The notes beneath the pieces were generated by a model. It saw only the letters and a list, made by a program, of their open reading frames with translations. It did not search any database and was not told the DNA's origin. A stretch of 63,787 bases of DNA, the filler included, from Globobulimina sp. (lineage: Eukaryota): NCBI GenBank assembly GCA_003354225.1. It is 53 parts of 53 records of this genome, joined end to end, with 100 filler letters (N's around TTAATTAATTAA, not from the genome) between each part and the next. Parts side by side here need not be neighbours in the genome. Positions count along the whole stretch, not along the records: positions 1 to 1,106 come from PIVH01023364.1; 52 more parts are not named here. The stretch is one strand, 5' to 3'. The number at the start of each line of letters is the position of its first letter. The stretch's first letter is position 1. The translations under genes were made by a program, and so were the position numbers. Below are positions 1 to 63,787 of this stretch, piece by piece.

Positions 1-1051
1 AGAAATTATTTTGCGAGAAAGTGAATTTTATGAAGACAGCGATGATGAAAGCAGCGATGATGAAGAATACGAGGACGATGCAGCAGATTCAGATTTTGTT
101 ATTTTGCAGAAAAAGAAGCCGGTTTACGCCCCTCCGGCAAAGAAAAAAAGAAAACAGATCAAGAAAAAAGTGGTGAAGGCGACGACGAAGAAACCCCGTA
201 AATTATTAAAGAAAAAGAAGAAAAAAAGAAAAGTCAGTGTTAAGAAGGCGAATAAAATGGGTATGATTTTGTATTTTTTCAGTTTGAAACTGTTTCTATT
301 GTTTCAGTTTCAAACTGATTTTATTTTTGTGTCAAACGTCTTTCAGTTTGAAACTATAAAAATGCGCATAATCGCATATAAAATAAATACAATATACAGC
401 AAAGATCGACGAATTGAGATTGGATTTGATGAATCCAAAGGCGGTGGGTCCAGCGGAGAAGAATATGGGTATCACAATTATCGAGTTATTGGCAAAGTAC
501 ATCAAAATGAGGCCGTTTGCGCGCGAAGTAATCATTAAAATGCGTGAGATTCAGCAGAAGAAAGGGCAGTTATTTGGGCAATACAGTGAAGTAAATGGTG
601 GATATCATTGTCGATATACACCGCCAGAGAATGGGGTGTTATATTCGGCGTTGTGTTGGTTTGGACGATGGGGTCATTATGTGGGGAGCGATATGGATCG
701 TAACGTCTCCTCGGCGTCGAACGTGCATATTTTGTGTCGGACATATCATTGTTTGATACGCATTGAAAGTATGTTTTGTTTCAGTTTCAAACTGAATTTA
801 ATTTTTTCAGTTTGAAACTGTAAAATTTGCGAACATTTTTTGATTCAGTTTGAAACTGAATTTTTTTTTTGTATACACAGATTTAGATAATATATATTTG
901 GATTTAATTAGAAAGCGAGAGCCGTCATCGTTGGCGAAACGGATCAAAGCGATATGTGGCTATCATGGCAGCGATGCAGTCACCATTTTGACGCAAGGGC
1001 AATTATCGAAAATGGGATACAACAAAGAGATTAAAGTGGCATCTTCAAGTT
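1..1051 (+). CDS. Spliced hypothetical protein, partial (acidic then Lys-rich N-terminus); exons <1-260, 400-768, 881-1051>
   Basis: GT-AG introns 261-399 and 769-880, plus a donor at 1052, join ORFs 11-, 414- and 850- in one continuous frame; all three are phase 1. Confidence 0.8.
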
Positions 1052-1106
1052 GTATGTGCTTTTTTTATTTTTCAGTTTGAAACTGAATTTTTTGAGTTTG
1101 AAATTG
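278..1106. repeat. Intron-restricted 17-bp palindrome TTCAGTTT(G/C)AAACTGAA, about 8 copies
   Basis: Copies near 278, 303, 342, 779, 806, 844, 1071 and a degenerate one near 1092; none seen in exons. Confidence 0.9.
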
Positions 1107-1206
1107 NNNNNNNNNNNNNNNNNNNNNNNNNNNNNNNNNNNNNNNNNNNNTTAATTAATTAANNNNNNNNNNNNNNNNNNNNNNNNNNNNNNNNNNNNNN
1201 NNNNNN
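1107..1206. other. Artificial contig linker (N44-TTAATTAATTAA-N44), repeated about every 1205 bp through the window
   Basis: Identical 100-nt spacer with stops in all six frames recurs between ~1.1 kb segments; composition changes abruptly across it. Confidence 0.99.
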
Positions 1207-1409
1207 CCCCACCTTATGGAGTATGGAATTCCATTGTTTTTGGCATAATTTAGATTCCCATCTGTTAAAAATATCCCCCAAAACCATGCATGTTCATGTG
1301 ATACCAAACCGTTTTCTAAGAATGAATGGTTAATACAATACTTTTGATTGTTTCTCACTGCAATGTAACAAATCATGATTGTCTTTTTGATGACACCACA
1401 ACGGAACAT
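1207..1409 (-). CDS. LAGLIDADG homing-endonuclease-like protein, N-terminal fragment
   Basis: KYCINHSFL...HEHAWFWGIFLTDGNL matches the Y-x-x-N-x-x-F...AYxxGxxxxDGxI first helix of LAGLIDADG endonucleases; runs off the contig edge. Confidence 0.6.
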
Positions 1410-1463
1410 TCAAATCTATGGTGAAAAACTTTTCGAAATACGAATTTTATAACACATTGAACA

Positions 1464-2312
1464 ATGTTCAGAGCCAGTTTATCACCAAACACAATTTGTC
1501 TGTCAACACGAATAAAATTGCTTGTTGCTTATAGGGAAATGAAACAAATGCGCTGCAACCGGATAATATTAACAATGTTTATTCTATTAATAATAACCAT
1601 ATTGTATATTTATTCAGTATCATCGTCAACATTTACTGAGAGAATGATAATAATACACAAATATTTATTTATGAATGGTAACTTACATTATGAATCAGAA
1701 TGGATATCATTAATAGGCTATATATCCTCATGTGATGTTCATGAAAACATTGAGTATTCGGGAATATTTGATTCCGGTTCATCAGTAATACACAATAGAA
1801 ATGCATTTAGCAATATAAAAAACGGAGATTTAGTATGTTTAACCGGTGATCAATTAACAAATGATTTTGCTCCAAATTTTTTACCATTATATTCCAATAC
1901 AAATATATATTTCATAATATTTACATGGATACGGCCACGTTCATTTCCTTCAGAATTAAACAATAACATAATTGATCAGTTATTATCAAATAAACATATT
2001 TTACATATTTACTGCGTTGATTATGTATCACAGCCATCATTAAAACAGAAATATAATCACAAAATAAGTGGCATTCCCATTGGTATTGATTATCATAATA
2101 AAATATATAAATTCAAATATGGAAAACCGTCACATCCGTTGAAGCAAGAACGCATTTTTAATAAATATATTTCAGATACCTTATTATCTGAAAATTATAA
2201 TAAAAGGCAATTGAAAATATTCCGAGATGACATGTCAAATTTACGTATTTTAGCGTGGCAATCACAGAGTGAACAAATGATTAATAAATATTTGAAATAT
2301 ATACAAACTGAA
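1464..2312 (+). CDS. Type II membrane protein, possible glycosyltransferase-like, partial
   Basis: N-terminal signal anchor (IILTMFILLIITILYIY) and KISGIPIGIDYH motif; true start may be a later ATG. Confidence 0.45.
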
Positions 2313-2412
2313 NNNNNNNNNNNNNNNNNNNNNNNNNNNNNNNNNNNNNNNNNNNNTTAATTAATTAANNNNNNNNNNNNNNNNNNNNNNNNNNNNNNNN
2401 NNNNNNNNNNNN

Positions 2413-2867
2413 CGGATTATACTTTTTGTGCAAGGCTTATTCGCATCTATGAAATCCCGACCGAAATCCCCTTAGGGGTCTTTGAAACTACTGAATTCCG
2501 TTTTTATATTGAACATAGGGATATTTCCACGCTTAAGTGTGGTTCTAAGTATTTTGGGGCTGGAACACTCTTGCTGGATTATTACATTTGGACTGAATTT
2601 CTTGAATCTTACGCTGACCCACCGGACCTTTTTTTCAACTTAAGCGTTACTCAAATACAACGTGTGGGAATCCCTGAGCGGTTTATCCACAGAAGAGATG
2701 ACGGGAAATCAATGCCGATTCGCGTTTCGAAGTCTGAACTTACTGAACACGATATCTCAGAGGTTAAGAAAATTCATAACAAATACGGAGATGAGGTATT
2801 TTACGTGTTGAATTTTGATGGGACTGGTATGGTGGCCAAGTCGGTTCCGTTGACCTTCATTCAATGA
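2413..2867 (+). CDS. Bacterial integron cassette ORF 1, hypothetical, 5'-partial
   Basis: Frame open from 2415 to TGA 2867, intronless, higher GC; followed 13 bp later by an attC site. Confidence 0.75.
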
Positions 2868-2880
2868 TGGGAATTTGAGC

Positions 2881-2966
2881 GCCCAACAAATCACTTGTGC
2901 TTACCGGGACAGCGCAGTCGAAATAGCCAAGCTTTGTGGCCGGAAAGCACAGCTCCAGAGTTAGCC
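2881..2966 (+). mobile_element. Integron attC recombination site (~86 bp)
   Basis: R'' GCCCAAC (RYYYAAC), 5-nt spacer AAATC, L'' ACTTGTGC pairing with L' GCACAG with one extrahelical T, internal CCGG/CCGG stem, R' GTTAGCC at 2960-2966; lies between two co-oriented ORFs. Confidence 0.8.
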
Positions 2967-2984
2967 TACGGATATATTAGACAA

Positions 2985-3413
2985 GTGAAAATTCAAACTG
3001 TTCCAAAAACAGCATGGGCAACAATCGCTTTTCTGTTTTATGTCATTGTGGCTCTATTCGGTGGCGTTGTTTCAAGGCGTTTAGATCCAAACTGGGATTC
3101 AATGGCTGATGTACGGCTTGAGTATGATCTGTTTTTTGGCGGTGGGCTTTCTTTGCTATGTATTTTTGTTATTACTGGCCTCCTGCTGAACAAAAATTGG
3201 GGAAGGGTTTTTGCTGTATCTGTTTGCGGCATCCTATTTTTTTCAAACTTCATTCTTAGGTTAGCAGTTTATTTGTTCTTCTTTGTTACATCCGATCAAA
3301 GTATAATTGCAATCGACCCAGATGCTATAGTAATATCAATAATTAGTTTAACGTTACTAATTTTGCTTAATAGGCCAAGTTTCAGGAAATTATATGAGAC
3401 AACAAATGTTTAA
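2985..3413 (+). CDS. Bacterial integron cassette ORF 2, small 4-TM membrane protein
   Basis: In-frame GTG just after the attC (the ORF-track start at 2895 lies inside the attC); four hydrophobic segments; TAA followed by a second attC R'' half-site. Confidence 0.75.
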   Translation: MKIQTVPKTAWATIAFLFYVIVALFGGVVSRRLDPNWDSMADVRLEYDLFFGGGLSLLCIFVITGLLLNKNWGRVFAVSVCGILFFSNFILRLAVYLFFFVTSDQSIIAIDPDAIVISIISLTLLILLNRPSFRKLYETTNV

Positions 3414-3421
3414 ACCGGCTA

Positions 3422-3518
3422 ATTGGGTAGCCGGGGGTTTTTCTCCCCCAGCCCCCACACCACCCCACAAGCGGGTCCGCATAGGGCGGTTCATCAAGAT
3501 TGCCGAGCCGTAGCCGGG
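3422..3518 (-). mobile_element. Group IIC (attC-targeting) intron, 3' end: last codons of the intron-encoded ORF, domain V and domain VI
   Basis: Minus strand reads ...PATARQS-stop, then GAACCGCCCTATGCGGACCCGCTTGTGGGGTGGTGTGGGGG (short DV, CGC triad) and DVI GCTGGGGGAGAAAAACCCCCGGCTACCCAAT with bulged A and AT end; 3' exon begins TAGCC. Confidence 0.9.
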
Positions 3519-3618
3519 NNNNNNNNNNNNNNNNNNNNNNNNNNNNNNNNNNNNNNNNNNNNTTAATTAATTAANNNNNNNNNNNNNNNNNNNNNNNNNN
3601 NNNNNNNNNNNNNNNNNN

Positions 3619-4724
3619 ATCTCCTGACTGTGCCATAAATTTATATAAATGATCATTAGTTTGATCATACGAATTAACCGTAGTTTGTCGTTGATTTGAC
3701 GTTAGCTCTTTATTTGAATAACTATCACCAGTCGGTGTCTTATATGTGATGGCTAAGATAGCGCTTAAAAAGGACAAAATCGTCATTACGATAGTTACAT
3801 CTCTCCACGAATTGGCCTTGTCATTGTGGAGTGCATTGGATATGAATAAGAATGCAATGGCCGCCGGGATTTGCGCCAATAACAAACAGCCAATGATGAT
3901 GCCCGAATACGTATATCCGAACGTATTACTTACCACTTTCGGATAAAACGAGTATGAGCCACCGATGCACGCAAAAAGTATGGCATACCACCAAATAATC
4001 ATTATCTTGGCATTGAGCGAGCAAAATGGCAACGTTCCCATGAATATGGTTAAACCCATTGTCATCGTTCCCATCGAGATCGAAAAGGATTTGTTCCAAT
4101 CATAGTACACACCCCATATTATACGGAATAATCCATTGCAAAACGCAGAGACTGAGCCTACGAATGACGCAAAATAATCATCATCAATGTCCAAATAATC
4201 ATTCATAAACAGTTTCCACTCCGTGGTGATAAATAGAAACACAATAATGTTCAGCACCGATATCGCAAATAATTGCCAAAACTTATAAGTAAAAAACGCT
4301 TCCGACGCTTTGTATACATTGCCGCTGTAATCCTGCAGTGCATTCTGTTGCTGATAAACAAAGATGTCATCAACACTCACATTGCTATGATGCGCGTCGT
4401 TATGCTTATTACTGCCAACATTCACGTACCGGATGCTCGCGACTGACGTATTCCGTGCCTCTCGTTTCCCGCTTCCAGACGCATTATTATACCAAATGTA
4501 GGATGTCATGTCGATATTGGACGACATGAGCAGCACTCCCAAGATCTGCATCGTCATAAACACCGACGCAATGAACAGAAACATCTGCGGCACACGTTCT
4601 AAGACCTCCGCGTCTTTCAGAAAACCAATGTCTGCGTCATCGCGTATATTGTTTGGATTCACATATAACGTCAGAATCACATCAAATATGAAGGCGCCAA
4701 AGCCAAATCCGGCATAAATAAAAC
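3619..4724 (-). CDS. MFS transporter, oxalate:formate antiporter (OFA)-like, partial
   Basis: AGFGFGAFIF, FCNGLFRIIWG, GGSYSFYP motifs; multiple TM helices. Confidence 0.8.
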
Positions 4725-5142
4725 NNNNNNNNNNNNNNNNNNNNNNNNNNNNNNNNNNNNNNNNNNNNTTAATTAATTAANNNNNNNNNNNNNNNNNNNN
4801 NNNNNNNNNNNNNNNNNNNNNNNNGAAACCACTGGGGGTTGAAAATATTGCACTATTAAATGCAAACTGTTGTTATTTTTCATCGGCGCGTATAGTTTCT
4901 TAATAGAAACCCATAAAACTGGTTGTCAGCAACAACTCCCGTGCTGTTTAATATTGATGCCAGAAAAAGAAAACAAAACTAAAATAGACAGAGCATAATA
5001 GCTAATCGCCAAACAACGCCATAAACCATTCCTCCTATCACATGGGGACTTGACAAATTTAACTGCTTGTGTAGCAAACTAATGTAAACTGCCGTGCATG
5101 ATAAATTTTATGTTTAAAAAAACTTTTACTAGCACTTTTAAC

Positions 5143-5930
5143 ATGGCAGCACCCAAAGCGAAGTTCAACCTGCAAGACGAAGGTTTGAATGGTTGGGGGT
5201 TTAATATAGATTTCGAAGAATGGATCATCAAGTAATAATGCAATATATTGAGATTTTAGATGAAGATTTTTACGATGACTATGAAGAAAGATTTGAGCGA
5301 CAAAGCATAACAGGAAAGCATTTTACAAGAAAGCAACTCGGAAATAGTCAATGGTGTCGGAACACATTGGGTATGGATGGACAAACGGCAAATTCATTTG
5401 CAACAATTGTCAGACAGAGAATCACAAAATATGAGAATAGTATGCGTAATAAAGATGGATATCATCAGACGTATAGAAAGACACCATACGCCCCACGATA
5501 TCCAACGGATAGTAAGTCACCATACGCCCCAAAAGATGTAAGTTATATTTTCCATCCATATGTACGTTGCAATTTCTATATATTATATACTGTTTTTATA
5601 CATACAACCAGAAATTGTGAGTTTGAGAAAAGAATTGTTTAAAGTGAAGGAGAATAATAATGTGTTAAAAGCACAAAATACATCATTGAATGTGTTAATT
5701 AATAGTACATTGGATGAAGCAAAGAAATTCCGCCAAGATAATAAACAAAGAAATAATTATTTATGTTCAGAGATAACAACATTGAAACAACGAATAAATA
5801 CTTTGGAGGACGAGAGGAAGGAATTTGAAATGACAATAAATAAATTAAAAGCAGAAAATGAGGAATTGAAAATACAATCAATTGATGAATTGAAATATAA
5901 GGAATGGAATTATCAAGATATTTTATTTTG
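5143..5930 (+). CDS. Spliced SAM-like/coiled-coil protein, partial
   Basis: ATG ~5143, introns ~5183-5209 and ~5538-5611; EEWDHQVIMQYI SAM-like start, coiled coil, second SAM-like start KYKEWNYQDILF. Confidence 0.6.
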
Positions 5931-6030
5931 NNNNNNNNNNNNNNNNNNNNNNNNNNNNNNNNNNNNNNNNNNNNTTAATTAATTAANNNNNNNNNNNNNN
6001 NNNNNNNNNNNNNNNNNNNNNNNNNNNNNN

Positions 6031-7136
6031 GTTTTACACAATGAATTTGAATTTAAAACACATAATTTTGTCTCGATTGATTTATTAGACTCAATCCATT
6101 GTCATTTAATACATTTATTTGATATTGGTTTCCGTATAAAATCAAGTGATTTATATAATGATAATATCATTGAAAATGATGAGAAATCACAACATATCAA
6201 TTTGGATAAATTACGCAAAATTACATCACCAAAACAACAGCGTATTATAGAAACACGTGGTTATAATCGCATTCATGTAAATAAATTCAAAACAGACACA
6301 AATAAAAAACAGGCAAATGGTAAGAAATTGTATAAAGCAGTTAGCATTGGTTTGGATGAAGAAGAAATAAAAGAAATTAATGATAATAATATTGCAGCAA
6401 AAGACGAAAAAGAAAATATGTCACAAAATGTACATAGATTTGGTTATAAAACACCACATTCAAATGCTGTAACACCCAAATATTCAGATTTAAAAACGGA
6501 AATATTAAATAATAATATATTTGCGTTTGGCATTGATATTTATAATGAGATTGTATTGAAAGCAGAATATAAATTGCAATGTGATATGGCATTGCATTTG
6601 CGATCATGTTCAGATGAATCCGATATCGATACGTTATTAGTCGAGAATATCATCGTTTTATTATTGTACATTGATTATGACATATTTCGCAATAAATATT
6701 TTAATTTAATTAAATGTCGAATGAATAAATTAACTGAATTTTACAATTTCCATTTTGGATTACAAAATACAGTCAATTTGTATGGTACAAATGTGAGTGC
6801 GCGGCATAATAAATATAATAATTTATATAATCACAGTAAAATGCAGAGATTTTATCATTATCATAATACAATGGTTGCATTCGAAGGAATAAAATGCGAA
6901 TTTTTAAATGTGATATCAATGTGCGGCAATATTGCACCCGTTGCTTTATATAATATTAATAATAATATTGAGAATGACGCTGGTATGATATTAGAATTTG
7001 CGCCATTTGAGCTGGAATGCAAATATTTTATGTGTGCCTGGTTAAGTTCTGTTGGCGGTGAAGATGAGAGATTATTTATGGATAAATCGGGCGGATTACA
7101 ATTAACAAATATATTAATAAATGAAATAAATATAAA
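6031..7136 (+). CDS. Hypothetical protein of an expanded host family, partial
   Basis: Frame open across the whole contig; LLDSIHCHLIHLFDIGFR motif shared with 57051-57659. Confidence 0.7.
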
Positions 7137-7236
7137 NNNNNNNNNNNNNNNNNNNNNNNNNNNNNNNNNNNNNNNNNNNNTTAATTAATTAANNNNNNNN
7201 NNNNNNNNNNNNNNNNNNNNNNNNNNNNNNNNNNNN

Positions 7237-7899
7237 TTAAATTCTGATCAGAATTTCAAAAAACAAATCAAAGCAACATATTCAAACATGATCGGTTCAA
7301 TGATTAATAGCGAAATAACAGAACGCAAGCGATCTCGCTTTGTGGATTTAACATTAAACAATAAAACGTATTTAAATAAAGATGTGTTACAATATTTGGA
7401 AATTGCTGACCATGCAATTAAAATTTCAGCATTTGATTGTGTTACATTAAAAGGTAATAATTTAGATTCATTGAAAAAGTTTTTATTTGATGGTATTGGA
7501 TCATTATCAATCGCTGATAATAAGTTTAGACGGTTAGATGCTGAAACATTTGGTATGCCATTCGCTTTGGAGTTAGTTGATGTTTCTAATAATCCAATTC
7601 AAGGAGTTATTGATTTCAATGCTTGCAATTCCACTCTTACAATGCCAGAGTACTTTTCTATGAAAGGATGTAAATTTGTAACAAGACTCGCAAACATACC
7701 CAATACATTACAAGAGCTTATCATTATTGATTCAGGGATTACATCGCCAAATCAATTAGAATTTGAGGATGGCATTGGATTAAAAGTTATTATGACAAAT
7801 CGTAATCAAACAAAAGAGTGGGAAACGTTTTTAAGTCAAAATAGGAAACGTTTTTCCGTCAAAACAGAGGTTGATAATGATGAAGTTTATATCCATTGA
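7237..7899 (+). CDS. Leucine-rich repeat protein, C-terminal part
   Basis: LxxLxLxxNxL-like repeats (VTLKGNNLDSL, LSIADNKFRRL, VDVSNNPIQG). Confidence 0.65.
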   Translation, partial: LNSDQNFKKQIKATYSNMIGSMINSEITERKRSRFVDLTLNNKTYLNKDVLQYLEIADHAIKISAFDCVTLKGNNLDSLKKFLFDGIGSLSIADNKFRRLDAETFGMPFALELVDVSNNPIQGVIDFNACNSTLTMPEYFSMKGCKFVTRLANIPNTLQELIIIDSGITSPNQLEFEDGIGLKVIMTNRNQTKEWETFLSQNRKRFSVKTEVDNDEVYIH

Positions 7900-8444
7900 T
7901 CAATATTTGTATTTCAATGGCTAAAGATCAGTGACTCTCAATTAATAGTTCTTAAATAAATACATTCTCACTTTCAGCATGAATTTTATTTTTTCATCAT
8001 TTGAATTATTGACATTATTTATTTATAAATTCTTTGTCATTTGAGTGTGCAGAAGAAAGTTTTGTGGAAATGTTTTTTAATTTTTTTGGAACAATGGTGT
8101 TACCAGTACCGTGTCTGCAATCACATCACAAATCCAATGAACAAAAGTAAACATACAACAGTCGCGATTCGCAATGTTGTTAATTTTAATTTATTTTAGC
8201 AAATAACTAAAGATGTTGCATTCAATTCAATTTCCAGTCTTTGTTTTGTTTAATTAGTGCAATTAATGATATGTGGTGCAATTAGTAAGGAAAATATCAA
8301 ACCAAAAAACTAGACTGGAATAATGGTATTTACGTTGTAGCCNNNNNNNNNNNNNNNNNNNNNNNNNNNNNNNNNNNNNNNNNNNNTTAATTAATTAANN
8401 NNNNNNNNNNNNNNNNNNNNNNNNNNNNNNNNNNNNNNNNNNAA

Positions 8445-9365
8445 ACTGAATACATTCATGTTGCATGACACTCCCTATACATTGCTGACGTTAACCAATT
8501 TAAATATGAAACATTGAATGAAACAATAACCACTGTCTTTAAAATGAAGATAGTTTCGCTATTTATATGGAGTATTGTTGGTTGCTCAGATGCTGCTGAT
8601 CAGGATTCAGATGAATATAAGAAATTATTATTCAAATGGTGCGATACAAAAAAGATATTAAATGTTATTATAAAAAGTCAACAATATGAGTTTGGAGATG
8701 ATACAAAATGGGACGAAGGGATATCAAATGACTATCACATTGAAACATTTCAAGAGAAAATATCCCATATTCCAATATTATACACACAGATTGATAGTGG
8801 TATACGCGGAGGGAATTTGAATTTAGCATTTGATACTGGTCTGGATAATACCTGGAAATTTAAACCGAAAGAATCATCGATTATTGTTTTCCCAAACATG
8901 CATCATAAAATTGATAAAATATCGGTTTGGAAATGGAATAAATATAAACCATTAAAAACAAAACAGAAAAGAAGAATTTTGTGCTTTTTTTTATGTTCAA
9001 ATGAATATTTTGCATCGACGACAGCCTGCACTGCATTGACATTTAAAGGCGAAGAGGAGTGCATATATCAAGAACGAGAGAATGTAAATAGACGCATTCA
9101 AATATTATCACAGTTACCATTATTGAGCACAAATGATGCATTGCCATTTGATAAACAACATTGCAATCAATTATTAACTGACATCTTAAACAAAATATGG
9201 AAAGACATTCCAAAAGCTATCTCATTGATTATTAGAGATTATATTTTGGACAATAAATTGCTACGAAATGAGACTGAAATGGAAATGAATGCGCGTGTGG
9301 TGCTTGAACCACGATCCCGTTGTTTGACTACTAAAGTTTTTGATTTCTTACATTGTTCTAACTAA
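8445..9365 (+). CDS. 2OG-Fe(II) oxygenase-like (DUF4246-type) protein, possibly disrupted
   Basis: HIE, GGNL, IIVFPNMHHKI and RRILCFFL resemble DSBH oxygenase motifs; in-frame TGA at 8466-8468 upstream. Confidence 0.5.
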
Positions 9366-9649
9366 AACTTGTGCTTCACCATTTAAACAATACTCACTTT
9401 ACACAAGACTACTGAGACAATATTACAATTGGAGGGTGTGACTCGCTTTCGACAAAGGCGGAAACAGTTATATATATATTTAAAGGGTCCTTTACATATT
9501 TGTATAATACGTGAGCACTGGTCGTCAGCTCTGCTATCATGCATCACTNNNNNNNNNNNNNNNNNNNNNNNNNNNNNNNNNNNNNNNNNNNNTTAATTAA
9601 TTAANNNNNNNNNNNNNNNNNNNNNNNNNNNNNNNNNNNNNNNNNNNNA

Positions 9650-10237
9650 AACACCATAAGAGATACAAACAGAAATAGAATATCCTGGGAATGGCTGCTT
9701 TATCCCAAGGACAAAGGAGACATTGTCGCTGAAACTGATTCTTCGGGCAAGTTTGGAATGGGAGGTTTAGAGAAAAAGGACGGAGGAATATGTTTTATGG
9801 TGAGATATGAAGATATTATTGGTTGGGACACACAAAATGAACCAGACATAGTATGGAAAGAGCTTTGTGCAGTTTATATAATCAACAAACTACAAAGCAA
9901 GGAATGGGCCAATAAAGCAATTCTAATAAAAGTCGACAACAAAGCCGTCGAACACATACTGATAAAGAAAAAGGCCTGTTTTGAAAGGAAGGATTTGCAA
10001 GTTTTAGTTAGGAAAATATGCAAAGAATTAATGCACTCAAACTACTATGAATGGGTGAATTGGTTATCAACAAAAGCAAATATTTACGCTGACGGGCTAT
10101 CAAGAGGCGATTGGACAGTTTTGGATAAGTTAACTTACGATTTGGTACATGCCTTGGTACATGCCCAGGAAGCGATGAGGCCTTGGTACATGCCCAGGAA
10201 GCATGGAATCTGTACAAGGATGCACGAAAACGAATGA
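9650..10237 (+). mobile_element. DIRS-type retrotransposon RNase H domain
   Basis: Catalytic motifs ETDSSG, WKELCAV, KVDNKAV, NIYADGLSR in an open frame. Confidence 0.85.
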
Positions 10238-10854
10238 TTCGGAATAATAATGACTTGAAAAGATGCAATTGCAAAAATAAATGGATTTGCGACGACCAAA
10301 TGCTTTATCCCAAGTGGGGAAATAATAAAAATAACCATCAATCCCATCATTGTTGGGAATGATAAATAACTCATTGTTTGATCATAATATTTAATTCGAA
10401 CGCAAATAACTGATAAATGTTTCAATAAAAACTCATTTTCAACGCAAATAAATTGATCATTGTTTGAATAAACTATATCGAACAAATAAATCTCTTTTCG
10501 ATCACTGCAACTGATTAAAACATACATTATCACATAAATAAAACACCATAACGACAAATAAGCAAATACTATAATAGCTGTTTTGAGTGCAAACGAAAGT
10601 GCCATTGAAAAAACAGTTTTTGCAAAAACAAACTAACTTTTATTTTGAAAAAAGCACTCTAAGATGGAAAGAAAGACCAAAAAAGAGAATTTATATTGGT
10701 TACCAGAGGCAACATTATCGGAATTGGCCGAGAAAAAGTTCACAGGCAGAAACGNNNNNNNNNNNNNNNNNNNNNNNNNNNNNNNNNNNNNNNNNNNNTT
10801 AATTAATTAANNNNNNNNNNNNNNNNNNNNNNNNNNNNNNNNNNNNNNNNNNNN

Positions 10855-11429
10855 ATTATTTGTAATGATTCGAGCTGTCTTCGAATGCTCCAAAATATAA
10901 TCTGAATCAGGAAAAATAGAGCGAGCAAAGCAAGCAAATAAAAGGAGAAGCCATGCGATATGCAACTAATAATATATTCCACTATCATATTCATGTAAAA
11001 TACTAAGGATAAATACAGAGCAATGATGCCACAGCATAATGACCAAAATTGTAATGCTAATACGAAATATTCAGCAATTGTTCGATGACGGAATAATTTG
11101 CTCCAAAACGAGATTTCATTCTCGCCAAAGTATGTGGCCTTCTTTTCGATGATCAAAGGTATTTTGTCTTGTTGTTTTTCGTCATTATCGTACGAATCAT
11201 CATTATTTTTTATTGTGGATGTATCGATGAAATAAAATGATGGATAAATACGACCAAATAAACAACTTTGCTTTTGATTATTATGATCATATTGATTGGG
11301 TTTTGGGATTTGTTTTGAAACAAAGTGTAATATGAAAAATATAATTATGTCGGAAGCAATAGTAATTATCGAAAAAATAGCTATGATTAATCTGGATGCT
11401 TCTGCGTCATTATAAGAATGGTCGGACAT
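10855..11429 (-). CDS. Hypothetical multi-pass membrane protein, partial
   Basis: ATG-initiated ORF with at least 3 hydrophobic helices. Confidence 0.6.
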
Positions 11430-12060
11430 AAATGTGCAAGGATTTGTGAGTTTTTTTTGAAAACATGACTTGAGTATTGCGCGACCAATATATCACGAAT
11501 TATCGATCACATTTTGCTGAATCAAATAAATGACAAATTGCTTGTTATCAATTAAAATTGCAATTGATCAATCCATCAAACCATTAATAGTGTAATTATA
11601 TAAGTAATGGCACATTCCTTAAATGAAGCACAATCGTTAGCAATACGAATACACAACTTTATAGTATGTCAAATCCATGCAAAATGCCACAGTCTCAACC
11701 AAAATTAACAATGAATATGTACATATTATATGGCAAACCATATCGATCAGATATTCGTGTTTCCGAAGTTGATGCCAAATTTGGAGCACTCAAACAATTC
11801 TTTATTAAACAGATACTATTATTTATAAGTTATTATTAAAGGCAGATCTTGATATTTGCTTAGCAGTCCACATATATTTCGCCAAACCTACACAACCTAA
11901 CAAACACCGATTAGATGCATATGTTTCTGAGCCGCCAACAAAAAAGAAAAGAAAAGAAAANNNNNNNNNNNNNNNNNNNNNNNNNNNNNNNNNNNNNNNN
12001 NNNNTTAATTAATTAANNNNNNNNNNNNNNNNNNNNNNNNNNNNNNNNNNNNNNNNNNNN

Positions 12061-13166
12061 ATAATAATGAATGGGATGAATGGCACATTGCAGATGTATT
12101 AGATTCTGATTATTCGTATGAATATTGCACTTTGCAATACTCTGATGACCCAACCACTGGAACTGGTAGTTGTGATAATAAATGGCTGGATGTAAATATG
12201 CGAGTCACATATGGCTCATGTCCAGAATGGGATTGCGATGAGATCACAACGTCATGGCCAAATACTCACAATTGTGGAGCTACATTTGATATACATGTTG
12301 CACCCAATGTATATAGAGCATCATCTAATGGCATATACTTTTATTATGAACATCAGACTGGTCAGTTTATTTGTAATGATGTTCATACAACAGGTTGTGA
12401 TGCAGTTGCTCTCTGGGCTTTGTCACAGAAACCTTGGGCGGAATTATTGAAAGGGACAAGTATTGATGTAGACTTTTATGGCCAGGGAGTAAAGACACTG
12501 TATTGTATGGGTATGTATGCATGTATTCATTCAAAACCAGTAACAGTTGATATTTGTAAAGGATATACCACGTCGCCAACAACCACTAACTATCCAACAA
12601 CGATGTTACCCACCACAACAATACCAACTTCATCAATGCCGACTACATCACCAAGCACTGCAATGCCGACTACTCTAACTCCGACTACTTTAACTCCGAC
12701 TACTCTCACTCCAACAACTGTGATACCAACGACTAACACACCCACCACAGCAATACCTACAATTATTCCAACACTTGTTCCAACGATTACTAATGCGCCA
12801 AGTACGCATATTCCAACAACAGATTTTCCAAATACAGCAACTCCGACCACTAATGAAGGTATTGTAATATCTCAGATTCTAAATATGATTTTGTTAATGT
12901 TAATATTTTAGAGCAAGTATCCCATTCGCAAAACAACCAAAAGTCCTTCGTTATCATACTTATTTGTATTGTACTGATATTCATATTAATTTCCTGCGCA
13001 ATAATAGTATACGTATTTATTCAAAAATTTATTCAAAAACAAAATAAAAACAAAGCAACAGAAAATAAATTAAATAATATTGAGTTGGCTCCGCAGGTAA
13101 ACAATGTGGGCAACATTAACATTGATGATATAGATATTATTTTTTATGTAACGCCATCAGATGCAT
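12061..13166 (+). CDS. Spliced cell-surface protein with Cys-containing ectodomain, mucin-like PT(T)x repeats and TM helix, partial
   Basis: Thr/Pro pentapeptide repeats 12570-12850; putative introns near 12510 and 12860; hydrophobic segment near 12950-13020. Confidence 0.65.
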
Positions 13167-13266
13167 NNNNNNNNNNNNNNNNNNNNNNNNNNNNNNNNNN
13201 NNNNNNNNNNTTAATTAATTAANNNNNNNNNNNNNNNNNNNNNNNNNNNNNNNNNNNNNNNNNNNN

Positions 13267-14041
13267 TTCGAAGTCGCCAGTGATGTCTATAGACACTGAG
13301 TTCTATGTAGAATTTGCAATTTATATACTTTTTATATGTTTTGAGTTAGCAATTAAACTCAACTTTGCATCCAATTTTGTTTGGTATGTGATTAAAATGG
13401 CCATCCATCCACCATTTGGGATGGGATAAGCGAGCCATAAAGGTATCATTTTTGATGGATAGGGTGAGTTTGGTTTGTAACAAACTCTCTTGATATTGCA
13501 TCTGTTGATGTTGTGAGCCAATGCTGAATGAGTTGCTGCCGTATTTAGGGGTAAAGGGTGCTTGTTTAATGATATTTGCATATTGTTTTGGTGAGGAGGC
13601 AGAGGCGTAGACTACATTGTTGTTTTCAGGAATATTTTTGAGGGACGGATTTGTAGAGGCTTTGCCTTTGATTTTCTCAAATGAGGTTTTTCTAACTGGG
13701 TTGGTGTCGATATAACCATCAGTTATATTATTATTTAGACTGCCATTATTTAATATATTTATGATTGGCTCGGATTTTCTTTTTCCAACTTTACGTTGCA
13801 TTTGCGATGTTTTTTTGACAATTTTCCGAGCAGAATGGATGGATATAGCCCATTCTTGGGATAATTGTTCGTCGTCTTTGCTCAGTAATTGTTTACCGGA
13901 TAATGGAGATTCTTCAATTGAATCTAAATCATCTTGACTTAGGCCAAGTTTATCATTGTGTTTGGCGATCCATGTATAAACTTCAAATGATGACCATTGG
14001 CTCACTTGGTTGGTAGGACTTGGTGGGATTTGCAATGACAT
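13267..14041 (-). CDS. SAM-domain protein, spliced, partial
   Basis: VSQWSSFEVYTWI...LSGKQLLS SAM signature; likely intron near 13290-13347. Confidence 0.7.
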
Positions 14042-14544
14042 TGCAGGATGGTGTCAACTTACACCAAAAACTCGTAGAAAACATAGAATTATATAAAATA
14101 AAGCTCGCGTTTTTTAAAGATCTAGTCATCCCTCAACGTCACGAAAATTGTCATTGGGTGAAAGGATATAAACTGATTAAACACAATGTAAAACGTACAA
14201 TTTGTATAATTATAAAGTAAGTAAGGAATATATGCTTGCATGTACAACATTGATGCCGCAAAGAACACAAAAACCACACAAACACTCACTCACTCATTAT
14301 GTAATATGAATTTATGTTTATATAGGAAGTAATGAACCATTTTTCAACCTTACATATGTTTGAAAATCATTANNNNNNNNNNNNNNNNNNNNNNNNNNNN
14401 NNNNNNNNNNNNNNNNTTAATTAATTAANNNNNNNNNNNNNNNNNNNNNNNNNNNNNNNNNNNNNNNNNNNNTAGATTTTTGAGGCACATTCCCGCTGTG
14501 AATATGTGTGATTTAAGATTATTTATATGTGTAATGTGTATATT

Positions 14545-15030
14545 TTAGGGGATGGTACCTGCACAGTCTCCGCCTAATATTCGTAATGGTGTGGTGGGGA
14601 ATTCATAGCTATCATACCCCCAATACCATTTATCGAAAATGCAATCGAATAAAGAGTCTTGGAAACACGTTAAGAATACCTTGACGCTGCTACCTTTTAC
14701 GGGCAATGTTTCCGCCAATACCCAACCATTATCCTCGTGGAGGTTGTAGAGTTTAAATAAATACTGTTCTTTAGCACTGTATCCAGTATCACCGAAATTT
14801 AAATGTTCATAGATTGGGGCGGAGGTGTTTACAAAATCGTCGTCGAGGACTATTCCTTGTAGGTCCATTTTGTTGTACGTACCCATTAATATTCGTGGAT
14901 CGCGGTATTGGTCATAATCTGCTTGGACATCGCCAATTACACAAACGGATGGGGGGTAGTTGACTTTCGAGAGTGTGTTTGATAGATGGAGGCTATAGAA
15001 AAGTACTGTATATATTGTTGCCGTTGTCAT
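14545..15030 (-). CDS. Secreted/surface protein, first exon
   Basis: ATG plus signal-peptide-like N-terminus; Cys/Trp-containing domain. Confidence 0.55.
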   Translation of the reverse strand: MTTATIYTVLFYSLHLSNTLSKVNYPPSVCVIGDVQADYDQYRDPRILMGTYNKMDLQGIVLDDDFVNTSAPIYEHLNFGDTGYSAKEQYLFKLYNLHEDNGWVLAETLPVKGSSVKVFLTCFQDSLFDCIFDKWYWGYDSYEFPTTPLRILGGDCAGTIP

Positions 15031-15491
15031 GTTGTTCGTTGTGCGCTGTTAGGCGTACGTCGAAAAACATTTCTCACTGCAGTCTGATATGCAATGTGCA
15101 GTCTGTTTTTTTGCTTTGTTTCACCTTATGCTGTGCAGCAATTTTATTGATAGCTCTATGAATGCTAAAAGAAGCAGAATTGAACATACTGCATTAGATT
15201 CTTTGTTTGCAGCAGACTGCCAACACATCATTAAAGGAATTCCGATTAGAACCGAATTAACCTTATTTTTAAATAAAAATTTAACCGAAATATCAGAGTT
15301 TTTGCTGAAAGAATGTTTGGAACGATTTAATGAATTATATGGACAAAACAATGGAAATGTGATGATGAGTCAACAAACTTATAATTATAATAAACAAGTG
15401 AAGTACCCGCTGGCTAGCCAGCGGATCAGTTTAATTTTTACTCACACTCTATTAATTAATTCGTTTGATGCTTTTTAGTGTTGATGATTAG

Positions 15492-15578
15492 CCCGATGCA
15501 TATCCCGATGTATTTTAGTGTCGATGTCTATCCCGATGTCTATCCCGATGTCTATCCCGATGTCTATCCCGATGCCTA
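15492..15578. repeat. 12-bp tandem repeat (CCCGATGTCTAT)n
   Basis: About 4 near-perfect and 2-3 degenerate copies at the contig end. Confidence 0.9.
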
Positions 15579-15678
15579 NNNNNNNNNNNNNNNNNNNNNN
15601 NNNNNNNNNNNNNNNNNNNNNNTTAATTAATTAANNNNNNNNNNNNNNNNNNNNNNNNNNNNNNNNNNNNNNNNNNNN

Positions 15679-16137
15679 TGATCTGAATGTATATTTTTTT
15701 CTTCCAACTTTCACCACAATTTGATATTTCTTGATATCCAGTTTTAACCGTAATATAGATTCATTGAATACAATTGAACGTAAAGGGCAAATAGCTTCAT
15801 CTGTAAACCAATACAATGTATCTTTTTTGAATACAAACGTATATAATTTAGATCGAACCATACCACCGTTAAATTTTAACTTATACAATTTACCCATTTT
15901 CCATGGTATATTGGAGTTATATTTAGATTTTGGAGTGCATAATATTGCTTTTGAAGGATGCAAACAATATAACACTGAATAAATGTCTGCAATTGTTTCA
16001 ATTATTGTCTTTGGCATATTATTGTTGCGTACATATCCAAAAACCAACAGTTCTATTGATTTTACTGATGATTTATCAGCAAATGCATCCGTTTCGAGTT
16101 CACTTGTAATTAATTGTAATCTGGAACTACCTAACAT
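15679..16137 (-). CDS. PH-domain protein, partial
   Basis: KMGKLYKL...YTFVFKKDTLYWF...KKYTFRS beta-strand pattern of a PH domain. Confidence 0.55.
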
Positions 16138-16180
16138 TATTTACAGACTGAAGTTTTCATCGGAAAAGATTTACTGGATC

Positions 16181-16784
16181 ATGGCGTCACAAGCTCAAAT
16201 ACTAGCCATCATTGTCTCATACCTAGTTCTGATCCAGCACACCAACTCTGATACCATTCAATGTCCAGCTACTAGCACTGAATGCAATTGTCCAACCGTC
16301 GGCACGCCACAACCATGCACATTATTGTGCAACAATGTGGATGTTTGTCAAACTATGACATTAAACTGCAGAGCTGGTGATCCATGTTCTATCAACTGCC
16401 ATAATGCAGGCTCGTGCACAGACGCAACCATCAACGCAAACTCAGCAACAGATGTCAACCTAATATGTGATGGTTACCACGCATGCAAAGATATAAAAAC
16501 AATCTGTGGTGCTGGCGACTGCACATTACACTGCAACACCAATACACAAAGTTGTTTCGACATCGATTCTGTTGATGCAACACTGGCAAAGTCTTTCCAA
16601 TGCACTGGATTTTGTCCAGTTGATGGCACATTACCAGCACCATTCTATGCACCAACAGCAACACCAACATTATCACCAACTATACCACCATCAACACATA
16701 CAATATCACCGACGTTATATCCCACTGCATCACCCACTTCACATCCATCCATACCACCTTCCCATACCCCGACTGAAGTTCCTT
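16181..16784 (+). CDS. Secreted Cys-rich repeat protein with Pro/Thr stalk, partial
   Basis: Signal peptide MASQAQILAIIVSYLVLI, repeated C-x-x-x-C-x5-C units, PT repeats. Confidence 0.8.
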
Positions 16785-16884
16785 NNNNNNNNNNNNNNNN
16801 NNNNNNNNNNNNNNNNNNNNNNNNNNNNTTAATTAATTAANNNNNNNNNNNNNNNNNNNNNNNNNNNNNNNNNNNNNNNNNNNN

Positions 16885-17830
16885 AAGTGTCAAATGTAAC
16901 ATCATGGCTTTGGTTGTTTACAAATACAAAGTCATGCGATTGGTTCGTGCTGTTCATGCTTTTGTATATCCGACCACCGCATTGTATATCGATAAGATTG
17001 TCCATATCAAACGTGGCAGTATCCTCTAGAAAGGAGCAGGAAACGCTTAAAGTGTAAGTGTTAGCTTTGTCAGCTTCGTATGGCGTAATATAAATTCCAT
17101 AGGTTTCTGGCAGCATGGTCGGAATGGTGAAGTTTTCTGTATATTCTCCATAATCACAGTTACCGCAATAATCTCCGCCTGGGCAATAATAATCTGAAAT
17201 CATATAATTGTGTACAATGTCGTAGACAAATGTGAGGACATCACCCGTACTGCCGCAAGTGTCGATTGTCACCGTTGCTAAGTTATTTATTATAAGGCCA
17301 TATTGCTGCTGCCCTTCAGTGATGGTGTTGTATACCGTGTCGCCACAATATAATGCATTTGACGCTGTAGTGGTATAATATATGTTTGTAGCATTTGGCG
17401 CATTTGTATTATTCGCGTAATTGTTGCAGGTTACAGTTAAATCATAACTGGGATTTTCACCGATAATAAATGGATTTATTGTAATTCGATATATGCTGCG
17501 TACCATATTTGGAATTGTAAAGTTTTCTGCAATTTTGGTATTATTATCATTGCATAATCCGCACGAATCATCATCATCGCCATATATACCAATACAATAT
17601 GGATTTGAGACAATTGTGTCTAAATTATGATAAACATTAATTCGTACATCGCCGCTGCTGCCACAAGTCTCAAACCTTACATTAAATGTATTATTAATGG
17701 CAAAACGATATTCGTCAACAGTACCACTAATGGTATTGGATAATGTGTCCCCACAATGTATGTCAATCTGCAGAGACATTGTGTTTTTAAAGAAATAATA
17801 TATCAATAGAAATATAATCAGCTGCGGCAT
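16885..17830 (-). CDS. Secreted protein with tandem PPC-like beta-sandwich repeats, partial
   Basis: Signal peptide; three repeats of CG(D/G)...(F/I)(E/D)TCGS.GD...ENFTIP. Confidence 0.7.
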
Positions 17831-18646
17831 TGTGCGAATTTGCGGATGATTAGACAAAGTGCATTTAAGTGACGTGTTAACTCATTTTTGGGTACACCAA
17901 ATTTTGCCTGTCAAAAAAGCAATCCTCAGCTCTACTGTGTTTAGATACAAAAGCAGTGGCCAAACAGTAAATATACTGTTTGGCAAACAGNNNNNNNNNN
18001 NNNNNNNNNNNNNNNNNNNNNNNNNNNNNNNNNNTTAATTAATTAANNNNNNNNNNNNNNNNNNNNNNNNNNNNNNNNNNNNNNNNNNNNAACCATCATC
18101 AAAATCAACCAAATCCGCAACCGTATCAAAATGAGCAGCAAACGTTTGCGCGAGGAATTGTTGATCCGTATCAATTAGTCATACAACAACAATTACTCCA
18201 GAAATTCCAAAGCAAACCGAATTCGAAGCAAATCCAACGCAAACCACCTACACATAAACACCACGTTCATGCTATGAGTGAAGCTGAACAAAAAGAAGAA
18301 GGTGAAGGCATATGTCACCATTATTATGACGAAGGACAGCCGCCATTATCGCCAAAAAAAGGTATTTCTATTTCTTTTTTTTTTAGCACAAACCTAATAT
18401 CATTATATTTTATTAATAGTAAAAATCCGCAATGCTTTAATCGATTTAGGATTTACTTATAAAGACTTTGAAGAAGAGGTGCTCGCAGCAAACACCACCA
18501 AGCAAGCAATCGATATAATATATGGCAAAAAATATGCTGTAGCATCTACGGTGGCATCCCGATCAAAAATTAAACACTATGTCTGTATGGTGGATAAAGA
18601 AAACAAAGATTGGAAATTGGTATCAATTATTCAGAATAATATAATA

Positions 18647-19196
18647 TTATATATTATATCGCGTTTCTTTAAAAAACTTTGTGAAATATTGTCCGTTCCT
18701 TTGTTGTGCATTCTTATCTAAATTATTAAAACGTTTTAATTTTTGTTTGTTTTATCACGAAATTCAAAGTTCAACACATTAGCTACAACCTCGCAGACTC
18801 GCAGTGGTACCGTCATATATTACCAATATAACATGTTTTGTCCATACCTGTTATGATTGGTTGATTGTTGATTTGTGTGATTTCTTTAATTGTTTACGTT
18901 TTGTTGCTTGTAATACCATGATTTTTAAATACCTGCTATGATTTGCATGAGACAGTTGAGTCAATAAATGTTTGTCTGTTTTCAATGACTTTTCATAATG
19001 ATTCATTATGTTTTGATATATAACATGTACATTTCATCATTGTTGCAATCACAACTATTTTATTACAAGGAACGGAATTAAATATTTTAAGCGCGCGTTA
19101 TATATTATATCGCGTTTCTTTAAAAAACTTTGTGAAATATTGTCCGTTCCTTTGTTGTGCATTCTTATCTAAATTATTAAAACGTTTTAATTTTTG
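18647..19196. repeat. Exact 99-bp direct repeat (18647-18745 and 19098-19196)
   Basis: Identical TTATATATTATATCGCG...TTTTAATTTTTG; the second copy ends at the contig edge. Confidence 0.9.
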
Positions 19197-19635
19197 NNNN
19201 NNNNNNNNNNNNNNNNNNNNNNNNNNNNNNNNNNNNNNNNTTAATTAATTAANNNNNNNNNNNNNNNNNNNNNNNNNNNNNNNNNNNNNNNNNNNNGTTA
19301 ATAATAAAATGTTAAAGGTAACATTTAACTTTTTGCTTTTCAGTTTGAAATTACTGTTTTTTACTGTAAACTCTTTGAATTTACAGTTTTTTACAGATTA
19401 TTCAAAATAAAAACACTGAAAGTCAAAATTGAATTGCTCTTTGTTACCCATATTTTACGATCTAGAATGTTTTTGCTGTCAATTCTCAAAAAGGCAAAGT
19501 TTTTTCTCTTTAGTGTGTGATCGAGTGACGCATGAAATTATATATTTATTGTACAAATGTTAAAAACCTATCTTATTATCCTTGCACATAAAATCATGGA
19601 CAACTAATAATGTTGTTGTTAAAGTCAATTACATT

Positions 19636-20402
19636 CTATTTTGTTTGGCGTGATACTTTTTTATACCAACTTTGTTGTGTCTGTATATAATTAATTTTAT
19701 GTTTTATGTTTTCTATTTTATAAATATGGACAAAACTTCACGTAGAGCTTGCTCAAATTGTGATATCATATTTTCTAAATTAGCAAAATTGCATTCAAAT
19801 AAGGTCTTTTCAAATGATATATTAATATTATTATTATTATTATTACTGTCATTAATATTTGCTTGTTGACCATCATCAGCTTTCTTTTCATCAGAATCAG
19901 AATCAAATGTGCTATCTATTGTTTTTTTATTAGTTGCTGATGTTTGTAATTGACACAAATAAATAGGATCAACTCTTCGATGTAACGCACGACTTGAAAT
20001 TTGTACATCCAATCTCCAATCAAATTGATGGTATCGTGATGTATCAATCTTAAATTGTCTCAATACATCACGTAAAGTGGCATGCACACTTTGGTAATAT
20101 GTATAAATGGCTGTCGATGCTTCTTTTGTTAATTTCATTGGAATTAAAGTTTCTTTATATATTTTCTCTGAGACAACATACACAGAGCCTGAGGCCAACA
20201 TTGTTAATATTTGAGCCAATGCACGAACTGTATTTTTTACAATGTCTTCATCGTGTTCCAATTGCAAAGATTTTGCTGCTTTCGATATGCGAGATGTATT
20301 CTCACCATCGATTATTGCTTTTACTGCCTCTTTACATAATCTCGGCAAATCTGGTGTTGTTGTTGTGGTTGCTTTAGAATTTGTATTTATATTTCTAAGT
20401 TA
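19636..20402 (-). CDS. COMMD2: COMM domain protein, COMMD2-like; exons <20402-19737 and 19680-19636
   Basis: FDWRLDVQISSRAL and FECNFANLENMISQFEQALRE COMM motifs; phase-0 intron 19681-19736 gives C-terminus TQQSWYKKVSRQTK*. Confidence 0.8.
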
Positions 20403-20502
20403 NNNNNNNNNNNNNNNNNNNNNNNNNNNNNNNNNNNNNNNNNNNNTTAATTAATTAANNNNNNNNNNNNNNNNNNNNNNNNNNNNNNNNNNNNNNNNNN
20501 NN

Positions 20503-21608
20503 AGAGACACACCAGAAGATCCAACACACGCTCATCTTTGTAATTATCCCTCTGCTATCAAAATAATATGGGATACGTCTGGATATCAAAGAATCCCAAC
20601 ATTGGGCGCCTCCATTGGTTTTATTGATGTGTTGGATGAAATATATGTGGGATTTAATGGTTTGTATCTACATATTTATGTCACTGATATTATATTAAAT
20701 TAATTAATGTTTATGTTTGTTTGCATTGCAGTAATAATATATTCATGGCCCACTCATCCATCTAACTTCGGCAATATACTCCGTATCGGCAATAGTGATA
20801 TTTTAAGATGTCCAGCAATTGGGGTAACTATGCAAGATGTTGCAAATCCAAAATTCCATTTTTCCTTTTCCCGAATAGCAAATTGGTCGCTTTCGAATTC
20901 GCAAAATTCAGCACCAATTGAATTGAATACATCATATAATATTCAACTGTATGTGACACAGAATCGTTTTCAATTAGTTTAGTATTAAAATATATTTATA
21001 ATATGTTGAATACATCTGTACCGCTGATGTGAATACGCAGTCATTGGATAATCTTACTTTTTATGATAATGTCGCCGATTCTCATTCCATTTTATTTGAT
21101 CAGAACATATATTTAGCAAATCCAGAACATGAAGCAGTGGATTGCACGGTATCAAATTTGAAAATAAGCACTTCGAATTTGCATATTCCGAATGGTTTCA
21201 ATTATCTTTGTGATTACAGCAACAGATTCAGTGTAATCAAAGGAGATTGGTCCATTGATGCCGCAAATTGTATTTTACATCAAAATAATGCAACTGGCAA
21301 AGGAAATGTTGTGTGGTTGGGAGATATTGATAGTTCGTCATTGCTTTGGACAGATTATGCGGTGGAAATAGTTTTTAATATTGCATCCGGACAGGCTGGC
21401 GGTATACTAATACGCTCGCAATCTGTCTCTGCATTCAATAACGGCGGTAAACAATACGATTTTTATTTAGATGTTCTCAATAAACGCATAAGAATGTTAC
21501 AACTGGATAACGATATAATAACTATGTTGCATTCTTATGCCGTCGACATGGCCCTAACACTGGTTTATGGAACTGATTATACATTACGCGTGGAAGCAGT
21601 GGGTGACA
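20503..21608 (+). CDS. Spliced extracellular protein with concanavalin/LamG-like (DUF1080-like) beta domains, partial
   Basis: Introns near 20660-20731 and 20977-21040; WTDYAVEI...GGILIR...YTLRVEAVGD. Confidence 0.55.
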
Positions 21609-21708
21609 NNNNNNNNNNNNNNNNNNNNNNNNNNNNNNNNNNNNNNNNNNNNTTAATTAATTAANNNNNNNNNNNNNNNNNNNNNNNNNNNNNNNNNNNN
21701 NNNNNNNN

Positions 21709-22814
21709 CGTCATCCTTAATAACAATATCTTCCTTTTTCATTTTATAACTGCCCATATCTTGCATCGACGACTTACTTTTGCTTTCATGGTCATCCGGA
21801 GCCACATTCAGAGCCATATTCGCATCGTACTCCATGCGATCGCTGTCATTGTATATATTGACGCTCGCCGTGGCATTGTTGGTGCAATTACTTCGTGTCA
21901 CGGTCACTGTGCTCGTATTCGTATCGTGCCTCGCTCGATTAACAATATTCATATTCCCAGTGAGCTCCGTCGTGCTTTCATCCCCATCGATATCCACCGC
22001 ACCATCCATGTCATCATACACATAATTTTTATTATAATTCATTATGTTATTCACATGCTCGTAGCCGTCAAAAACAGCCGATTTGTTCGCTAAATGTTGG
22101 TATTGCTGCATGGTTACTTGTTGCTGGTGCATGGGGGACATAATATGGGTGACACCGTCCATTACACCGTCGTCGTCATCGTCAGACTCCGTGGACTCGC
22201 TCTCCGTGTTGCCAGTGCCCATATTTTCGCGATGCTGTCGGTACGCGGCATATTGCATTCTGTCCGGACTCGCTATGGGCACGGACGTGGACTGCGATAT
22301 GGTGTGGAATTTACGCATTTTTTCGTCGTGTTGGCGGATTAGTTTTTTTGTCTGATAACGGCTGCAAAACCATATAAACGCACAGAAGCACGGAGTGATT
22401 ATGCATATGCATACAAATAATATTATGAGCCACGTCAAGTTATTGTCTTCGTATAACCACTGATCCAATGGGTCAGTATGCGACATTATTACCTTTTCGT
22501 CGGTGTCGTCGTCTTGTTCCTCTACCAATGTATCGGTGCTCTGTACAGTGGTGGTTTTTATAGATGGTGCATTTGATGGGCGTATGGTTGGGTATTTAGT
22601 TGGGACGGTGATGAAATCAAATATAATCTGAATGTTGTCTGGTGATATGACAATGGCGTACAATGTGTGGAGTGCATGCAATATGTCTCGAGATAGTGTG
22701 GTATTTGCATAGTGGTTTAATTGCATGGCGTTTGTGATGAGATTGGTGGTATATTTTGAGTTGATTGTAATTTCGCAGATTGCATTTTTATTTGTGTGGA
22801 ATTGGGTTACTTTA
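21709..22814 (-). CDS. Single-pass membrane protein with PT stalk and acidic cytoplasmic tail, partial
   Basis: Long ORF; TM helix WLIILFVCICIITPCFCAFIWFC. Confidence 0.7.
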
Positions 22815-23649
22815 NNNNNNNNNNNNNNNNNNNNNNNNNNNNNNNNNNNNNNNNNNNNTTAATTAATTAANNNNNNNNNNNNNNNNNNNNNNNNNNNNNN
22901 NNNNNNNNNNNNNNGATTCCTCCTGTTCAAAGAGATGCAATCGGATTATTTGTTGAAAATATTATGCATGTATTATATTATTATTTGTTGAAAATAACGG
23001 GTATGTTTTCATGTATTGGACTCATTGAAAATCACAAAAATGAATATTTTGAATGTGATTTCATGTGATTTGGGTTAGTATGTGATTTAAATGTGATTTT
23101 GATGGTATTTGGAGTAATTTTTCATTTTCAAATCATGGCAATCTGTTAAAGTTATTCGTGTATTATTATATTGATTGTTATGATGACAAACGGCGTGTAC
23201 AGAGCACCACATATTTATGTATGGAATATGGCATTATTTTGATGATTATTCACAAATAAAAGCTCTGTCAATAGCTAGATTCATGATTTGTTTTTGTTGT
23301 TTTTCTAATATTTGTCTACCATCAATATCACTTTTCTGATATTAGAAAATGATTAGACAAATTTCGAATATCACCAGAAAACAATTTGAATTTGAAAATG
23401 GTCTGTAAATGTTAGAAAATGATCAGAAAAACGATTTGCTCAGAAAATAATTCTAATATCATTTTATGTCCAGAAAACGGTCAGAAAATGTTTTTCTAAG
23501 TCAGACTTTGAAAATGCTGCAGCTTTGGTTGTAGCTCCAAAACGAGACACAAGTAAATTAAAACATTTTGTTTTTTGCATCTTTAATCATGGATATCATG
23601 CAATTATTATGGATTGATTAGGTGCATTATATGATGGTTTTATGAATGT

Positions 23650-23699
23650 ATATGCATTTGTTCTCATATAACTTTGATTGTATGAGAACAAATGCATAT
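23650..23699. repeat. Perfect 19-bp inverted repeat with 12-nt loop
   Basis: ATATGCATTTGTTCTCATA (23650-23668) / TATGAGAACAAATGCATAT (23681-23699). Confidence 0.9.
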
Positions 23700-24120
23700 G
23701 AGTGACAATTTTGATTCAGCGTTTGGTGACAATTTTGATGGAGCTTTGATTGTATTTCAATGTAATGATGTTTCTGAAGTTGAAGAATTCGCAAAAAATG
23801 ATCCATATGTAAAGCTTTTCATAAAAAAGCAATCCATAAAAATGATATGCTTTACAGTTTCTTGACACAAAATAAGATTGAGTTTCATCAATAATTTTGG
23901 TCATATCACCTATACTTCCTTTTGTTTTCCGTTGTTGAGTATTTCAAAAAACGGACAATGGATTAACTGGAAAGGCCGATGGATTTGGAGGGTAAAAGTG
24001 ATTGGGTTTTGTTGTAAATGNNNNNNNNNNNNNNNNNNNNNNNNNNNNNNNNNNNNNNNNNNNNTTAATTAATTAANNNNNNNNNNNNNNNNNNNNNNNN
24101 NNNNNNNNNNNNNNNNNNNN

Positions 24121-24450
24121 TTGTAATTTCAGTTTCAAACTGAAAATCCATGCAAACACATTTCAATTCCAGTTTCAAACTGAAAATATACATAAAATCA
24201 ATTCAGTTTGAAACCGTGAATTGATTTTATTACTTTGGTATAGTAATGATACGCCGGCGGCGGCTTCGCCGCCTCCGCCTGCGTATCATTACGATTTCAA
24301 TCTGAAAAAATCAATTCACAGTTTCAAACTGAATTGATTTTATGTATATTTTCAGTTTGAACTGGAATTGAAATGTGTTTGCATGGATTTTCAGTTTGAA
24401 ACTGAAATTACAATTTGTTTGTATGCATTTTCAGTTTGAAACTGAAATTT
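24121..24450. mobile_element. Foldback/MITE-like element built from TTCAGTTT(G/C)AAACTGAA units, with a central GC hairpin, located in an intron
   Basis: Arms ~24121-24228 and ~24307-24413 are near-perfect reverse complements; centre GTAATGATACGC...GGCGGC-TTC-GCCGCC...GCGTATCATTAC (24243-24292); splice acceptor TACAG at 24471-24475. Confidence 0.75.
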
Positions 24451-24475
24451 AATCAATTTATAATATAATATACAG

Positions 24476-25226
24476 GTGAATGGGCAATAAATAATATTAA
24501 ACAATTATTATATGCATTTGCTTCGAATATAAATAATCAACAACAACAACAACAACAATATATAGCCCCTGTACCTCCACATATTGCTGATAATGTTGCT
24601 GCGCCAATTACTGCTGCTATTGATCAACATATTCATCCTCAAACATCATACAACGCACAAAGAGGTCAAAGCAAATGTAAAAATGCAAGATTTGACCCAT
24701 TATTAGATACATTTCGCACGACATCCCCGGAAATTAAAAAGAATTTAAAAAAGAAAAAGGAAATCAAATATAATGGATTTAATAGAAAAGTGAATGATAT
24801 TATTATTGATAAAGCATTGAATGATTTAAATATGAAAATTGAAATTAAAAATAAATTAAAATATTTGATATGTAATGAAGGCGAAAAATGTATGAGAAAG
24901 GATAATAAGATACAAATTCCAAGGCCTAATAAATTTATTCAGCATTTATTAAGTACCAGTCATAAAAAATGGTATTTTAAAACAAAAAAGATTGTTATGA
25001 ATGAATTAAAAGAAAAAGAAAAACAAAAAGAATTAGAACAGAAACAAAATACAATAATTGAAAATAATAAAACTATTTATTTATCGGATGCTGATGATTA
25101 TGTATGTGATTTGACTCAATTTAGTAATAATAACAATATAAATGATTCTGAAAATGATATAAATAATAATAATATTATAGTTACTGAATATATTCCAGCA
25201 ATAAAAAATAGTGTAATTGATTTGAA
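24476..25226 (+). CDS. Exon of hypothetical protein (poly-Q, Asn-rich), partial
   Basis: Frame open from the acceptor (GEWAINN...) through ORF 24790 to the contig end. Confidence 0.7.
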
Positions 25227-25326
25227 NNNNNNNNNNNNNNNNNNNNNNNNNNNNNNNNNNNNNNNNNNNNTTAATTAATTAANNNNNNNNNNNNNNNNNN
25301 NNNNNNNNNNNNNNNNNNNNNNNNNN

Positions 25327-25557
25327 CTGAGCAAATTGGTGCTGTCAACCTCATTGCAGAAACTGCCAAAATGAGAAATGTCCCGCTCTATTCCGCGCTG
25401 TTGGATATTCGTAAAGCATTCGACATTGTGTGGAGAAAAGGCCTCCTTTATAAATTGCACAAACAGTTCAATATACCGCTTAACCTTTGCAAAACACTGA
25501 AAGCCATCTATGACAACTCTCAATCAGCCATACGAGACCTACCGTTCATCACAAACA
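25327..25557 (+). mobile_element. Non-LTR (LINE) retrotransposon reverse transcriptase fragment
   Basis: LLDIRKAFDIVWRKGLLYKL RT motif. Confidence 0.85.
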
Positions 25558-25561
25558 AATC

Positions 25562-26432
25562 CAGATAAAAAACCTGAAAATTGGTTTCCTAAACATCAGT
25601 GGCAACGCAAAGACAAAAATAAACCAAATGCATCCGTACATGCAACAGCTTGTAATGCATCACAAACTGGATATAATCCTTTTGATCGATACCAGAATCA
25701 TCCATCGCCCCAATTGGAAACTGCCAGGCTATAAACTACTGATCCATAAAGCGCCCAATTCTACGAACAATCCACGCAATGTAGGAGGTATTCTCATTTA
25801 CCATAAATACAATCTACGTAACAAACTGCAGCTACTCCATAAAACGAGAGGGCATAATACTGCCTGGATTTCAGTCCAAATCCCAAATCAATCCAAACCC
25901 TCCTACATTGCCATTAATTATGCCCGGCCATTCAAGACAAAGCTCGCCGATCGCAGCTATAACTTCTACCAATTATTGACATCCGATATTAATAAATATA
26001 AGCAATGCTGCCACTCAATGTATGTCATTGGCGATTTCAACGCCAGAATGGGAGCATTGACCATGGACCATAACACAAATGGGCATTATCGATATATGAA
26101 GCAAATGCTGGATGACACCGATCTAAAAATAGCCAATCCGCAATTTGCGCCCAAGTTTCTGACGTGTCTAGCCAAGGGAACCCAAAATACCGGTGGTTCC
26201 ATAATAGACTATGTGATAACAGATAAGCTTAATACCATACAGACAATGAACGTTGACACGCATCCGATATTTATGGATCACCGGCCAGTCGTTTTCACGC
26301 TTAACAACATAAAATGTGAAACAAATAATAATGATAAACATATGGTGCTACGTACAAATAAACCCAATGATGAACTGACTAAAATCCATGAAACCATCCT
26401 AGAAACATCCACCAAACACCTTGACAAATTTG
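25562..26432 (+). mobile_element. Non-LTR retrotransposon APE-type endonuclease domain
   Basis: LKIGFLNISG, GGILIY, NYARP, IGDFNAR, SIIDYVIT, MDHRPV. Confidence 0.9.
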
Positions 26433-26859
26433 NNNNNNNNNNNNNNNNNNNNNNNNNNNNNNNNNNNNNNNNNNNNTTAATTAATTAANNNNNNNNNNNN
26501 NNNNNNNNNNNNNNNNNNNNNNNNNNNNNNNNTTGTTGGGGACGGGGATGGACGATCAAAATATGAAATTATCGATCATTTCTATTTATTATCTATAAAA
26601 ATAAATATAAACTTAACAGCAAATCAATATAGGGCGAAATTCTGAGAATTTGGGCTGGCTCTCCTAACTCTATGGGGAATAACATAATGTTACTGATAAT
26701 TATGCTGAATCTATTCGATATGGGTTGAATGTACATTCAACCAGATTCAACTAGCTGTTGATTAGCTATTCTTTGCATTTATAAGAAATCACTACTGTAA
26801 TCCGATGGAATTAGTCTTGTTTGTGACTTTTTAGGTTTTCTAGAAAACTTGAACAACAA

Positions 26860-27573
26860 TCATTTGTCATCTGTTTTCTTGTCATCAGCACTTTGTTTGC
26901 AATGGTTCAACTTCTTTAAATTCATTTTTTTTGAGATTTTGAATAAAATACTTTGTTGTATTATCTTTTCATAGTCTTGCAATTGTCTCATAAATGAAGA
27001 ATTAGGATTTGCATCCGGATGAGCTCTACCTATGATACGATCTGCCTCCTTTGCACCAATTCCATTTTTCCACATCAAATATGCCATAATAAATGACGGA
27101 GATCTGCTGATTCCTGCTCTGCAATGAACAAATACGCCTTGCTTTGCTGACAAAGCTCCATCAATAAACTTATTGGTCATTTTAAAGTATTTTATTAATT
27201 CTGTTGTCATCGAGTCCTCAATGTTTATTTGCAAATATTCAAACAACTCCTCATTTTGAAAATATTTTTCATTCGATACATTCAGTATTCGTTTAATATT
27301 TTTGCTCTGCAAATATTTGTGTTTATACGCTCCCTGAACTGCTCCGACAAATAAACCCTCCATGATTTTATATATTTGCACTGTTTTAATGGCCTCCCGG
27401 CATGGTCTCGTACATCCACATACTGACAATTGCGGAAATCGCCAACAAATTGGATTGTATTTATCATCTGTTGCGTCAGTTTCGTGTTTATTTATGATTT
27501 TCTTCTTTGCATTTTCTGCAGAGCTCGGTTTTTTTAATCCAATGGTTTGTGTAGTTGCTTTTGGTTGTGCCAT
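26860..27573 (-). CDS. Dual-specificity protein phosphatase
   Basis: GLFVG, INIEDS, VFVHCRAGISRS catalytic loop, AYLM, NPNSSFMRQL. Confidence 0.95.
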   Translation of the reverse strand: MAQPKATTQTIGLKKPSSAENAKKKIINKHETDATDDKYNPICWRFPQLSVCGCTRPCREAIKTVQIYKIMEGLFVGAVQGAYKHKYLQSKNIKRILNVSNEKYFQNEELFEYLQINIEDSMTTELIKYFKMTNKFIDGALSAKQGVFVHCRAGISRSPSFIMAYLMWKNGIGAKEADRIIGRAHPDANPNSSFMRQLQDYEKIIQQSILFKISKKMNLKKLNHCKQSADDKKTDDK

Positions 27574-27771
27574 ATGACAGTCACGCACTTTAAATGTGAT
27601 GTTTTATTTTAGGATTTTTTTTTTTTTTTTAACTCCANNNNNNNNNNNNNNNNNNNNNNNNNNNNNNNNNNNNNNNNNNNNTTAATTAATTAANNNNNNN
27701 NNNNNNNNNNNNNNNNNNNNNNNNNNNNNNNNNNNNNACAACACATCATCAAATACAACAATTTTATTAGA

Positions 27772-28459
27772 CGCCACCCTTGCTCAAACTGATAGGATAT
27801 ATGCACTTTAATATATTAATCCCATGAGCCAACCAAACTTTAGCATTTAAATAATTCTCTGTTTTACAAATAGTGTTAGAGCTTTGTTGCACCTTTTTTA
27901 GATTGTTGAGTGAAGAATTTGCCGTTAAGCTCCAATCAGTGCGACATCTTTTCCTGAAGATCATTATGTGGAAGTTCATTGAATGGTCGCAATAATCACT
28001 GTTACTGCGGAAAGCGACACGTTTTTTTGTTCACATTTCTATGCATAATTATTGCTGGGGTTTTAACTATTACTATTTAACTGACAAGTATCATGATCTT
28101 GTACAGCGGTGATAGATTATCATTAAACTCAATTGTAACTGGAGACAATTTAGACAATTTCAATGAGGAATTCGAATCCTTATTAGAGACTCACTAACAA
28201 GACAGAAAACGTAGTATATATTTTGCAAATGAGAACACATCATCACATATTGCAGAGCCACCCTTGCTCAAACTGATAGGATATATACACTTATATTGAT
28301 CCCATGAGCCAACCAAACTTTAGCATTTAAATAATTCTCTGTTTTACAAATAGTGTTAGAGCTTTGTTGCACATTTTTTAGATTGTTGAGTGAAAATATA
28401 AAAGCGTTGAGCTCCAATCATTGCGACATCTTTTCCTGAAGATCACTATGTGGAAGTTC
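27772..28459. repeat. Imperfect ~205-bp direct repeat (about 27772-27978 and 28257-28459)
   Basis: GCCACCCTTGCTCAAACTGATAGG...TGTGGAAGTTC present twice with a few indels. Confidence 0.85.
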
Positions 28460-29010
28460 CACTGATTTTGTCGTGATTTTGTCGTGATTAACTAAGAATT
28501 CTGCTGATTTTGTCGTGATTCTGAGAAAGTTTCGTCGGAACAAAATATATCACAAGTCAGTGAAGTCACAAACATCAACATATAACACACACAACATAAT
28601 CAAACTATCGATCAATAAACAAATAATATATAACATCTCATTTTAATTTTAAAACAATGTAGAATGTGCATGCATGCAATTCAAATAGCAAAATTGGACG
28701 GTTTTTGTGTTAATACATAATGGATTGCCGCTTGTATCAAAGAAAAACAGAATCCAGTTTGTCCAAATGATAACACTTGATCTGTATAAAAATTATTCAT
28801 CATAAATATCCATCGATGCCAGCAATCGTATCGTGATTGAACNNNNNNNNNNNNNNNNNNNNNNNNNNNNNNNNNNNNNNNNNNNNTTAATTAATTAANN
28901 NNNNNNNNNNNNNNNNNNNNNNNNNNNNNNNNNNNNNNNNNNTATCGATCGTTGTTATATAGGATTTTTGAATTAAGATTTTCCGCTGCTTTAACAACTT
29001 CTATTCTGTA

Positions 29011-29551
29011 ATGGGTGTGTAATACACAATATTCTCTACAAATATAATTAGATACAAAACATACATATTTGCAACAGGAATTTGTTCCGCTAAGGATGAC
29101 AGTGATGATGTCGAATCAGAACAAAAAGAGAAACTAATTCCAGAAACACCAAATGCAACAACCGATACAACAGACGCAGTAGAAAAAGTAGCAGGAGCCT
29201 CAGGAACCGCAGCAGCAAATAAAGTGACAGTAAGCATTCAATGGTGTGGTGGATGAGGCTTTGCCGCCAAATTCAAGGCGGCCAAACAATTGATACTCAA
29301 GAAATTTCCAGAGAATGTTGAGGTTACTTCCAAAAAAGATGCGACCATCACTGGTAATTTCGAAGTCACTGTAAATGGCACATTAGTGCATTCAAAGAAA
29401 ACTATGGATCATGGCTTTTTACATTCAAATCAAGCACAGCAAGACGTGCTATTTGCTGCAATAAGTATGTCATTAATGTTTTGTATGTGTATATTATATG
29501 TGTATACTTGCTATGTTTTATACAGCTCAACAACTTGAAGGAACAGCATAG
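29011..29551 (+). CDS. SELENOW: Selenoprotein W / Rdx-family protein, 138 aa, C58-G-G-U61; exons 29011-29014, 29078-29464, 29526-29551
   Basis: VSIQWCGG-TGA(29254-29256)-GFAAKF...ITGNFEVTVNGTLVHSKK..DHGF is the SelW signature, with homology on both sides of the TGA; two phase-1 GT-AG introns keep the frame. Confidence 0.9.
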
Positions 29552-29618
29552 CTCATCACTAATATATAATAATTTCAATATAACGTATATTTTTAGCATC
29601 AAAAGTTGGATTAAGACG

Positions 29619-29677
29619 TGGTATTTTCTTGCATGATATTGGAGATATATCAATTTCTCAAAATTGAAGCATCACCA
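29619..29677 (+). promoter_or_regulatory. Candidate non-canonical SECIS element in the SelW 3' UTR
   Basis: GC-ATGA-T (29631-29637), stem ATT.GAGA/TCTC..AAT, then TGAA-GC; outer TGGT/ACCA pairing; upper stem is short and lacks the usual apical AA position. Confidence 0.35.
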
Positions 29678-30189
29678 TTGAAAATCTATTATTGTTAACA
29701 ACCACGGATTTTTTCATACTATTTGGAGCAACGTTTACTTGTATTGTTATTATCGAGTGTAGTATATTGTTTTTTATATCAATTTAATTAATTATCAATT
29801 TAAAACTCCTGACTTTCAAATTGTATAAAATGTCATCATTTTTTCATTCCATACTCTAAAGTAAACTTTACTGAAAAACACTTTTTTTTTTATAATCTGT
29901 ACCATGTCTACCGTTACACCAATGACAGAAGATAACAACCCGAACTTCCAAATGGATGGAAGGAAAATAGGTTATAAATAAAATGTTAAAAGATAACATT
30001 TTATTAATAATGTTAAAAACCTTTTTTAACGCATGATGAAATATGAANNNNNNNNNNNNNNNNNNNNNNNNNNNNNNNNNNNNNNNNNNNNTTAATTAAT
30101 TAANNNNNNNNNNNNNNNNNNNNNNNNNNNNNNNNNNNNNNNNNNNNCATGTATGATTTTTAATTATTTTTCATAGTCATACATAATTC

Positions 30190-31032
30190 ATTATCTCGGA
30201 CGAGATCCCCTTTATTTCATAAATCATATCTGAATATATGATTCTGCGTCTTATTGGAGATAACCCTGTATTTTTAAACATTAACATCTGTAAATTTACA
30301 AAATCATTAAGATGACAGTTGTTTGTTATTAATATTATGTTGTTTTCGCCTCTGATCGATTTTCCATTGAATTAAATTCTTTTTCAATCATATTTTGATG
30401 TCAATAACTAGTTATTTGCACTGTGTATTAAGGTTGCAATAATTTAATAGAGTCTAAGCCTTGCATTTCTTTTGGAATTCGGTGTTTAATTGTTTAGTTT
30501 TTTGTGTTGTTAGTCGGTGTGCTTGTACAGTAGTATACAATATAATAATAATATAAACTTTGGCAAGGATACAATATAATTTTCACTCAAATCACCACAA
30601 AATCCAACACCAAAATGATTTCTAATGATTCAAAATTGGCGCAAGTCATTTGAAAACGTAACAAATATTTGTATAACAATTTATTTTAAATTTACAACTT
30701 ATTTTTTTTGAAAACCTCAAAACTTCGAATTCGCAGTGAATTCAACGTATTATTTATATTTATAAACCAATGAGAATTATGAAATTATCTTGGATTAAAA
30801 TTTGTAAATTCAACATGACAGAATCTGTGGGATTCACAGCTATACTAAATTTATTATTGAATGTTCCTAAATCTTTTTGTTGAACAATATCTCGCACATC
30901 AAATGATCCTCCACCATGATCTTCAAACATCGGATAAAAATCCCCTTCATAGCCAAACGGCTCAATGTCAACTGTAACAGCACCATTTTTTGACGATTTA
31001 TTAACAATCACTTTTATTTGTAGCACGGTCAT
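30190..31032 (-). pseudogene. Possible degenerate ubiquitin-like domain gene
   Basis: FSIAVNPTDSVMLNLQILIQD, with GIPKEMQ and NTGLSPIRRRIIY fragments further on, interrupted by stops. Confidence 0.3.
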
Positions 31033-31352
31033 AAAATGGTGCCATATTTACAAATTCATATATTAAGGGTTTAGCCCCGCTCATTTGTCATAAAAACGAT
31101 ATTTATGTGTATACATATTGATGATGTTTGTGTTGCTAAATCTTGTGGTAATCCAATCCAAATAATTACATAATGACAATAGACCATCAATGATTGAATA
31201 ATATCAAATAATCTTTGCCCTTTTTTTTTTTGGAAAGCCATCCATGATGACANNNNNNNNNNNNNNNNNNNNNNNNNNNNNNNNNNNNNNNNNNNNTTAA
31301 TTAATTAANNNNNNNNNNNNNNNNNNNNNNNNNNNNNNNNNNNNNNNNNNNN

Positions 31353-32457
31353 TTCGCTTGCAGGATTTCACTGTACCACTACCACTATCACCAGCTGAAC
31401 TTTCTATACGCTCTCGTTTAGCACCCCCTAAAATAAACCCGTGCTATGTATTTTGAAGCACATATTATTTTTCACTTTTTAGCTTTGATCGCCGTACAGG
31501 GAGCATTTCTGCAGATGCTTCATTATCATCAATTGCTTCGCTGTCTGGTTTTGCACTACCTAGAAAAATATTCAGGATAATTTCATGTGATATGTATTTG
31601 AATTCATACATTTTCTCTTTTTTTCTTTCACTTTCATTTCAAGACCTTTTTCAACTTCAGAATTTTCAACAAATTTCTGTACAACTAATTCTGAAGGCAC
31701 CACTTCATTGTAAGCCTCTGAAAAAGACAACACATAAAAAATATGTAAGAATTTCGTCCTCTCAAACTATAATTCACCTTCAATTAGAACTCCGAGTGTT
31801 CCTGGAACAATGTCCATTGGTACAGAAATAGCATGCACATGGGTCCACTTAGAAGTATCTGCCTTTGAAACCAAAGTAGTGATTTCATTGTCAAAGACCA
31901 CATAATGTTTGTTAACTTTTTTGTCATTCATTGATTCTGGTCTTGCTTCTCTAATAGCGGATGTAAGCTCAGCGCTGAAACCAGGGATTAATTTGTCCGC
32001 TTTTGACTTTCCTATCCAAATTTTGTCTTGGTTACTTGACACTGTAATAACCCGTCGTATCTAAAAAATAAAATTCAGCGTGTGATACAGAATCATGGCA
32101 TATGTTTGCATTATCTTAAATCTTTGTGCATTCCTGGTTGAGCATTTTAACTTGCATATCTAATTTTTCATTTGTACATGCAGTTTTGCTAACATACCGC
32201 ATCATTTCGATCAAATCCACATTTAAGTTTTTCCTCTGGATCATTCCCTAGTTCGTTTGCCAAATTCAAGAGCACTTCTTCGACATTTGGCCGTCGCAGA
32301 TATGGCATGACTTTTGATGACATATATTCCCAAATATCATCCATTAAATCATTCCGACCAACATAGTCCAACAACTGTAATGGATAGCGTGCTAAAAATT
32401 ATTACAATACAACTTGTGAAAAGCGTTACATGTGCTGTGCTTGATAGAACGGGCATG
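31353..32457 (-). CDS. Multi-exon hypothetical protein with several short introns, partial
   Basis: Short ORFs flanked by minus-strand donor and TTTTAG acceptor sites (e.g. 32160-32197, 32392-32429); exact structure unresolved. Confidence 0.5.
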
Positions 32458-32848
32458 NNNNNNNNNNNNNNNNNNNNNNNNNNNNNNNNNNNNNNNNNNN
32501 NTTAATTAATTAANNNNNNNNNNNNNNNNNNNNNNNNNNNNNNNNNNNNNNNNNNNNATTAAGGAGTGATCATTTGCTCCAATTCCATTATAAATTTCAC
32601 ACAGTCTTCTGGATTTGCAAATTTGTTCTGACTTTGTTCTGGATTTGCAAACCCAAGACAAAGTTATAGCAAACTGTTTCTGGATTTGCAAAGCGTTTCT
32701 CAGATAATTGATAAATATATCATTCAGTGACTGTGTGAAATTTATTAAGGAATTGGGGAAAATGATCACTCCTTAATTGCTATCGGGAAAATTAAATAAA
32801 TTCTGTGTCTGTATAGTGATGCAGTCACAGTTATTGTCAATGGTCTTG

Positions 32849-33571
32849 TCATTCTGTCACAATAATTATAACAGCATATATTCCAATGAAGCTTCCAAAA
32901 ATTGCTAAAAGCAGTGGTGGATACAATGCAAAAAAATGAATCGCAGCTCTTTTTATTGTCTGTGCTTTCCAAAATAACCATTGATGTTTTGATGACTTAA
33001 TATAAAAAAGACATGGAAACACAAATGCTAAGTTAACACTTGACAGTGATCCAATGACAGCCATAGTTTTTCCTAAATCATCAACAAACATTGAAATTGT
33101 TAAGGAACTTAAAAATATAACAGCAGACAATAATATATGATGTGAGAATGGTGCATTTTTAACATATTCATGTACTTGATCGGCAAAGGCAAAACTATCC
33201 ACAATATCAACTGTTCCGTTTTTATTTATATAGCGAATGTAAGTTACATAACAAATATGTCTCACTACAAACAATGGGATTGGATATGTCAATGCCATTA
33301 CAACCACATATAATAAACGCATAAGTATAATTAATCCATTTTTAACCTGATAATTATTCAAAATATTTCCTTGTACATCGTCTGTAAATGTTAAGTATGC
33401 GGGAACCGACAACAACGTTGAAATTAACATTGCTGAACCAATGCCGCCGAGTGATAATGTTGTCCATCGTAACGTTGTTGGGTTTTTCAGAGAATTAAAA
33501 TATAAAAACGCAGTGTCATGACAAACAAATGAAAATGCAAAGATCCCCAAAGCAAATGGAATGCCGTTCAT
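32849..33571 (-). CDS. Amino acid transporter, Aa_trans/SLC38-like, C-terminal part
   Basis: GIFAFSFVCH, AYLTF..DVQGNILNNY, LTYPI, DLG...GSL...LAFVFPCLFY. Confidence 0.9.
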   Translation of the reverse strand: MNGIPFALGIFAFSFVCHDTAFLYFNSLKNPTTLRWTTLSLGGIGSAMLISTLLSVPAYLTFTDDVQGNILNNYQVKNGLIILMRLLYVVVMALTYPIPLFVVRHICYVTYIRYINKNGTVDIVDSFAFADQVHEYVKNAPFSHHILLSAVIFLSSLTISMFVDDLGKTMAVIGSLSSVNLAFVFPCLFYIKSSKHQWLFWKAQTIKRAAIHFFALYPPLLLAIFGSFIGIYAVIIIVTE

Positions 33572-33762
33572 ATCAAACCATACTATTTCATAGTATCAAT
33601 CTATAATATCTTATAATGTTACTTTACAACATGTTCTAGTGTTATGTTATAGTATCTCATGANNNNNNNNNNNNNNNNNNNNNNNNNNNNNNNNNNNNNN
33701 NNNNNNTTAATTAATTAANNNNNNNNNNNNNNNNNNNNNNNNNNNNNNNNNNNNNNNNNNNN

Positions 33763-34795
33763 TCAGTGTGTGCATACTACTGCTGTACTGTATGGAATAT
33801 GGTATGGTATGTCAGTGTGTGCATACTACTGTACTGTACTGTATGTCATATGGTATGTCAGTGTGTGCATACTACTGTACTGTATGTCAGTACACTCACA
33901 TGTGCATACTACTGTACTATATGTCATATTGTATGTCAGTGTGTGCATACTGCTGTACTGTCTGTCATATGGTATGTCAGTGTGTGCATACTACTGTACT
34001 GTATGTCAGTGTGTGCATACTACCATACTGTATGTCATGATGGTATGTTAATATACACATACAAAATACAAATACTAATATACTGTATGCATACAGTATA
34101 TCTACACACACATGTGCATACTACCGTACTGTATGTCATGATGGTATGTCAGTATACACACATGTGCATATACCAACCGTATGCATATGGTATGTCAGTA
34201 CACATACACGTGTGCATACTACTGTACTGCATGTCATATGGTATGTCAGTATACGCACACATGCGCATACTACTGTAATGTATGCCAAATGGTATGTCAG
34301 TGTGTCCACATGTCATATGATGGTATGTCATATGGTATGCCAGTGTGTGCAGTGCATACTACCTACCATACTGTATGTCTTATGTGTTCATACTAATATA
34401 CTGTATGCATACAGTATGTCAGTACACACACATGTGCATTCTACTATATACCTACTGTACACATACGGTATGGCAGTACACTCACATGTGCAAACTACTG
34501 TACTGTATGTCATATTGTATGTCTGGGTGTGCGTATTACTGTATGTACAGTATGTCAGTGTGTGCATACTACTGTACTGAATGTCAGTGTGTGTGTGCAT
34601 GCTACTGTAGTGTATGTCAGTGTGTGCATACTACTGTACTATATGTCATATTGTATGTCAGTGTGTGCATACTACTGCTGTACTGTATGGAATATGGTAT
34701 GGTATGTCAGTGTGTGCATACTACTGTACTGTATGTCATATGGTATGTCAGTGTGTGCATACTACTGTACTGTATGTCAGTACACTCACATGCAT
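33763..34795. repeat. Degenerate minisatellite (TGTCAGTGTGTGCATACTACTGTACTGTATGTCATATGGTA-like units)
   Basis: More than 20 variable units; all ORFs here are repeat artefacts. Confidence 0.95.
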
Positions 34796-34967
34796 AGATG
34801 TCCTTGGGGGGGAAACGTGGGGAGACCACTTCAGGTTCCCATTTTAGCGGTTTTTAGGCTTAGGTGCNNNNNNNNNNNNNNNNNNNNNNNNNNNNNNNNN
34901 NNNNNNNNNNNTTAATTAATTAANNNNNNNNNNNNNNNNNNNNNNNNNNNNNNNNNNNNNNNNNNNN

Positions 34968-36072
34968 TCACCGTTTATACTTACACTAATTAGGATTTGC
35001 ACAATATCACTTATTCTGACTATAGCATCTGCTATTAATTTCATACCCCTTTTACAAGCAATCGCAATTCACAAACATCAGGCTCGAATATGGTCAATCC
35101 TAACATCATCAATTTGGTTATTTATTTCATGTCTAGTGATGATAACTATTACATGCTGCGGTTTTAAAATTAAAACGTTATCGACACACAACCGTAAAAT
35201 TGCAGTATATTTATTTGTGGTTTGGGTGTGTTCTCATATTCCATCATTAATATTAGGAGTGTTATCTGAAACGAATAATAAATACATGTACTGGCAATTT
35301 GAAGTGTTATATTCCGTGTTACCATTATATTTCGTATGTTTAATATATTTTTTCAATGACAAAAGATACACACAAATAATCAATTTACTTTTGTTCTCGT
35401 TTATGTTATTCATCACTCCATTTATACGCTTATTGTTAATAATAAAATCATTTCCATTGAAACCATTGCCATTACAGCTAATATTATCCTGTTCCTTCAT
35501 TTGTTGCGCAACCTCACTTTTCATCTCGATACATATTGTTTTTCTATTAAAACATTACAATTCTGGTTTATTTTTAAAATTAATTATAATATCATGTTTA
35601 ATGTATAGTATCATAACAATGATTATCGAAAAAATAGATTTTGATAAACATTACTCGATATACACAATCTATAATTATTACATTATATTCGCAGCATTAA
35701 TTGTTATGTATTCATGCGAAATATTTATTGACGGAGCAAAAAAAGTGCGTAAGTTAGATGTAAAAAGTATAATTAAATCGCCATCCATCGACATACAGAA
35801 AGAAATGATGGAAACTACAATAAATGATTTAGAAACAAGAGAAAGAGGTGAAAGTTTATTACATTCGTTGGTATTGACCATGTCTCCAACACAAAAAATC
35901 GCGCGAACCTATGAAACAAATGACAAAATTGACAGAAAATCGACAGAATTAAATCCAAATCAAACCATTGATTCCTTCCACGTGGATTCCGTCATAAAAA
36001 TATTCCAAGATTTCACACCTTGCACAAAAAACAGAAACAAATATTTTAACGAAATCAAAATTAAGCGCAATT
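34968..36072 (+). CDS. Multi-pass membrane protein, partial
   Basis: Long ORF with at least 6 hydrophobic helices and a polar tail. Confidence 0.65.
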
Positions 36073-36213
36073 NNNNNNNNNNNNNNNNNNNNNNNNNNNN
36101 NNNNNNNNNNNNNNNNTTAATTAATTAANNNNNNNNNNNNNNNNNNNNNNNNNNNNNNNNNNNNNNNNNNNNGAATGGAGCAAAGACAAACCAACCCATT
36201 AGTCAATTAAGAA

Positions 36214-37077
36214 ATGATATCAATGATGAACTATAAAGCAATTGTCATCGGTGCAGGGTTTGGCCGTACAGGAACATCATCGTTGCAGGCTGGTTTACAC
36301 GAATTAGGTTTCAAATGCTATCACATGAAGGATACGTTCAAAAAAAAGAACGAGTTACATACTAAATATTGGATTGTATTATGTGAAGAAAAAATACGAT
36401 TAAAAAAACAGCACAATGTGCTATCATTTGAAAATTGGAATTTAACCATGTTGGATAATGAAAAATATGGGACATATTTTGATGAGATATTGGCTAAAAA
36501 TGAGTACAATGCAAGCTGTGATTTTCCAGCATCTTTATTTTATTTGGAATTGATTGAATACTATAAACGAAAAGGTATGGATTATAAAATTGTTTTGACC
36601 GTCAGAGATACTGCAGAAGTATGGCACAGATCCTTTACAAATACAATCGCTCAATTCGAGGTTTTGTTTGATAAATGGATTTGGAAATTGATTGGCAAAC
36701 CATATGAACACGGCCAATTAAATAAGATTTTGTATAAATTAATATTCGATGGAAATAGAAGCAATTCCAAGCATAGGTCGAAAGAGAATATAATGAATAC
36801 ATATAATTTATGGATTGAATCAGTTAAAAACACTGTGGATAAGGATAAATTGTTGATTTTTAATGTGAAATCAGGTTGGAAACCAATATGTAAATTTTTA
36901 AAAATGGAGATACCAACGAAATATGCAAAGAAACCGGATGCATTTATTAGAACCAATGAATCGAAGGAAATGATGACAATGATTAACAGAATGAAGATGT
37001 TTAGTTTATGCACAGACATTGTAGTGCTTATTATTTTGTTAGCTGCAGTTATAATAATTACTTTTTTATTTAGATAG
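36214..37077 (+). CDS. P-loop sulfotransferase-like protein (Sulfotransfer_4) with C-terminal TM anchor
   Basis: VIGAGFGRTGTSSL, KCYHM, DFPA, VLTVRD, LLIFNVKSGWKPICKFL. Confidence 0.9.
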   Translation: MISMMNYKAIVIGAGFGRTGTSSLQAGLHELGFKCYHMKDTFKKKNELHTKYWIVLCEEKIRLKKQHNVLSFENWNLTMLDNEKYGTYFDEILAKNEYNASCDFPASLFYLELIEYYKRKGMDYKIVLTVRDTAEVWHRSFTNTIAQFEVLFDKWIWKLIGKPYEHGQLNKILYKLIFDGNRSNSKHRSKENIMNTYNLWIESVKNTVDKDKLLIFNVKSGWKPICKFLKMEIPTKYAKKPDAFIRTNESKEMMTMINRMKMFSLCTDIVVLIILLAAVIIITFLFR

Positions 37078-38582
37078 AACGTATACATTTATGTTAAAGT
37101 ACGTATTATATAAAGTTGGACCAACGTACATTCATTCAAAAACATCAAAAAAAGTAGGTCATTGCTAGGATTACTTAAATGCCATATAAAATGCAGTATT
37201 AATGAATATAACAACTATACAAAAAGTATTTTTGAGCAGTCAGCATATTTATGTAGCTGATATTACAATAATTCAATNNNNNNNNNNNNNNNNNNNNNNN
37301 NNNNNNNNNNNNNNNNNNNNNTTAATTAATTAANNNNNNNNNNNNNNNNNNNNNNNNNNNNNNNNNNNNNNNNNNNNATTACGCTACATCGCCACCAATA
37401 CGTACCAATGTGATTTGTGATGTTCCGGCGCCTCCAATCGATGCTATCTATGATGGTACGGCGCCGCCAATACGTACCAATGGCATTTATTACGGTACGG
37501 CGGCTCCAAACGTACCAATGCTTATTTATTGCGGTACGTAGCGCAGTGGTCATAGCGCCGTGGACAGCTGCCACCTACAAATCTCTTCTTGTGATGATAG
37601 CTCAAAGAGAGCGTCTTATTGAAGAATATTTGGGTTAAAATCCCAATCATCACATTTTTTCACCAATATAAAATCACAAATATAACTCTTGCAAAAATCG
37701 ACAATATAAATAGTCAATATATTGTTATGTACTTGTTATATTTATGTCTTATATTGCCATAGTTACACTGGTGCTATTACCTTGGTGCTTTTTCAAATTC
37801 CATTAACTCAAACTTTCGTCGGAATTTTGCGGTTTGGGGAATTTCATACTTTTATCAATATTGCGGATATCTCATAAATATTTAATTTTGACAGTTTTTA
37901 ATGATTTCCATACATTTTAACATTTCATCATATTTTTTCTTTTACAACTTTTGATCAAAAATAAAGGGTAAATCAATTAGAAATCCGTAATATGCTATAA
38001 AGATATGTTTTAAGTATTTTGTCACGTTAATTTGTAACTTTTTGGTTGATTTTTTTTGTAGCTAAGTATAACATTTTGTTGTTTTTCTTGATGTTACTTC
38101 AAAAATCGACAAAATGGCTTGCTTAAATGCTAAACAATTGGATGGTTCATCTGTTCAAATTGCAGCAACATTCGTTAATGATTTATTCACAGAGAAAAAA
38201 TCAAATAGCAATATTAATTATAATTTGGCTAAATATAAACTGCCAACACATAGTATAAATTCACACATTAAACAAGAGACCTAATGAAAATAAAATGGAT
38301 TCAATTTTTGGCAAAAATGAATATTTATGAGGATTTTTCGTTTGTAACAAATACAAGACATACAATGGAATATAATTGTGATGAATTGTCAGTTTTGGCA
38401 TTGGTGATGAGTGATATATTAAATGAAGAAACGATTGTAAAATATATGTTAAATGCAACTCATAGAGTTGAGTTGCAATCTANNNNNNNNNNNNNNNNNN
38501 NNNNNNNNNNNNNNNNNNNNNNNNNNTTAATTAATTAANNNNNNNNNNNNNNNNNNNNNNNNNNNNNNNNNNNNNNNNNNNN

Positions 38583-39254
38583 CGCTGTTCCGGCAGTGAT
38601 GGGTTGTTGAAAACAATTATATCGAAAGAGATTGCGGGATTTAAGCAAAGTTTATATGATTTTTGTAAGCTTAAGAAAGAAAAGAAGTTAATTAGAAAGA
38701 TGCAAAAACGATGGCATCCGGGCTGTATATTTAGTGTGTTGCAGGAAAACGGTCCCGATGCGTTTGTTGTGGGCAATAATGACAATGTCATGTATTCGCA
38801 AAGAGCTTTGGTTGTCAGTGAAGGCATAACATCGGCACAATATTTTGATGTATTTCTATCATTGCCCACCAAGCAAGAAAGACAATTTTATGGTCGCGTT
38901 ATGAGAATTATTACATTGATGGATGACTATAATAGCGGAACGGCAGCAGACGGATGGCCGGATATTAAACTTAGTACATCTGCGAAACATTTGAGTGATT
39001 ATATCTCGTTGATCTACAGTTCTATCTGGGGCTATGCGCTCAATATACCATTTCCGAAAGTGCCCAATTATCCGTCGCCGATTAAATTCGCTGAGCATTA
39101 CGCATCATGGCAGTATTCGTTGTTAACTGATCATGATACGAGCTTAACGCAATTGAATATTGATATTGATAATGCAAAACCAAAAATATGTAATGTTATT
39201 GCGCAAAATAATTGTAATGAGAATGTTAATGATGATAATTCAATGAGTCTGTAA
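38583..39254 (+). CDS. Hypothetical protein, C-terminal part
   Basis: 216-aa open frame, no recognised motif. Confidence 0.55.
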   Translation, partial: RCSGSDGLLKTIISKEIAGFKQSLYDFCKLKKEKKLIRKMQKRWHPGCIFSVLQENGPDAFVVGNNDNVMYSQRALVVSEGITSAQYFDVFLSLPTKQERQFYGRVMRIITLMDDYNSGTAADGWPDIKLSTSAKHLSDYISLIYSSIWGYALNIPFPKVPNYPSPIKFAEHYASWQYSLLTDHDTSLTQLNIDIDNAKPKICNVIAQNNCNENVNDDNSMSL

Positions 39255-39787
39255 AATGTTTTCATAGCTTAAAGAAATAAATAACTTGACAGCAGTTGAG
39301 CAGTATAATAATGTTGTATTAGTATTAATAATATTTGTCTCGTTTGCAGCCATGTTATTGCAACGAGTTTATTTTACTTTATTTTAAATTTAATTTATTA
39401 CTTTATAATCGTTTTGTTTTTTTTTAAACTTTGCATATTCGAAACATGTCAGCTCCAACAAATCCCGTAACTCTGACCCAAACCACAAATACACAAAACA
39501 ATAGCCACCAAAATGAAAACAACACACAACTAAATCAATTGCAACAAAATGAATCCAAAACAAATAACAACAACGCCACAGAGCCAAAAAGTGAAGTCTC
39601 TGAAGATGAAAATGAGTCAAAGGACAACACCCCGCCACCACCACCAAAAGCAAAACGATGCCCACACATCAACAATATCAAAAAGAANNNNNNNNNNNNN
39701 NNNNNNNNNNNNNNNNNNNNNNNNNNNNNNNTTAATTAATTAANNNNNNNNNNNNNNNNNNNNNNNNNNNNNNNNNNNNNNNNNNNN

Positions 39788-40892
39788 CGTTTGGCCCTAG
39801 TTTTGGCGCAGTGCCAAAAACAAACTTCGAAATGACCATTTTTGGAATTTAGTTGCAATTTCCTCAATTTTCGAGTTAGGAAATTATTTGTTTTTCAAAC
39901 GAAAGCCCATAAAACTCTCTTTAAATTGGCGAAAACCTCATTTTGATATCTGGTTTTGTTGCCGAGTTATGGGCGAAAATATGAAAATTTTACACGAAAA
40001 ATGTACCAACTTCAAGCGATCACAACTCCCGTTCTTTTTCACGTTCAGAGATTTCCCTTATGTGGTATATGTATCGTAGCCCCAAGTTACCAAAACAAAA
40101 AAAATTGGCGTGGCGCGGTTCTTATTTACGGAAATAATGACATTTTTGTAAGTCGAATTTTGCAAAATTTGGAAAAATCAACTTCTTCAATTTGAATGCT
40201 AGAGCATCAAATTTTTTTTAAAATGTACCTTATTAAAATATCTTTCGTTTTTGATATATGCCGAAGTACTACAATTCCTGGTTGAGCCGCTAGATCCACT
40301 TGAAGCCCGACATTTTGGTCATTCTGGTACAACATACTGTGCTGTTCAAAAAATGTCACATCGACATTTTACACTTTTTTCAAATGGCTGTAACTTCTTT
40401 ATTTCTGGGAAAAATTAAAGGATTTTTTGCAGAAACATAACTAATAGCAGTGCCAACTTATCTTTGAACAATGGTGTGAACATTTCAATGTGGTGCGGAG
40501 TTTTGTGTGAAAATGTCCAAAAAAACAGGTTTTATCTTAATGTCCATAACTTCTCACACGTTGCAGACAAATCCAAAATTTTCTGGGCTACAGCACCCGT
40601 AGCATAGACCAACAAAACCTCAAAGTTTCAAGCGTATAGCTTGCTCTATTGCAAAAATACAGATTTTCACTTTTTGTCATTTCGGAGGACGAAAATGGTC
40701 AAAAATTTAAAATTTTCGAAATTTTCTGAAAACTTACTCTCATGGGTACTTTTTTATGCCGATTATTGTGGTGAAGTCGAAATTGTCTTAAATCAACGAT
40801 ATTCTGGACTTTAAGATGCACTAACTAAAAGTGCGAAAATTCAAAATGACATTTTTATCATGTTTAACAAGCCAATATGAACTAATATCGTT
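39788..40892. repeat. Non-coding segment resembling an invertebrate non-autonomous DNA transposon
   Basis: No credible ORF; recurrent CCATAAC/GTTATGG and GTAACTT motifs in both orientations. Confidence 0.35.
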
Positions 40893-40992
40893 NNNNNNNN
40901 NNNNNNNNNNNNNNNNNNNNNNNNNNNNNNNNNNNNTTAATTAATTAANNNNNNNNNNNNNNNNNNNNNNNNNNNNNNNNNNNNNNNNNNNN

Positions 40993-41633
40993 CGCCTCTT
41001 CAATTTTTTTGACGACAGCCAACTGTTCATTGGATTCCATTGATAATGAATTTGTACAACGTTTCTTTGCATTCTTTAAAACAGTGACTGTTTCGTTTAA
41101 ACGAGCGCTAAGATTTTGTATATAGTATAATTATCAGAATATTTGATACAAATAATTTCTACAAACCTGAATTCACCCGAACCTTTGATATATTTATCGT
41201 ATGAAACTTGGAATATTGCATTTAAAAATAACTCAAAATGTTTTGAAATTTGAGCGATTGACATATTGGTGGAAGAATGCAATTGTTTTGCATTATTGAT
41301 GGAATCTTGGGATGTTTTATATGCAAATGCAAATTTTTTAATCTCTTTGTTTAATGATTGCAACGATTGTCTCTCCTCTTTAGTCACAATGAATGATTGC
41401 GACTCATTGTCGGCAGTATTATTTATTATTGGTTGCTGACAGCCAGATATAAATTCGTTATATTTTAATTGTTCATTAATGACTTCACGTTTAAATGTAG
41501 CTTTTTCTTTTAATTTTAATTTGGAATTATTTTGTTTTAAGAAATCTTTAATTTCACCGCATAATTCATCCAAATCATTATTGTTTAACATTACCAAATC
41601 TTTTAACTCAAAATCTTGATCTTTTAGTGCCAT
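40993..41633 (-). CDS. SAM-like/coiled-coil protein, spliced, partial
   Basis: LKDLVMLNNNDLDELC SAM-like motif followed by coiled coil. Confidence 0.55.
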
Positions 41634-42197
41634 CTCTAAATGACTTAGGCCGAGTTTTGAAAGCCAATGTTTTAAGGGTACGAACTATATAATATTTATG
41701 AAGGTGTTTGGTTATCCTTGCACAGACAACAGAATTTATTACTGTTGTGCAAGGACAGCGACACAACGTAAATGAAACACATAACTGTATATTGAGATGA
41801 TGGCGAAGCAACACTATCGTATGTTCCATGCCCTTCTTGATCCATATACATTGCCATGATTCTTACACTCAAAAAGGTTTTACAATTGAAATCTCACAAT
41901 TTACACGACAAACATGTACAAATTTGGCTGAGATTTCATTTTTCCAAACAAAGTTGTACATGTTTATCGTTTAGAATATACAACGTTTAATTGTATACAT
42001 ACGTAACATATATATATATCAAATCGTTTTTATATTATATGATATCATATGCAAATTCTATTGTTTACAAAAAAAAAAGCCAGTAAAATACTATTAANNN
42101 NNNNNNNNNNNNNNNNNNNNNNNNNNNNNNNNNNNNNNNNNTTAATTAATTAANNNNNNNNNNNNNNNNNNNNNNNNNNNNNNNNNNNNNNNNNNNN

Positions 42198-43302
42198 TGA
42201 ATTATTGAAGTTTGTCCCCGTGTTTATAATGGTATTAATTGCTGCTTTGTTTAGCGTAGCATTTATTGCAGGTGTTGACGGCTATAATGACGAATCCGGT
42301 CCTGACGGGTTTTGGGGATATGGCATTTTTAGTGGCTTCATATATATATTTGAAACATTTGTTGGAGCGGCTCAAATGTCTAGCTTCGAACTTGATGGCG
42401 TAGCAGTTGTATTTATGTTGGTAGGCTTCGTATTTGGTAATTTGTTGCTCCTCAATTTATTAATCGCACTCATGGCCTCGAAATATGAAGAAGTGAAGGA
42501 ACGAGCAACTCAGGATGTGATTGTGAATAAAACGGAGTTATCTTTTGATTTAATGCACAGATCCAGGCATATGCCGTTAAGTACAGTGTACATAATCTTT
42601 TGTAATTTTGCACTAAAACATCAAACATAAATTCTTCACAGGCCGCCATTGAACGTTATTGTTTATATTATTGCATTTTTGGTTTGGTTTTTCAATTTAT
42701 TTGTTGCTGTTTTTAATCCGCATTACAATTTGTTTACAATACTACATTATGGTTTATTTGCAAAATGGTCCAAACTTAATATTTGGACTTGTCAGTATGG
42801 TGGATGTGATCACAAATATATGGAAACAAGGCATGTTTATTCCAATGATGAGCAAAAAGGCACAACCAAACCAGTGGAAAAGTTGCCATATTTTTATGAT
42901 ATGTCTCGGGGTCAGGTGTTGCAATGGTATTTTTGTTGTGTAGTTTCCTGGTTTGATTTCGGAGATAATTTTAATTGTTTACTTTATTGCTTGAATATCG
43001 GTCCGTTTTATATCAAGAAACAGAAATTGGAATACATTCATCATAAAGGTTGTAATGGATGTCTTAAATTATTTTCCTCAGATAGACAGTTGTCAGAAAT
43101 TGATGGTATTACAATGAGTAAATATTTTGATGAATATGAAAACACGCCAACGAATAAAAGATTTGTATCAAGGCAAGATATGGATATATTAAATAAATTA
43201 ACTGCAAATACGTTATTTTGTAAAAATTGTTATCAACCTTTCTTGTGTCATGATGACGAATCAATCGAAAAACAATTGGTGTCACCATTTACGCCGTTAT
43301 AT
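42198..43302 (+). CDS. TRP-like cation channel (S5-pore-S6, TRP box), partial; intron 42576-42641
   Basis: LLLLNLLIALMASKYEEV; splicing restores MPPPLN. Confidence 0.85.
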
Positions 43303-43658
43303 NNNNNNNNNNNNNNNNNNNNNNNNNNNNNNNNNNNNNNNNNNNNTTAATTAATTAANNNNNNNNNNNNNNNNNNNNNNNNNNNNNNNNNNNNNNNNNN
43401 NNTGAGGAACTGTTTGATGAATTAAATGGAAACATTCGGGGATTTAATAAAATCGCAGAGCGGGTAACTCAAATATGTGCAAATAAATGAATTAACTCCT
43501 TGCTTATTGTGTTGGTTTGCTAATTTTGCTATTTCTAATTCTTTTTACACACAGAAAATTACAATTGAATCAATAGCTAAATTGTGATCAAACACAAAAA
43601 ATAACTGTTACAATATAACGAGATTCAAAATAGACTGACAAACACAAATAAGCAGAAG

Positions 43659-44507
43659 TTATTCATTTTGATATTTACAAATCATTTGTTGATAAACATG
43701 AAAATCCCATCCAATTTCCCTCAATACTAATTTTACTTTATTTACATCTCTCTCTCTGATCTTATGCCTTTGTGAGAAGAATATTCTCTCCAATTTTAAT
43801 TCTTGTCCTTTCCCTTTAAATGCATTACTAAAATGAATGAATTTATAGCACTCTTTCAATCGAAATGTCGTTTCTCTCAAAAATAAATCTGTAACGTTTG
43901 GAAATATTTTTATCACCGCTTCAAACGATATAACGCCTCTTCCTCTTCCTCTATTTTTTGGAGATGGCAACTCATTATCACCATATTTGGAGTCATCATA
44001 GAAAATAGGAAGCAATTCCAATGACACTGGATTCAAAACCAAAGATTCAACTTTTTTACAATCATTCACAAATTCGTGTTCTAATTTATTTTCTGTGTCA
44101 ACATTATTCCAATTTAATTTCCTCCACAACAACATTTCCTTCACTTTGTTTTTATAACGCAATGAATCGAATGTTTGCTTTGACAAAATACAATTTTTCG
44201 GATTGTGATCAACTACAACAAATTTATCTTTTTTTTCATCATCATTTTCCTGAGGATATAAAAACTCACTCTGTACTTTCTCATAACCATATTTCTCATC
44301 ATCTTCCTCATCTTCCTCGTCTTCGCCGGGTGTTATCGAGTCCAACATCATTTTCTGAGAAAGTGTTTTAAAAAAATATGGTTGACTTTGCCGTTTTTCA
44401 TCTTTATTATAATCAATAAATCTGAGCAAAAATGGTAATTCAGGCAATGGTTCGAAGGCAACCCGCCGTAAATGAATGGGTGTCACAAAAATCCATCCCA
44501 ATTTCTG
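43659..44507 (-). CDS. Hypothetical protein, C-terminal part
   Basis: 280-aa open frame. Confidence 0.6.
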   Translation of the reverse strand, partial: QKLGWIFVTPIHLRRVAFEPLPELPFLLRFIDYNKDEKRQSQPYFFKTLSQKMMLDSITPGEDEEDEEDDEKYGYEKVQSEFLYPQENDDEKKDKFVVVDHNPKNCILSKQTFDSLRYKNKVKEMLLWRKLNWNNVDTENKLEHEFVNDCKKVESLVLNPVSLELLPIFYDDSKYGDNELPSPKNRGRGRGVISFEAVIKIFPNVTDLFLRETTFRLKECYKFIHFSNAFKGKGQELKLERIFFSQRHKIRERDVNKVKLVLREIGWDFHVYQQMICKYQNE

Positions 44508-44607
44508 NNNNNNNNNNNNNNNNNNNNNNNNNNNNNNNNNNNNNNNNNNNNTTAATTAATTAANNNNNNNNNNNNNNNNNNNNNNNNNNNNNNNNNNNNN
44601 NNNNNNN

Positions 44608-45712
44608 GTTACAAAACCAACACACAATGACACATACACCGAAAAAGCAACACATAAATAGTAAGACAACAATGCCTAACAAAACCATAAATGTATCTGT
44701 TGATAATCGTTTATTTGCTACTATTAATGGTAATCTTTCTGTTGATACAATCTCTGATGTTTGGGAGGTCTCTATTTCTATATTTGTTGTAAATATAACC
44801 GTAGCAATAGATGTATATAATGTGGGTTCATATGTTGTTGGGTTTATAGTTGGTAATATTGTCGGAATATATGTTGGTGTATCAGTTGGACTTTGTGTTG
44901 GATAATTACTTGGATTTGACGTTGTGGGTGATATTGTTGGTGATGATGTTGGTCGTGTATCGCATGTTGAGTTCCATATTTTTAATGTATCCAATGTATT
45001 ATCAGTTGTATTAATATCAGACAAAAGCCATTTATTATTACACTCCATTGGGTTGTATGGCGATGAAGATCTACATGATGCATATTTAATGGATAAGTCA
45101 ATAGTGGCTATATACCATGATAAATCACGATAAAATAGATAAAAATTATCTTTTTTCCAGCCATCATAATTATTCTGATAAAGTTGAGGCTCATACTTTC
45201 CATTTAATTGAGTGCTATTTGTTTTTTATATTAGTGTGTAATGTGTATGTATATATTTGACAAATCTGGACATATTATAAATATATATAAAGTAAACTTG
45301 GATGATTCATAAACACATGTAATATTGGCAATTTTTGGGCAATTTGATGTTTGTAATGCCATATTATTATTTGAAATAAATTCGTTAGTTACTTTATCAT
45401 AAAAATACCATATTTGGCATAACGAAATGTCCATATTTTCATATATCATTTCACAAAATATGTTATAATTAGCGTCACCTACAAAAGAGGATACTGCCCA
45501 GAACCATTTATTATCGACAGAATCATAATATTGATACATGTATTTAACATCATCAGAGTTATAATAATATGCATAGCCATTTGTATCAATGGTATATAGA
45601 TTCCATGTTTCGTCATTCATGAAATAATATTCACTCATTTGAATCGATGATATGTTCCAACTACAAATTGATAATGGTTTGCTTGTATTGTTATTAGTTG
45701 TACTCCAATCAT
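44608..45712 (-). CDS. Surface protein with Tyr/Trp/Cys repeats, PT stalk and TM helix (spliced or frameshifted), partial
   Basis: ORFs 45231-45638 and 44608-45048; PTxxPT repeats; TM FMVLLGIVVLLFMCCFFGVCVIVCWF. Confidence 0.6.
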
Positions 45713-45812
45713 NNNNNNNNNNNNNNNNNNNNNNNNNNNNNNNNNNNNNNNNNNNNTTAATTAATTAANNNNNNNNNNNNNNNNNNNNNNNNNNNNNNNN
45801 NNNNNNNNNNNN

Positions 45813-46917
45813 GATTAAGTAACAGCATCATAAGTATTCTGGATTCAATCTCTGATATTGCATTTATATTTGTTTTGATATATTATGCTAATATTCAACA
45901 AGAGAAACATGCGACCAATTCGTTGCTTTTTTTAACAATTAGTAATTTGATATCTGTTGCAATTTTCATTTCATTGTATATGTGTTACAAAACTAAAGCA
46001 ACATCGTGGATAACATACATTGCCATATTTGTAGTATTTTTCATTTTGTCACCAGTTTTGCCAAGTTTTGAATGGATATCAAAGAAGTTAGAAATTGAAA
46101 ATAATGATTTTATTTTTGTAGCACCTTGTCATGATGGTATATTATTATGGTTTGAGCAGGAACTCAGACGCAATAAAATATTTTTAATGGAATGTTTATT
46201 TGAATCTTGCTTTCAAATTGTTATTCAGTTTGTTGCTTTATTCGTTTTTGATGATGTTGAGGAAAATATTTATTTGTATATATCAATTTGCATTTCTTTT
46301 GCGGTTATTATGTCGAAATTAGTTTTGATATCATACAATATGCGACGAATAACAATGATGTTTAATATGTTGTGTTATTTTATGGATGTTTTTTTCTCAT
46401 TAATATTTGGTATATTTATAGCGAGCTTCGCTTTGCAAAATATATTTGAATTTATCATATTTATACCATATTATTGTTATTATTTTTCATTCTTATTATC
46501 CAAATTATCTTTAACAATGCCAATGATGGTGCTCTTATTTTATCCATTTGCGATATGGTCATTCTGTGCTTTTTCGTTATTTCCATTATTAATTTATTTG
46601 ACAACAAATCCAATCGAGATTGGACAAAAAGAAAATTTTCATAAAAAGATGTATGGATTTTGTAAGAGTTCGACTGAAGAGGAGTATGAAAGAAAAATAA
46701 TTATTATAAATTATCTGTGCATTAAACAATATTTTGAAAAACTTAATAAAAGAGAAGATGAATATTATTATCAATTTGCAGAGTGGTTATATAAAATGAA
46801 AACAGATGATTTGCAATATATTGCATTTAGCACATTTCAAGCCAAATCAAATCGCATTATTTATAAAAAAGTGTTATCGCAAATTTCTAGATTTAAATGG
46901 TTGAATTTACCAAATGA
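45813..46917 (+). CDS. Multi-pass membrane protein, weakly XK-related-like, partial
   Basis: ECLFESCFQIVIQ motif; many TM helices. Confidence 0.6.
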
Positions 46918-47243
46918 NNNNNNNNNNNNNNNNNNNNNNNNNNNNNNNNNNNNNNNNNNNNTTAATTAATTAANNNNNNNNNNNNNNNNNNNNNNNNNNN
47001 NNNNNNNNNNNNNNNNNAAAACCAAATAAAGTTATGATTTAAAAGAATTTTTGTCTTTTTTTTTGTGTTGTTAATTGTGACTATCATTTTTTTTCATGTT
47101 TTTATTGTTCAACATATAAATATCTTTTCTTTTTTTTAGCGCAACATTGTGGCGCCTCATCTAGATTTACTCTAAAAAACAAGTGTCAACCTAAAAAGTC
47201 AAATATGTGCTATTATTTATTCTAAAGTAAATTGAAAATTAAA

Positions 47244-48122
47244 TTACAAATCTTGCCAATTTGACTTATATTCATCTACTTTTATTACAAATTTCGGCTC
47301 CGGATGTTCAATTTGGTCAAGTTTTGGAACAACCTCAAAATAAACAGAATTATTTTCAGAGCGAGCCGCATTAAATAAAGCTTTGACAGATTGCATTTGT
47401 TTGTTGATTGATTTTTTCATAACAATAATGGACGAAGTCTGATTATTTTTATTTTGATTTTTATCATTTTGGTTATTTGGAAATTTATTGATCGAATGTT
47501 TTAATATATTTATAGCGGACTGATAATATGCAACACAAAGACCGTGTTTTTCATTTGCTTTTAATAATTTTGCATTATATTTCAACGCAATCGCCTGATA
47601 TAAATCGGATCGAATTTTTAAATATAAAATAAAATCCTTTTTTATTGAATTATAAATATTTGAGGATAGATTTACATTTAATAATTTTTGACATTGCTTT
47701 AATTTTTGACTGACGCCGTACGACAATTTCATAGTTAATGAGGGCGATTTATTGGTTTGTACCGCTAATTGAATCATAAATTCTTGTGCATTGATCAAGG
47801 AAATCGTCGATAAAACAGATAAGCAACACACAAAGGACTCGGGAATGACATCAAATTGCTTTGTGGCGACAATAGCGACCGAATCCAAATCAATATTGCT
47901 GACAAATAACCAAATACCGGCCGCTTCGCGTAAATATAGCGATATTTGCTTCACTTTGTCTTTGTCGTCGTAGATTTGTGGCGATGCATTATTTAAATCC
48001 ATCGGTTCATCAAATATTGGATCAAAATCAATATTACTTTCTGCGTTGATTTTTTTTTTTTTTTTGTGTGAAATTTGTCGATTTAAATGGTGTAATTCCA
48101 CTGCTTTTTGGTAATGAGCCAA
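47244..48122 (-). CDS. BRO1-domain protein (BROX-like), C-terminal part
   Basis: YLREAAGIW, INAQE, HGLCVAY, ARSENNSVYFEVVP. Confidence 0.85.
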   Translation of the reverse strand: MAHYQKAVELHHLNRQISHKKKKKINAESNIDFDPIFDEPMDLNNASPQIYDDKDKVKQISLYLREAAGIWLFVSNIDLDSVAIVATKQFDVIPESFVCCLSVLSTISLINAQEFMIQLAVQTNKSPSLTMKLSYGVSQKLKQCQKLLNVNLSSNIYNSIKKDFILYLKIRSDLYQAIALKYNAKLLKANEKHGLCVAYYQSAINILKHSINKFPNNQNDKNQNKNNQTSSIIVMKKSINKQMQSVKALFNAARSENNSVYFEVVPKLDQIEHPEPKFVIKVDEYKSNWQDL

Positions 48123-48222
48123 NNNNNNNNNNNNNNNNNNNNNNNNNNNNNNNNNNNNNNNNNNNNTTAATTAATTAANNNNNNNNNNNNNNNNNNNNNN
48201 NNNNNNNNNNNNNNNNNNNNNN

Positions 48223-49327
48223 AAACCATTATACTGTGCCTCCTTAGATATACGGAAAGCATTTGATACAGTATGGAGGAAAGGACTTGTATAAGTTGCA
48301 TAATAAAGCCATCTATGATGACTCGCACTCCGCCATCCGTGATATCCCATTCATTACAAACATGTTTGAATTACATAATGGTGTGCTACAGCAACCCGTA
48401 AAAAAACACATCCAAGCCATTGACATTGATGGTTATATCTGTAGATATCACGTCAATGAGATACCGCCACCAATCCTAGCGTCCTTCAAAACACATTGTG
48501 AGTATTACCAAAACAAAGTCTCCAACCGAGATATTTGCGCAAGTTCTAGATTGTAAAACCATAAACCTCGAGAGCGCCTTAGCAAAACAGATTGAAGTGA
48601 TACGCAAACAAACCAAAATAGACAACTTTATATTCAAACAATTCTCAATTTTCGCTGGAATTCCCTCCCCCTCCGAGCGCTGGGTTGTCCTCAAATTAGC
48701 ATTTTATTGGAAATTGACCAAAAACAAACCCATTTCCTATATGCATATATGGCGATCCCTCCCAAACATTAACAATTATACCCTTTTCAAACAATATGCT
48801 AACTTAAAGCAAACCTGGCTGCCCAACGAGACCAGAATGATAAACAACATCCCAACAAACGTTTTACAATCCACCGACGTTTTACAATTTGATTGATATT
48901 TTTAATGACGTTTTACAATCCACCGAATTAAGACCAATCATAGTACAGCGCCAACATAAACAAATAGTCCAATCCCTACATCGATATCACCCCCTCAGAA
49001 TTCTTGAGCACCATCTCCCAGACTACAAAGCGATGAACACCTACGAGGTTGAGGATCTGGCGGATTACATCAACAAAGACATGATAACTCAATATCGAGA
49101 GCTTTTCTACTATTTTAACCAGAAACTCAACCATTGCTCCCTGTGTGGCAATGATGTTCCATCTCCCATTGAAGTTCATCTCTGTATCCATTGCCCAGTC
49201 CTAGATACCTATCGTTACACCTATTGGAACCATGCAAAAGCAGCATTGGCTAAAATAGGTTCCAAAATCAATACATTCCACAATCAAATTTATATGCAAA
49301 GAATCATTGAGTTCTGCACAGATGTCC
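48223..49327 (+). pseudogene. Decayed LINE ORF2 (RT with frameshifts and deletions, C-terminal CCHC zinc knuckle)
   Basis: LDIRKAFDTVWRKG, NGVLQ, CSLC-x8-HLCIHC; homologous to 25327-25557. Confidence 0.85.
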
Positions 49328-49427
49328 NNNNNNNNNNNNNNNNNNNNNNNNNNNNNNNNNNNNNNNNNNNNTTAATTAATTAANNNNNNNNNNNNNNNNN
49401 NNNNNNNNNNNNNNNNNNNNNNNNNNN

Positions 49428-50532
49428 GGACGGCGACGTTGTGCCGTTGCGTGGGATACCCGACGTGTCGGCCGATAAAAATATAAGTTCACGTATTCGC
49501 AGTGGAAGGTTGAGATTCAACCGGCGGTCATCAAGAATGAGTGACACCGCGCGCCGCATGTTGGGCTTAATGAGTGTTATGATGGCTGGGAGAGCACAGG
49601 GAGTGACCACCGGAATCTATTCAAAGCAAATGAACAATGTCCAAACTGGCTTAGATGGAAATATATTGTTAGAGCCAGGTACGAATATTCCTGTTCGTAC
49701 TGTGGGGAGAGGCAGATTATCCAAACGTGGCTGTATTTGTCCGTGTAAATGCAGTGCGTTACCAACATATGGTATGATTTATAATTTCTGTTTCTTTATT
49801 TAAAACAATTATAACTAACACATTCTGATTGGGATCTATATATAGTTGCAAATGGCAGAGTTTTTGTGAAAAACAAAGAAGTGGTGAATGCTCCGGCGTA
49901 TTTACGGGATTTTTTGATCCAACAACGTTCGTTTATGGACTGCATATCAAATTGCGATGTGGTGAAACAATGGACAGTGCCTGAAAACCTATTAAGTGCA
50001 ATATTTGGTTATATTACTATTTCACCGACAGAGTATACATGGAAATTGAAGTTAAAACGGGAGAAACTTGAGAAGAAATACAGTGAATCCAACGGTGAGA
50101 TGGCAATGCCAGAGACAGATAAGGAATTATTTGAAATGATATCGAGCGACGAGGAAATGGATAACGACCAACCATGGAAATCGCCAGAATTATTACAGGC
50201 GGAGTTGTGTATTTGTTTGTGTTTATGCTCAGGTTCTCCGTTGATAGTCGCACCAACTTTTCCTGTGATGAAATATGCCGTTTGTTACAAGAAGAAAGCA
50301 GCCAAAATATACTTCGATGAGCCATTAAGTAATGGCAATGCCGCGGTCATTGGTTATCAAATCACCTCAATGCCTGGCAACATAATCAAAACTGGGCGAA
50401 AATCGCCCATTAAAATAAAAGGACTGAATGTTGGCCAGAAAGTAATTGTCTTTGGCTACCCCTCCTACGCCACGCAGGTGGCGGTACCAGGCAGCAAAAT
50501 TATTCCTCTGCCTGATAATATTGATTTGGATG
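49428..50532 (+). CDS. Mosaic ORF: spliced eukaryotic part, FN3-like segment, terminal MDR/quinone-oxidoreductase-like fragment
   Basis: Intron ~49772-49845; FDEPLSNGNAAVIGYQIT (FN3); VGQKVIVFGYPSYATQVAVPGSKIIPLPDNIDLD (MDR-like). Confidence 0.45.
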
Positions 50533-50635
50533 NNNNNNNNNNNNNNNNNNNNNNNNNNNNNNNNNNNNNNNNNNNNTTAATTAATTAANNNNNNNNNNNN
50601 NNNNNNNNNNNNNNNNNNNNNNNNNNNNNNNNATT

Positions 50636-51501
50636 GGATGGTCCTCAATGCATGGACACAAATATGCAATTCGAGACCATGCGAAAACAATGGGTTTCGA
50701 CATTGACGTATCGGCAAAGGGAATGCCCAAACTTTATGATGATATAACTGGGGAAAGAAGGAAGCGGCCATCGGGCCCGGTTCAAAACCTGTGGACAGAG
50801 ATATGATCAAAAGATTTTATGAGATAAACAGGAAAGACCCAAAGATGCAGCAAAGGGACATCTTAATATGGAAAGCCATCCTTGCATTGGGACACGACGC
50901 AATAAAAAGGGGATCGGAAATCACCTATGATGGCATATTGGAGCAGGGAATCGAATTAAAAAAATTCGAATTCGAGTTCCCATTCGATCAAAATGCATTG
51001 GATAACAAACAATGGATCAGCAGTAAGTACTGCAAATATAATAGAAACAAAGGGAAAACCTACCAATTTGGTGGCAAACTGACTGCCATATTGATATGCA
51101 ACTGCTTCAGTGACGTCTGTGCACTGCACGCACTGATAAAACTAATAAAATTCAAGATCACGAATATGGATTCGGACTTGAACAACATATTCAAACTGGC
51201 AAACGGCAAATCGCTAAACAAATACGCACTTGCCGAGGGTTTCAGAAACTTGACCAAAAAAGGCGGCTTCAAAAAAGGCGAAGTAACGCCACACGGGACA
51301 AGAAAGGGCGGGGCGCAACAAGCCATCAGGGATGGAATACCGGCCCCCTACATAATGAAACAAGCAGACTGGAGGACGGAGAAATCGCTGAATAGATATA
51401 ACAGCAACGTACACGACCAGACTCGAGTCAAAGTACTGCTGAAAATAAACAAAAAAGCAAAGAAAAGACATAAGAAAGAAAAGAAAAGGAGAAGACACTA
51501 A
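50636..51501 (+). mobile_element. DIRS-type tyrosine recombinase with a frameshift near 50778
   Basis: KRGSEI, CALHAL, TPHGTRKGGA, ADWRTEKSLNRY (R-HxxR-W-Y); upstream coding continues in another frame. Confidence 0.85.
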
Positions 51502-52377
51502 AAAAGCATTGTAAACAATATTTAAAAATAAAAATCTAAGCAACGATTTGATAACAACATCAAGCAAGTCAGGCAGGCCTAGCAACGGATGGTATATTTA
51601 GATATCAGTGGTATTACCGTAAGTATCATAATCCATAATACATACCACTAATAACTGATATCCCCGCTAAGTTACAACCATACGTAACGATAGCCGATAG
51701 GCTATACAATTATATCCAAACATTACTCTCATATATANNNNNNNNNNNNNNNNNNNNNNNNNNNNNNNNNNNNNNNNNNNNTTAATTAATTAANNNNNNN
51801 NNNNNNNNNNNNNNNNNNNNNNNNNNNNNNNNNNNNNATTTTAAATGCTGCAATACATTGATGTGGTTTTGCAAACAAACAAAACCATTCAAGCAAGAGC
51901 AAGAATTCAACAAAAAAGCGCATCAAAAAATAGCAAATAAAAGATAAATAAAAAAAAAGCAATCGATATCCGCAAACTAGAAAGAACAGCAAATAAAAAC
52001 TAACTCTAAAGTAAAACACACAAAAAGCACTGACACTCGATTGTCTCATAACAATATCATTTTTTATTTTCAACATCTACAATAACAATATCATTTTTAT
52101 TAAAACCATCTTTATAATTATGGCTTATCTAAACATTTGTACATAATACAACAACACTTCCCTTCATATATAAAATTTTAATAATATCTATGTTCAATAG
52201 TCCTCAGATACGAAAACATGTTATCTGACACACAGAAACACAAACATATACATCGCATTTAATTATATCTTAAAGTGATGTACAAATTAAGTGCCATACA
52301 ACATATAATAAAACAATGAGGATATTGCTTATCACTGATATTTATAATGCGAATGGTCTATTATGTACAGGTTGTGA

Positions 52378-52942
52378 TTAATAATTGTATTGGTAATTTA
52401 AATGATTATAATCAGGGAAACAATTTGAATGATTGACATTTGATTCAAGTTCGTGTTGTCGATATACATTATCATGTAACTCATGTTGCTGTTGGTATTG
52501 ATGTTGATGTTGATATTGATATTGTTGTAATATGCGTTTATATTCAAATATTTCTGCTCGGAATTTTGCATTTTCCTCTTGTAACCTCTCTATTTTTATT
52601 TTATTACTCTCAGTTACAGTAATTGGCGAATGTCGTGATTGCTGTACATTAGTTGTTGGTCCTTTGGATGGTCCATAATACGTAATATTCTGATGATTAT
52701 TATTATGATTGTGATTATTATTATTATTATTATTTATCGGTGGCTGTACTGAAGGAATACTATGATATGAAACAGGAACAGGTGCTACATATGGAATAGA
52801 TGGTGGATATTCGTCATAATTATCAAAACTAAAATTATCATCAAAGCCATTAAAACCGTTAAAATCATCGAAATCATCAAATGATGTAAACGACATTAGC
52901 TCTGATAATGAATTGGAATTGGAATATGACGAAATACTCTCT
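52378..52942 (-). CDS. Low-complexity (D/F, N, Q/H-rich) protein, C-terminal part
   Basis: Open frame with a short coiled coil. Confidence 0.55.
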
Positions 52943-53124
52943 NNNNNNNNNNNNNNNNNNNNNNNNNNNNNNNNNNNNNNNNNNNNTTAATTAATTAANN
53001 NNNNNNNNNNNNNNNNNNNNNNNNNNNNNNNNNNNNNNNNNNTCTAACTGAGCAGAATCGACCAATGTAGAAAATAATTCTATGTTTAAAAAATTGCAAA
53101 GTACAAGTAGTAAGGTAAGGGCGA

Positions 53125-53480
53125 CGTGGGCCAGCCGGGGCCGGCCCCAGCCAAAATAGCGGGAAAATTCAAATTCAAATTATTTTCGTGATTACCTTAA
53201 CCGAGACAACATATATTAGGGGGATACCCCGACTGAGACAACATTTATTAGGGGGATACCCCCTATTTTGAAATAATTTCATAAAAGGGCCCCAGAGCTG
53301 GGGCCGACCGGCCCCGACTCAAAAATGGCGGGAAAATTTAAATTTATATATTTTCAGACTTGCCCCAGTGGGATCTTTCAATATTTCGTCATCGCCCCGA
53401 CTTTTTTTGATAATTTCCATAAAAGGGCCCCAGAGCTGGGGCCGACCGCCCCCGCACCAAAAATGGCGGGAAAATTATAT
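53125..53480. repeat. Three GC-rich degenerate direct repeats (GGGCCCCAGAGCTGGGGCCGACC...AAAATGGCGGGAAAATT)
   Basis: Copies near 53128, 53280 and 53418; non-coding, probably from a co-sampled organism. Confidence 0.75.
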
Positions 53481-54247
53481 TTTTTATATATTTAGATTCG
53501 TATTAACGAGTACTTTCTATATTTCGCTGTTTCATTGTGATTAGGGAAACTTTCTTCAAATTAATTAAATAAAAAATTTAATTTTTTGAATTATTCAATA
53601 TACATAACGATATATATACATTAAACGATGGGTAATAATGTCCCAAATTTTATGCGATTAAAATTATTTCGCGTTGCTGATTGAAAGAGACCAAAGTTGA
53701 CTGAAATTATTCAAAGTTTACATTATACAGTGAATTATAGTGTACTGTATGTATTCTGTATATTGCTTTTTATTACAGAGTCCATGTTTGTTCAAGCACA
53801 ATACAACGAAGTCCTCATTAACAGACATTATTATATGTATTAGACGCTCAGTTTTAATGAGACAGGAGCGTACGCAAAGGAGTTTTAAAATTTTAAAATT
53901 TAGTGAAGGCTAGATGATGAATCACACTATTTACTTAAATCCTGTTGTTGAGTGAGCTGTCAGATTTTGATTGATGGTTAACAGGTGTTTGTCTAGTGAC
54001 CTAGGTTCCAATTGTTTTTATTGTTGATGACTGTTGTGTTGTAATTTGATCTTCTGCTTGTGAGTTGCGATAATGGCCGAACCAGGTGAATACTGGAAGG
54101 ATCTGTCCTATGCCTACGTTAAATATCGTTTGAAACGGGAATGGGACNNNNNNNNNNNNNNNNNNNNNNNNNNNNNNNNNNNNNNNNNNNNTTAATTAAT
54201 TAANNNNNNNNNNNNNNNNNNNNNNNNNNNNNNNNNNNNNNNNNNNN

Positions 54248-54833
54248 GATTTGTAAGTATTAATAATAAACCATTAATATCTTCTATTTTAAACTTGAAT
54301 ATTGTTTTCATAATGATAGCTGCCTGGTCGGAATTAAAATGGTCTTTAAGAAAATTGTAGTTTTCTTCATTACCACTTAGCACCTGTGGGGGGGAATATG
54401 TGACAAATGTATTTATCAGTTCGGATATTTTTCCGACGCACGCGCCAATGCGAATATTACCGATTTCCAGCAGAACGCCTTTATTAATGGCTTCTGTTGA
54501 AGTAGGTTGGGATTTGTCCGGCGTGTGATTTTTAAACAGTGTCATCAAATCTGTTCCGGTTTCTGAGGGAAAAACCAGTAAACCGGACCCGTTAAAATCT
54601 CCCCAGAATTTCTGGTCTACAATGCTTGCTTTGGAGCCTATTTCAATTGCGTTTTGAAGGTAATCAGGTAATTCGCCAATACTTAGGATGTCAATTTCAG
54701 GAACACTCAACTGAACATAAATATCGACAACTTCTGCGAGATCTGCAGTGGCGTTACCAAAGGCGATATTCATAATCTCCTGTAATATCTCTTTTTCTTC
54801 CTCTAAAAACAAATTGCTATTATCGGAATTCAT
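54248..54833 (-). CDS. cheC: Chemotaxis phosphatase CheC-like, partial (bacterial)
   Basis: Two E-x-x-N motifs (LQEIMNIAFG, LLEIGNI); Shine-Dalgarno CAGGAG upstream. Confidence 0.85.
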
Positions 54834-54849
54834 TATTTATCTCCTGAAG

Positions 54850-55227
54850 CTATTTTGAAATTTTATTTTCAATTTTCTCTAACGTTTCCAGAATGGTGGC
54901 AGCCTTTGCAGGTTTTTTAATCAATGTAAATGCACCTAATTCCATAACGGTGGAAATTGATTTTGGCTGAACATCAGCTGTAGTGACAACGATTACGGCA
55001 TTTTTATCAAATTTCCTAATTTCTTCAGTAGCCTTATAACCATCGAGGACAGGCATTGTGAGGTCCATAAAAACCATATCAGGCTTTAATTCCTGATATT
55101 TTTCAATACCCTCCTGACCGTTTCCAGCCTCAAAAATTTCGTATCCTTTGTCTTTTGGAATACAGGTTTTTAACATCTTACGTGCCACAGGAGAATCATC
55201 TACGATCAAAATCCTATTTATTGCCAT
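54850..55227 (-). CDS. cheY: Single-domain response regulator, CheY-like (bacterial)
   Basis: ILIVDDS, FMDLTMP, TAD, IKKP; Shine-Dalgarno AAGGTGA; 16 bp upstream of cheC. Confidence 0.85.
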   Translation of the reverse strand: MAINRILIVDDSPVARKMLKTCIPKDKGYEIFEAGNGQEGIEKYQELKPDMVFMDLTMPVLDGYKATEEIRKFDKNAVIVVTTADVQPKSISTVMELGAFTLIKKPAKAATILETLEKIENKISK

Positions 55228-55543
55228 GTTTCACCTTTAAATGAATATTAAAATAATTTGTTCTATAAATGAAAATGATATATTGAATCAAAGATTTATT
55301 AGCAGTTGAAGGCACTGAAATGAAGTCAGTTTTGTTTTACAATTTTTTTAATNNNNNNNNNNNNNNNNNNNNNNNNNNNNNNNNNNNNNNNNNNNNTTAA
55401 TTAATTAANNNNNNNNNNNNNNNNNNNNNNNNNNNNNNNNNNNNNNNNNNNNATACGGATGAAAAAAAAAACGATAAAAAAATGGAATACGTTTGTTCTC
55501 AAATCAAGGTTGTATGTCATGTAATCAATACGTATGAAACTCT

Positions 55544-56557
55544 TTATATTTTATTCGATCTTTTATTTGTTCCCCGTCTTTTTGATCTCTTTCTTGGTGG
55601 CTCCTTATCATTATTTTTATCCACAGTATCATTCTCATTATCTTTTCTCATCATATCCGCTCTTTTCCTCTTCCTTCCAATATTTTTGCTTTTCTTTGTT
55701 ACCGTTTTCTTTGTTTGTTTAGCTGCGGACACAACCACTGCACTGTTTACATCATCATCCGCATCAACACCAGATCCCGACGACGATATCCTTCTCGTTT
55801 TAGTATGAATAGTATCATTCCCTTCACCCACACTCAATGTTGATTTGTCAGTCAATGTTTGATTCAAATGTCTCCGTATTGTACTTATATCCAATCCCGA
55901 CACATCCATCTCGCCCACAATATCATTATCCGATGGATGGTCACTACCCTCTCCATCCATATCATCCCCATCATTCTTCCTCTTCTCCGCACCGCTTTGT
56001 TTGGTGCTGGTTGCATACGAATCAGATGCCGTGGCAGTGGCAGTGGTGGCTAACAGCGATTGATCCGCTGCTAACAAACTGTGTGCTGTTAACTCTTTTT
56101 TATGTTTATTGTGTTTCTCCATTCTATCGACCCTCCGCGGTGACACATTCCTATTCTTTCCTCTTCCATATCCATCTGACGATGTATTCCGATTACTATC
56201 GCGTAGTTTAAATATGCCCTTTGGCAAAACTACCCGTCCTGGAAAATCATGAAACGATTTCCCTTTGTACCTCTTCTTCAATCTGCGCATCGCAATGCGG
56301 ATCAAATAGCGATGTCCTTTGGATAACGGCTTAAACGAATCATACGACGCATCGATGCGACTCAATATCTTTATAATGAGTGGGAACTGATTGGCTGCAC
56401 TCCCTTTCAACAATGCATCAAAATAAAAATCAAAAATGCAGCCAAAATAATCGACACAACTCGTCGGCGTCGCATCCGATACCTTTTTCTTCTCCGCTTC
56501 AGTCTCATTCACATTCACTTCCTCGGTATCATTCTCATTATCATCTGCTTCTTGTTT
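55544..56557 (-). CDS. Nuclear protein, possibly PDS5-like C-terminus
   Basis: Helical region ending FPGRVVLPKGIF, then a long charged tail with NLS-like segments. Confidence 0.4.
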   Translation of the reverse strand, partial: KQEADDNENDTEEVNVNETEAEKKKVSDATPTSCVDYFGCIFDFYFDALLKGSAANQFPLIIKILSRIDASYDSFKPLSKGHRYLIRIAMRRLKKRYKGKSFHDFPGRVVLPKGIFKLRDSNRNTSSDGYGRGKNRNVSPRRVDRMEKHNKHKKELTAHSLLAADQSLLATTATATASDSYATSTKQSGAEKRKNDGDDMDGEGSDHPSDNDIVGEMDVSGLDISTIRRHLNQTLTDKSTLSVGEGNDTIHTKTRRISSSGSGVDADDDVNSAVVVSAAKQTKKTVTKKSKNIGRKRKRADMMRKDNENDTVDKNNDKEPPRKRSKRRGTNKRSNKI

Positions 56558-56657
56558 NNNNNNNNNNNNNNNNNNNNNNNNNNNNNNNNNNNNNNNNNNN
56601 NTTAATTAATTAANNNNNNNNNNNNNNNNNNNNNNNNNNNNNNNNNNNNNNNNNNNN

Positions 56658-56886
56658 CGACAGCAGGTACATACAATACAAATAAACAAATTAAACCTCC
56701 AAAAATGGCAAAGTAGAGTGGTAAGACAAAGCCAACAAATGAATCTATTTCAGTTAATAAAAAAAACGCATCCATCACCATAAAACCACCAACGATTATG
56801 TCAAAGGCATGGAAAATTTTGGTGTAGCAATGACATGTTTTGAAAAAAAATTGACAATCTGTTTCTTCGTCTTTATCTTCCTTCAT
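56658..56886 (-). CDS. COPI-associated/TVP15-like small membrane protein, partial
   Basis: Hydrophobic hairpin, LPLYFAIFGGLICLF. Confidence 0.45.
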
Positions 56887-57050
56887 TCTTTGATGGGTGA
56901 TGGTTTTTACTAAGAAATGTTTGTTAACAAAGTTTTTTCACAGTAAAAAGCATAATATATTTACGACCATAGAACTCAAGTAAACTGAAAAGATTTTGTG
57001 AGTATCTAAATAAATAAATATAATACCTTGCAGCAGGGTTAAACTGTCCA

Positions 57051-57659
57051 ATGCCACGGAAGAGGACACAAAGTGGAAGAGGAAGAAAAAAAAGTAATAA
57101 GCACAAAAGTAAAAAGAAAGTGAAAAAAGAAATTAAACAACAAACATATAAACGTATAATAAGATTATTAAAAATATATGGGAAATGGGCCAATGATAAT
57201 CAGCGAAAAAATATTTATTCATTGATTTGTAATTATTATAATGCATCGAATATAAATGCATTTTTGACTGATTATGATTATATTATTACAAATATTGATA
57301 AAGATAAAGAATATTTAAATCATTCCAATAAATGTAATCCACAAAAATGTTTGTTTTTTTCTCGGAATTATAGAAATAGAAACGAATTAAGTCAATATAA
57401 TAGAAAAAGAATAGCATTATATCATGGCATTAAAGATGAAAAACAAATTGTTATTATCCAATATTTAGATATTGTGCATAATATATTTTATCATTTAATT
57501 GATTCGGGTCTCAGATATCATGATAATAATAATAATACATTAAAAAAAAGAAAAGAAAATATACGAAATAATCGATGTAAAATTGTAGTAGATAATCATA
57601 AGAAATTTGTAATAATAATAATGATGATGACGATTAATATAAACAGTGATGAACACTGA
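57051..57659 (+). CDS. Hypothetical protein of an expanded host family, probably truncated
   Basis: FLTDYDYI, CNPQKCLFFSRNYR, YLDIVHNIFYHLIDSGLR; paralog of 6031-7136. Confidence 0.65.
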   Translation: MPRKRTQSGRGRKKSNKHKSKKKVKKEIKQQTYKRIIRLLKIYGKWANDNQRKNIYSLICNYYNASNINAFLTDYDYIITNIDKDKEYLNHSNKCNPQKCLFFSRNYRNRNELSQYNRKRIALYHGIKDEKQIVIIQYLDIVHNIFYHLIDSGLRYHDNNNNTLKKRKENIRNNRCKIVVDNHKKFVIIIMMMTININSDEH

Positions 57660-57991
57660 ATCCTTCGAACCAGCTCGGTGAATCTTAAGGTTTTTCGAAT
57701 CCTCGAATCTGAATCCTTGAATCCTTGAATACTGTGAATCAGCTCGAAAACCTGAATGCTCANNNNNNNNNNNNNNNNNNNNNNNNNNNNNNNNNNNNNN
57801 NNNNNNTTAATTAATTAANNNNNNNNNNNNNNNNNNNNNNNNNNNNNNNNNNNNNNNNNNNNCATTCTATTCGAGTCAAACAGAAACTAACCATTCTGTT
57901 TCTTTTTATCTTAATGTTATAGAATGTATATCTTTCTCATCAATGAGAATGAGCACATTCCATGCTTTGTAAATAGAAAAACTACACTGGG

Positions 57992-58095
57992 CGACCTGGT
58001 CGCTGAGAAAAAAATTTAGACTGCTTATATCAAGGCTCGGCGACCAAAAACTGGCAAAAAGTCGCGGAGAAAAACAAGGCTCAGCGACCAGGTCG
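57992..58095. mobile_element. ~104-bp MITE-like element with perfect 16-bp terminal inverted repeats
   Basis: CGACCTGGTCGCTGAG (57992-58007) / CTCAGCGACCAGGTCG (58080-58095), plus an internal GCGAC...GTCGC copy. Confidence 0.5.
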
Positions 58096-58183
58096 ACGGG
58101 GAAAAAAATTTGGACTAAAACTATGGCCACAACTACGTATACAGCAATTACAACATTTACAAAATGAAGAAAGAAAACTTCGA

Positions 58184-58967
58184 ATGCGCGACAAATCTGC
58201 AAATGTTTTATTAGCGAGAAACATGAAAAACAAATTATTTGATACAATGACTCGTGTTTTAAATGGTTTGCAACAACAATTAATTGAATACAATGCGAAA
58301 TTTGCGGAGCCAATCAACGAAATGAACCAAAGAATTATTCGCTTGCAGCAAATAGAAAATAAGAATGAAAATAATGCTTGGGATTGTAACGAGTGTTTAT
58401 TTGCGCCGATGATCCGAAATATTGATGATATTAAACAATACAATGAGAGCATGTGGAATAAAATGAATTTCTTTCGCAATTTAGCTGAGTCGCAAATAAA
58501 TTCATCCAGCAAACAATTACAAAAACAAATTTCTATTACCAATCAAATGAAAAATGAGTATATTTCAAAGCAACAACAAATATATTATCAACAGCCACAA
58601 ATACAAACACAATCACAGCCGCCACCGCCATCAGTAACGGCTTCAAATTCACGCATAGCGAATGTAGCAAATATATTAACTGAGAAAAATAAAACAAAAA
58701 TGATCCGAAAGCCGGCATATAATTCTGGCATTGCTCAGAAAATGTATCGAATGGGGGTTTTATCCGCAACATTGCCCAAGAAATTGGAAGCATTACAACT
58801 CCACAGAAACGATGATAAAAAAAACAAAATGAAGATTGCTGATAAGTCACCGATTATTACACGTCGTTATTCCTTGGAAGAAACGAATTTTATTCGCAAA
58901 TTAATTGCAGATTATCCACGGAATGACGCAAAACTTTTATTTGGCAAATTTCGACAAATGGGTGAAT
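58184..58967 (+). CDS. Coiled-coil, Q-rich protein with possible C-terminal Myb/SANT-like helix, partial
   Basis: Open frame; RRYSLEETNFIRKLIADYP. Confidence 0.55.
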
Positions 58968-59067
58968 NNNNNNNNNNNNNNNNNNNNNNNNNNNNNNNNN
59001 NNNNNNNNNNNTTAATTAATTAANNNNNNNNNNNNNNNNNNNNNNNNNNNNNNNNNNNNNNNNNNNN

Positions 59068-59330
59068 GCGTGTTGCGTTTTCAGATGTTGCGTTTTCAGA
59101 TGAATTATATGTTAAAAGATTAAAAAAACAATAAAAAAACATCAAGCGTGTGGCGTGTGGCGTTTGGCGTGTTGCGTTTTCAGATGTATTATATGTTAAA
59201 AGATTAAAAAGATTAAAAAAACAGGGCGTGTTGCGTTTTCAGATGAATTATATGTTAAAAGATTAAAAAAAGAATAAAAAAACATAAAGAGTAGCGTTGG
59301 CGTGTGGTATGGCGTCTGGCGTGTGTTTAC
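59068..59330. repeat. Tandem degenerate repeat GCGTGTTGCGTTTTCAGATG-AATTATATGTTAAAAGATTAAAAAA (3 copies)
   Basis: Copies at about 59083, 59168 and 59226. Confidence 0.85.
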
Positions 59331-60272
59331 GGTAGCGGCGGTTCAGTTTAGCATTTGCCCCGTTTCTTCTTTCTTCAAAGTTTACTTTTTTTGTACTTAA
59401 AAAATTAATAAAACCAAACGCAGCGTCGACTTGGCTCGACGCAACGGGGCGCGGGATTTAAAACAGCGCACAGAGGATACGGTAAAAAATCAAAAACATG
59501 AAATTTTAGAGTTTCAGAACCAACACTTTCTCAATAAGTACACCCAAAATAGTAGTTACTGTCTGACGATGTATTTTATATTGTTTATATGTCAACAGTT
59601 CAAAAGAGCTGATTGGATATTCGAAAACAAAAGGTGGGCGCTCATTTAAACCGGCACTGGTGATGCGCGACCCGTTGCGCATCGTTGTGTCTTTTCGTCG
59701 CTACCCAACTTGATTCAGAGTCGTGCGAGCGTGCCGGAAAACAATTAAATAGTTTGTCTGACGAACAAATTAGCTAATTAGCTAACGAAGCAGCCGTCGA
59801 AACTCGCGGAAAATGCGCCTAAGACCTTGTCCAGGAGCTCGCGGTCGTTTAGACACCAAAATCCGCTCGAACGGCCAAGAAACCGAGGCAGGATTAGTCT
59901 CAGGGTGTTGATGTTAGCCTAAGGTATGCGGTGTTGTAAGTCAAAATTTTTACAAAAATATTCACCGTTCGGTCAGTTTTACAGTCATTCTGTGCCGATG
60001 ACACTGTTTGGGTAAGTATATTCCAAGAAAAATTTGAATTAAATTCGAAGAAAATGATTGTGTGGATAAAAATTAATTTAAGTTAATATTAATTTACTTC
60101 TTAATTTTAATTGTAATTTAATTTAGTTTTAATTTGATTAGATTGCGCAATATAGGTTTCAAAACAAATTTANNNNNNNNNNNNNNNNNNNNNNNNNNNN
60201 NNNNNNNNNNNNNNNNTTAATTAATTAANNNNNNNNNNNNNNNNNNNNNNNNNNNNNNNNNNNNNNNNNNNN

Positions 60273-60772
60273 ATAAAATATATAGCATAAACACATCGAT
60301 CATTTAACCGAATAGACATTAACAATTTTTTAAAAATTTTGAAATAACCTGTTGCGGAAAGTACTGCCCATTCTGGAGATAGGAATCTTAAAAACATAAT
60401 GGATGAAACAGAAGGTAAATGAGAGAAAAACTGAACACATCCTATCATGACCACTAATTTTGTTTCTTTTAATTGTTTTAAAGGAATATTAGTAATTTGT
60501 AATGGAAATATTAGTAATGCATAACAACTTAATATAATAAATACGACGGTGTATACAAAAATTAAATCTAAATAAGAAGCCCATGTAACTGATATGTTAA
60601 AAATAATCATTGATGGAATTGATATGAGAACAAAAAGTAATTTACCAATAAATATGAGTCTTGTTTTGGTCCAAAATGTTTGTAATTCCAATAATGTTGG
60701 ATCAAAGGGAGGTTTATTGCAGTAATTGCACAATTCACGGTTAACGGCTTGATAGTTACCAATATTCGTCAT
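60273..60772 (-). CDS. Multi-pass membrane protein, partial
   Basis: ATG-initiated ORF with 3-4 TM helices. Confidence 0.55.
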
Positions 60773-61006
60773 ATGATATGGGTGCTGAAGTTATCGACGT
60801 CAGAAGTATTGGTTGACTAAAAAAATATTTATTTAAGCAGTTTTTATGCAAAAAAAACAGCAAAATGTTATGATGGCTGATGCTTTGTCAGCATTGATTT
60901 CCTTTTAATTATTATTGTTATCCAAACTTAAATAAAAATGTGCTAATAACTTAATTTACACTCAAAATGAAAGCAAATTAATATCAATAATCAATTTAGT
61001 CTTAGT

Positions 61007-61368
61007 CTATATTGTCGCATCAATTTTTCTTTTCTTTATTGGTGGCTGATCAACCAATCCATTCTTATTCTTTTTTGCTTTGATATCCAACGAAGCTTCG
61101 CATGAATTCCGTTTATTTCTGCTCGATTTATGAGAAGACTTTGAAGAAACACATGCTCTCAAAATCGAATCCATTCTGTTTTTTATTTGAATTGGCCCCA
61201 AAGTCTGTAACAAAAAATTAAATTTAAAATATGGATGCTTCACCAATTTGGAATAGATTTCCTTCCAATTTCCATATCCAACCTCATATGTAATTAAAAA
61301 TAAATATCGGTCCATCTCTTTACTAAACCCGCTCTCAAAACACTTTGCATCCGGAATCTGCAGTTCCT
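61007..61368 (-). CDS. Last exon of an ISWI/SNF2-family remodeller (SLIDE domain)
   Basis: FSKEMDRYL...GYGNWKEI...HPYFKFNFLLQTL...IKNRMDSIL, then NLS PIKKRK. Confidence 0.7.
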
Positions 61369-62241
61369 TATAAATATNNNNNNNNNNNNNNNNNNNNNNN
61401 NNNNNNNNNNNNNNNNNNNNNTTAATTAATTAANNNNNNNNNNNNNNNNNNNNNNNNNNNNNNNNNNNNNNNNNNNNTAACTATTCTAAAATCACTGAAG
61501 ATGACAGATAACGATATATGTCGTTCAGTAATTATGCATAATCCAAGTATTACATCTCGATTTAAATGCACTGCTGCTTTGATATCACGGCTTCGAGATG
61601 GAACTTGTTGCAACAATAAAACAATGGAAATAATGGAAAGTGCTTTAAATGCTCTAGTATCGTCGATGAAACGACAAAGGAGGAAAGATGTAGCAATGAT
61701 AGCTCCGATCTCAAAAGGTAAGAAAAAGCGAAGAAAGAAAAAATAATTGTTTAATGTTGTGTGATATTAATTGTTTAATGTTTTTGATTCGTAAAATTTG
61801 CATATAACTTGTATAACAGATATAATTTTCGAAATTATGTAATTTAAATAATTGAATTTAAACAATTTAATTTAATATATATCCTCGCAAAAATTTTTTA
61901 GTGACCAATTAAAATTTAAATAATTCCACGCTGACCACGCAAAATTCTGACGTATGTTCAATCAACAACATTTTGCACTCTCGTATTTGCGGTTCAACAT
62001 AAAATTCTCTGAACGAGAAGTCCGATAAAGATGTTAATTCTGAACCTTTATATCCAGTATATTACCGTCATCGCCTAATACTTCAATATTACTGAAGTCA
62101 TCGTGCCAATTTTGATACTGCGATTTTAATTCGCTTGTTGTAAATAAATCAAAGGAAGCTCTCTTATTCAGTGTATATACAAATCAAATTCAGGAAGCTC
62201 TCTTAGTACAAATCAAAGACTATATACAAAGACATAAACCA

Positions 62242-62582
62242 ATGGTAGTTATGGTACAAGAACAGGGATACGGTCAAGAATACAGGGATACGGTCAAGAA
62301 AGAGCATATACACAATGTATCAGATAGTATGTGTTTGGCAACGCACGATAAATATGGAGCAACGGCTGTTTTTGTGCATGAAAGTATTGAGCAATTCCTT
62401 CCAATACCATTTCCAGAAACGATATATGAAGGTATTGAAGGTAAGAATAAAATTCATGGGAGTGCACCAAATTGTATTCCTATCAGTATACAGATCACCC
62501 AATGCAAATGCAGTCGACATTACGCAATTTCAAAAAGTATTAGATGCAGTGTACAACTTCCTTGGTGATAAAAAACCGAATA
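62242..62582 (+). pseudogene. Frameshifted APE endonuclease fragment of a LINE element
   Basis: VVMVQE, GATAVFV and, in another frame, LSVYRSPN; tandem duplication ACAGGGATACGGTCAAGAA x2. Confidence 0.55.
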
Positions 62583-62682
62583 NNNNNNNNNNNNNNNNNN
62601 NNNNNNNNNNNNNNNNNNNNNNNNNNTTAATTAATTAANNNNNNNNNNNNNNNNNNNNNNNNNNNNNNNNNNNNNNNNNNNN

Positions 62683-62875
62683 GATCCTGGAGCGCTATGA
62701 TAGCTAAGATAGAGCTCAATGAGTGATCCTGGAGCTCTATGGTAGCCAGGATAGAGCTCGAAGAGCGATCCTGGAGCACTATGATAGCCAGGATAGAGTT
62801 CGAAGAGCGATCCTGGAACGCTATGATAGCTAGGATAGAGCTCAAAGAGCGATCACGGAGCGCTATGATAGCTAT
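62683..62875. repeat. 42-bp tandem repeat (GATCCTGGAGCGCTATGATAGCYAGGATAGAGCTCRAAGAGC), ~4.7 copies plus degenerate copies to ~63000
   Basis: Units start at 62683, 62725, 62767, 62809, 62851. Confidence 0.9.
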
Positions 62876-63276
62876 TCATTGACTCTTAGAGCGATCGTTA
62901 GTGTATAAGAATAGCTATGACTGAGACAGGATAGCCGGATAGGGCTCGATGAGCGATCCTGGCATGCTATCCTAGCTATTCGCAGACTCTTAGGGCGATC
63001 CCAACAGTACAGGAATCGCCATAATAGACATGATAGAGTAGAGATTATCAATTGCCATGATAGAGCCAATGAATGCTTTTAAGATCGGAATCGTAGACAA
63101 CGAGCAGTTTATTTGGTACTATACCAACTATTTACTGATTCTTTGAGCGATTATAAAGTACAAGAATATAACCAACACAATTTTATAATTTTTTATTCAT
63201 TAAAAATGTAAACGCTACCAAGAACGAATATTTAATGTATTAAAACAATCAGAGTAGTATTTTATAACACATAGCA

Positions 63277-63787
63277 TTATTTCATGGGTACCCCACCACT
63301 AAACATTTGCTGTGCCCTCATTATGAAGCGTTTTTGTGGATCAAATGCCCCATTCATGGCTTCTGCTTCATCTACATTGTAATTTTCATCATTTTCTTCT
63401 GCGCTCACTTCACTCCCATCTTCTATGTCACCCGATTCCTCGTCTTTATCCGATTCGCCATGATCCTTGTCCATTTCTTCATTGTTCTCCTCCTCCCTGT
63501 CATCCTCATCTTCGGTCTTGTCCTCTTCTTCCACTGGCTTGTCACCATTGTCGTTGTCATCGTCATTGTCCTCACCCTCATCCTCATCAGAAATACCATC
63601 TTCAACCAGTCTTTCGTTGATGTCAGCAGAATGAAGACGCAAGTACCTTTTGAGCAAATATTTGCGTTCCTCCCATGCCTTTTCAAAGGCCTCGTCCTCT
63701 TCCAGATTTCTTTCTCGCATGTACAGAACGGCGGTATCTTTCAAATGACCATAAATGGGGTCTTCGTATTTCATGTAATCCGAGAGC
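63277..63787 (-). CDS. Acidic-tail protein resembling Polinton/Maverick accessory ORFs, partial
   Basis: DPIY..LKDTA......LEEDEAFEKAWEERKYLL helix motif followed by a D/E-rich tail; intronless, higher GC. Confidence 0.4.
   Translation of the reverse strand, partial: LSDYMKYEDPIYGHLKDTAVLYMRERNLEEDEAFEKAWEERKYLLKRYLRLHSADINERLVEDGISDEDEGEDNDDDNDNGDKPVEEEDKTEDEDDREEENNEEMDKDHGESDKDEESGDIEDGSEVSAEENDENYNVDEAEAMNGAFDPQKRFIMRAQQMFSGGVPMK

Follow-up and report, generated by a model that had tools for sequence, protein, structure and literature searches.

A palindromic repeat unit in short introns and in a foldback structure of a probable foraminifer

Introduction

Why does each visible intron of one gene contain copies of the same 17-nt palindrome? 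The gene lies on the first contig of the window, by which we mean the whole analysed stretch of DNA of 63,787 nucleotides, filler included. In a preliminary description, the palindrome was proposed to represent an intron-associated repeat family, possibly an introner-like element, an array of protein-binding sites or an RNA-pairing device. Here, with middling confidence, we interpret it as the unit of a dispersed foldback/MITE-like repeat family whose presence in short introns is secondary, in an organism that is probably a foraminifer.

The nuclear genomes of foraminifera and other rhizarians are barely described, and repeats are one reason why their assemblies shatter into kilobase-sized pieces. 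A defined unit that is easy to search for and flags a foldback-type family would aid annotation and explain contig breaks. If the family proved to be confined to introns or to create introns genome-wide, it would provide a rhizarian case for the origin of new introns.

Results and discussion

Composition and origin of the window

The window consists of 53 unlinked contigs of 1105-1106 nt each, joined by N spacers, and does not represent one stretch of a chromosome. The contigs are A+T-rich, with a G+C content mostly between 0.26 and 0.43, and eukaryotic. Pfam matches in the window include a dual-specificity phosphatase, an amino-acid transporter, BRO1, COMM, SLIDE, a sulfotransferase, a LINE-type endonuclease and a tyrosine recombinase. 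The best relative of the sulfotransferase shares at most 52% identity, and all seven relatives with a species-named source come from foraminifera (Bolivina argentea six times, Nonionella stella once). Judging from this single gene, the window probably derives from a foraminifer. The search with the BRO1 frame among longer proteins gave no match. In the foraminifer Reticulomyxa filosa, a gene contains about two introns, 87 bp long on average (PMC13746701, Table 1), which is in agreement with the sparse, short introns in the window.

The contig at 54248-55352 possesses two frames placed back to back on the minus strand, one of them CheC/CheX-like and the other a response-regulator receiver (E 1e-26). 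Judging from these frames, the contig looks bacterial, and the assembly would thus contain more than the eukaryote.

Structure of the gene on the first contig

The gene on the first contig is predicted to comprise three exons and three introns, the last of them incomplete (Table 1). Exon 1 encodes an acidic stretch followed by a lysine-rich stretch. All three introns are in phase 1 and start with GTATG, and the two complete ones end with ACAG. The statement that every intron of this gene is filled with the palindrome applies to all three visible introns, in a gene that is cut at both ends of its 1106-nt contig. The arrays start 11-19 nt past the donor and stop 20-41 nt short of the acceptor.

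Table 1. Features of the two contigs that carry the motif, in positions of the window
Feature	Coordinates	Strand	Description
Exon 1	2..260	+	Open frame; start cut by contig; ends in phase 1
Intron 1	261..399	+	139 nt, GTATGA...ATACAG, phase 1; motif copies 278-294 (G), 303-319 (C), 342-358 (G)
Exon 2	400..768	+	369 nt; conserved part of a lineage-restricted protein
Intron 2	769..880	+	112 nt, GTATGT...ACACAG, phase 1; motif copies 780-796 (C), 806-822 (G), 844-860 (G)
Exon 3	881..1051	+	171 nt, open frame
Intron 3, start	1052..1106	+	GTATGT, phase 1; runs off contig; one exact motif copy 1071-1087, degenerate truncated copy from 1093
Foldback	24121..24413		293 nt from the first base of the contig; G+C-rich centre; motif copies 24128, 24168, 24202, 24288 (degenerate), 24317, 24351, 24390
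Extra unit and tail	24414..24475	+	Exact motif copy 24430-24446, A+T-rich tail, putative ACAG acceptor
Open frame after putative acceptor	24476..25224	+	Phase 1, runs to contig end

The search with exon 2 gave two matches at E <=0.001 among 1.84 billion representatives. One of them, P0001, was discounted as a repetitive protein of which only 39 residues matched. The sole credible relative of exon 2 is P0002, a protein of 189 aa from a metagenome contig, with 28% identity over 123 residues. The spliced protein aligns with P0002 without gaps across the junction of exons 2 and 3, and exon 3 is colinear with residues 123-150 of P0002. Taken alone, the alignment of exon 3 is weak (score 34, reached by 33 of 500 shuffles), and BLASTP of exon 3 against P0002 found no match. 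The search of a protein atlas returned no usable match, and structure modelling of P0002 and exon 2 reached a mean pLDDT of 40.7, too poor for a fold search.

Both complete introns are predicted to fold strongly as RNA, with -38.4 kcal/mol (z -6.3) for intron 1 and -32.3 kcal/mol (z -5.8) for intron 2, and the donor is sequestered in both predicted folds. In intron 2, the predicted hairpin begins at the donor only. A mirtron-like intron would form a hairpin with paired ends and a 2-nt 3′ overhang and would give small RNAs; in intron 1, the two ends pair in the predicted fold and AG is left free, but this fold is multi-branched.

Number and placement of the motif

The motif TTCAGTTTSAAACTGAA occurs in six exact copies in 63.8 kb, compared with 0.00 expected from 100 shuffles. 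Allowing up to three mismatches, 14 copies were found, compared with a shuffle mean of 0.50 and a maximum of 3 (100 shuffles). These counts, far above those of the shuffles, and the copies in all three introns bear out the earlier description of introns filled with the palindrome. As also described, the G and C forms of the motif are reverse complements of each other.

A weight matrix of 21 columns, built from the motif copies found, detected 15 copies at 19.5 bits or more, all of them on two of the 53 contigs. The hits start at 276, 301 and 340, at 778, 804 and 842, at 1069, and at eight positions across 24126-24428; a sixteenth copy, from 1093, is degenerate and cut off by the contig end. 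All copies lie in four AT-rich stretches (261-399, 769-880, 1052 to the contig end, and 24121-24475). No exon of the model for the first contig contains a copy, just as had been noted, and the four copies located inside open frames belong to frames that simply read through into an intron.

The other 51 contigs hold zero copies, despite 19.2 kb outside open frames of at least 100 codons. The next-best matrix site, at 19337, scores 11.0 bits, a value that shuffled contigs reach zero to three times per round in 20 rounds. The weak occurrence reported at ~19339 is therefore at the level of chance. The position of both loci in putative introns and the zero copies in the 19.2 kb elsewhere suggest an association with introns; the clusters represent at most two independent loci, possibly even the halves of one intron.

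A candidate phase-1 intron of 74 nt at 49772-49845 (+) is free of the motif. Its first 16 bases are near-identical to those of intron 1, and an ACTAAC branch-point-like site lies about 25-30 nt before its acceptor. Because this good candidate has similar ends without the motif, the motif is not a general intron signal. Scanning 284 open frames with Pfam for split domains, which would have provided homology-supported control introns, detected none, and the control introns are thus frame-based candidates only.

The half-site AAACTGAA closes one contig (2305-2312), at the end of an open frame, and opens another (8443-8450), on which a signal-peptide-like gene starts about 100 nt further downstream. 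These half-sites hint at further copies just past the contig ends, one of them apparently non-intronic.

The motif had not been recognised as a described element, and two 13-mer cores were absent from the literature searched. The 11-mer cores appeared in 21 papers, with unrelated contexts in the 20 that were listed. The Rfam scan of the window returned a tRNA at 37591-37654 only, and the motif loci were without an Rfam family.

Anatomy of the unit

The conserved unit measures about 19-21 nt and consists of the 17-mer core with T-rich and A-rich edges. It is repeated in tandem with a period of 25 nt over 268-325 and of 40 nt over 24348-24449 (2.6 copies). When the units were oriented by their central base, a hand count gave 1 mismatch in the left half vs 14 in the right half. 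The numbers are 1 vs 11 without the copy that carries a deletion, and about 1 vs 8 when the mirror-image copies of the foldback are counted once. Since the mismatches are concentrated in the right half, the unit is directional, and not a symmetric hairpin kept by pairing. Copying from a template fits these half-biased mismatches better than selection for a perfect hairpin.

Introns 1 and 2 are colinear from end to end, with 84 of 106 columns identical. The start of intron 3 and the tail at 24400-24475 are colinear likewise (44/53, 48/63 and 42/51 columns). Nonetheless, end-to-end homology of introns 1 and 2 was rejected, as a motif-preserving shuffle control removed it: with the motifs, GTATG and ACAG fixed, shuffling of the spacers equalled or exceeded the score of the real pair in 896 of 1000 controls. 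Therefore, only the unit and its spacing are common to introns 1 and 2. Target-site duplications at the splice sites, which the preliminary description had proposed to look for, were not observed; the exons end in GG, AA and TT, and none of these is repeated at the 3′ boundary.

The foldback and the second motif locus

The second locus starts with a foldback whose arms of about 143 nt each contain three motif units and a degenerate fourth, with periods of 34-40 nt. The outer 54 nt of the arms are 100% complementary and the inner 91 nt are 89% complementary, with indels, and 6 nt lie between the arms. The foldback matches itself over 294 nt at 91%, and its predicted fold reaches -207.4 kcal/mol (z -28). 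In its size, its terminal inverted repeats and its lack of an open frame, it agrees with a MITE. Its arms, inverted repeats made of tandem sub-repeats, agree with those of foldback transposons, as judged from the single element seen. A second full-length copy was not found in the window, and the full element was not found in the public run described below.

The foldback is followed by one more unit and by a putative phase-1 acceptor, ACAG at 24472-24475 (AG 24474-24475). Together with a GTATG at 24421, this acceptor delimits an intron-like module of 55 nt. The acceptor is likely, because the open frame after 24475 is in phase 1 and lacks an ATG for about 118 codons. For the frame at 24478-25224, neither a relative at E <=0.001 nor a Pfam family was detected. 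Of the earlier claim that this second locus is also an intronic array, the array is present, and the intronic position is plausible, the upstream exon lying beyond the contig. The two motif contigs have a G+C content of 0.36 vs 0.26. Given the matching phases and the two contig ends within arrays, the second contig could conceivably continue intron 3 of the first one.

Comparison with public contigs

Three public contig runs of one sample were compared, and matches were obtained from run X1 only; this run may come from the same sample as the window, and would hence not be independent support. Record 2 of X1 reproduces 250-626 without any difference, including all three units of intron 1. Fifteen out of 17 X1 contigs align with the first contig only in part and continue into unlike sequence. 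At least three of them (records 3, 5 and 6) match motif stretches only, and one motif-only contig has a depth of 26.6, vs 4-5 for unique contigs. The unit is thus present in four non-coding stretches on two contigs of the window and in other sequence contexts of X1, which upholds the proposal of a repeat family.

Run X1 also contains a diverged copy of the gene. Of 227 sites compared with exon 2, 27 (12%) differ, 21 of them at third codon positions, and 5 of 75 residues are changed. In exon 1, a diverged copy in the same run has a 3-nt in-frame deletion at 106. Because the exon-2 differences favour third positions and the deletion keeps the frame, these sequences give indirect support that the gene model of the first contig, with its predicted introns, is real. 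In the diverged copy, intron 1 is found at the same place, without 279-329 (51 nt, equal to two 25-nt units), and possesses one unit instead of three. As the copy keeps the intron with two units fewer, intron 1 is older than the split of the gene copies, and the number of units changes. An interpretation of the 51 nt as an inserted 40-nt hairpin module with a duplicated flank was dropped, given that the difference equals two 25-nt units.

In the last 70 bases of the intron, the two gene copies differ at 4 of 70 positions, compared with 21 of 75 third codon positions (Fisher p 0.0004), a contrast taken from one contig of one run. Since neutral junk should not outlast synonymous sites, constraint or homogenisation of the intron is indicated. 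Conservation of the core and the intron beyond synonymous sites is unusual, and this contrast alone among the results would not be predicted for a neutral selfish repeat, or for ordinary selfish DNA in general.

A metagenome scan for two motif cores spaced 10-30 nt apart detected 18 loci, none of them like the family on the first contig. Most of these loci have a G+C content of 0.39-0.57 and carry single pairs by gene starts, similar to bacterial operator palindromes. Loci L008 and L017 belong to a satellite of about 74 nt with other flanks. The same paired-core scan found 0 loci in viral contigs and 10 loci in prokaryote genomes, all bacterial and none resembling the motif family. Five of the metagenome loci (L001, L003, L005, L013 and L018) possess ACAGTTTSAAACTGT-type palindrome pairs, 16-17 nt apart and just upstream of start codons, on contigs with a G+C content of 0.49-0.55. 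By appearance, this is a recurring bacterial operator layout unrelated to the motif.

Interpretation of the repeat

The reading that we prefer starts from what can be seen directly, namely a unit, its arrays, a foldback, other sequence contexts and a different number of units in two gene copies. The 17-mer would be the conserved core of the unit in a gene-less nuclear repeat family of an A+T-rich protist, probably a foraminifer. Its units would be laid out as inverted pairs, as short arrays with periods of 25-40 nt, and as a long foldback with arms made of arrays. We infer that the family is mobile, now or formerly, and that its core may be the recognition site of a transposase or of another dimeric DNA-binding protein. 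The introns would predate the arrays. Short A+T-rich introns would tolerate insertions and the growth of arrays because they are spliced out, and arrays within them would gain or lose units through slippage or unequal exchange. A foldback family is favoured because the hairpin arms of repeated units, in an element of 293 nt, resemble the composite inverted repeats of foldback elements (PMC3169594, excerpts). Against it stand the absence of a target-site duplication among the boundaries seen, the left flank of the foldback lying beyond the contig start, and the absence of a transposase family among the 284 open frames of the window. In addition, the core is near-invariant, the spacers resemble each other no more than shuffled sequence does, and all clusters lie in putative introns, all four of them in phase 1.

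The last point would be expected if the repeat were an introner, whose insertion created the introns complete with GTATG donor, interior and ACAG acceptor. This explanation is unlikely in our view. It would account for arrays that fill the introns nearly from splice site to splice site, for introns that align colinearly, and for the predicted pairing of the ends of intron 1 with the AG free. The unit outside the foldback has its own GTATG and makes up the intron-like module, and P0002 is continuous over the position of intron 2, which would mean absence of the intron only if P0002 is encoded by one uninterrupted frame. However, the spacer-shuffle control leaves the unit alone as common sequence, and the motif-free candidate at 49772-49845 has nearly the same 5′ end as intron 1, so that the likeness of intron ends may be ordinary splice consensus. 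For introners, introns of unrelated genes have to be alike up to about 10 intronic bases from each splice site, a family comprises four or more introns of non-paralogous genes, and target-site duplications, which often take in splice-site bases, are frequent (PMC9860276, excerpts). Similarity of this reach is lost here once the motif is controlled for, and the four introns lie on two contigs, three of them in one gene. The earlier suggestion of an introner is not supported by the comparisons made here, which gave spacers alike at the level of shuffled sequence, intron boundaries at which no target-site duplication was seen, and a gene copy with 12% exon divergence that keeps intron 1 with fewer units. 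To a similar degree unlikely is a palindromic element resident in introns that carries GTATG and ACAG, spreads from intron to intron in phase 1 and later comes under selection. Its hairpins would draw the splice sites towards each other or supply small RNAs to a pathway, and selection on them would account for a core and an intron that are better conserved than synonymous sites.

Selection alone, on units that serve as DNA sites of a dimeric factor in an intronic regulatory array, as RNA hairpins that shape splicing by pairing within and between introns, or as hairpin precursors of small RNAs, is improbable but to be taken seriously. A conserved core with free spacers, an intron that is conserved better than third codon positions, and the strong predicted folds with a sequestered donor are all in agreement with it. 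The TTTGAA centre of the unit matches the element of LIN54-type CXC proteins (PMC4974476, excerpts), which is a lead only. Nevertheless, the mismatches in one half of the palindrome have no compensating changes, which selection for hairpins would forbid, the number of units is unequal between gene copies, and no Rfam family matches. The units also build a near-perfect foldback, which is typical of selfish repeats. Quite unlikely is a local minisatellite, in which both contigs would belong to one gene and the arrays would have spread by slippage and gene conversion, without a mobile family. The agreeing phases and the contig ends within motif arrays speak for it, the tandem periods of 25 and 40 nt and the difference of two units between the gene copies are features of a minisatellite, and, the gene being multi-copy, some of the partial X1 matches are paralogues (records 1, 4 and 7). 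However, several X1 contigs match the motif stretch only, with G+C-richer unlike sequence on both sides, and a half-site lies at the very edge of two further contigs. The exon composition of the two motif contigs differs, two neighbouring pieces in one window of 53 contigs would be a coincidence, and the copies on the second contig and in other contexts would be left unexplained. Very improbable is an artefact, with arrays or foldback produced by amplification chimeras or by the assembler. The foldback begins exactly at a contig end, its outermost arms are perfectly complementary, and the assembly is highly fragmented and includes a bacterial contig. Nonetheless, the inner arms are complementary only in part and contain indels, the independent X1 assembly has the same stretch with the three intron-1 units, and chimeras would not repeat a 17-mer 15 times with varied spacers.

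Comparison with known repeat systems

The transposons En/Spm (CACTA) and Ac/Ds possess subterminal transposase-binding repeats, in which a short motif is repeated in both orientations with variable spacers in the arms of the element. By analogy, the motif described here would resemble these subterminal repeats in its conserved short sequence, its two orientations and its variable spacers. Unlike in En/Spm and Ac/Ds, neither element ends nor a transposase were seen.

In foldback elements, the inverted arms consist of short units in tandem, the number of which varies, and MITE-like members exist among them (PMC3169594, excerpts). Similar to FB of Drosophila and Tm1 of Meloidogyne, the element described here has long inverted arms of short units that vary in number, and, like the MITE-like members of FB-type transposons, it is gene-less. 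In contrast to FB and Tm1 as presented in these excerpts, the core of its unit is itself palindromic, the spacers between units are not conserved, and small arrays are found inside short introns. Tm1 produces a target-site duplication of 9 bp (PMC3169594, excerpts), whereas none was seen here, and neither were terminal motifs or a transposase. Like MITEs, the repeat is small, A+T-rich, non-coding, hairpin-forming, multi-copy and located in or near genes (PMC5172404, excerpts); unlike in MITEs, only the unit of 17-21 nt is common to the loci. The best reading is a new foldback/MITE-like family with a palindromic unit.

With the introners of Gozashti et al. 2022 (PMC9860276, excerpts), the repeat shares that it nearly fills introns of more than one gene with canonical GT..AG boundaries. 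It differs from them in that the likeness is limited to the unit, that no target-site duplication was seen and that the diverged gene copy retains the intron with fewer units. The excerpted main text of PMC9860276, supplementary tables aside, mentions neither Rhizaria nor foraminifera, and the literature searched contained no mention of an introner family in Foraminifera. Similar to the introner elements of Amoebophrya (PMC7789003, excerpts), inverted repeats occur within introns and may form hairpins that bring the intron ends together. In Amoebophrya, inverted repeats of 8-20 nt are located at the intron ends, with direct repeats of 3-5 nt over the boundaries, and the introns are mostly non-canonical (PMC7789003, excerpts), whereas the introns described here have canonical boundaries and carry repeated palindromes in their interior.

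Other repeats and genes in the window

A second foldback, unrelated to the motif, was found at 32558-32777. It starts at the first base of its contig, measures about 220 nt with 71% self-complementarity, repeats a unit of about 15 nt in its interior, and is located directly downstream of the gene for the amino-acid transporter. In this assembly, contigs seem to break commonly at foldback repeats, since both foldbacks, at 24121 and 32558, begin at the first base of a contig and an assembler would break at multi-copy elements. A degenerate tandem repeat with periods of 29-51 nt takes up the entire contig at 33763-34867; it abounds in GTATGTCAG, and several of its frames are open through composition alone. 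A direct repeat of 99 nt, 100% identical, is present at 18647-18745 and 19098-19196, and its second copy stops at the contig end.

Genes predicted to belong to mobile elements were also identified. The LINE-type endonuclease frame is located at 25514-26431, with no motif copy near it, and the tyrosine-recombinase frame at 50743-51498 (Phage_integrase, E 1e-5, just under the Pfam cut-off) has no motif nearby. The frame at 9650-10234 resembles RNase H by eye, has no Pfam match and is likewise without a motif nearby. On the plus strand, 29182-29538 encodes a predicted selenoprotein W/Rdx-like gene with a Pfam Rdx match at 29257-29535 (E 6e-8). An in-frame TGA at 29254-29256, read as selenocysteine, would give a CGGU redox motif right before the Rdx match.

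Follow-up and report, generated by a model that had tools for sequence, protein, structure and literature searches.

The contig and its cassettes

The stretch of DNA analysed here, referred to as the window, is 63,787 bases long and is made up of 53 contigs of 1105–1106 bases, with N runs around TTAATTAATTAA as joints. The contigs have G+C contents of 26–43 %, are ordered by length, and neighbours are unrelated in the genome. The contig at 2413–3518 (G+C 42 %) is the sole context for the intron described here, the other stretches of the window being unrelated. On its plus strand are the end of one ORF, an attC-like site, a second ORF and the left half of an R'' box, and on its minus strand is the 3' end of an intron, within which the contig stops at 3518.

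An integron cassette array, or a CALIN, is recognized by same-strand promoterless ORFs separated by attC sites. An attC site is an imperfect palindrome of 57–141 nt that runs from an R'' box (RYYYAAC) to an R' box (GTTRRRY).

ORF1 (2415–2867, plus strand) consists of the C-terminal 150 codons and the stop codon of a cassette gene that is cut by the contig start. It matched no Pfam family. Twelve homologues, most of about 200 aa, were found at E≤0.01 among 21 candidates. When metagenome loci that encode homologues of ORF1 were inspected, an attC-like site starting at the stop codon was present in 3 of the 31 that could be assessed, and no attC-like site followed the gene in the remaining 28. 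Alignment of the site that follows ORF1 with the three found behind its homologues revealed no homology.

The attC-like site between the ORFs, attC1, is 86 nt long (2881–2966, plus strand), with GCCCAAC as R'' (2881–2887; 7 of 7 positions match the consensus) and GTTAGCC as R' (2960–2966; 6 of 7). The inner stem is imperfect, with 11 matches and a single T-T mismatch in place of clear extrahelical bases, and the unpaired spacers are 7–8 nt. The bottom strand of attC1 reads ...GATTTGT/TGGGC, in which the published target TTGT/T is present and unoccupied (a slash marks the insertion point throughout). When both strands of the whole window were searched with a strict attC pattern (R'' 7/7, R' at least 6/7, total length 57–141 nt, inner stem of at least 10 matches), attC1 was the single match, the pattern being an ad hoc one that was written after attC1 had been seen. 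The fold energy of attC1 was not better than that of shuffled sequences (z 0.12; 112 of 200 shuffles fold as well). A relaxed version of the pattern, considered for calling arrays, gave 18 matches in 207 kb of the loci of related introns and 4 in the window, i.e. no enrichment. It was dropped because it was strand-symmetric and not enriched around the relatives.

The visible part of the second cassette (2961–3421, plus strand) extends from TTAGCC, after the G/TT crossover point, to GGCTA, the half of its own R'' box that precedes the intron. It contains ORF2 (2985–3413), 142 codons from a GTG start with a TAA stop at 3411–3413, which encodes a predicted multi-pass, hydrophobic membrane protein. 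Pfam matches to ORF2 were all sub-threshold, and none of 120 candidate homologues reached E≤0.01. No integrase and no intI gene were found in the 1.1 kb of this contig. The contig is most probably a fragment of bacterial DNA, either part of an integron cassette array or an attC cluster without a visible integrase.

The 3' end of a class C intron

At 3422–3518 the minus strand carries the final 97 nt of a class C group II intron, the remainder being cut off by the contig end. The Rfam model RF00029 (Intron_gpII, domains V–VI) matched 3491–3422 on the minus strand over its full length (1–77 of 77) in a permissive search of the 1.1 kb contig, where it scored 42.4 bits (gathering score 40; E=9.7e-07). 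A scan of the whole window with fast filters missed the intron, and reported only a tRNA at 37591–37654.

Domain V (3459–3490, minus strand) was located from the Rfam consensus alignment and an RNA fold. Its triad is CGC, at 3488–3486, aligned to the AGC of the RF00029 model. CGC in place of the AGC triad in domain V marks class C introns. Domain VI (3424–3457, minus strand; Rfam and RNA fold) has a bulged branch-point A at 3428, seven bases before the end of the intron, which ends with AAT at 3422 (...CTACCCAAT). Group II introns are characterized by a GUGYG 5' end, domains I–IV and a domain VI whose bulged branch-point A is 7–8 nt from a 3' end of the form AY. Together, the two domains seen here have a folding free energy of -50 kcal/mol (z -2.35), which was equalled by 3 of 200 shuffles. 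Translation of the 24 bases before domain V (3494–3517, minus strand) gave the last codons of an RT/maturase frame, PATARQS*. What is visible of the intron is thus limited to its two 3'-terminal domains, V and VI, and the last part of the RT frame. The preliminary description, made from the sequence alone, had proposed a group II intron 3' end with a class C-type domain V and had recommended a scan with the Rfam Intron_gpII model; the match and the fold bear this proposal out.

A junction in the probable R'' box of the second cassette

Following the stop codon of ORF2, the plus strand reads ...GTT TAA ACC GGCTA/ATTGGGTAG, exactly as had been described. On the minus strand the junction is ...GGCTACCCAAT/TAGCCGG, with 3422 as the last intron base. 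The five bases GGCTA (3417–3421, plus strand), which were identified by reading the sequence, form the left half of the R'' box of the second attC site, attC2, and on the minus strand are the 3' exon, TAGCC. The first T of this exon is IBS3. ORF1, attC1 and ORF2 are all on the plus strand and the intron is on the minus strand, so the insertion is opposite to the cassettes, as the preliminary description had it. The R'' target it named is likewise confirmed on the 3' side, where the TAGCC adjoining the last intron base corresponds to the bottom-strand T plus RRRY of an R'' box.

The intact site had been given as GGCTA-ACAA. The R'' box inferred in this way, GGCTAAC, is the exact complement of GTTAGCC (2960–2966), the R' core at which the second cassette begins, and the two boxes are each one position off their consensus, RYYYAAC and GTTRRRY, respectively. 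Integron recombination cuts R' between G and TT. The first bases of an arrayed cassette are therefore TTRRRY, and in the circular form these pair with the R'' box of that cassette. The rule that follows, that the intron's 3' exon starts with the five bases found at positions 3–7 of the 5' core of the same cassette, held in all four class 1 integron controls, namely catB3 (3' exon TAGAC, cassette-start core GTTAGAC), dfrA14 (TAACC, GTTAACC), arr-2 (TATGC, GTTATGC) and blaIMP-4 (TAGAA, GTTAGAA). The window obeys the same rule, with TAGCC as 3' exon and G/TTAGCC (2960–2966) at the start of the second cassette. As GTTAGCC has only three copies in the two strands of the window (about 116 kb), the probability of a chance copy in the 117 nt that separate the ORFs is low (on the order of 0.003). 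The complementarity and the controls thus support the proposed intact site, GGCTA-AC(AA).

A search of metagenome contigs with an exact 24-nt pattern from the end of the second cassette, for an empty or occupied site elsewhere, gave no match. In sequencing run X24, Logan contigs cover 2627–2861 and 2983–3251 without differences at depths of 4–5; there was no Logan contig in this run over 3264–3411 and none bridging 3421/3422. The same run contains several contigs that have the intron end with other flanks, diverging at 3421–3428, and in three unrelated metagenome runs the same intron end is found with many flanks that diverge at 3417–3421. This divergence of flanks places the right-hand end of a repeated element at the same base as the Rfam model does, and the repetition of the intron end with many flanks accounts for the break in the assembly inside it. 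In 23 runs other than X24, only the conserved intron end was found. A 570-nt contig from run X24 is identical to the window over 3436–3518 and continues for a further 487 nt, and may belong to another copy.

Comparison with introns in plasmids

The intron match is far above chance level, as comparisons with other introns show. A blastn search of plasmids with the 105 bases at the end of the contig returned 502 records (best E=1e-17), all of them, where annotated, under group II intron RT genes. The best matches, 79–84 % identical over 77–96 % of the query, were the 3' ends of introns beside dfrA14, catB3, catB2, fosE and aadB cassettes. The four introns in class 1 integrons that were used as controls (L001, dfrA14; L002, catB3; L034, blaIMP-4; L036, arr-2) are antisense to the resistance cassettes. 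All of the integron-associated plasmid introns end with GGCTACCCRAT/TA, and the junctions align as GGCTACCC(G or A)AT/TA.

Six attC-type plasmid introns (four from class 1 integrons, one from Methylocalor and one from Thiothrix) were compared with five class C plasmid introns of the terminator type (L035 and L037–L040, from Caballeronia, Clostridium, Sinorhizobium, Ligilactobacillus and E. coli). The 5' junction is TTGT/GTACG in all six of the former. The terminator-type introns all start with GTGCG and have another domain VI, and in four of the five they follow an unbulged hairpin, mostly then a T-rich tract. The domain VI stem of the window intron, GGGGGCTGGGGG...CCCCCGGCTACCC, is common to the attC-type introns and absent from all five terminator-type introns. 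The window intron is identical to the attC-type introns at 69–76 of its 97 bases, and to the terminator-type introns at 56–69. As these ranges touch at 69, it is the domain VI sequence and the 3' end that discriminate, and not overall identity.

The window intron thus resembles the IIC-attC introns of class 1 integrons (S.ma.I2 type) in being antisense to the cassettes, in the GGCTACCCRAT-type end followed by the T-R-R of R'', in the domain VI stem and in the CGC triad of domain V. The S.ma.I2 type also shares with the close relatives of the window intron the 5' junction TTGT/GTACGCCC and an RT/maturase without an endonuclease domain. However, only 69–76 of 97 bases are shared with the window and the RT of its nearest relative is 50 % identical; the domain VI loop in the window is AGAAAAA and its end is AAT instead of GAT; and the cassettes are resistance cassettes in the one case and orphan cassette genes in the other. 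The terminator-targeting class C introns (B.h.I1/GsI-IIC type) likewise have a class C domain V, a small endonuclease-less RT and an insertion point after a DNA hairpin, but they start with GTGCG, lack the GGCTACCC end of domain VI and follow TTGT in none of five cases. A further parallel is UHB.F1, which is described as a truncated IIC-attC intron on a metagenome contig from a hypersaline lake (PMC7923331). It too is antisense, cut at the contig periphery and located in an environmental cassette array without a visible integrase. However, UHB.F1 retains part of the RT and can be placed in a tree, whereas the window copy is limited to 97 nt.

Related introns in Desulfobacteraceae

The exact 30-nt domain V of the window intron was found in 30 loci of 15 genomes in a collection of species-representative genomes. 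The record titles of 24 of these loci name Desulfobacteraceae, Desulfobacterales, Desulfobacterium, Desulfamplus, Desulfobacula or Desulfocicer, and the others are 'Proteobacteria bacterium' (4), 'Deltaproteobacteria bacterium' (1) and Labilibaculum (1). Four genomes have 3–5 copies of the intron each. The 97 intron bases of the window are identical to these 30 loci at 83–94 positions, the best being L015, L024 and L026 (94). In addition to domain V, the window shares with this family the RT C-terminus PATAR. It differs in being cut by the contig end, whereas the relatives lie both inside integrons and elsewhere and many of them are degenerate. No published name for this multi-copy Desulfobacteraceae family was found.

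The 3' exons of all 30 relatives begin with T, and the bases that follow vary, with TAGCC in L021 and L022. In the 15 relatives for which the 5' junction was mapped, the intron starts with GTACG, as part of GTACGCCC (ATACGCCC in L028), and the 5' exon ends with TTGT (10), TGGT (3), ATGT (1) or AGTG (1). In most of them a long imperfect hairpin precedes the end of the 5' exon. Bulges in the 3' arm of this hairpin were recorded in 10 of the 15 by an automatic count and also in the printed folds of L027 and L030, and were absent in three (L007, L008 and L031). Domain I of the relatives contains a conserved ACAAC motif, a candidate for EBS1. The motif is unchanged in the copies with TGGT or ATGT as 5' exon end, and thus no compensatory change was found.

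The intron in L015 and L030 is 1,975 nt long (L015, 4399–6373) and encodes a protein of 446 aa that ends with ...HYPATAR*. In the window, the TAA stop codon of the RT frame has changed to CAA, and the frame is two codons longer (PATARQS*). The L015-type protein, that of the closest relative, contains RVT_1 (2.4e-38) and GIIM (5.5e-16) and no other domain. Its best relatives of solved structure are the GsI-IIC RT (4.6e-131) and then the group II RT/maturase 7uim (6.7e-102), with LtrA at 3.2e-41 and the maturase RT 6me0 at 2.8e-37. With the protein encoded by the catB3-associated intron it shares 50 % identity. A maximum-likelihood tree was made from 19 proteins, comprising six of the Desulfobacteraceae type, four that are integron-associated, one fragment from Methylocalor, five of the terminator type and three long-branch outgroups. 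The set excludes L008, the frameshifted L044 and two exact duplicates. In this small reference set, in which the window is represented by the proteins of its relatives, the 11 attC-type sequences fall on one side of a branch with support of 76/75. The tree is compatible with one attC-targeting lineage, and does not establish it. IIC-attC RTs have been reported to form a monophyletic clade (PMC3001079).

Only 7 of the 25 relatives in which the RT frame could be assessed have it intact. In three it is split by an insert of about 310 nt and in 15 it is deleted, truncated or absent; a further 5 of the 30 relatives are cut by the edge of a contig or locus. L027 (4026–4780) and L028 (4450–5208) are introns with complete ends that are only 757 and 761 nt long and have no RT gene. 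They are RT-less derivatives, which would need the protein to be supplied in trans.

Several of the relatives have been altered further. The three relatives with an insert of about 310 nt are L006, L019 and L031. In each of them the RT gene is interrupted at the same codon, near 220, and the insert may be a small mobile element or the result of one inherited event. The intron in L008 (2759–6663) is 3.9 kb long, with about 1.9 kb inserted after the first 130 nt. On the opposite strand of this insert is a frame that is 34 % identical to the RT, and the insert is probably a second, nested group II intron. On the minus strand of L015 (6274–7155) and L030 (6961–7548), the adjoining cassette genes run into the antisense strand of the intron and gain an identical 33-residue tail (...SGSRGFFSPSPHTTPQAGPHRAVHQDYRAVAG), the original stop codon, which presumably lay in the attC site, having been removed by the insertion.

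Locations of the related introns

The five genomes in which the locations of the relatives were determined all have integron integrase matches above the TIGR02249 curated cut-off, compared with none of 14 control genomes. These five genomes contain 18 intron loci. Six of them (L014, L021, L020, L031, L009 and L024) are 3.5–35 kb from an intI-like gene, on the array side and antisense, 11 are elsewhere, and one is on a contig of 1.9 kb. The intI-like gene near L024 is split in two pieces, both below the TIGR02249 cut-off. The pieces (G001:C2, 2364937–2367597) score 205 and 158 bits and are about 1.7 kb apart, 14 kb from L024. In L007 (about 3330–3445 and 5414–5445), one of the 12 loci without an array-side placement, a full-length intron has a CRISPR-like unit of about 30 nt (TTCAATCCACGCCCCCGCATGGAGGGCGAC) on both sides, and this would be an insertion at TTGT/T outside any attC site. 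With six loci on the array side, 11 elsewhere and L007 between CRISPR-like repeats, the targets of this intron family are integron attC sites and similar hairpins elsewhere. The same two kinds of target have been reported for IIC-attC introns (PMC7923331).

Probable insertion into the attC site and alternative explanations

We consider it highly probable that the element, of which 97 nt are known, is a class C intron of the attC-targeting type, inserted in the bottom-strand R'' box of the attC site of the second cassette, in an integron cassette context. At the locus itself, the intron end with its exact boundary, its orientation, the attC-like site upstream and the complementarity between R'' and the cassette start can all be read directly. 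Every diagnostic feature that is visible on this contig, with its 97-nt intron end, is that of the IIC-attC lineage. The published target of this lineage is TTGT/T within R'', with the intron in the opposite orientation to the cassettes (PMC7923331, PMC3001079). The folded bottom strand of the attC site takes the place of IBS2, and EBS1 and EBS3 pair with TTGT/T (PMC7923331, PMC3001079, PMC4424553).

Based on what is known of the family, the intron ribonucleoprotein would recognize the folded, bulged bottom-strand hairpin of the attC site as single-stranded DNA, with EBS1 expected to pair with TTGT and EBS3 with the next T. The intron would then reverse-splice into the R'' core after GT and before T (GGCTA/AC on the top strand), antisense to the cassettes, and its endonuclease-less RT would copy it from a replication primer. 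Once inserted, it would separate ORF2 from its recombination site, would be unable to splice from the cassette transcript and would probably block read-through into downstream cassettes. IIC-attC introns are reported to impede transcription from Pc, and they can carry an outward promoter (PMC7923331, PMC3001079, PMC4424553).

The same intron end could also belong to an ordinary class C intron located behind the terminator-like hairpin of an ordinary gene pair, with the resemblance of the flank to R'' a coincidence. Class C introns mostly target intrinsic terminators (PMC4424553), 12 of the 18 loci of relatives have no established position on the array side of an integrase, the fold energy of attC1 is unremarkable and the contig has no intI. 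However, in domain VI and at its 3' end the window intron agrees with the attC-type group and with none of the five terminator-type introns. Its 3' exon, TAGCC, is identical to positions 3–7 of the GTTAGCC at the 5' boundary of that cassette, a relation that the four controls show too. The intron is also antisense to ORF2, and any hairpin that it used must thus lie downstream of the gene and on the opposite strand, as is the case for attC, while attC1 is the single strict pattern match in the window. We therefore regard a terminator insertion as improbable. More improbable still is an assembly chimera, in which the multi-copy intron end was wrongly joined to an unrelated cassette contig. The intron end is indeed repeated in the sample with several flanks, the contig breaks inside it, and with X24 contigs lacking over 3264–3411 and across 3421/3422 the join comes from the assembly alone. 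Against this, the two parts meet precisely at the base where the intron should canonically end and at the canonical G T/T of R'', the R'' box is complementary to the start of its own cassette, and the two sides share 5 nt, which is too few for a k-mer join.

With the insertion in attC2 as the preferred reading, the state of this copy is a separate question, and the chances that it is a dead remnant or an RT-less derivative are about even. An intact RT frame is present in only 7 of the 25 assessable relatives, the RT-less L027 and L028 are among the others, and the stop codon of the RT in the window has changed from TAA to CAA. On the other hand, domains V and VI are intact and 94 of the 97 bases are identical to copies with an intact 446-aa RT, and the 570-nt X24 contig, which may be another copy, continues for 487 nt beyond the stretch of identity at 3436–3518.

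The window copy might further belong to a distinct branch of the attC-homing class C introns, centred on Desulfobacterales, with at least 3–5 copies per genome and RT-less derivatives of about 760 nt that would have to be mobilized in trans. Insertions of this branch would occur outside integrons as well, one of them in a CRISPR-like array. We put this forward tentatively, and on balance doubt it. If it is correct, these introns would be general invaders of bulged DNA hairpins that remodel the cassette arrays of sediment bacteria.

The host of the contig is probably a Desulfobacterales-like bacterium that was sequenced alongside the organism named on the assembly. A co-sampled bacterium is a plausible source, given that this is a separate, low-depth contig and that the relatives of the intron are mostly from Desulfobacteraceae. 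The intron thus marks the contig at 2413–3518 as bacterial, and probably Desulfobacterales-like, in an assembly labelled as another organism. Group IIC-attC intron behaviour of this sort has been described since 2008–2010. Environmental hosts reported for IIC-attC introns include Geobacter and Desulfurivibrio (PMC3001079), and the truncated UHB.F1 is already known from the end of a metagenome contig with cassettes (PMC7923331). The locus is hence one more environmental case of the known association between this retroelement and integrons, together with one orphan membrane-protein cassette, and has little significance beyond good annotation. A more useful by-product is the large Desulfobacteraceae intron family, with its RT-less copies and insertions outside integrons, which is of value for studies of how class C introns choose their hairpin targets.

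Other features of the window

Two further features were noted elsewhere in the window. The tRNA gene at 37591–37654 (Rfam, 47.3 bits), in which the anticodon region is shortened in the alignment, is on an unrelated AT-rich contig. A near-palindromic 14-mer, TCAGTTTGAAACTG (or its TTTC variant), is present in 20 copies with at most one mismatch, compared with 0.01 expected. All of the copies are in two AT-rich contigs (1–1106 and 24121–25226), at 279–1086 and 24129–24445, where they sit between short coding-looking stretches, and the 14-mer may form a hairpin with a role in regulation or termination in the main organism.
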